From assembly GCA_965369365.1 (NCBI GenBank), contig CBDUQO010000002.1, positions 1-34,974 on the forward strand: DNA of 34,974 nt, written 5' to 3'. The notes below the pieces were generated by a model. That model saw nothing but the letters and a program-made list of their open reading frames with translations, did not search any database and was not told the DNA's origin. This DNA comes from an uncultured Methanosarcinales archaeon (lineage in GTDB: Archaea; Halobacteriota; Methanosarcinia; Methanosarcinales; Methanogasteraceae). The position numbers and the translations under genes were made by a program. This document shows positions 1-34,974 of this stretch, in pieces (the stretch's first letter is position 1; every line of letters begins with the position of its first letter).

Positions 1-79
1 ACGAATTACGCGTTTGGACGAATGACACAAATTTATTCCAATTTAGCATTCGTGTTATTCGTTTATTCGTGTCATTCGT
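1..79. repeat. Hexamer array ACGAAT/ATTCGT. Two copies on + (1-6, 18-23), then four inverted copies (48-53, 57-62, 65-70, 74-79) at 8-9 bp spacing. Contains an 11-bp inverted repeat, ACGAATGACAC (18-28) / GTGTCATTCGT (69-79). Truncated by the window edge.
   Basis: Direct reading of the sequence; no ORF covers it. Confidence 0.7.
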
Positions 80-175
80 GATCTCTACGCCTCCAATGCC
101 CACCGGCACAATTCATCTTGCGAGCTGCTTGTAACTTGAATTACCATAGAGCCAACTTTATTCTGCTGACGCCGG

Positions 176-209
176 CAGAGATCTGAAAAATCTCTGTCTG
201 ACATTTTTT
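176..209 (+). terminator. Hairpin CAGAGAT-N7-ATCTCTG followed by a T6 run; terminator-like on the + strand.
   Basis: 7-bp perfect stem (176-182 / 190-196), then TTTTTT at 204-209. No + strand ORF precedes it inside the window. Confidence 0.35.
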
Positions 210-393
210 GGGGATGGGTGCCCGATGACATAGACAATGGCAACCCGGCAGACCAAAACATGCAACACCGTATGTCCAGCGATTTTTCCACGTTCCATGC
301 GGTTCTAGTTCTGGCGATTCAGATGGTTTAAGGTCTTACGTGACATAGGTTTAATACAGCATACAGCGATGCTTTTGAGAAGAGGTTTGATAA

Positions 394-1350
394 ATGCCAA
401 CGATACACAGACCACGACGAGGGTCACTTGCATTCAGTCCGAGAAAAAAAGCAAAGAAACCGGTTGCACGGATCAGATCGTGGACCAAAAACGGAACAGA
501 ACCTAAAATACAGAGTTTTGCCGGGTACAAAGTTGGGATGACCCATGTGGTGATGGTCGATGACCACCCAAAACGTTTGACATCAGGTATGGAGATATCG
601 GTGCCGGTAACGATCATCGAGACTCCGCCGATGCGCGCCATCGCAATACACGCTTATTCCCGTGATGAACATTACGGGCTTAAAATGATCTCAGAGGTGC
701 GGGAAGGGAGCGATTACAGCAGTATCGAAGGTGCTCTTGAGGAAGGTATAGTGGACGAGATCCGGATGATCGTACAGGCTATGCCAAAAAGCATCACCGG
801 AGTTCCGAAGAAGACACCTGACTATATGGAGACCATGGTTGCTGGTGGGGACGCTGTCGCACGGTTTGAACATGCAAAATCCCTTCTTGGCATGGAGTAC
901 AACATCACGGACATATTCAACGAGGGCGCTTTCATTGATGTCGTGGCGATCACCACTGGAAAGGGGACCCAGGGTCCTGTGAAGCGATGGGGTGTGCAGC
1001 TCCAGAAGGGCAAGCACAGCCGAACCGGAAAGAAGCGCCACATAGGGAACCTTGGTCCGTGGAAACCATCTTATGTCCGCAGAACTGTGCCGCTGATGGG
1101 GCAGACCGGCTATTATCAGCGTACCGAGTACAACAAACGCATCTTGAAGATCGGGGCTGATGGTGCAGAAGTAATGCCTAATGGTGGATTCATAAACTAT
1201 GGCATCATCAGGAACGGGTACGTGATGTTACAGGGGAGCGTTCCGGGACCATCGAAGCGATTGATCCGGATGAGGCACTGCATACGTGAAAAACCAGCGT
1301 GGGATGCTCCGGTGATCACGCACATCAGTACACAGTCCAAGCAGGGATGA
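394..1350 (+). CDS. rpl3: 50S ribosomal protein uL3 (archaeal L3).
   Basis: N-terminus [31 protein letters not shown] and [13 protein letters not shown] are typical of archaeal L3. Purine-rich GAGAAGAGG sits upstream of the ATG. Confidence 0.95.
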
Positions 1351-2108
1351 TTAAAATGAAGAGCAATGTTTTAAGTTTATCAGGGAGTCCTTTACGGGAG
1401 ATTGAGCTTCCGGGCGTATTTTCTGAGATGTATCGTCCGGATATCATCAAACGAGCAGTTGTTGCTGCGCAGGCAAACCGGAGGCAGCCGTATGGTGTGA
1501 GCGCGTACGCGGGCATGAGAACCTCTGCGCGGTCTCTCGGTTCTGGCAGGGGCATAGCGCAGATACCAAGGCTCGTAAATTCCAACCGTGCCGCACGAGT
1601 TCCGCAGGCAAAGGGCGGCAGGAGAGCACATCCGCCAAAAGCGGAGAAGGACTGGACCGAGAAGATCAACCGGAAGGAGCGAAGGCTTGCTATTAGATCG
1701 GCGATCGCTGCCACAATCAATCCCGCGCTTGTCGCTGCTAGAGGACACCGGGTTGAAGCGGATGTCAAGCTTCCGATCATCGTTGAGGATGCGTTCGAGA
1801 GCCTGACAAAGACCTCCGAGGTCTGCAAGGTGCTGGAGTCGATCAGCGTCTGGGCTGATGTGGTTCGTGCAAAGGACGGAAAGAAGATCCGGGCAGGCAG
1901 AGGAAAACTCAGAGGCAGGAAATACAAGAAGCCAAAGAGCGTCTTGATCGTGGCATCCGATTATCGTGGCATCGAGAAAGCCGCACGCAACCTTTCTGGT
2001 GTGGATATCACGACTTACGACCGATTGAATACCGAGATGCTCGCACCGGGCACGCACGCAGGCAGGCTCATAGTCTGGACCGAGAGCGCGATATCAAAAC
2101 TTGAATAG
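1347..2108 (+). CDS. rpl4: 50S ribosomal protein uL4 (archaeal L4).
   Basis: Motifs [33 protein letters not shown] and [16 protein letters not shown]. The ATG at 1347 overlaps the rpl3 stop (ATGA). The ORF-track start at 1299 lies inside rpl3 and was rejected. Confidence 0.93.
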
Positions 2109-2119
2109 TGTGTTTACGT

Positions 2120-2168
2120 ATCCGGGTATGGCGTGCTTACCTGCAGGCTACCCCGGATTGGTTTTTTT
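2120..2168 (+). terminator. Hairpin plus T7 run downstream of rpl4.
   Basis: ATCCGGGTA (2120-2128) pairs with TACCCCGGAT (2149-2158) with one extra C. TTTTTTT follows at 2162-2168. Confidence 0.55.
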
Positions 2169-2397
2169 CGATGGTATGTGATAGTTGTTAGCAGGTCATA
2201 CATTCGCGTAATTTGTATATCTATATTCTGCTGCTAATTATAAATAAGATATATAATGTAAATTTATATATTTGTGAGAATGCTGCGGATTTGACCATCA
2301 TATTCTGTGAGATAATATCCCTTACCGGAACAGTGCCACATCGGATTAGAAAAAATAGTGGATGTGCCAGATTGATCGACACACCCATCAGGAGGTT

Positions 2398-2664
2398 TTA
2401 CCACCTCTGAACGTATGTAACCAGTTCCCGCTTTGCCTCAAAGTTGTCCTCTAACCTGTCAACCATTTTGGCATATAACGTGTTGAGCGATGGAAATCCC
2501 CAGGGATCCTCGAGATGGTGGATAGCCCATGATGATGCCTGCTTCACATTCATCTGACCATTGTTTACAAAATCCACCGCGTCTTCGGCTATTTTGTCGA
2601 TGCCAGCAAGATCAAGCTCATCAAGCTGCATCTGCACTTTAACGGGTTCAATATGTTCTATCAT
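2398..2664 (-). CDS. Small acidic hypothetical protein (88 aa).
   Basis: Clean ORF with an AGAGGTG Shine-Dalgarno-like site about 6 nt upstream of the ATG. AT-rich sequence flanks both sides. I recognise no family. Confidence 0.5.
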   Translation of the reverse strand: MIEHIEPVKVQMQLDELDLAGIDKIAEDAVDFVNNGQMNVKQASSWAIHHLEDPWGFPSLNTLYAKMVDRLEDNFEAKRELVTYVQRW

Positions 2665-2933
2665 TCATTGCACCTCTTTCTATATTGTAATACTTTATGT
2701 AATATTAGCAACATGAAGTATTACTAAATTCAGTAAACGTATTAATCATATATAAACATTCCCATCCCACCAGCATATCCGGAGCAATGAGAACCCACCA
2801 GTGACATCAAGAACAATACCGACTGAAGCCGCCATTTCAATCCTGAGAATAATACAGTCTCAGCAGATCCTGCATGACGGAGGACTGTCGCCACACCAAT
2901 ATTTACCATTGCCGGACCCCCCACTTTTCGGGT

Positions 2934-3797
2934 TTATGACAACATCCCGCGCAAAAAATCCTCCTGCGTAACCCCCTCACGGCGCGCCATCTTGCGAAGC
3001 ACGTTCTGGATGCCTGTGCCGTACTGTGCCGCTTTCTTTGGAGCCTGCGCAATATCTGCGGGGAGATGCTCTTCAGACGCCTTCCGCAGAATGTATTTTC
3101 GCACATAACCATCTCCTCGGTGGATCTTGAGTCCAACATCGATCTTGCGGGCGAGATCCACCACGTCAGGACAGAGCATCGGCATGCGCAGTTCCACACC
3201 ATTCAGTTGCGCAACCGCCGCATCCCGCACAACCTGATCAGGAAGTGCAAGCAGGTCTTTTTTAAGCTCGCTGTCAAGTCCACCGTCATCAAATGCCTGT
3301 TCGTATCGCTTATACCCTGCAAACAACTCGTCTGCGCCCTGCCCGGTCATCAGCACCGAATCTCCGCGGACATGCGCACATCTTGATACAAAGTACATGC
3401 ACAGACCGATCCCGACCGCAACCGGACTTGTGCTTTCGATTGCGCGCATCACATGCGGGATCGCGGACTCAATGTCTGCCGGGGCACACTCGCAGATGTG
3501 CAGCCGGTCGCGCAGTCCAAGCAGTGTTGCTGCCCGTTCTGCCTGTTTTATGTCGTATGAACCGCTCATCCCGATTGTATACAACTTAATCCAGGGGTTC
3601 ATCGATGCCGCAACAGATGCGATGAGCGCACTGTCGATGCCACCAGAAAACGCGACGCCATCGCAGTCAGGCATACATAACCGCACAGAATCACGGATGC
3701 GGTTAATGAGCTTATGTGCAATCTTAGTTTCTAATTCAGGTTCGGACACAGCTTCTGATTCAGGTATGTGTCCCGGGTTATTGTTGTGCCACGTCAT
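2934..3797 (-). CDS. Asparagine synthase C-terminal domain-like PP-loop ATPase, with no glutaminase domain.
   Basis: PP-loop AFSGGIDSALIA and the AsnB-type TGQGADELFAGYKRY motif. At 287 aa it lacks an N-terminal GATase-2 domain. Confidence 0.8.
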   Translation of the reverse strand: MTWHNNNPGHIPESEAVSEPELETKIAHKLINRIRDSVRLCMPDCDGVAFSGGIDSALIASVAASMNPWIKLYTIGMSGSYDIKQAERAATLLGLRDRLHICECAPADIESAIPHVMRAIESTSPVAVGIGLCMYFVSRCAHVRGDSVLMTGQGADELFAGYKRYEQAFDDGGLDSELKKDLLALPDQVVRDAAVAQLNGVELRMPMLCPDVVDLARKIDVGLKIHRGDGYVRKYILRKASEEHLPADIAQAPKKAAQYGTGIQNVLRKMARREGVTQEDFLRGMLS

Positions 3798-3814
3798 CTT
3801 TAGCTCACATCACG

Positions 3815-4495
3815 CTATCTTACACCGCTCACAATCTGAACCGTGTTATATGAGCGAACTGATTTTTTGATATAATTGAACCCCGCATCCCGGATCATCG
3901 AGGATAAATCCCTTTTAATGAAGTCTTTCGCGGTTTCTCCTTCCACAAACATCCAGATAGTGAACAGGCATCGGATCAGTTTATTTGTAGGATATGAATA
4001 ATCAAGGACCGCGATCGTCCCGCCCGGCTTTATAACCCTCCGCATCTCGCAAAGCACGTTCATCCGCACCGGATACGGCATCTCATGCAAGCCGAACGTT
4101 ATTGATGCGCAGTCAAAATATCCGTCGTCGTAAGGAATCTCCTCTGCATTCGAGAGGCAGAACCGTATATTATCGTTTTCTCTTTTTCTCTTCTCTGCTT
4201 TTTTAAGCATCTTTTCGGACAGATCAATGCCAACCACCGCGCCACCCGCCCCGACCACATCCGCAATCCTCGCACACATCACACCGGTGCCGCAGCATAC
4301 GTCCAGAACCTTTTTGCCTGATGTTGCGCCCATCTCGTTGATGACAGATGCCCACATCACCTCCAGACCCTTCGCTCCGCCGATGAAGAAGGAAAGAAAT
4401 CGGACAAGAGGGTCATACATGAATGCAATCCGATCGCAATCGTTCCTGTAATGCTTCGGTTTTCTCACATCCCGAATTGTGCACCGCGGGGGCAT
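3815..4495 (-). CDS. Class I SAM-dependent methyltransferase (UbiE/COQ5-like).
   Basis: Motif I VLDVCCGTG, GIDLSEKML, FDCASITFGLHEMP and IKPGGTIAVLD. I prefer the ATG at 4495, because the longer GTG start at 4630 would overlap the divergent gene. The start remains uncertain. Confidence 0.78.
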   Translation of the reverse strand: MPPRCTIRDVRKPKHYRNDCDRIAFMYDPLVRFLSFFIGGAKGLEVMWASVINEMGATSGKKVLDVCCGTGVMCARIADVVGAGGAVVGIDLSEKMLKKAEKRKRENDNIRFCLSNAEEIPYDDGYFDCASITFGLHEMPYPVRMNVLCEMRRVIKPGGTIAVLDYSYPTNKLIRCLFTIWMFVEGETAKDFIKRDLSSMIRDAGFNYIKKSVRSYNTVQIVSGVR

Positions 4496-4564
4496 ATAAT
4501 TAACCCGCGCAAAAACCGCCGATCCGCACAAATAATAATCACCGTTAAGCCCGAATGATCTGTT

Positions 4565-5299
4565 ATGCTCCAACGCATCTACGAGCGCATCTATGAATAC
4601 CGGCTGCACTCCCGGGTCATCAGACACCACATGCCTGCCGGACTGACGCTCGTGATGACCGAGAGCGATATTTCCACACCAGCCGGGATCGAAAAACTAC
4701 GATCCTTTGTTTTGTGGTGCGCAGATCTCGGTATCGAATCACTCATCATATACATCGCTGTGACGATAAACGATAGTCTGAAAGAGGATGCAACCTCGCA
4801 GATCGTTGATAGACTGGATAAAACCGATCTGATTGCAAGGATGTATGTCAGGGATGATTCAGGGGCAAGAATGATCTCTACTATAGACCACAGCAAGGAT
4901 CGAGGTGGGCACAAGGACATCGATGTGGGTATGGATATGGACGTTGATATGGCTGGGCGAGTGGATGTGGATTGCAGGGTCAAACTTGATATCTCAATAG
5001 GGTATGGGGGGAAACTTGAGCTTACCGATGCGATAAAAGATATTTTAAAGAAGGTGGAGTCTGGAGAAACTAATCTTAATGACATTAATACGGATATGAT
5101 TGAATCTCACCTTGTTTTTAAACATAAACCGGATCTGGTCATTCGTGCGGGTGGAAAGTCTCTAACCGATTTTTTGATATGGCAAACGATATACTCTGAA
5201 TTATATTTTACAGATGTGAATTTCGCTGAGATACGAAGACTGGACTTCTTACGGGTTATACGGGATTATCAGAAACGTCAGCGAAGATATGGGCGGTGA
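4565..5299 (+). CDS. Cis-prenyltransferase (UppS)-family protein lacking the N-terminal catalytic motif; possible non-catalytic NgBR/Nus1-like partner subunit.
   Basis: The C-terminal half is UppS-like: IRAGGKSLTDFLIWQTIYSELYF, ending QRRYGR (RxG). The archaeal UppS-like N-terminus IYERIYEYRL is followed by LTLVMTESD where IMDGNRR is expected. Confidence 0.72.
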   Translation: MLQRIYERIYEYRLHSRVIRHHMPAGLTLVMTESDISTPAGIEKLRSFVLWCADLGIESLIIYIAVTINDSLKEDATSQIVDRLDKTDLIARMYVRDDSGARMISTIDHSKDRGGHKDIDVGMDMDVDMAGRVDVDCRVKLDISIGYGGKLELTDAIKDILKKVESGETNLNDINTDMIESHLVFKHKPDLVIRAGGKSLTDFLIWQTIYSELYFTDVNFAEIRRLDFLRVIRDYQKRQRRYGR

Positions 5300-5376
5300 A
5301 GTAATCAGGAGACTGAACATGACGAGGATTTCTATCCTGAATCAGGCAAGTGACTGGCAGCAAGACTCGGGTGCAG

Positions 5377-6078
5377 TTACCCCTGGTGATCCGGACCATG
5401 CCAGACCAGCGGGCTTAGCAGATAACACCCAACTAGCCCTGCGAGAATCCATGCAAACCAGTCGTAAAATCCACCATAGTGTGCGAGGATTGCGAGAACA
5501 AACGCAATTGCAAGCGGTACCAGTATCTTGACTGATCTGACCTTCGGATACGGTATATTGCTAACCATTAGCACCGATAATCCCGCAAACACACCGGTCA
5601 TCACGTACTGAGAATAATAAATATAATCAATTAAATATAACAATAGCGCAGCGAATGTGCCGGCAGCGGTGATCGGAAGCCCGCGAAACTCATCGTCATC
5701 CAATATCCCGAATCTGGAGAGCCGGAGCACTCCGCAGACAAGATATGCGGCAGAGAAGACACATGCAGTCATGTGATGATCTGTGCCTGCCATTGTGTAA
5801 TAGATGAGTGCAGGGACTACCCCAAACGAGATTACGTCTGCAAACGAGTCAAGGTGCTCGCCCATAACTCCCAGTTCAACACGTCTTGCAACGGCGCCGT
5901 CCACGCCGTCTGCGAGCGCAGCAGCCAAAATCATGATTGCAGCGCTGCGCGGATCGCCGTTTAGTAGATACAAGATGGCGGTGAATCCAAACAGTACATT
6001 TAAAATCGTAATCAGGTCTGGCAAGCGAACCAGCCTCAGTATATTCAGGTCAGTCCCATCACGGATGTGTTCATTCAT
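5377..6078 (-). CDS. pssA: CDP-alcohol phosphatidyltransferase; archaetidylserine synthase-type.
   Basis: Motif DGVDGAVARRVELGVMGEHLDSFADVISFG matches D-G-x2-A-R-x8-G-x3-D-x3-D. Multi-TM protein adjacent to and overlapping psd. Confidence 0.85.
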   Translation of the reverse strand: MNEHIRDGTDLNILRLVRLPDLITILNVLFGFTAILYLLNGDPRSAAIMILAAALADGVDGAVARRVELGVMGEHLDSFADVISFGVVPALIYYTMAGTDHHMTACVFSAAYLVCGVLRLSRFGILDDDEFRGLPITAAGTFAALLLYLIDYIYYSQYVMTGVFAGLSVLMVSNIPYPKVRSVKILVPLAIAFVLAILAHYGGFYDWFAWILAGLVGCYLLSPLVWHGPDHQG

Positions 6079-6718
6079 CGCTACTCGTTCCCGACATTTT
6101 TATGGCGATTATGGTCTCGCCAGCGCGCACCTTGTCCCCTTTACGTATAACCGGCTCAAACCCCGGTGGTATGGTCATGTCTACCCTTGAACCGAATCGG
6201 ATCATGCCAACACGCCCGCCCCGCCGCACGAAATCGCCTTCTGCGACATACGGGACGATTCTACGTGTTATCGTTCCGGCGATCTGAGTGACTATGCATT
6301 CAAATCCATCATTTTCGATAACGATCTCGTTCCGCTCGTTTCTGAGTGAATCCTTCGTGAAAGCTGGGATATGACTCCCTTTTGTATACCGGATTGCTTT
6401 GATCCTGCCAGAAATCGGCGCCCTGTTGACATGCACGTCATGAAAGTTCATGAAGATCTGTACCGCACCATTTTTGATCGCCATGACCCTGCCATCAGCA
6501 GGCGCAAGCATTGCGCAATCGCCATGAATGCCGGGATACGTGCTCGGTGTGCGGTGCGGATCCCGGAAAAATCCGATAAAGAATATCGTCAGCAAAATGA
6601 AGACGTAAGTAACGGTTCGCATCCGTTCATCGACACTGATAAGCAAAGCTGACGCCAGGGCACAGAACGCTGCCGAGACGATCCACCTGATCGAGCCTTC
6701 TGCAAGCCGAATCATCAC
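6071..6718 (-). CDS. psd: Archaetidylserine/phosphatidylserine decarboxylase proenzyme (short Asd type).
   Basis: N-terminal TM segments, then NFHDVHVNRAPISG and MIRFGSRVD (GS self-cleavage site). The GTG start overlaps the artA stop (GTGA), and its end overlaps the pssA start. Confidence 0.85.
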   Translation of the reverse strand: MMIRLAEGSIRWIVSAAFCALASALLISVDERMRTVTYVFILLTIFFIGFFRDPHRTPSTYPGIHGDCAMLAPADGRVMAIKNGAVQIFMNFHDVHVNRAPISGRIKAIRYTKGSHIPAFTKDSLRNERNEIVIENDGFECIVTQIAGTITRRIVPYVAEGDFVRRGGRVGMIRFGSRVDMTIPPGFEPVIRKGDKVRAGETIIAIKMSGTSSDE

Positions 6719-7659
6719 AGCCCATCCTCATGCTTATTGCGAGTGGTTATAGTGGTTAAGTATCTGCGCACGATCGCAAATAGCTGATCGATTACATCCA
6801 GCAGTTCCGGAAGCACCCTCAACACGACATAAGCGATCACGAAGAGCGCGATTCCGGAACCGATCTTTGCGATGACGTGGTGCGCAATCGCAAAACTAAT
6901 AAAATCGATATCAATATTATTGATGTCATAACTATACCAAAGCCATTGATTTAACCATTGAACCAATTGGTACTGGTATTGGTATAACCATCGAAACCAT
7001 TGATATCCAAAAGCAACAACAACAAACGCATCTCTTATCAGATTCAGCCCATAAATCACTGGAATCGAAGCGATAAACGCAACAATGGTTCTTTTCGCAG
7101 AAGCGCGCACACAAAATATCAATCCGATGAATATTGCGATGCTTTCGATTGCAGTGCATGCGAAAATAATTGTGACCTGATATCCATTGAGTTTGATCAC
7201 ATCCTCGATCATCGATTCTTCCCCAAGTGTCAGTTCTGCCGGCACGTTGAACGCATGCAGGAGATAAACGACCTGTTCTGCGACTGCCGAAATCAGGAAC
7301 GTGTTGAGAAACTCTATTTTGGCAAACGGATAGTAAAACAGACCGCCAAGCGCTGCAGCAGTTGTTAGCGTCAGGAGAATGTCCCCGTCGTCCATGTTAT
7401 GCTTATAATTCCGGTACATCACATGGGCAATGATCATGCAGAAGACCGATACTGCCAGCACCAGCAGGACGTTTACGTAATCACCGATCTCGATATAATG
7501 CGCCGGCTGGATTAGCCAGTGGATTGCAAAGAAGCCCCAACCCATGGATCCTGCAAGAAATCGGTACTTCCGGCGTTGTCCGGGCAGTGCCGACGCTGTG
7601 ATCAAGAGTATGAGTGCCGCCCAGAGTGCATGTTCAATTATTGTAGTCACCCTCTTCAA
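6715..7659 (-). CDS. artA: Archaeosortase (exosortase/archaeosortase family), ArtA-like.
   Basis: Polytopic membrane protein with FACTAIES (Cys168), GLNLIRD (Arg209; Cys-Arg spacing of 41 aa as I recall for Haloferax ArtA) and AIAHH. Linked to pssA/psd. Confidence 0.72.
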   Translation of the reverse strand: MKRVTTIIEHALWAALILLITASALPGQRRKYRFLAGSMGWGFFAIHWLIQPAHYIEIGDYVNVLLVLAVSVFCMIIAHVMYRNYKHNMDDGDILLTLTTAAALGGLFYYPFAKIEFLNTFLISAVAEQVVYLLHAFNVPAELTLGEESMIEDVIKLNGYQVTIIFACTAIESIAIFIGLIFCVRASAKRTIVAFIASIPVIYGLNLIRDAFVVVAFGYQWFRWLYQYQYQLVQWLNQWLWYSYDINNIDIDFISFAIAHHVIAKIGSGIALFVIAYVVLRVLPELLDVIDQLFAIVRRYLTTITTRNKHEDGL

Positions 7660-7701
7660 TTAAATTAGGTGGTGTTATTTGATATATTAATCTTTCATCA
7701 G

Positions 7702-8175
7702 TCAGATAAGGAAATCTGCAATCCGATCCGCGATTATCCTTCTGCAGTACATGCAGTGCAGTTCAACCCCCCCATTACGATATATCGTAAACCGCGGTTT
7801 AACCGGCTCATCGGTGTTTGTGATGCAGTTTGGGTTCATACACCGGACTACTCCCTCGATCTCTGATGGAAGAACCACCTTGTACTTTTCCACGACCTTG
7901 TAGTCGCGTATGATGTTGATAATCGCATCAGGGGAAATTAATGCTATTTCATCAACTTCTCCGGGATCCAATTCTCGATCTTCGATCTTAACAATATCTT
8001 TCTTCCGATCAGAGACGTTCATGACCACGCTCATCACCTCCGTCGGTCGGTCGGTGATGCCCAGTATGCGCAGCACATTCAGCGCCTGCCCTGCAGCGAT
8101 ATGATCGATCACCGTGCCATTTCGGATTCTCCGAACTCGCAGTTCCTGGTTTTCAGGCTGGTTTTCCGGTTTCAT
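7702..8175 (-). CDS. pyrI: Aspartate carbamoyltransferase regulatory chain.
   Basis: RVRRIRNGTVIDHI, a C-terminal Zn site (CMNPNCIT ... LHCMYC), and a 4-nt overlap with the pyrB stop. Confidence 0.92.
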   Translation of the reverse strand: MKPENQPENQELRVRRIRNGTVIDHIAAGQALNVLRILGITDRPTEVMSVVMNVSDRKKDIVKIEDRELDPGEVDEIALISPDAIINIIRDYKVVEKYKVVLPSEIEGVVRCMNPNCITNTDEPVKPRFTIYRNGGVELHCMYCRRIIADRIADFLI

Positions 8176-9083
8176 TTCATCACCATCGAGAGAATCGCCA
8201 TGCGCACAGGCACGCCATAGAACGATTGTTTGAAGTATACTGCATGTCTGCTTTTGTCAACCCCCGGATCGATCTCGCCCACTCTTGGGAGTGGGTGCAT
8301 GATGATCAGATCGTCTTTTACGTCCTTTAACGTCTCTTCTGTTATTTTATAGCTCCCGGCGACTGCCTGATACTCGCCCGGGTCAGGGAACCGCTCCTTC
8401 TGTATCCTTGTGACATACAACACGTCCACCACGCCAAGAACGTCATCCATATTTCCAGTTTCCATGATTCTTGCCCCTTTGTTTGCCAGGTCACGTTTCA
8501 TCGAATCAGGCATCCGCAATTGATCTGGTGAGACAAGGTATATCTCAGCGTTGTACATGGAAAGCGCATGTGCAAGTGAATAAACAGTTCTACCATACTT
8601 AAGATCCCCAACAATTGCGATCTTCACTTTATTCAGTTTACTTTCCTTTCGTATCGTGTACAGGTCCAGAAGCGTCTGTGTCGGATGCTGTCCTGCGCCA
8701 TCGCCGGCATTTATAACCGGAACTGACGAGAATTCAGACGCCATCCGTGCTGCACCCTCTCTCGGGTGTCGCAGAACGATTGCATCGGCATACCCCCCCA
8801 TAACTGAGATGGTGTCTGCAAGGTTCTCGCCCTTCGCAACCGCCGACCCGTCAGTCGGACCGAGATCGATGACACCACCTCCAAGCCGTTTCATCGCTAC
8901 ATCGAACGAAAGCCGGGTTCTGGTGCTCGGTTCGTAGAATAGCGTCGCAAGTATTCTGCCAGCCAGAATATCAGACACTCCGCCGTGTGCAATCGGCTCG
9001 AGTTGCGCGGCATGGTCTAAAATCCGGTCGATCTCACCGCGCGAAAAACTTTGTATATTAATGATATGTTGTATTGGATTCAC
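8172..9083 (-). CDS. pyrB: Aspartate carbamoyltransferase catalytic chain (GTG start).
   Basis: Motifs STRTRLSF, HPTQ and HPLPR. Confidence 0.95.
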   Translation of the reverse strand: MNPIQHIINIQSFSRGEIDRILDHAAQLEPIAHGGVSDILAGRILATLFYEPSTRTRLSFDVAMKRLGGGVIDLGPTDGSAVAKGENLADTISVMGGYADAIVLRHPREGAARMASEFSSVPVINAGDGAGQHPTQTLLDLYTIRKESKLNKVKIAIVGDLKYGRTVYSLAHALSMYNAEIYLVSPDQLRMPDSMKRDLANKGARIMETGNMDDVLGVVDVLYVTRIQKERFPDPGEYQAVAGSYKITEETLKDVKDDLIIMHPLPRVGEIDPGVDKSRHAVYFKQSFYGVPVRMAILSMVMK

Positions 9084-9383
9084 ATTATTCCCGTCCTTCC
9101 ATCACCTGTATATAGTCATTTGCACGTATTAAAAAGTAGTGTGTTAGTCACGTTATGTTGCTGTTTTTTAGACAAACCAGGGGGGGTCAGTTCCCGGTAT
9201 ATTGCATGTACGGAGTTTCTACCACACCCACAATTTAAATACGAATTATATGATATAAATACATCCTGATACACCCCTGCTAACATTCAAGCGCACCCTT
9301 TAGCCGCCTGTATGTGATCTCCCCGAATGCCCGCCCAGTGCACGTGCACAAGGATTGAAAACCGCAGAATCCATCAGAATCAG

Positions 9384-9423
9384 AAAATGCGGGGTGTGCG
9401 CGGCACATAACATACCGCACCCC
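9384..9423 (-). terminator. Hairpin immediately after the scpB stop, followed by TTTT on the minus strand.
   Basis: GGGGTGTGCG (9391-9400) pairs with CGCACCCC (9416-9423). The A-run at 9384-9387 reads TTTT on the minus strand. Confidence 0.4.
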
Positions 9424-9427
9424 AATC

Positions 9428-10492
9428 TCACCTGCGCGGACATCGATTCTGCAACCCTCCCATGATCGCGTCGTATCTGGCGCAGATGCGCTCTATCACA
9501 TCGGCTGACGCATTGCTATGTGTGGGAAACGTGATACTGTCTGCATCGCCCGTATTGAGATAATCCGGCGCCACCATCACGCCGGTTTGCGATATTGTAA
9601 ATCCAAGATCATTTAAGATGTGAGATGCCATTTCCGATGCCGGTTTCACCTTGATGTCCAGTTCCGCATCCATTTTTCTCGATCTTTCGCGATACTTCTC
9701 GTTTAACTCATTTAATTCAGAGATAACCTTTGAAACATCACGTTTCGTGCCGTGCCTACCAAGTGGTTCTGTTGATTGCAGAAGGTCGTCGAAGGTTGTG
9801 GACGCAATCTCGATGATCTCCCCGAAAAAATGCTTCTTAACCTTATCAGAGTAGCCTTTTGAGATAATAAGCGTGTGAACGTCAGTTAATATTGTAAGAT
9901 CTTCGGCAGATGGGTTGTAAGCATTGATCGTGACACACGGCACCCCATAACGGTGCAAAAACGATTCATACATCGGAGTTACACCGATCCGTGACGCCAG
10001 CCTCGCCTTCAGCGCAGTCCGGATCGCATCAGGGTTGTTTGAATCCAGACCAAAGTATTCGGCAAATCCGGGCGTCGTTGTGAGAAGTTTTGTATGTCCT
10101 TCCGGAGTCGATGCGATCAGTCCCATCTCGTTTAAGGTGTGTATGTGCGAATAAGTCGAGTTTCCACGAATTCTCACAATGTCCGATTGTTTTACTGGCT
10201 GGTGGTATGCAATCATCGATAACGTTCTGAGAACTGGTGCCGGCAGTTCCTTTGGGGCAAACGATTTCACATATTCGACATATTCTGGCAGGACTCGCAT
10301 TGAATACTTTGTATCGCTTGATTTCAGGATTTCAATCCCGGATTCTCGATTTCCATACTCTTCGACCAGCTTGTTCATGATCAGGGTGGTTTCATCCACA
10401 GATTCCCCGATTAAGTCACTCAACTGGCTGATGTCAATCGAGCAATCCGAAGCAAACATGGCGGCTTCGAGGATCTGCTTTTTGTTTTTCAC
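9428..10492 (-). CDS. scpB: ScpB-like segregation/condensation protein with a ~190-aa uncharacterised C-terminal extension.
   Basis: The N-terminal ~160 aa read as ScpB: ILEAAMFAS, APVLRTLSMIAYHQPVKQSDIVRIRG, LNEMGLI, TTPGFAEYFGL. I do not recognise the rest. Confidence 0.7.
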   Translation of the reverse strand: MKNKKQILEAAMFASDCSIDISQLSDLIGESVDETTLIMNKLVEEYGNRESGIEILKSSDTKYSMRVLPEYVEYVKSFAPKELPAPVLRTLSMIAYHQPVKQSDIVRIRGNSTYSHIHTLNEMGLIASTPEGHTKLLTTTPGFAEYFGLDSNNPDAIRTALKARLASRIGVTPMYESFLHRYGVPCVTINAYNPSAEDLTILTDVHTLIISKGYSDKVKKHFFGEIIEIASTTFDDLLQSTEPLGRHGTKRDVSKVISELNELNEKYRERSRKMDAELDIKVKPASEMASHILNDLGFTISQTGVMVAPDYLNTGDADSITFPTHSNASADVIERICARYDAIMGGLQNRCPRR

Positions 10493-10666
10493 AATACGGA
10501 CTTATATCATATATCTATTATCACTTTCTGCATGTCCGTCATATCGACCCCCGCAATGATAATTAGTGATAAATATTCATCATACGCCACTCCAAACCGC
10601 AACATTTAAAAGCGATCAATCCGTATATCGCATGTTGCCGCGGAGGGCAACAGAAGGAGGCATTAC

Positions 10667-11464
10667 ATGTCACAAAGTACAGGTTTAGTAACCGAACGAT
10701 ATGATCCGAAAGGCATGCGTGCGCATGCATTCCATTTGTTTTCGTGTGTGACCCTTATCATCACTGGCTGGTACATGGCAAAGCAGTTCAACATGTGCAC
10801 AGTGATGGAAGCGTCAGCAAACGCATGGCAGCTCATCCCGTATGAGACCGTGCGCATGTTTCACATGTTTGCCGCGCTCATCTTCATTATAGCTGTCTGG
10901 ATATTTATTCCATACAACCTGGTTACGAGCGGGCACCTTCTCTCTGAGATATTTTTCATACCAGATGCGATCCAGTTGAAGAACCTGTTTCTCAGTCTCT
11001 TCAAAAAGGCAGAGTATCCAAGATTTGTCATCGTTGACGAGGCGTCGGGGCATTATAAGAACAAACTGCACCCGTTTGTCAAACTGATGGTGATTCCCGA
11101 GAACATTGCGGTCGTCCTGATTGTGATTACCGGTTTGATCATGTACAACCCCGAATTCGCTATCTGGCAGACCACTGTCGAACCGGCGATCCTCATGGGC
11201 GTTGGATATGTATCGACGTTATTCAACATGTCACCGATCGGATTTGTACGTACGCTTCATCTGTGGGCGATGTACTGGTTCATAGTCGAACTCGTGCTGC
11301 ACTTTGGATTCCTTGGAATGGATCCAAGAACCATGAAGTACTTCAAGGCAGTCTTCGTGAACGGCAAGGAAGATATGGATGAATACACCGAGATCATCAG
11401 AGAGCCACACAAAGAAAAGAAGCCAAAGGCAAAGGGAAAACATCCCGTGGTCGTTCTGAATTGA
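10667..11464 (+). CDS. Membrane b-type cytochrome (Ni/Fe-hydrogenase cytochrome b / FdnI / HdrE-like family).
   Basis: Multi-TM protein with His residues placed as in the PF01292-type family: [34 protein letters not shown]....LHFGF. Strong GGAGG site upstream of the ATG. Confidence 0.55.
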
Positions 11465-12702
11465 AAATAAAAGGAAAAGCCTGGATATTCGGAGATGACA
11501 TCAATACCGATGCGATCATACCTGGCAAATACCTGCGCACCACAGATATGCAGGTATTTGCCGATCATGTGCTCGAGGGTATCGATCCTGAATTTGCAGG
11601 GAAAGTAGAGAAGGGTGACATCATCGTCGCCGGCAGGAATTTCGGATGCGGGTCATCCAGAGAGCAGGCGGTGCTTGCAATCAAACATGCGGGCGTCAGA
11701 TGTGTTGTAGCAGCAACGTTCGCACGTATTTTTTTCAGAAATGCAATAAACATTGGTCTGCCGATTCTGGAAACCGGGACGCCGATCTTATATGAGCAGG
11801 GGGACGCAATTGAGGTTGATATCGAGAACGGAATTGTCACGACCGGTGGTTGTAAATATACCGGATCAAAGATGCCCGATTTCCTGCGCGAGATCCTGCG
11901 GGACGGGGGTCTTGTTGCGCACCGTAAGAAAGAGTCCGCAAAGGAGCGGTTTGGCAGGCAGTCAGTTGCATATTCAAAGAGCAGCATTTTAGCGAATAAA
12001 GATCACCTGAACCGGATTGCTGACCTGGTTGCACCGAAGAGATCTGATAAAGTGCTTGATATCGCAACAGGGAATGGATTTTTAGCATTTGAACTTGCAG
12101 ACCGGGTTTCTGAGGTCATTGGGTGCGACATAACTCGTGACATGATTGATACTGCGAAAGGCATCCGTGATGAAAGGAAACTTACCAACGTCACCTTTGA
12201 GCGGATGGATGCTGAATCCCTTGAGTTTGACGATGGGTCGTTTGATATCGTCTCATGTAGATTCGCATTCCACCATTTTACAAACCCCGGAAAAGTGATA
12301 TCTGAAATGGTTCGTGTCTGCAAAAGCGGCGGAACGATCGTGCTCGTGGACGGGCTTTCGTCAGAGGACGTGGCAAAGAGCAAGTACCACAATGAAATCG
12401 AGCAGATCCGTGATCCATCACATGTACGACTGTATCCGCAGTCAGAACTGGAAGGAATGTTTCGCGATGCCGGACTGAATATAATTCACGCAAGAAACTG
12501 GGACGCAGATTTTTATTTTGATGAATGGATAAGTATCGCCGATCCCGGGGACGAAATCGTTGAGCAGATGCGGCGCACGATGATTGATTCGATCGAAGAT
12601 GACAAAACAGGTCTCGATGTCCATTTTGACGCTGACGGGCGGTTGCTTTTTACTTATAATACGATAATTCTGGTGGCTGAGAAACGCGGGATTGTGAAAT
12701 GA
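11461..12702 (+). CDS. Fusion protein: LeuD/HacB-type (homo)aconitase small subunit (aa 1-~160) joined to a class I SAM methyltransferase (aa ~165-413).
   Basis: N-terminal part: [20 protein letters not shown] and [13 protein letters not shown], ending [10 protein letters not shown]. It continues in frame into [14 protein letters not shown]...VLDIATGNG...[13 protein letters not shown]...GGTIVLVD. The TTG start overlaps the upstream stop (TTGA). Confidence 0.85.
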
Positions 12703-12828
12703 ACTCCTGACATTGCATCTCGCAGCTTTCATTGGCACACCTTGGGTCCAAACATGATAAAACCCCACTTAAACTCAACTTAAACCTGAAACGTAACCCG
12801 TAACACTCCAAACCCGGAGGAAACAAAC

Positions 12829-14034
12829 ATGACCCCTACCCCCCTCGAAGACTGGATCGTCCAGCTCCGGCGTGAATTTCACAGGGAACCCGAACTGAGT
12901 TTCAAGGAATTTAAAACGCAGGAAAGGATCATAAGAGTCCTGAACGAACTTGGTATTGAGTCAAAGAAGATCGCGGACACCGGCGTCATCGCAACGATCA
13001 ACGGATGTGCGTCGCACCCCTGCATAGCGCTCAGGAGCGATACTGATGCGCTTGAAGTATTAGAAGAGCCGACAGCGCTAAACAGGGAGTATATATCAGA
13101 GAACGCGGGCATCATGCACGCCTGCGGACACGATGGGCATATCGCGATGGTTCTTGGTGCTGCACGCGCACTTCATGAGATGCGCGACAGACTGCCCGGA
13201 AGCGTCAGACTGATATTCCAGCCAGCCGAGGAGCAGCCGCCCGGTGGCGCAGCGCGGGTGATTGCAGAGGGTGGGCTTTATGGGGTGGACGCAATACTCG
13301 GGATGCATATATTTGGTTACATCGATCTTGGGCAGATCGCGTTTCGACCGGGCAGTTTCATGGCAAGCTCAAACGTCTTCTCGATAAAGATCACAGGGAA
13401 AGGCGGGCATCATTCCAATCCCGGAGACTGCATCGACCCGATCCTGATCGCATCGGATTTCATTCGCACCATCACCGATGCGGTGGGGGGTATACTCGAT
13501 CCCGCGAGGTACGTACTTGGAACCGGCAGGATACGCGGGGGTGCGCAGTTCAACAGGACGCCGGATGAGGTGGATATACTTGGAAGCTTCCGCACGTTTG
13601 ATGATCACGATACAGAGACGATCGAGCAAACGATTGAAAAGACGCTTGACGCCCTGATGGAGACCTACAGGAAGGACGATACCGGATGTGTTGCCAACCT
13701 CCCTACGTACGATCTTGACGTACTTCATGGTTACCCGGTGCTCGTGAACGATAGCGCATTTACCGAAGCCGTAGGTATCACACTTGCGAAAACATTCCCG
13801 GATGTCGATTGCGAGGCTAAACCGATCTTTGGATCAGAGGATTTCGCGTTTTACCTGGAGAAGGTGCCCGGCACATACCTCCTGCTCGGGACGCTGAACC
13901 CACAGAAAGGGATCGTTGAGGGCAACCATTCGAGCAGGTTCGATATCGACGAGGCTGTGCTCATGACCGGCACAGAGATTCTACAAACGATCGTGCTTGA
14001 CTTTCTCAATCACCCGGAGGCATATCTGCGATGA
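12829..14034 (+). CDS. M20D-family amidohydrolase (N-acyl-amino acid amidohydrolase / hippuricase-like).
   Basis: Motifs MHACGHDGH, RLIFQPAEE and GSEDFAFY. Confidence 0.88.
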   Translation: MTPTPLEDWIVQLRREFHREPELSFKEFKTQERIIRVLNELGIESKKIADTGVIATINGCASHPCIALRSDTDALEVLEEPTALNREYISENAGIMHACGHDGHIAMVLGAARALHEMRDRLPGSVRLIFQPAEEQPPGGAARVIAEGGLYGVDAILGMHIFGYIDLGQIAFRPGSFMASSNVFSIKITGKGGHHSNPGDCIDPILIASDFIRTITDAVGGILDPARYVLGTGRIRGGAQFNRTPDEVDILGSFRTFDDHDTETIEQTIEKTLDALMETYRKDDTGCVANLPTYDLDVLHGYPVLVNDSAFTEAVGITLAKTFPDVDCEAKPIFGSEDFAFYLEKVPGTYLLLGTLNPQKGIVEGNHSSRFDIDEAVLMTGTEILQTIVLDFLNHPEAYLR

Positions 14035-14483
14035 GAATCGGGGTATTTCATAGATCAATGACCTCTGCGGTGAAGGAACTGGTTCTGGGCGTGCTGAACG
14101 AAGAGGGTTTTGAGTACGACCCTGCAAAAGACTTTGATCTGGATAATGTCGAGGATTATTACCTGCAAAACCGCGGAATATTTTATACCGGGATCGTGGA
14201 CGGCACGATTGTAGGCACGAGCGCTGTGAGATTGATAGATGACGGGATGTGCGAGATAAAGCGCATCTACGTAAGAAAAGACTTTAGAGGAAGAGGTTTT
14301 GGGAGAGCTCTCTTCATTCAGGCTTTAAAATTTGCAGAGGAGAACTATTCAATGGTTGTGCTCAAGACCGATGCACGGCTTGAGGGTGCAATCGATCTGT
14401 ACCGCAAAAACGGATTTTCGGTGGTAAAGGAGGGAGCTGGAGTCATGTATTTTGAAAAAACCGGTTCGGAGATGCGCTTATGA
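14031..14483 (+). CDS. GNAT-family N-acetyltransferase.
   Basis: Acetyl-CoA motif IKRIYVRKDFRGRGFGRAL. 4-nt overlap with the upstream gene. Confidence 0.8.
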   Translation: MRIGVFHRSMTSAVKELVLGVLNEEGFEYDPAKDFDLDNVEDYYLQNRGIFYTGIVDGTIVGTSAVRLIDDGMCEIKRIYVRKDFRGRGFGRALFIQALKFAEENYSMVVLKTDARLEGAIDLYRKNGFSVVKEGAGVMYFEKTGSEMRL

Positions 14484-14809
14484 GAATCTGGGATATACCC
14501 CCCGAGAAATTATGCCGCAACCATCTGCTCGGTGAGCACAGGGAACTTCATGCGATGTGGTCGATAATAACCGGCAACAAGAAAGCGTACGCTAACCACC
14601 CTGAGACCCTGCGCTGGAAGGGGCGGCTGATGGCACTCTACCTGAGGCACGAGAAACTGGTTGAAGAGATGACAAATCGAGGATACAAGCATCATACGCC
14701 GCTTGACGTGAAGCTTGCGACTGGAGACGCCGAACAGACTGAATTTGTTACTCCGTATGAGGAGCAGGTCCGGATCCTTCGTGAACGGTGCTGTGAATGC
14801 GATGTTTGA
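14480..14809 (+). CDS. Pyrimidine-dimer DNA glycosylase-like protein (T4 endonuclease V / Pyr_excise family).
   Basis: MRIW...LCRNHLLGEHRELHAMW resembles the endoV LxxQHLxAEYREL region. Family-level call from memory only. Confidence 0.55.
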   Translation: MRIWDIPPEKLCRNHLLGEHRELHAMWSIITGNKKAYANHPETLRWKGRLMALYLRHEKLVEEMTNRGYKHHTPLDVKLATGDAEQTEFVTPYEEQVRILRERCCECDV

Positions 14810-15092
14810 GGACGCGAGGCGCGAAGTTGCTCCGTCCAAAAATCACGTATGTGTTTAGTGATGCGAAACAACAATGGGATTGACACGAGATGATTGTAGT
14901 ACTATAATATTAATATGTTATTGATGTGTTTGCATTTCACATCCTGCAGCCCCATACGTTCTCGTTGAAATCGGTGTAATATTGTGGTTAGCTTATATTC
15001 CACAGGTGTTTTGTGCTGGTGTTACGTATAGCTGCATCACAAATCCGATACGCTTAAAATGAGAGCACTGCAATAAATGAACGGGTGAATGA

Positions 15093-16301
15093 TTGAAGGC
15101 AGTTATTCTTGCAGCTGGCGAAGGGATGCGGTGCAGACCACTGACGCTCACACGATCGAAGGTGATGCTCCGGATCGCGAACAAACCGATGATCGAGTAT
15201 GTGGTGCAGTCACTTGCTGAGAGCGGCATCACAGACATTCTCATGGTCGTGGGGTATGCAAAAGAGCGCATCATGAATTATTTCGGAAACGGAAAGTATT
15301 TTGGTGTGAATATCGAATATACTGAGCAGAAACATCAGCTTGGAACCGCCCATGCCATAAAACAGGCGAAGAATTCTGTGGACGACGAGTTTCTCGTGTT
15401 AAACGGGGATAATCTTGTCAGCGCAGATACGATTGCCGATATCACTGAGCGACACACCGGAGGCACGTCGATACTGACAACGACCAGAAAGGCTACATCC
15501 GGGTACGCGCTGGTGATTGAGAGTGGCGGGGGAGTTGAGAAGATTGTTGAGGGGCAGATACTGAAAAACATCCACAATATCAATACAGGCGTCTATATCT
15601 TTGATCAGACGATCTTTGATGCGATTGAGGAGACTCTACATGATGATATCAGCGGTGTCAGCGAATTCGGGATCACGGATTCTATACAGCGAATGATTAA
15701 TGCAGGCTACGAGGTACATGCACACCGGACAGACCACACATGGACCGATGTGATCCATTCATGGGACCTGCTTGGCGTGAATGCGATGATCCTTGAGGGC
15801 ATACCTGATTTGGTGCATGGGCTGGCAGACAGCAAAATCGATGGTCGCGTGGTTGTAGGCAAGGATTCGACGATCGGCGAGAACTCTTATGTAAAAGGTC
15901 CTGTCATAATCGGAAGAAATTGTGATATCGGTCCAAATGTGGTCATCGCCCCGTCAACAAGCATCGGCGACAACGTCACGATCGAGCCGTTCACATACAT
16001 CAAGAACAGCGTGATCTTTGATGACGTACATATTGGTTCGCACAGCACCATAAAAAACACCGTCATCGGCGAGAACAATGTCATTGACAGCCATTTCGTC
16101 GTGGAGAGCAGAAGGGATCTGACCGTGGAACTGGACCGGAAGCTATACCATGCAGACGAACTTGGCACCGTAATCGGGGACGATGGCAATATCGGGTGCG
16201 ATGTTGCGGTAACCGCGGGTGCGCTGATTGGGGTGGGGTGCAGGATCGAGGCTGGCACTGTCGTAAGAAAACAGATACCAAGTCATGCGCTGGTGGTATA
16301 G
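15093..16301 (+). CDS. Bifunctional sugar-1-phosphate nucleotidylyltransferase / left-handed beta-helix acyltransferase (archaeal GlmU-type), paralog 1 (TTG start).
   Basis: MKAVILAAGEGMRCRPLT (G-x-G-T/M-R-x-P-L), followed by hexapeptide repeats in the C-terminal half. Confidence 0.85.
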   Translation: MKAVILAAGEGMRCRPLTLTRSKVMLRIANKPMIEYVVQSLAESGITDILMVVGYAKERIMNYFGNGKYFGVNIEYTEQKHQLGTAHAIKQAKNSVDDEFLVLNGDNLVSADTIADITERHTGGTSILTTTRKATSGYALVIESGGGVEKIVEGQILKNIHNINTGVYIFDQTIFDAIEETLHDDISGVSEFGITDSIQRMINAGYEVHAHRTDHTWTDVIHSWDLLGVNAMILEGIPDLVHGLADSKIDGRVVVGKDSTIGENSYVKGPVIIGRNCDIGPNVVIAPSTSIGDNVTIEPFTYIKNSVIFDDVHIGSHSTIKNTVIGENNVIDSHFVVESRRDLTVELDRKLYHADELGTVIGDDGNIGCDVAVTAGALIGVGCRIEAGTVVRKQIPSHALVV

Positions 16302-16395
16302 ATGTGCGGCACAATTTTCTCTCTGAAAAAATTGAATGTTGTCCGGCGTTCCGCTACGCTCCAACCAGACTATCAGGGCATGGTGGTGATCTGAT

Positions 16396-18189
16396 ATGTG
16401 TGGCATCGTTGGGTATCTGGGCAAATCAGAAGCCGCTCCGATTCTCTTTGACCTCCTGCGTCGTCTTGAGTATCGGGGATACGATTCTGCTGGCATCGCC
16501 ATCCTGAACGGAAGTATCCGGACCTCTAAAGCGAAGGGACGTGTCGATAATTTGATATCGATTACCCCTGAGATCGATGGCTGCACCGGCATCGGGCACA
16601 CCAGGTGGGCGACGCATGGAAAACCATCATCCGAGAATGCGCATCCGCACTGCAATTGCACGGATAGCATCGCTGTTGTCCATAACGGGATAATTGAGAA
16701 TTACATAGAACTTAAAGATAAGTTAATCAGTTCAGGGCACAAATTCAAGTCAGAAACTGACTCTGAAGTGCTTCCACACCTGATTGAGGAATATTATGAT
16801 GGAAATCTTGAATCATCGGTGCGAAACGCATTGTCGATGGTTCGCGGGTCTTATGCGATCGCAGTGGTCAGCACCAGTGAGCCTGACCGGATCGTGATCG
16901 CACGAAAGGATAGTCCGCTCGTTGTCGGTTTTGGCAGCGACGGATATTTTGTTGCATCCGATGTTGCCGCCATCCTGAAACACACGAAAGACGTGATTTT
17001 CATGGACGATGGCGAGATCGGCGTAGTAGATATGGATGGGGTTAAAGTTACGACCCTTGACGGAGGTTCTGTCGAAAAGAAGATCGAGACCATAGACTGG
17101 GACCCTGAATCGGCAGAGAAGAGTGGGTATGAGCATTTCATGCTAAAAGAGATATTTGAACAGCCAGCCGTCATTCGGGAGACGCTTTCAGGTCGAATAT
17201 CGACAGACGGGATCGATCTCGATGCTGCGCTGCCGAATGTGAGGCGAATTGTTATCATTGCATGCGGGACATCATATCATGCCGGACTCTTTGGAAGGTA
17301 CGTAATCGAGCGGTTTGCCCGCATCCCTGTCAATGTTGAGATCGCGTCCGAATTCAGGTACCTCGATCCGATCATCGACTGCGGCGATCTCGTGATAGCG
17401 ATCACGCAGTCGGGAGAGACTGCTGATACGCTTGCGGCGATCAGGGAGGCTGGATCAAGGGGCAGCCAGAAACTCGGGGTCGTCAATATGCTTGGCAGCA
17501 GCATAACGCGGGAATGCCAGTGCATACATACGAGAGCCGGACCCGAGATTGGGGTTGCAGCCACCAAGTCATTCACATCGCAGCTTGCTGTGCTGCTGCT
17601 TATCGCAATCCGGCTCGGAAGCGAGCGGCGGATGATCACGACTGCGGAGATGAACGATCTTGCAGCGGGACTTCGGCAGATGAGTGGCAATATCCAGCGC
17701 GTATTAAACGATGCACCCCGGACGCGCGAATGCGCGGAGTTGTTTGCAAGCGCAGACCAGTTCATGTTCATGGGCAGGGGCGCAAACTACCCATGCGCGC
17801 TTGAAGGCGCGCTGAAACTAAAGGAGATATCCTACATCCCGGCAGAGGGATTTGCCGCTGGCGAACTTAAGCACGGTCCGCTTGCACTGATCTATGATGG
17901 GATTCCGGTGGTCGCGATCGCCACAAAGGATGGTGTGTATGAGAAGATGCTCGGCAACATCAAGGAGGTGAAGGCGAGGGGCGCTACGGTCATCGGCATC
18001 GCAAACGAGAGCGACACCGAGATAGAGCGATACGTGGATTATGTGCTCCGTGTGCCCGACGCCGACCCATGGATCGCACCGATACTCTCGTCTGTCGTGC
18101 TCCAGTTATTCGCATACTATGTTGCATATTATAGAGGATGCGAGATCGACAAGCCGAGAAACCTTGCAAAGAGTGTTACAGTTGAGTGA
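16396..18189 (+). CDS. glmS: Glutamine--fructose-6-phosphate aminotransferase (isomerising).
   Basis: MCGIVGY N-terminal nucleophile, two SIS domains, C-terminal KSVTVE. Confidence 0.96.
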   Translation: MCGIVGYLGKSEAAPILFDLLRRLEYRGYDSAGIAILNGSIRTSKAKGRVDNLISITPEIDGCTGIGHTRWATHGKPSSENAHPHCNCTDSIAVVHNGIIENYIELKDKLISSGHKFKSETDSEVLPHLIEEYYDGNLESSVRNALSMVRGSYAIAVVSTSEPDRIVIARKDSPLVVGFGSDGYFVASDVAAILKHTKDVIFMDDGEIGVVDMDGVKVTTLDGGSVEKKIETIDWDPESAEKSGYEHFMLKEIFEQPAVIRETLSGRISTDGIDLDAALPNVRRIVIIACGTSYHAGLFGRYVIERFARIPVNVEIASEFRYLDPIIDCGDLVIAITQSGETADTLAAIREAGSRGSQKLGVVNMLGSSITRECQCIHTRAGPEIGVAATKSFTSQLAVLLLIAIRLGSERRMITTAEMNDLAAGLRQMSGNIQRVLNDAPRTRECAELFASADQFMFMGRGANYPCALEGALKLKEISYIPAEGFAAGELKHGPLALIYDGIPVVAIATKDGVYEKMLGNIKEVKARGATVIGIANESDTEIERYVDYVLRVPDADPWIAPILSSVVLQLFAYYVAYYRGCEIDKPRNLAKSVTVE

Positions 18190-18193
18190 TATC

Positions 18194-19534
18194 ATGAAAT
18201 TCGGATCGAGCGGGATACGCGGAGTTGTAAATACTGAGATTACCTCTGAATCTGCATTATGCATCGGGCGGGCCGTGGGAGCTGAGTACCACGATGTGGT
18301 GGTCGGCAGGGACCCGAGAACATCATCAGAGATGATTGAATACGCGGTGGTCTCAGGGCTGCTCTCTATGGGCGGCCAGATTACGCGCGTAGGCATGGTT
18401 GCAACGCCGACGCTTGCTTACGCGGCAAGGGGTCATGACTGTGGTGTCATGATCACCGCGTCGCACAATCCTCCGGAATACGCCGGGGTCAAGCTCTTCA
18501 ACCCTGATGGGATGGCGTTTGATTCGGGGCAGCAGGAATCGATCGAACGATCGCTTGAAGGGTTAGTCGGAGGTGCACATTCAAAACTAATGCCGTTAAC
18601 GACGTGGGATTGCATTAATCCAGTTAGAACCGACAGAAACGCAGTCTCTGACCACATATCGATGATTCTCTCCAGTACCCGGATCGAGAGGCAGATGTCG
18701 GTGGTGGTTGACTGTGGGTGCGGCGCAGCATCCCTAACGACGCCGTATCTGCTCAGGGAACTGGGGTGCGACGTGATCACGTTAAACAGCCAGCCCGACG
18801 GGTTTTTTCCGGGTCGCAGTTCTGAGCCCAAAGAAGAACATCTCGATGTCTTGCGGTCGGTTGTGCGGGAAGTACATGCAGATATCGGGATCGCACATGA
18901 CGGCGATGCTGACCGGATGGTTGCGGTTGACGACACCGGACGGTTCGTGAGCAACGACAAGCTTCTCGCGTTTTTCGGGATGCGGGAGGCAGAGCGATCG
19001 ATGGTCGTGCCTGTTGATACGTCCATGCTAATCGACGCGGTGCTGCCCGGCGTTACGATAACCCGGACTCGTGTTGGCGATGTGTATGTTGCAGAGGCGA
19101 TAAAACGGACCCTGGCTGACTTTGGCGGCGAAGCGAGCGGAACATGGATATTTCCGAAAGTATCCTACTGTCCGGACGGCATTTATGCCGCAGCCAGGCT
19201 CATTGAGATGATCAGCATGGAAGATGGGCGATTCAGCGATCATATCTCAGCGCTACCCACGTACGAGATAAAACGCGGGGCACTGCCAATGCCCCCTCGC
19301 GGTGGCGCAGGTGCCGGGGGGGTCATGAGCAGGATCGAGGAAGAACTACGCACGGTTCCCGGGTTTACTGACATTAACACGCTTGACGGGGTCAGAATCG
19401 CGCTTGATGACGCGTGGGCGCTTGTCAGACCCTCAGGCACCGAACCCCTGATCAGGATCACGGTCGAAGGTGAAACAAAAGCCGTGGTCGATAGGCTGTA
19501 TCTGCATATAGAAAAAATGATAAAGGAGTTATGA
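18194..19534 (+). CDS. glmM: Phosphoglucosamine mutase (archaeal PGM/PMM family).
   Basis: MKFGSSGIRG, active-site TASHNPPEYAGVK and GIAHDGDADR. The ORF-track start at 18041 lies inside glmS and was rejected. Confidence 0.9.
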   Translation: MKFGSSGIRGVVNTEITSESALCIGRAVGAEYHDVVVGRDPRTSSEMIEYAVVSGLLSMGGQITRVGMVATPTLAYAARGHDCGVMITASHNPPEYAGVKLFNPDGMAFDSGQQESIERSLEGLVGGAHSKLMPLTTWDCINPVRTDRNAVSDHISMILSSTRIERQMSVVVDCGCGAASLTTPYLLRELGCDVITLNSQPDGFFPGRSSEPKEEHLDVLRSVVREVHADIGIAHDGDADRMVAVDDTGRFVSNDKLLAFFGMREAERSMVVPVDTSMLIDAVLPGVTITRTRVGDVYVAEAIKRTLADFGGEASGTWIFPKVSYCPDGIYAAARLIEMISMEDGRFSDHISALPTYEIKRGALPMPPRGGAGAGGVMSRIEEELRTVPGFTDINTLDGVRIALDDAWALVRPSGTEPLIRITVEGETKAVVDRLYLHIEKMIKEL

Positions 19535-20725
19535 ATGAAAGCAGTGATCCTTGCAGCAGGCGAAGGCACGAGAATGCGCCCGCTGACAACAACGCGTCCC
19601 AAGGTGATGCTTCCTGTTGCAAACAGACCGATCCTTGACCATATCATCAAATCAGCGAGGGACGGGGGGGTTACCGACTTTGTATGTGTGGTCGGGTACC
19701 GAAGCGACGTTGTCCGGGATTATTTCGGCGATGGCAGCCATCTGGGCATCCACATCGATTATGTGGTGCAAAAACAGCAACTCGGAACGGCGCACGCGAT
19801 AGGAACGGTTCAGGATCTCGTAGATGACCGATTTATTGTTATGAATGGGGATGCGCTTGTCAAATCATCTGACGTTCATTCTCTGATGAAACACCGCGAA
19901 GATGTCGTGATGGCAGTGAAGGAGATCAAGGATCCTGGCAAATACGGCGTGGTAAAGACGTCTGGTGGCAGAATCGTTGAAATCATCGAAAAGCCGGAGC
20001 GTGTCACAAGCAATCTGGTGAATGCAGGAATGTATCTCTTTTCAGATAGTATCTTTGAGAGCATTGGGAAAACCGGGCGATCAAAGCGTGGTGAATACGA
20101 GATAACCGATTCGATAATGAGACTGGCATCAGATAACGTCGGTGTTGGCTACATGATGCTTGATACGTGGATTGACATCGGGATGCCGTGGAACCTGCTT
20201 GATGCAAACGAATTCCTGCTATCAGGGATCATGACCGAGATTTCAGGCGAGGTCGAGCCTTATGCCACGTTGAACGGTGAGGTTGTGGTCGGAGAGGACA
20301 GCATCATCCGTAACGGCTCGTATATCACAGGACCTGTCATCATCGGAAACGGCTGTGATATCGGTCCGAACTGCTATATCAGACCGGGCACGGCAGTTGG
20401 CGATAATGTGCGCATTGGAAACGCCGTCGAGATCAAAAACAGCATCATAATGGGAGGAACGCATGTTGGGCACCTCAGTTATCTTGGCGATAGCGTCATC
20501 GGGCATGGCTGCAACTTTGGCGCCGGAACAAAGGTTGCTAACCTGCGGCACGACGGGAAAAATATCCGCGTGGCGATGGACGGGGGATCAACCGACACAG
20601 GCAGACGAAAACTTGGTGTGATCATGGGCGACGGCGTGCATACCGGGATCAATACAAGCATCAACGTCGGCGTGATGGTAGCTGCCGGGGGTGCAACGCG
20701 TCCGGGAGAGGTCGTTATGCGATGA
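19535..20725 (+). CDS. glmU: Bifunctional sugar-1-phosphate nucleotidylyltransferase / acetyltransferase (archaeal GlmU-type), paralog 2.
   Basis: MKAVILAAGEGTRMRPLT with C-terminal hexapeptide repeats. Starts directly after the glmM stop. Confidence 0.82.
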   Translation: MKAVILAAGEGTRMRPLTTTRPKVMLPVANRPILDHIIKSARDGGVTDFVCVVGYRSDVVRDYFGDGSHLGIHIDYVVQKQQLGTAHAIGTVQDLVDDRFIVMNGDALVKSSDVHSLMKHREDVVMAVKEIKDPGKYGVVKTSGGRIVEIIEKPERVTSNLVNAGMYLFSDSIFESIGKTGRSKRGEYEITDSIMRLASDNVGVGYMMLDTWIDIGMPWNLLDANEFLLSGIMTEISGEVEPYATLNGEVVVGEDSIIRNGSYITGPVIIGNGCDIGPNCYIRPGTAVGDNVRIGNAVEIKNSIIMGGTHVGHLSYLGDSVIGHGCNFGAGTKVANLRHDGKNIRVAMDGGSTDTGRRKLGVIMGDGVHTGINTSINVGVMVAAGGATRPGEVVMR

Positions 20726-20798
20726 TGTCCGAACGCACCCTTTGGTTTTGCGATTGATTGTCCTTTTCTGGTATCGCTTGCGTTTGTGCGAGGCTTGA

Positions 20799-20963
20799 TC
20801 AGTCCTGCAGACTGTACGAGAACCCGCACTCAGGACAGAAGTACATAAAGATCTCGGTCCCCTTCTTGCTCTTCTTGATGGTAGTCTCCATCCATGTGCC
20901 GCAGACTGTGCATTTGTGGTCATGAAGCGTGCGGTTTCTTTGCAGGTCTGCACTTTCAGTCAC
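20799..20963 (-). CDS. Small zinc-ribbon protein (54 aa, GTG start).
   Basis: CTVC...CPEC pair. The GTG overlaps the stop of the upstream gene (GTGA). Only the 3' third of ORF 20799..21140 is kept. Confidence 0.45.
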   Translation of the reverse strand: MTESADLQRNRTLHDHKCTVCGTWMETTIKKSKKGTEIFMYFCPECGFSYSLQD

Positions 20964-22027
20964 GATTTCACGTCCCGGACCGATGATAGTCCTTCGATCA
21001 GCCCGAAACACCCGGTCAGCATCATATCGCCGTACGGCGCGGCAAAAGCAACATCGTGTCTGCTCTGCTCTGCCAGGTGCCGGTTTGGTCCGGTGACGAT
21101 AATCTGCGGCATCTCGGGAGGAGCCTCCCTGATGTGACATCCATGCCCGCCACTCTCAAACACCTCTTCGAACGTCAGAGTTCCTGCTGCGAGTTTTTCC
21201 ACGTAGGTATCGAGCGTCTCGATGGTTATCTGTCTTGTGTGATGCTCAAATACACCGGTGATGCGGTTATCCACCAATATCGCGCAGAGCGTGTGCCCGT
21301 TTCCGATATTCAGCACGATCATTGGCTGATCCGGATCTTCTGCAGCGACCGCCGCCCCGAATACCGCTGCAGGTCCGGTATCCATCACAACCACATCGTT
21401 GCAAACGGACAGCGACCGCGCGACGGCATCCATGCGCGTGAGATAGGGGGGAATCGTTTTAGGGGTATATACGAACGATCGCAGATCGCCCCCGCGATCT
21501 ATTACTTCCCGCAGGTGCTCAAACCTGAATATACGGTTGCTGCCCATGCTTTCACCATGATCCTGCACGGCAACCGCAAACGTACCCGGCATATCCACGC
21601 CGAACAATCCGAGCATCTGTTCGATCGCAGGTAGATCGATGTCTCCTGTTTCAATGCGGACTGCACCAGCAGGGGAATCTTCGCTCTGCGGCACGATGGT
21701 TACACCAAGACTGTGTACACGATCAAGATCATCGTAAATCGTCTTTGCAGCCGCTTCTGTCGAATAGACTTGCAACCCATCTTTCAGATGTTGTTTTACG
21801 GCACGGACGCAGGCGCCGCCGCCCATCACGCCCCCCGTTAGAAAGATGTCCCTGCCCAGATGCGTGGCATTTCCGATGCGTTTTGCCACAATAGCTGTCT
21901 GCGATGGCAGAACCATCTTGAAACACTGCTCGATCTGCTTTTCACTATCATATATCAGAATATCCTGCGTTCCAGCGCCCACGTCAATCGCAACAGCCGG
22001 TGTATCAATCGAACTTGATATCATCAT
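20960..22027 (-). CDS. ASKHA (actin/sugar-kinase fold) ATPase-like protein; I believe the DUF1786 family.
   Basis: Phosphate-1-like AIDVGAGTQD and phosphate-2-like LNIGNGHT. Family name is from memory. Confidence 0.6.
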   Translation of the reverse strand: MMISSSIDTPAVAIDVGAGTQDILIYDSEKQIEQCFKMVLPSQTAIVAKRIGNATHLGRDIFLTGGVMGGGACVRAVKQHLKDGLQVYSTEAAAKTIYDDLDRVHSLGVTIVPQSEDSPAGAVRIETGDIDLPAIEQMLGLFGVDMPGTFAVAVQDHGESMGSNRIFRFEHLREVIDRGGDLRSFVYTPKTIPPYLTRMDAVARSLSVCNDVVVMDTGPAAVFGAAVAAEDPDQPMIVLNIGNGHTLCAILVDNRITGVFEHHTRQITIETLDTYVEKLAAGTLTFEEVFESGGHGCHIREAPPEMPQIIVTGPNRHLAEQSRHDVAFAAPYGDMMLTGCFGLIEGLSSVRDVKS

Positions 22028-22949
22028 GTTCCATCAGCACCTGAAGTTCCCTTAAGCTCATGCGCCCTGTTGACTTGAACTTCTCCAGTGCGATCACATG
22101 CTGTTCGGTATCGGTTTCCGCACGCTCTACCAGCTGATTTGCCCCTTTCAGTGCATCAAGATACGTGGACAATTCGTCACGCATACGCTCAACCGCTGCC
22201 TTGTTCGCATCGATTGACTTGCTGAGTGGCTTGACAATGCGGTATTTCTCTTTTAATTGCGTATGATACAGGTTCGCGTCCTTGCGAAGGGCGTCCAGAT
22301 CCTTATATGTGCTAAGCAGCTCCTCGTGATGCGTCTGCGACTCATCTGCAAGACTCCGGATCTCCTGATGTGCATGATCGCCGATCTTGCGCATCTCACG
22401 CAGCTCCTTGTAGATCGGAACGAGTTCACTATGAATTATATCAGCTTCCCTGCTCACTACCAATCGCTCTCCAAGTTGTTTCAGCCGTCCCATAGAGTCT
22501 ATCTCGTGTCTTAACGGGATATCCGCCTGGATAAAGATATATAGTTCGTTTGCATAGGCTTTTTCAAGACTTGAAGTCTGCATCTTCGCGATTGAATTAA
22601 GCTCATCGCGTTTAGCTTTCAATTGATCCAGCCGACTCCGCTGCTGGCTTATCTGCCCATGTACCCCGCTTCTGGGTTTTTTGAGATCGGCAATCTTCTG
22701 ATTGATGGCGTCCCTGGTCTTTCTACAGGTCGATGCCTTAGTCGCGTATTCCTTAACCTTTGCATTGAGTTCATCGCGTTTATTCCGTAGTTCATCGATC
22801 GATCCGCGATGCAATTTAATCTCTTCGATGGATTTCCGTATATCCTTGTTCAAACGGTCTACCTGTTGCCTGACAAGGTTGACATGACTCTTCAATTCCT
22901 TTTCAGTCATATCCGACGCATTTTTTGGTGAATTGGAATCATCAGTCAT
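22005..22949 (-). CDS. Archaeal coiled-coil protein (COG1340-like), paralog 2.
   Basis: Heptad-rich, charged K/E/R/L composition throughout. Shares a repeated architecture (…HHEE…) with the upstream gene. The ATG overlaps the upstream stop by 8 nt. Confidence 0.6.
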   Translation of the reverse strand: MTDDSNSPKNASDMTEKELKSHVNLVRQQVDRLNKDIRKSIEEIKLHRGSIDELRNKRDELNAKVKEYATKASTCRKTRDAINQKIADLKKPRSGVHGQISQQRSRLDQLKAKRDELNSIAKMQTSSLEKAYANELYIFIQADIPLRHEIDSMGRLKQLGERLVVSREADIIHSELVPIYKELREMRKIGDHAHQEIRSLADESQTHHEELLSTYKDLDALRKDANLYHTQLKEKYRIVKPLSKSIDANKAAVERMRDELSTYLDALKGANQLVERAETDTEQHVIALEKFKSTGRMSLRELQVLMEHDDIKFD

Positions 22950-23757
22950 TTTGATCGCCTCCTGCCTCTTGTGTGGTCATCGCATTCAGCGTACCTTCCC
23001 AATACTCAACCGCAGCAACGTGACTGTTGATCCGATTCTTCAGCCAGATGTGCCGCCCACGTACCTCTTTCAGTTGCCCTGCATACTCGACAAACGACTC
23101 ATGGTGTTCCTGGGACTGGTCTGCGATAGAAACAATCTCGTTGTGGCACTTATCTGCATCTTCTATCATTGTTTCGATCTCTGCAGATATGTTTTTGACC
23201 GTTCCATCACCGGTATCGGCGCTGTCGTCAGACCGGATCTCGTTTATCTCATCGATTCGTTTGGAGAGTTTTTTGATCTTTTCAACGATCTCGCGCTCCT
23301 TCCGGATGCCCATGACTGTTGTCTGAAGTTTCCAGTCCAGTGTCTCGAGGTCTTTCTGTAGATTTGCCATCTCCTGTTCGTGCTTCCGTGCGCTCTGGCT
23401 GGCATTGATCAGATCAAACATCTCAACCCTGCGTTGTTTTGCCTGGTGGTACAGCAGCTGTCGCTTATCCTTTAATTCGGCAACATGCTCGTTGATCTTG
23501 TCCCGCTCGCCCCGCTCCTCCCCGGACTGCCCTTTCAGTTCGGACACCTTTGGATCAAGGACCTCAAACTCGCCTCTATATGCATCGAGCAGCCGTTTAT
23601 GTTTTGCGATGACTGCATTAACCAGTGCCATATCATCCCAGGTGTCGATGCTTTTGCTTGAAATCCTTGCATCAGATGACTGTTCGGTGGTTTTGTCGCC
23701 ATTGTTCGGTTCTTTGAGTTCTTCTGATCTTTCGGGTTCTTCTGGTATGTCAATCAC
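22942..23757 (-). CDS. Archaeal coiled-coil protein (COG1340-like), paralog 1.
   Basis: Same composition and architecture as 22005..22949; for example IADQSQEHHESF versus LADESQTHHEEL. Confidence 0.6.
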   Translation of the reverse strand: MIDIPEEPERSEELKEPNNGDKTTEQSSDARISSKSIDTWDDMALVNAVIAKHKRLLDAYRGEFEVLDPKVSELKGQSGEERGERDKINEHVAELKDKRQLLYHQAKQRRVEMFDLINASQSARKHEQEMANLQKDLETLDWKLQTTVMGIRKEREIVEKIKKLSKRIDEINEIRSDDSADTGDGTVKNISAEIETMIEDADKCHNEIVSIADQSQEHHESFVEYAGQLKEVRGRHIWLKNRINSHVAAVEYWEGTLNAMTTQEAGGDQND

Positions 23758-23776
23758 GTCCTGTCACTCACACTCT

Positions 23777-24079
23777 TCAGCGAGCGTCACCATCCCGCAG
23801 CATCTGGGCATGTGGCACACCGTCGATTATGAGCATATTGTCTTCTGTTATGAAACCGCCCTCGAGTGCATGTTTAATAGCTCGCCTGCCAACGAGATTG
23901 GCGCTCGTTGCACGTGACAGCATATTCATGACTTCGGATGGGGTTGATATCTCGCCTTTGTAGAAAAATTCAGATACTTCAAGAGTTAATGCACCATCTC
24001 TGAGGGTCTGTCCGATCAACTCGCGGTCGCATATCGCAACCAGCAAAGTTTCACCGGATGTATGTGTCTTAATGTACAT
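23777..24079 (-). CDS. DUF424-like small conserved archaeal protein.
   Basis: MYIKTH....LVAICDRELIG N-terminus. A GGTGGG site lies 4 nt upstream of the ATG at 24079. Alternative ATG at 24097. Confidence 0.55.
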   Translation of the reverse strand: MYIKTHTSGETLLVAICDRELIGQTLRDGALTLEVSEFFYKGEISTPSEVMNMLSRATSANLVGRRAIKHALEGGFITEDNMLIIDGVPHAQMLRDGDAR

Positions 24080-24666
24080 GAGTCCCACCGATATCATCGA
24101 TCAAACGCCAATCACAAGAGATTTGTCTCTTACTTTTTTAGGTTTCCACGTTATGGTATATATCTATGTCGCCCCGGCACGAGAATGCACTTTGAATACC
24201 AGTACGTATTTAGCTAACATTTTCACGAGAAAGTATAAGAGGATAGGATATAATATACAAATATATTATATACACTACCCTATTCCACACCAATCTCATG
24301 GTTTTCCGCCCCCGGCTAAATCCCATACGACTACCAACATACCGTCCCTGCAAATGGGGGTGGGTGAGTCGCTCGGATATGGGGCGCTTATCTCTGCATC
24401 CATAAGGCAACCTCATGGAACCTGAAACCCGAAATACACATCCCTGAATCCCATGGAAAGTTCTCTTTTGCAGTGCTGCAGTTGATCTACCGGACCGTCC
24501 TACACAGCCTCAACACCAGGGAACATCATGAATTCCATGATACATTGCATGCAATCCCCGGGGCAAGCTTTGGGATTACCCATTTTGCGTTTGCAATACA
24601 TCCTAGAAACGTCCCGAGAACGTGATTTCATCTCTTCCAAGGGACTTACTGGTTCATTTAGAGCCA

Positions 24667-25092
24667 TTATTTCATCATCGAATATTGGTATAACGCCTGG
24701 GGACTTGCTGCCGCATACATATCTGCAATTGGAATAACGCCCGCGAACTTACCATCTGCCAGAACTATCAGACCGGGTACGTCGCTTCCCACTTCTATCT
24801 GAAATTTTGTATATTTCAGTATGGCGTCCATTACATCATCCTCTGCCGATATTGTCTCAAAGTTGGTAGAAACAGCCGCCTCGCTCTTCACCTTGCTGGA
24901 ATCCAGCCCCTTTGCCACCACTTCCTCCAGTATCTTCCGGTAAGTTATGATCCCGACCACTTCCTTGTTTCCGTCCAATACCATTACATCCAGTGCCCTG
25001 TGCTGTACCATCTCTTTTGCAGCCTCTGAAACAGGGTCATCTGCATTTACGCTTACATATTTACCAAAGAATCCAAGGTCCTTAACTTTCAT
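24667..25092 (-). CDS. CBS-domain pair protein.
   Basis: Two CBS-like repeats (V.VLDGNKEVVGIITYRKI ; GLIVLADGKFAGVIPIADM). An AGAGGTGG site precedes the ATG at 25092. The longer start at 25140 would overlap the upstream gene. Confidence 0.78.
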   Translation of the reverse strand: MKVKDLGFFGKYVSVNADDPVSEAAKEMVQHRALDVMVLDGNKEVVGIITYRKILEEVVAKGLDSSKVKSEAAVSTNFETISAEDDVMDAILKYTKFQIEVGSDVPGLIVLADGKFAGVIPIADMYAAASPQALYQYSMMK

Positions 25093-25111
25093 TTGTCCAC
25101 CTCTTGTTTGA

Positions 25112-25888
25112 TCACTCAAGCTTCTGTGTGATCTCCGCAATAGCTTTTGCGAACGGATGATCCGGTTGTTCCATTATGAATGCGCTGGATGGGTTCTCAA
25201 GTGTTCCGTCGAAGTTCAACACCTCACAGTAGCAAGGTATCAGTCCTATCACGTCCAGCTTGAACTCGTCCTCCAGCCACTTCCCAACTTTACTGCCGTC
25301 GTCAGCAGCAATAACCGCAGGTGCAACCTTGTTCACCAATATGCTTACATTCTTTCCAAGGAGCTCGTATATGCCGCTAATGAGATTGCTTATGCCATCG
25401 AGATCGGACTTGTATGTTGTAGTTATAACTACCACATCGTCCGACGCTACAATTGCATTTACCGCGGAATAATGTACACCCGGACTCGTGTCGAGGATGA
25501 TATATTCCATACCATTGCCAAGCAGGTCCTCTTTTGCTTTCGCAAGTCTCTGGAAGGCAGTTAGATGCCACTTCTTTCCCTTCTCCATCATCTCACGCGC
25601 CGCGTTCACATCAGGATTTGCAAAGCCGATGAGCAGTTTACCCTCAAGACCGAGTTTGTGACTCATGTCCACGAGCGCGGAATCGAGTTCACACCGCCCT
25701 TCCAGATAATCGTTTATCCAGTGGTCCGGTTTGTAGTCAAACATCGTGTTCAAGCTCGGCGCCCTGAAGTCCATGTCAATTAGACATGTAGCTTTTCCAC
25801 TCTGCGAGAGACCCGTCGCAACGTTTGTTGCAACAGATGTCTTTCCAGTTCCACCCCGGTAGGAGTGTATCGTTATTACTTTTCCCAT
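25112..25888 (-). CDS. MinD/ParA/CooC-superfamily P-loop ATPase, possibly a CODH maturation factor.
   Basis: Deviant Walker A SYRGGTGKTS, Walker B ILDTSPG, and a C-terminal CYC. Immediately downstream of cooS. Confidence 0.7.
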   Translation of the reverse strand: MGKVITIHSYRGGTGKTSVATNVATGLSQSGKATCLIDMDFRAPSLNTMFDYKPDHWINDYLEGRCELDSALVDMSHKLGLEGKLLIGFANPDVNAAREMMEKGKKWHLTAFQRLAKAKEDLLGNGMEYIILDTSPGVHYSAVNAIVASDDVVVITTTYKSDLDGISNLISGIYELLGKNVSILVNKVAPAVIAADDGSKVGKWLEDEFKLDVIGLIPCYCEVLNFDGTLENPSSAFIMEQPDHPFAKAIAEITQKLE

Positions 25889-25969
25889 GTTATAGCCTCT
25901 TTATTTATATCTTTTCTTTGTAGTCCGTATATTCAAGTTCTTACGTTGAACTCCTTGCCAAACGAGCTA

Positions 25970-27901
25970 TCAATCCGCAGGCTGTGGCGGTGCCACGGCG
26001 ATTGTTTCCGGATCAACAGATGGCAACCCCAGAGCATTGCGTTTGTTCTCGATGTGCTTTCGTATGAGAACAGCTGCCTTTGCAGGATCGGGCTCCACGG
26101 CAAACACTGCCCCGATCACATCTTCAGCACCTTCGGTCAGCAGTTTTGTCACGTTAGCGCTACCAAGAACCGGCGGAGCAACACCCAGCACTGTGAAGAC
26201 GCCTGACGAGACGAAATAGGTGCCGATAGAGACTGCCTTTTCACTCATCCATTCGGGAGCTGCGCCTGCTGCCGGAAGTTGACTGATGTCAACTCCCAGG
26301 GCGTTTGCAATAGCCGCGAGAGCAGTCAGGATGCGGCTATTATCCACACAGGAGCCCATGTGCAGTACGGGCGGGATACCCAGCGCCTCACAGACGCCTT
26401 TAAGCCCGTCGCCCGCTTGCTCAGCAGCCTCTGGTAACAGAAGTCCTGCTGTGGCACAGGCGATAGCGTTGCAACCTGTGGTTACTACCAGAACATCGTG
26501 CTTGATCAGTTCCCGCACAAGAGTGACATGCCCGTAACCGTGGCGCACCTTGGGGTTGTTACATCCGACAACACCGGTGATGCCACGGATCGCACCACTC
26601 TTTACAGCACCAAGAAGTGGATCCAGGCTTCCGCCCAGAGCCTTCAGAATCGCCTCCACACTGAAGCCAATCATGCATTCCGCGGTCTCTTCAGGGATGT
26701 TTACCATTTCAGGATTTCTGGACGGGTAGTTATCCACCGCGGTTCGGACGATTTCTTTGGCAATCTCGTATGCTCGCTCCTCACAAAACTCTATATGTGT
26801 TGCACCCGGGAACTTTGCTTTTGGTGACGTGGAGATGATCTTCGTGTGATAACATTCAGCCAGTTTTGGCAGGGCTGGCATGATACATTGCACATCTACG
26901 ACCATCGCTTCCACAGCTCCGGTAATGATGGCTAATTCCTGCTGAAGGAAGTCGCCGGCGATTGGAATGCCGTGACGCATGAGCAGTTCATTGCCGCTGC
27001 AGCAAAGACCTACCACATTGATGCCTTCCGCGCCATGCTTCTTTGCAAGTTCGATTAACTCGGGGTCTTCTGCTGCTTCAACGACCATCTCAGACAGAGT
27101 GGGCTCATGCCCGTGGGCAATGATGTTCACCTGGTCTGCCTCGAGTACACCCAGGTTGGATATGCCCCTGACTGGCTCAGGAGTCCCGAAAAGGATGTCT
27201 GTAAGTTCGGTTGCGATCATGGAGCCACCCCAACCATCGGCGATCGATGTCCTGATTCCGTGCAGGATCAGGTTGACATAGTCGTTATCTACGCCGATGT
27301 GTGTGCGGTGCATCGACTCCACGATCTCGCGGTCAACACCGCGTGGATCAACGCCAAGTTTCTGCCAGAGTTCGACACGCTTAGCAGGTGCTCGGCGGGT
27401 GGTGCGTATCGGACCCTCCTGGTTGCCAAACTCTGCATAAGTGGCATGTGCCAGATCAAGGGCGATCTCTTCTTTGGTTCTGCCCTCCACTTCTATGCTG
27501 TACTCTCTTGCGAGTGCCTCCAGCTTCGCCTCGTCCTTGATTGCATAACCGCCGCTTTTTCCTTGCGCGGTGAGAAGCAGAGTGTGGACAACATCGCGTC
27601 CGTGGTCAGAGTGTGCTGCAGCGCCTGCTGCGATCATGCGCAGTAGATTTCTGGCAACGATGGTATCAGCCGTAGCACCGCAGACGCCTTTCTTGGGACC
27701 GTTCTTTTCGAATACTTCGATGTAACAGGGTCCCATAGTACAGTTTTGGCAGCAGACACCCAGTTCGCCGTAGCCGCACATGGGCTGTTGAATTGCCAGG
27801 CGTTTCCAAGCGGTCTCACGCCCCTGCTTCGCCGCGATCCGTAGCATAGACTGAGTCGCAGGATCAATCGAACGCTTTGTAGCACGATCTTGTGTAACCA
27901 T
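25970..27901 (-). CDS. cooS: Anaerobic Ni-dependent carbon monoxide dehydrogenase catalytic subunit.
   Basis: CGYGELGVCCQNCTMGPCYI, GVCGATADTIVARN and AAGAAAHSDHGRD cluster-binding regions; 643 aa. Confidence 0.95.
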   Translation of the reverse strand: MVTQDRATKRSIDPATQSMLRIAAKQGRETAWKRLAIQQPMCGYGELGVCCQNCTMGPCYIEVFEKNGPKKGVCGATADTIVARNLLRMIAAGAAAHSDHGRDVVHTLLLTAQGKSGGYAIKDEAKLEALAREYSIEVEGRTKEEIALDLAHATYAEFGNQEGPIRTTRRAPAKRVELWQKLGVDPRGVDREIVESMHRTHIGVDNDYVNLILHGIRTSIADGWGGSMIATELTDILFGTPEPVRGISNLGVLEADQVNIIAHGHEPTLSEMVVEAAEDPELIELAKKHGAEGINVVGLCCSGNELLMRHGIPIAGDFLQQELAIITGAVEAMVVDVQCIMPALPKLAECYHTKIISTSPKAKFPGATHIEFCEERAYEIAKEIVRTAVDNYPSRNPEMVNIPEETAECMIGFSVEAILKALGGSLDPLLGAVKSGAIRGITGVVGCNNPKVRHGYGHVTLVRELIKHDVLVVTTGCNAIACATAGLLLPEAAEQAGDGLKGVCEALGIPPVLHMGSCVDNSRILTALAAIANALGVDISQLPAAGAAPEWMSEKAVSIGTYFVSSGVFTVLGVAPPVLGSANVTKLLTEGAEDVIGAVFAVEPDPAKAAVLIRKHIENKRNALGLPSVDPETIAVAPPQPAD

Positions 27902-27998
27902 TTTTTTAACACTCCCACTATTTAGGTGGTAAATCCAGTTTACCCACCACTGAGTATAGTGTTAGACACCATTGCATAAAAGATCATCCCCTTCAATA

Positions 27999-28065
27999 GG
28001 CGGTCACATTATGTGGTGTTTGGGTCATATCCTCGTCGGTGTGCGGTTGGATAAACCCAAATATG
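27999..28065 (-). promoter_or_regulatory. Conserved non-coding element, copy A, upstream of cooS.
   Basis: About 60 of 67-68 positions are identical to 33406-33473 by hand alignment, in the same orientation relative to the downstream gene. Confidence 0.6.
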
Positions 28066-28112
28066 GCATGAAATCCCTTTGAATTAATCTTGCTCTTGGG
28101 CAAATAACATTT

Positions 28113-28176
28113 AATCCGTGTCCATCTGTGAAATTTGCGGCTGATAAAAGCTTTTATCCACAGATGAACACGGATT
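28113..28176 (-). repeat. Inverted repeat with 18-nt arms (28113-28130 / 28159-28176, one mismatch) enclosing the perfect 16-nt palindrome GATAAAAGCTTTTATC (28143-28158).
   Basis: Direct reading. On the minus strand the single mismatch becomes a G-U pair. Lies between the response-regulator stop and cooS. Confidence 0.75.
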
Positions 28177-28263
28177 TCACCGATTATACCTAACAACTCA
28201 CTCGAACAGATTCATGGAATCTCATGTAACAGCAGATGGTGTGACAGCCCCCGCCAAACCTTG

Positions 28264-28974
28264 TCAGGTTCTTGTTGCAAAGTTCACAACAGCAACATGA
28301 TGATCACTATTAATATGCTTATTCAGGAGTGCTACATACTCACTCACTCCTTTTGCATCAAGTGAATCTCGAGATTTTTCTTTCAATTCTCGTTTGAACG
28401 ACTCTTTCTCTGCCATAATCAGACCAAGTTTCCTCTCTATTAATTCATTGTACAGATACTTTATACGTAGTAGAGATTTTACTTGTGTTATTAATTCTAA
28501 AGAAGTTACTGGCTTTGTAAGAAAGTTATCCACTCCGGATTCAATAGCTTTTATTTTATATTTCGTTTCACTCAGCGCAGTCACCATCACGACTGGTATA
28601 AACAGCGTCTCTGCCTTTCCTCTCAATATTCTGATGATGTCAAAACCGTTTAGATCAGGCATCACCGCGTCAAGTAAGATCAAATCGGGCATTTCACATT
28701 CGACTTTTTTAAGAGCTTCTTCTCCACTATATGCAGTCACCACTTCGTAGCCTGCCGCACTCAACTGTGCCTCGAATAACTCGACATTCATAGGTTCGTC
28801 ATCAACCACCAGTATCCTCTGTCCATTCAGTTCCATCATAGCATTCGCTTTTTCCAGCATTATCCGGGCTACCGGGTCCATCGCCATATCAGAAACTTCT
28901 GACTGGAGCATGATGTTTTCGAAGTCATCGATGGTGAAACCGTCGATGATGGGGCATTCAGGTTCTATTGTCAT
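28264..28974 (-). CDS. Response regulator: receiver domain plus a short C-terminal coiled-coil, with no recognisable output domain.
   Basis: RILVVDDEP, ILLDAVMPDLNG and LTKP receiver motifs. ATG at 28974 is preceded by GGAG. The ORF extends to 29271, but that part (MCCCTLD...) does not look protein-like. Confidence 0.78.
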   Translation of the reverse strand: MTIEPECPIIDGFTIDDFENIMLQSEVSDMAMDPVARIMLEKANAMMELNGQRILVVDDEPMNVELFEAQLSAAGYEVVTAYSGEEALKKVECEMPDLILLDAVMPDLNGFDIIRILRGKAETLFIPVVMVTALSETKYKIKAIESGVDNFLTKPVTSLELITQVKSLLRIKYLYNELIERKLGLIMAEKESFKRELKEKSRDSLDAKGVSEYVALLNKHINSDHHVAVVNFATRT

Positions 28975-29400
28975 GTTCACAATCTCCACTATTTTACCCA
29001 ACGTCTTGTGCTGATGTGCACAACAACGATCTTGCTGATCTATGTAATTATCGTCCCCTACCGTATATAAAACTATCGGTTTGGTATGGATCATGTAAAA
29101 AATATAGCAAAATATCACATCAAGGTTCATAGCCAGACCACCGGACAGTTTCCCCCAATAATCCAAAGACCGGCATAATCTCCGGATGCGTGGTATCACG
29201 TTTTCCAAGCCATTGATTGTGAAGCGCTCGATTTCTATCTGTAATGATCTGTCTAATGTACAACAACACACACGATGCGAAGGCAGAGATTAACGAAAAA
29301 AGCGAGAATATACTAAATCATATCAAGATATTATCAGATTGGAGAACAAAAACCATTCGGGATTGTATGGAATTGTCTTTTATAGGTACGCGGCAGAAGA

Positions 29401-29420
29401 CCCCGCTACTTGTAGCGGGG
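29401..29420. repeat. Perfect 20-bp palindrome CCCCGCTACTTGTAGCGGGG, copy 1.
   Basis: Identical to 29575-29594. Flanked by GCGGCA (29390-29395) and TGCCGC (29426-29431), which can extend the helix. Confidence 0.85.
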
Positions 29421-29574
29421 ATGAATGCCGCACTAAAACGTTTAAATACATCCGGGTTAAGTCTGGTTTGTCTCGCAAGGCTGAAAGTGCTGGCGAGATA
29501 CTTGATGTACGCACGGACTGTGCGGAATTTAAGCCTGTGGGGATGCGCCATTGGGCGTCCCATGAAGCAGGAAG

Positions 29575-29594
29575 CCCCGCTACTTGTAGCGGGG
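29575..29594. repeat. Perfect 20-bp palindrome CCCCGCTACTTGTAGCGGGG, copy 2.
   Basis: Identical to 29401-29420. Shares the purine-rich flanks GAAG(A)- and -A(T/G)GAA. Confidence 0.85.
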
Positions 29595-29693
29595 AGGAAG
29601 TCACATGTTTTCTCGTTCGGAAGTAGGGGGTTTCGGAAGTACTGAAATGAAAATGGTGCGTATAGTGACCGGACGTTATAGTGCATATACTAT

Positions 29694-29699
29694 AAAAAA
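29694..29699 (-). terminator. T6 run 5 nt after the aminopeptidase stop codon (archaeal oligo-T terminator).
   Basis: AAAAAA on the + strand at 29694-29699; stop codon at 29705-29707. Confidence 0.4.
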
Positions 29700-29704
29700 T
29701 AGAA

Positions 29705-30826
29705 TCACACCAAAAAACGCTTCTCCATCTTCGTCAGATTCTCACAACCCGATTCTGTGACCACCACCAGATCCTCAAGCCTGATGCCCCCAACCCCCGG
29801 ATCGTACAACCCCGGCTCGATCGTTATCACGTTCCCGGCTTTCAGAACCTCGCCACCGCTGGCAACTGCTGGCGCCTCATGGACATCCAGCCCGACACCG
29901 TGCCCGGTTGAATGAGGAAACAGTTCCTTGTATCCGCGGTCATCAAAGAGATCGCAGACTACGCTGTGGACTTCATCTCCGGATACGCCAGCACGAACCG
30001 CCTGAATCGCGGCTGACTGCGCATCAAGCACAGCCTCGTACATCTCAATCAGTGCATGTGGGGGGTTGCCCCGCGCTACTGTGCGCGTCATGTCTGCGTA
30101 GTACCGCTCCTTTCGAAGACACGGGAAGATGTCGATCACGATGCTCTCGTCCGCCTTAAGCGTACCTGTGCCCATGTTGTGCGGCTCTGCCCCGTCCTTT
30201 CCGCCTGCCACGATCGTGCTGCATGATTCGCACCCGCAGTCTATCAGGGTGTGCTCAATCACCGCCCTGATCCGTTCTGATGTCAGAGCCTGCCCCGAAT
30301 CCGCTGGATGTACCGGATCAACCAGTACCCCATCACGGACTCCTGCACTCCGGATCGCATCTATCGCACGCTCCATGGCTGCCTCGCAGCACTCTTGAGC
30401 TTTTCTGATCTCTTCAATCTCGCTCCTGGTTTTTACGGTGCGCAGTTCTGCAATCCCACTCCTGGCGGGCGCAACCTCAAATCCCCGGCTTCGTAAGTCG
30501 TCTGCAAGGAATATGGGAAAGTTGTGCGGAACCTCGATACGAGTTAGTCCCTCGTCGTGCAAAAGTTCAGCCACAACCAGATTGTATGCGGTTTCCCGCC
30601 CGTACCGCTCCGATTTCTCGATTATGTCATAATCCGTGGTCGTGCGGATGTCATCGATCCGGGATTCGCTGCGGGCGCGGCCAAGTTCCATCTGCGAGAT
30701 CAGGAGAATCTCCCGTCCCCTCGAGTTTAAGTATAAGAACCTGTCATACGCGAGGAACCGGGTCACGTAGTACAGATCCGAATTATGGATGCTGTCGTCG
30801 ATTATGAGGGTGGGATTTTGTGTCAT
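29705..30826 (-). CDS. pepQ: M24B-family Xaa-Pro aminopeptidase/dipeptidase.
   Basis: HSTGHGVGLDVHE, VITIEPGLY and GIRLEDLVVVT metal-ligand motifs, plus a creatinase-like N-domain. Confidence 0.87.
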   Translation of the reverse strand: MTQNPTLIIDDSIHNSDLYYVTRFLAYDRFLYLNSRGREILLISQMELGRARSESRIDDIRTTTDYDIIEKSERYGRETAYNLVVAELLHDEGLTRIEVPHNFPIFLADDLRSRGFEVAPARSGIAELRTVKTRSEIEEIRKAQECCEAAMERAIDAIRSAGVRDGVLVDPVHPADSGQALTSERIRAVIEHTLIDCGCESCSTIVAGGKDGAEPHNMGTGTLKADESIVIDIFPCLRKERYYADMTRTVARGNPPHALIEMYEAVLDAQSAAIQAVRAGVSGDEVHSVVCDLFDDRGYKELFPHSTGHGVGLDVHEAPAVASGGEVLKAGNVITIEPGLYDPGVGGIRLEDLVVVTESGCENLTKMEKRFLV

Positions 30827-30922
30827 GGTATTGGTATTGCGGGGTTGGGGTGCTGTAATCTTGTGCTATTGCGATTGTACGGGTTTGGAGTTTCGGGTGA
30901 TCGTAAGTCGGGCACCCTTACC

Positions 30923-31594
30923 TCAAACGATCTCACCATCCAGCAACCGGATGCTCCGCTGCGTCCTCTCTGCAAGATCCGGATCATGGGTGATCACCAC
31001 AACCGTCTTGCCGCGGTCGTGCAGATCCCAGAGGATGTTAAAGACCATATCGCCGGACTTCGTATCCAAATTGCCGGTTGGCTCATCAGCGAGGATGATG
31101 TCAGGGTCGTTTACAAGTGCTCTTGCTATCGCAACCCGCTGCTGCTGACCTCCCGAGAGTTGACCGGGATAAAACTCTCGCCTGTGACCGAGTTCGAGTG
31201 ATTCGAGAATTTCCGTTGCCCGGGATCTCCGCTCGTCAATATCCATTTCCTGAAGTACCATAGGGATCTCGACGTTTTCGAGAACTGTGAATGTTGGTAT
31301 CAGGTTAAACTGCTGGAAGATAAACCCAAGCACCTCCCGCCTGACCCGCGCCCGTTCGTTCTCGTTCATATCCGAGACCTTGTATCCCCCAATGTAGACA
31401 TCGCCTCTTGTTGGCATATCAAGGATCCCGATCTGGTTCATGAGCGTGGATTTGCCAGATCCGGACGTGCCCATGATCGATACGAACTCGCCCGCGTCAA
31501 CCGCCATGCTCACGTCCCTGACAGCGACCGTCGATGCCTCGCCCTCGCCAAATATCTTCCAGACGTGCACAAGTTCGATGATCGCGTCAGTCAT
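30923..31594 (-). CDS. ABC transporter ATP-binding protein (MacB/LolD/FtsE-like).
   Basis: Walker A GTSGSGKST, FIFQQFNL, signature LSGGQQQRVAIARAL and Walker B IILADEPTGNLD. Confidence 0.88.
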   Translation of the reverse strand: MTDAIIELVHVWKIFGEGEASTVAVRDVSMAVDAGEFVSIMGTSGSGKSTLMNQIGILDMPTRGDVYIGGYKVSDMNENERARVRREVLGFIFQQFNLIPTFTVLENVEIPMVLQEMDIDERRSRATEILESLELGHRREFYPGQLSGGQQQRVAIARALVNDPDIILADEPTGNLDTKSGDMVFNILWDLHDRGKTVVVITHDPDLAERTQRSIRLLDGEIV

Positions 31595-31617
31595 TGTCGT
31601 TCACAGTTCAGTCTCGT

Positions 31618-33333
31618 TTACGTATGTTGCATGTATGTTACGCCTGAGCGGCTGAGCATTTCATCGCAGACCGGTCCGGGCTTCCCGTCCATGATCAACT
31701 TACCATCTTCGATCAGTATCGCGCGGTGGGACACCTCTCTTACGAAATCGAGATGATGGCTGATCAACACGATCGTTGTCCCGAACTCGGCGTTGATCTT
31801 TTTCAGCGAATTGGTGACGTCGCGCAGCGTTATCGGGTCCAGATCACCGAATGGTTCATCAAGCAACAGGATCTCAGGACGGTGCGCAAGCGTGATCGCA
31901 AGCATCGCTCGCACCTTCTCGCCGCCTGACAACTCTTGTGGGTACTTATCCAGCACATCCAGCGAGAGGTCAAGAGCACTGAATATTGGTTCTGCATACT
32001 TCAGGGTCTCTATACGAGGGAAACGCGGGAATAACTCGTGGAGAATGTCCGGAGTATATCCAAGCGCCCCCAGTTTGTCTTTTGCGCCGGTTTCGGGCAT
32101 GTCAACGATCTGATATAGTATATCCAGCACTTCATCCGCTATGCCCAGTTCCTCTGCCCGTTCCTTTGCGATATCGATCACATGCTGCCCCTTGACACCG
32201 AGTTTGAATGCAAGCTGGTCCACAACCGGTTCGTGCGGGCTTAATGCAAACTCCTGGAACATGATTCCGATCTTCTGCCTGACTGCCATCCGCTGCTTGT
32301 GGTATTTGCTCAGGTCCACCCACTCGTCATCCTGCCTGTAAAGCACTGATCCTTGCTTTGGAAACAGGAAACCGGACATTATATTCCACAAAACCGTTTT
32401 GCCCGCGCCACTTGGACCTATGATCGATGTAATCTCTCCCTGGTTAATCCCGAAGTTGACCGAGTCGAAAACCAGCGTTTTCGCCCTGAGCGCTACAAGA
32501 TAAAAGCTGTGCGAGACATCTTTCATTTTTATGATTACCTTCTCATCAGGGGTCACTTCGGAGAGTGGAACCGGTTCCTGCATACCTTTTAGGAAATCAG
32601 CGATTACGGAGTCCGGATCGCCTTCACTGACGATCTTTCCGTTCTCAATCCATATCAGCCGGTCCGTAAGGTACTTATGGATATCAGGCAGATGCGACGC
32701 ATACAGCACGGTAAGCCCGGTCTCACGGTTCACTTTCTTTATAGTGTCAAGCATTTCCTGTTTGGTGGCAGGACATGCCATCGTTGCAGGTTCATCGAGC
32801 AGAAGGATCTTTGGCTTCTTTGCAAGCTGTCTTGCTATGATCACACGTTGTTTTTCTCCTCCGCTCAATGCATAATCGATATGGCGTGCTTTATGCTCCA
32901 TACCCACCATTTTCAGGTATCCCATTGCCTCATCAAGCATGTCATCATAGTTGGGCAGATCTGTTGATGGCATCTCCTCATAACCTATTTTGAGCGAATA
33001 TATCTTACGAAGGACGTCGTTTACCGCATAATCAGACCACAGCGCGAACGACCGCTGAAGGTGTATCGCAGTATGCTTTCTAAGCTCTACTAACATCTCC
33101 TCCGACGAGTCCGGCACCATTTCCTGTCCATCCAGATTCAGCACCCCTTCATTGAATGTCTCGGTCCCGCGGATGATATTTAGGAGTGTGCTCTTTCCGC
33201 CACCGCTACGCCCGATCAAACCCACGATCTCTCCTTCATTCACATCGAAACTGATCCCATCAAGTGCCCTGACCTTTTCAGAGCCGATATTATAGTCCTT
33301 TACAAGATTGTTGATTTGCAGCATTTTTGTCAT
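31618..33333 (-). CDS. atwA: Double ABC-ATPase, methyl-coenzyme M reductase component A2 (AtwA)-like.
   Basis: Two ABC cassettes (GRSGGGKST/LSGGEKQRVIIARQL and GPSGAGKT/LSGGEKVRAMLAI). HLQRSFALW and WIENGKIVSEGDP resemble AtwA as I remember it. ATG at 33333 is preceded by GGAGAA. The ORF-track extension to 33489 was rejected. Confidence 0.62.
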   Translation of the reverse strand: MTKMLQINNLVKDYNIGSEKVRALDGISFDVNEGEIVGLIGRSGGGKSTLLNIIRGTETFNEGVLNLDGQEMVPDSSEEMLVELRKHTAIHLQRSFALWSDYAVNDVLRKIYSLKIGYEEMPSTDLPNYDDMLDEAMGYLKMVGMEHKARHIDYALSGGEKQRVIIARQLAKKPKILLLDEPATMACPATKQEMLDTIKKVNRETGLTVLYASHLPDIHKYLTDRLIWIENGKIVSEGDPDSVIADFLKGMQEPVPLSEVTPDEKVIIKMKDVSHSFYLVALRAKTLVFDSVNFGINQGEITSIIGPSGAGKTVLWNIMSGFLFPKQGSVLYRQDDEWVDLSKYHKQRMAVRQKIGIMFQEFALSPHEPVVDQLAFKLGVKGQHVIDIAKERAEELGIADEVLDILYQIVDMPETGAKDKLGALGYTPDILHELFPRFPRIETLKYAEPIFSALDLSLDVLDKYPQELSGGEKVRAMLAITLAHRPEILLLDEPFGDLDPITLRDVTNSLKKINAEFGTTIVLISHHLDFVREVSHRAILIEDGKLIMDGKPGPVCDEMLSRSGVTYMQHT

Positions 33334-33405
33334 GTGTATTCTCCGGTCACTGATTCGGTTAATGCATTTGTTATGTTGTATGTATTTAACGTTTTGATGG
33401 GGACG

Positions 33406-33473
33406 GGCGGTCACATCATGTAGTGTTTTGGTCATATCCTCGTCGATGGTTCGGTTGGATAAACCCCAATATG
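33406..33473 (-). promoter_or_regulatory. Conserved non-coding element, copy B, upstream of the atwA-like gene.
   Basis: See copy A. Lies about 70 nt upstream of the ATG at 33333. Confidence 0.6.
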
Positions 33474-33875
33474 CTCCGAAAATGGTCATGCCACCAATTT
33501 TATGGTGTGCACTACCCTCGGAAGAGGGAAGCTTTTGCAGAGTTTACTATCAGCTAAAAAATATAATAAACTACAGATAAATATGGATGAACCAGATTTG
33601 TTAACCCATTTGCGTAAATCTCGCGCATCACGGTCGATAGAACTGATAGGAGCGATAGTAATCAAAAAGTAGTGAAAAGCCAATATAATTGAAGCGTTTT
33701 CCATCTACTTTATTTATCGGTGAGCTATGCGTAACGCAAATTACCAGAGAGCCTATTTTTCTTGATAGGAAACATAGAATCGCAATCGAAAGACCAATCA
33801 ACATGCCGGAGTAGTTACCAACAACTTTACAATTCCCCGTGTATACATTTGATCGATACAAGGAGTACCATAACC

Positions 33876-34229
33876 ATGGATGAAATCGACGTCATGTCAC
33901 GAATGCTTGAACTGGGTGGAACCATGCTTGCAGAGACCTGCGAACGATGCGGCGCGCCCAAGTTTCGATATCAGGGGAAGATCGGCTGCCCGACCTGCGA
34001 TTTTAAGACGCTTCATGGCACGGGGGCTGAGAAAACCGGGGAAATCGGGAAAACGCAAGGTGTTGTAGGAGTTGACGGGGCGCTTACAGGAATCTCACTT
34101 CGCGATGTTATTTCAGATAAAATCGGCAAAATTGCCGCTGATATGCAGAAAGAGACGGATCTTGTACGCATACGCGACCAGATGGATTGCATCGAGCGCG
34201 GGATTCGGATTATGGGGATGCTTGGCTGA
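33876..34229 (+). CDS. Zn-ribbon protein of the UPF0148 / autoantigen p27-like family.
   Basis: MDEIDVMSRMLELGGTMLAETCERCGAPKFRYQGKIGCPTC pattern. ATG at 33876 is preceded by AAGGAG. Confidence 0.6.
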   Translation: MDEIDVMSRMLELGGTMLAETCERCGAPKFRYQGKIGCPTCDFKTLHGTGAEKTGEIGKTQGVVGVDGALTGISLRDVISDKIGKIAADMQKETDLVRIRDQMDCIERGIRIMGMLG

Positions 34230-34288
34230 AGGTGGCTCGTTTATCGCTCGATCCCCACTCGCGGCACGACCGGAATTACTGAATAGGG

Positions 34289-34942
34289 ATGAGCGACTTC
34301 CGGGTTGCAAGGTATGTAGTCACACCCGTGAAACGAGTACCAAACATTACCAACGTTTTTGATAACCTTCTGCCAGAAATACCCGCGATGCGCGTCTATG
34401 AAAACCCCCTGCTGAAACTGAACGTAACCACGCACAACGATAAGGTGCAACTCGACGCCGAAGGTGTGCTCGCGCTGCCAGCAAAACCGATCATCAAAAA
34501 GATAAACCGGGTTTTCGCCAATGAAAAGCCTGTTTTAAGTGAGGAAGGTCGGCTCGTCTTCTCAACATGGGTTCCCCCGGTTCCGGGCGTCGTGTTTGAC
34601 CGGATGATCTCAGCAGAGGTGAATGCGCTGTTAAGAAAGCGTGTGCCGGACCAGACCTCGATCGGGATTACGACGCGCTGCCCAAACAACTGCATCCACT
34701 GCGGCGCATCGGATGTCAGCGGCGCAGAAATGCCGCTCTCCATGGTCAAGAGCGTGATCGATCAGACGCTCGATCTTGGCACATACTTGATCTCGTTTGA
34801 TGGCGGCGAGCCGATGATCCGGAAGGATATTACACAGATGGTGGCACACGTGGACAAAGCGCGGGCGATCGCAACATCGTTCACATCAGGGTACGGGCTT
34901 TCGGAGTCGCTTGCCCGAGAGCTGAAACAAGCCGGTATGTAA
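34289..34942 (+). CDS. Radical SAM protein with a ~125-aa N-terminal extension, interrupted by an in-frame TAA. Possibly a pseudogene or a sequence error. Continues beyond the window.
   Basis: CPNNCIHCG (CxxxCxxC) and FDGGEPM. After the TAA at 34940-34942 the same frame reads AVRVTLDGIS. Confidence 0.8.
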   Translation: MSDFRVARYVVTPVKRVPNITNVFDNLLPEIPAMRVYENPLLKLNVTTHNDKVQLDAEGVLALPAKPIIKKINRVFANEKPVLSEEGRLVFSTWVPPVPGVVFDRMISAEVNALLRKRVPDQTSIGITTRCPNNCIHCGASDVSGAEMPLSMVKSVIDQTLDLGTYLISFDGGEPMIRKDITQMVAHVDKARAIATSFTSGYGLSESLARELKQAGM

Positions 34943-34974
34943 GCGGTCAGGGTCACCCTTGACGGTATATCGGA

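Follow-up and report, generated by a model that had tools for sequence, protein, structure and literature searches.

What is the origin of two identical copies of a hairpin-forming 20-mer which lie in a long spacer of an archaeal genome? The window, as we call the whole stretch of DNA that was analysed, has 34,974 nucleotides and comes from an uncultured Methanosarcinales archaeon. The two copies of CCCCGCTACTTGTAGCGGGG are found between its peptidase and response regulator genes, surrounded by several other stems. An initial annotation made from the sequence had proposed either a structured RNA or a pair of operators. We will show that this region is very probably a gene-less, internally deleted derivative, of the PATE/MITE type, of an insertion sequence of the IS200/IS605 family which is frequently found in ANME-2 Methanosarcinales. 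It has the twin hairpins as its left and right ends, and the structured RNA is its residual omega-RNA scaffold. The evidence consists of the homology of the ends and of the RNA scaffold, sharp boundaries, dispersal, covariation and the absence of the element from the same spacer in relatives.

The repeats in the window

We have found CCCCGCTACTTGTAGCGGGG at 29401-29420 and 29575-29594, both on the + strand and in exact copies, at the positions given by the initial annotation. The chance expectation is 0.01 matches, and four or more matches were found in none of 100 shuffles. The block common to both sites extends over 33 nt with 88% identity (29393-25/29567-99). It is not a perfect palindrome, as it had been called: its 8-bp arms surround a CTTG loop which is not palindromic, and on the reverse strand 2 positions do not match. 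All the other stems which had been listed are present at their coordinates (Table 1). The A/T runs are present as well, although several of their positions had to be moved by 1-2 nt: TTTTATAG is found at 29378-29385, TTTTCT at 29608-29613 and AAAAA at 29348-29352. That earlier list did not include TTTAAATA, which is the best TATA-like box of archaeal type to be found on the + strand.

The region 29340-29660 folds better than shuffled sequences on both strands, with z values of -3.9 for the + strand and -4.2 for the minus strand. We have discarded an RNA on the minus strand in spite of its similar score, because the G-U pairs and the orientation of tnpB both indicate the + strand; the G-T pair which had been used as a pointer to this strand was a correct argument. 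ARAGORN does not find any tRNA or tmRNA in the window.

Table 1. Position of the features of the element in the window
Feature	Position	Strand	Remarks
TTTAT, target/transposon-adjacent motif (C_L/TAM)	29379..29383	+	conserved start; just outside the left end
Left end (LE)	29384..29431	+	outer stem, 5+5 internal loop, AAGA, subterminal hairpin
Stem GCGGCA/TGCCGC	29390-95/29426-31	+	outer stem of the left hairpin
Guide tetranucleotide AAGA	29397-29400	+	within LE
Left subterminal hairpin (first 20-mer)	29401..29420	+	presumed TnpA binding site, top strand
TTTAAATA, archaeal TATA-like box	29441..29448	+	ex-tnpB promoter of the parent element; start predicted at ~29470-29474
Stem TCTCGC/GCGAGA in degenerate tnpB remnant	29471..29498 (29471-76/29493-98)	+	would-be 5' hairpin of the TATA-box transcript
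Omega-RNA (reRNA) scaffold over the last tnpB codons	29504..29604	+	homology, covariation, weak Rfam HgcC match
P1, stem CGCAC/GTGCG	29510-14/29520-24	+	
Enclosing stem CCUG/CAGG	29534-37/29568-71	+	
K-turn-like motif UGG[G] / GAAG	29538-41 / 29564-67	+	
P2, stem GGGATGC/GCGTCCC	29540-61 (29540-46/29555-61)	+	
G at A1n of the G-A/A-G tandem	29541	+	A in 12/13 copies (alignment A2)
Guide tetranucleotide GAAG	29571-74	+	5' of the right hairpin
Right subterminal hairpin (second 20-mer)	29575..29594	+	doubles as omega-RNA helix P3
Tail AGGAAGUCAC	29595-29604	+	
TCAC, putative right cleavage site (transposon-encoded motif)	29601..29604	+	element end 29604, 10 nt 3' of the hairpin foot
Flanking DNA AUGUUUUCUCGUUCGG, would-be omega-RNA guide	29605..29620	+	analogy with TnpB omega RNAs (PMC8612924, PMC10055086)

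Dispersal of the 20-mer

We have scanned the exact sequence CCCCGCTACTTGTAGCGGGG against 185,579 species-representative genomes and found it at 45 loci. About 33 of them lie on contigs from ANME-2/Methanosarcinales MAGs, with several loci in one MAG. The bacterial loci have just 20-24 nt in common with the window. A dispersed 20-mer is what the initial annotation itself had named as evidence against a host RNA or an operator, and this is the result of the scan.

Complete transposons are present among these loci. L039 and L040 have two copies of the 20-mer in direct orientation, 1.2-1.4 kb apart, with tnpB between them. The tnpB products at these loci contain the Pfam domains HTH_OrfB_IS605, OrfB_IS605 and Cas12f1-like_TNB; the same ends are associated with such a TnpB in L039, L040 and L030, the last of which carries an intact protein of 368 aa. 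The transposase is less regular: some elements with the 20-mer and tnpB have a Y1 tnpA, others do not. In L003 a TnpA of 124 aa (Y1_Tnp, Pfam E=1.6e-34) abuts the left hairpin and is divergent from tnpB, and truncated tnpA fragments are found in L012, L013 and L040. A tblastn search for TnpA and TnpB across the 35-kb window found neither; the match of its TnpA query in L003 was confirmed by Pfam.

Among the exact copies of the 20-mer, 14 are left ends and 11 are right ends; another 10 are hybrids, solo hairpins with a 5' flank of the left type and a 3' flank of the right type. L032 and L039 turn out to be one and the same locus (94-95% identity): L032 has a solo hairpin, whereas L039 has the full insertion sequence and is 1,190 bp longer. 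The hybrids are therefore scars of deletions between two identical hairpins.

The ends of the element

All copies were aligned on the hairpin and conservation was read over 23 left-end and 21 right-end copies. Flanks of the left type read TTTAT-AGRTACGCGGCAGAAGA-hairpin-ATGAATGCCGC, those of the right type ...GAAGCAGGAAG-hairpin-AGGAAGTCAC. On the left side there is an abrupt onset of conservation at TTTAT (-22/-23 relative to the foot of the hairpin) and the sequence further upstream is random. TTTAT is conserved in 22-23 of the 23 copies (T 22/23, T 23/23) and ends 17 nt 5' of the foot. On the right side conservation ceases at +10 (GTCAC) in 20 of the 21 copies. The left end of the window is 92-100% identical to left ends over 29379-29431, with 14 such copies in ANME-2 MAGs. 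The hairpins are subterminal, they are direct copies on the same strand with distinct flanks of left and right type, and there are no terminal inverted repeats: these are the features which characterize the ends of the IS200/IS605 family. We do not find any target-site duplication flanking the element in the window.

The family member IS608 is a useful reference. Its left cleavage and target motif TTAC is placed 19 nt 5' of the left hairpin, its right cleavage site TCAA is 10 nt 3' of the right hairpin, and 4-nt guide sequences are found immediately 5' of each hairpin foot (PMC3201880). The spacing in the window is similar, 17 nt on the left and 10 nt on the right, but the motifs are different, TTTAT and TCAC. 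The conservation of the left end and the likeness to IS608 suggest that TTTAT is the left cleavage site. AAGA could pair with TTAT in the register of AAAG with TTAC in IS608 (PMC3201880), and in this same register AAGA and GAAG may be set against TTAT and TCAC. Both hairpins would be recognised by a Y1 (HUH) TnpA on the single-stranded DNA of the top strand. The element would have arrived by TnpA-mediated peel-and-paste insertion 3' of TTTAT, and a TnpA produced from another locus of the genome may perhaps still mobilise it.

A mini-element without genes

The element in the window has a length of 221 bp (29384-29604), its top strand is the + strand and it lies behind TTTAT at 29379-83. It is formed by the left end, the TATA box which belonged to the promoter of tnpB, ~45 degenerate codons from the end of tnpB and the right end. 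Its segment 29505-29604 is 80-83% identical, over 100 nt, to the 3' end of tnpB plus the right end of at least 10 elements. A 95-aa ORF has a frame which reads ...VRTDCAEFKPVGMRHWASHEAGSPATCSGEEVT and can be aligned with the C-terminus of TnpB in L039 (BLASTP E=4e-12); the remnant of TnpB has 38 aa, and no Pfam domain is found in this ORF. The element would thus be the product of a deletion which removed nearly all of tnpB and fused the left end and the TATA box to its last codons, where tnpB overlaps the omega RNA/reRNA scaffold and the right end.

The box TTTAAATA is equivalent in position to TTAAGTAT, which is found 32 nt before the ATG of tnpB in the intact L030; its counterpart in L033 is CTTAAATA. 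The TATA-like box precedes the tnpB start codon by 31-32 nt in both L030 and L039. A promoter activity of TTTAAATA is suggested by these comparisons. If the retained box is transcribed, it would produce an omega-like RNA of ~135 nt, which could load onto a TnpB made elsewhere. The stem TCTCGC/GCGAGA is identical in L011: it is invariant and hence gives no covariation signal. Its region has a weak likeness, judged by eye only, to the tnpB codons ...RD-NAA-NIL. To judge by where it lies with respect to the right end, the DNA which follows the element would form the guide. A T4 run 4 nt into this guide (29608-11) could end the transcript early. A second match to the would-be guide was not found within the window.

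Other deletion derivatives have been detected. The same mini-element is present in L011 (ANME-2c-GOS) at positions 5169-5409, with 84.6% identity over 241 bp, in different flanks and with a decayed left hairpin. Two more derivatives, L033 (~276 bp) and L019 (~394 bp), arose by deletions of their own. As in PATEs and MITEs, both ends are kept, there is no transposase ORF and more than one copy is found at different sites (the window and L011). These two copies in two different genomes suggest that the mini-variant is mobile.

The guide-RNA scaffold

An alignment of the last 115 nt of 13 copies (A2) gives a clear consensus: P1, a CCUG/CAGG stem enclosing the variable hairpin P2, and P3, which is the right hairpin. 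In this alignment 98.2% of the cells are paired and 7 pairs have compensatory changes. The observed covariation is reached in none of 500 shuffles, and slid controls collapse. All 5 pairs of P1 have double changes (CG/GC/GU, GC/AU); in P3 two pairs are compensatory and several are G-U. Each variant folds alone into the same architecture, in spite of quite different P2 sequences. A covariation check had been proposed: CGCAC/GTGCG, GGGATGC/GCGTCCC and the second 20-mer correspond to P1, P2 and P3, and in the 13 copies they have both G-U pairs and compensatory changes. The conserved secondary structure extends from the 3' end of tnpB through the right end, as it is the case for omega RNAs. The earlier claim of a structured RNA holds for the right half of the region (~29504-29604, + strand), but not as a host RNA gene, since we are dealing with a dispersed transposon-end repeat.

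A comparison with Rfam had also been suggested. No match is found in the whole window at gathering thresholds, but a permissive scan gives a weak match to HgcC (RF00062) at 29504-29617 on the + strand, with 23.7 bits vs. a gathering score of 50 (E=0.0036). It is very good for the last hairpin and the tail GAGGAAGUCA. The copy in L008 has 25.3 bits, so that both stay below the HgcC threshold, and no match to sotRNA (RF02656/7) appears in the scan. With 23.7-25.3 bits for HgcC and none for sotRNA, we are therefore dealing with a separate, apparently undescribed omega-RNA subfamily.

The HgcC RNAs of Thermococcus kodakarensis start within IS605-type transposase genes and have the same direction; HgcC and SscA are treated as different RNAs (PMC4247193). 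According to Gomes-Filho et al., HgcC is connected with the sense-overlapping RNAs found where tnpB of the IS1341 type ends (3'), and also with the RNAs of gene-less fusions of left and right ends, the PATEs (PMC4615843). Transcription from tnpB 3' ends is known for HgcC and sotRNAs, and PATEs are transcribed too (PMC4247193, PMC4615843). Such RNAs are now understood as the guide of TnpB, called omega RNA or reRNA (PMC8612924; PMC10055086; PMC12558985), and PATEs 'often encode omega RNAs' which act with TnpB in trans (PMC10055086).

The initial annotation had also seen a resemblance to K-turns in the 5+5 loop of the left hairpin. A K-turn consists of a 3-nt bulge followed by tandem G-A/A-G pairs, between a C helix and an NC helix. 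The 5+5 loop is off this register: it would need a 2-nt bulge and 2 extra nt on the opposite side. A K-turn-like motif is found instead at the base of P2 in this family of elements, CCUG-UGGA / GAAG-CAGG, and it fits the consensus in 12 of the 13 copies. The window copy is mutated: G at 29541 is likely a decay mutation. According to the established rules of K-turns, a G at 1n should prevent the kink. Therefore neither the 5+5 loop, by its register, nor the base of P2, by G29541, conforms to a K-turn in the window.

The junction CCUG-UGGA-G / C-UAU-GAAG-CAGG of the family matches the crystallised K-turn of RAGATH-18 (5'-GUCUAUGAAGGCUGGAGAC), which carries CUAUGAAG...CUGGAG (PMC8191799). RAGATH-18 is the K-turn-containing core of the reRNAs of IS607 TnpB (PMC11061315). 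L019 and L030 have 30.5 bits with the RAGATH-18 model (RF03064), below its gathering score of 44.9 but located where such a match would be expected, and the permissive scan of the window gives no match to it.

The locus in related genomes

The response regulator starts at 28974, at the start used by its ortholog in L059, which agrees with the ~730-bp spacer calculated earlier from this start. The MAG of the window is an ANME-2c-like one. Its CODH clusters at at least 90% identity with RZN36599.1, and the gene order matches RXIK01000116.1. The ANME-2c-GOS ortholog with this gene order has a spacer of 244 bp between the peptidase and the response regulator, without the element. L058 and L053 are metagenome contigs with genes 91-94% identical; their spacer contains a different filler of 265 bp. 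About 236 bp upstream of the response regulator are common to all three genomes and are kept without the element in L059 and L058: the control region of the response regulator is therefore separate from the element.

A region of 399 bp (29298-29696) is strain-specific, so that the insertion junction and the exact TAM are deduced from the conservation of the ends only. None of the orthologous spacers offers a clean empty site: the element is absent, but they are too diverged to define the junction. The strain-specific flanks, 29211-29379 and 29605-29704, have no match among the other sequences compared. Of the 12 contigs with an identical peptidase, each one either contains the element or is interrupted there. 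Breaks in same-strain contigs are found at 29575/6, at 29614 and at 29378, where one contig ends exactly, as it is expected of a repeat.

Other interpretations

The operator pair which had been proposed would be bound by a dimeric regulator at both inverted repeats and would control the gene of either the response regulator or the peptidase. In its favour, the long spacer which precedes the response regulator contains an 8-bp inverted repeat twice, in identical form and at a distance of 174 bp. However both repeats are the same hairpin in direct orientation, and its loop is not palindromic; the same 20-mer with its flanks is found at ~33 unrelated sites adjoining tnpB or tnpA, and in L059 and L058 the ~236 bp which precede the response regulator are conserved and the element is missing. 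With a dispersed sequence and a locus which is not conserved in orthologs, the probability of this interpretation is practically nil and we consider it excluded. It is also highly improbable that the hairpins have nothing to do with IS605 ends and represent either a REP/REPIN-type structural repeat of the host or two paired terminators. The hairpins are certainly GC-rich and intergenic, and REPINs are mobilised by RAYT transposases of the Y1 type, related to TnpA (PMC4615843), but the hairpins of the window are direct and not inverted, and their left-type and right-type flanks are identical to those of elements which carry tnpB. Neither hairpin is directly followed by a T-run on either strand, which argues against terminators.

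A function of the RNA must also be considered. The element could be a live guide-RNA gene equipped with a promoter: TTTAAATA (29441-48) would direct a K-turn omega RNA of ~135 nt, to be used by the TnpB of full copies. This is rather unlikely in our opinion. We find it doubtful as well that L7Ae possibly binds the K-turn of such an RNA and that the element is protected or spread by cutting the empty site, in which TTTAT is directly followed by ATGTTTTCTCG. In a broader version the RNA would represent an undescribed archaeal class of omega RNA, which combines the terminal hairpin and tail of HgcC with the K-turn module of RAGATH-18; to this version we also assign a rather low probability. A domesticated, stand-alone guide-RNA gene, retained by the host or by the transposon family, whose omega RNA would be expressed from the old promoter and act in trans with TnpB or a TldR-like protein made elsewhere, appears quite improbable, even if the whole scaffold homologous to HgcC is kept with a TATA box ~30 nt upstream of its 5' stem, and all 4 mini-derivatives (window, L011, L019 and L033) keep at least 100 nt on the side of the right end. 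This interpretation would find precedents in the Halobacterium PATE RNAs, which are expressed and whose overexpression has a phenotype (PMC4615843), and in the PATEs with omega RNAs already mentioned (PMC10055086). Against it we have the change from A to G at the otherwise invariant K-turn adenine (29541), the T4 run 4 nt into the guide, a guide which finds no other target in the window, the lack of the element in orthologous spacers and a left hairpin which is already decaying in the L011 copy. Our interpretation is a deleted insertion sequence whose copy in the window is probably decaying, as suggested by this change in the K-turn and by the T4 run.

Comparison with known systems

The deleted insertion sequence accounts for the 730-bp 'non-coding' spacer and for three spurious ORFs, so that its value is mainly in annotation: it is an ordinary relic of a mobile element, not a new RNA gene, and it raises no new biological question. 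It also gives a warning, since CCCCGCTACTTGTAGCGGGG breaks the assemblies of ANME-2c genomes. An IS605-type family, with defined ends and the candidate TAM TTTAT, is added to the set known for anaerobic methane-oxidising archaea. This ANME-2 family brings an omega-RNA scaffold which covaries and contains a K-turn, as well as the intact 368-aa TnpB of L030; it might be of use in mining compact RNA-guided nucleases and in studies of transposon dynamics in uncultured archaea.

Elements of this kind are already well described (PMC4615843, PMC10055086), but no name seems to exist for the ANME-2 family and its omega-RNA variant. A close similarity is found with the PATEs of haloarchaea (e.g. Halobacterium VNG_R0052) and the PATE-like elements of Geobacillus stearothermophilus: these are likewise dispersed in intergenic DNA, and both the hairpin of the right end and the part for the guide RNA are retained in them (PMC4615843, PMC10055086). 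The element of the window differs from them in its host, which belongs to ANME-2 Methanosarcinales, and in the sequence of its ends; its two hairpins are 100% identical, and the former tnpB promoter, from which transcription is predicted, is retained. REP/REPIN repeats with their RAYT are similar as short, dispersed intergenic repeats which form hairpins and are related to a Y1 transposase. However REPINs are inverted doublets of REPs, while here there are two direct hairpins, with left/right asymmetry and a remnant of tnpB.

With IS608 and ISDra2 the element shares subterminal hairpins on one strand and the absence of terminal inverted repeats, as well as a 4-nt guide 5' of each hairpin foot; these two insert without target duplication (PMC3201880), and none is seen in the DNA which flanks the element in the window; its cleavage sites are a prediction made from the DNA sequence. 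The full elements with these ends (L003, L040) are unlike IS608 and ISDra2 in having tnpA divergent from tnpB. The resemblance to RAGATH-18 lies in the K-turn module CCUGUGGAG...GAAGCAGG, which closes a variable hairpin (PMC8191799; PMC11061315), but that RNA belongs to IS607, with a serine recombinase, whereas the elements described here are of the IS605 type with a Y1 TnpA, and the window copy has G in place of the key A. Finally, as in the TnpB omega RNAs, HgcC and the haloarchaeal sotRNAs (RF02656/7), the scaffold is placed at the 3' end of tnpB and extends through the right end (PMC4247193; PMC4615843; PMC8612924). In common with them it has the hairpin of the right end, with its tetraloop, as the last helix, and its tail ...GAGGAAGUCA resembles the HgcC consensus GAGGAGGUCA.

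Solo hairpins and insertion sites

We will start with the solo hairpins, of which there are ten. Each measures about 58 bp and has a 5' flank of the left-end type and a 3' flank of the right-end type. They derive from deletion between the two identical hairpins, as is shown by comparing L032 with L039, which represent one orthologous locus. Since its left and right hairpins are perfectly identical, this IS605-type family is prone to self-deletion.

All left ends share with the window (29379-29385) the sequence TTTATAG, formed by the conserved target motif and the first bases of the element. It looks like an archaeal TATA box, which is why the initial annotation placed a TATA-like box at this position. 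This likeness may bias insertions to promoters and A/T-rich spacers. The spacer between the peptidase and the response regulator is hypervariable among close relatives, with lengths of 730, about 500 and 244 bp. Its fillers are non-homologous between the window, the metagenome contigs L058 and L053, and the ANME-2c-GOS ortholog L059; the 236 bp or so immediately upstream of the response regulator (28975-29210) are strongly conserved. On the 3' side of the mini-element, a gene-less IS200/IS605-type derivative, the region with the direct repeat TTCGGAAGTA contains the stretch GAAGTAGGGGGTTTCGGAAGTAC, which loosely resembles the 3' half of the right end (TTGTAGCGGGGAGGAAGTCAC) and can pair with the 5' arm of the right hairpin. 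Either an older insertion has left a fossil right end here, or the likeness is due to chance.

In a related locus, L033, the right end of the mini-element is followed after 38 nt by a tRNA gene (63.6 bits, 785-858, minus strand) with the same orientation. An omega-type transcript of this element would run into the tRNA gene.

Two matches are found in contigs binned as bacterial. L015 (Proteobacteria) has a 43-nt right end with 97.7% identity to the ANME family, including the sequence of P2, the variable helix of the omega RNA scaffold; L001 (Verrucomicrobiota) matches the left-end region over 45 nt at 87%. Both are probably mis-binned archaeal contigs, transfer being a possible alternative origin.

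Location of the features discussed
Feature	Locus	Positions
Repeat of about 250 bp, copy 1	window	27990-28239
Same, copy 2	window	33406-33448, continuing to about 33600
Same	L011	5418-5666
Same	L031	6960-7013
Direct repeat TTCGGAAGTA, twice	window	29616-25 and 29632-41 (region 29616-29641)
Spacer stretch compared	window	29298-29696
Same	L058	310-574
Same	L053	
Same	L059	3930-4173
Solo hairpins	L009, L016, L017, L018, L022, L023, L026, L031, L032, L044	

A second dispersed repeat

Besides the IS605-type ends, a second dispersed repeat, with a unit of about 250 bp and an internal palindrome CTGTGAAATTTGCGGCTGATAAAAGCTTTTATCCACAGATGAA, is present in the window, L011 and L031. The two window copies have 43 nt in common at 91%, and the L011 copy (250 bp, 80% identity) directly adjoins the mini-element of that ANME-2c-GOS locus. 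In the window, minus-strand genes (CODH, ABC ATPase) have this repeat on their upstream side, and its sequence there gives rise to spurious extensions of the ORFs at the N terminus (DEDMTQTPHNVTA...). The unit could be a further MITE, or else a shared regulatory module.
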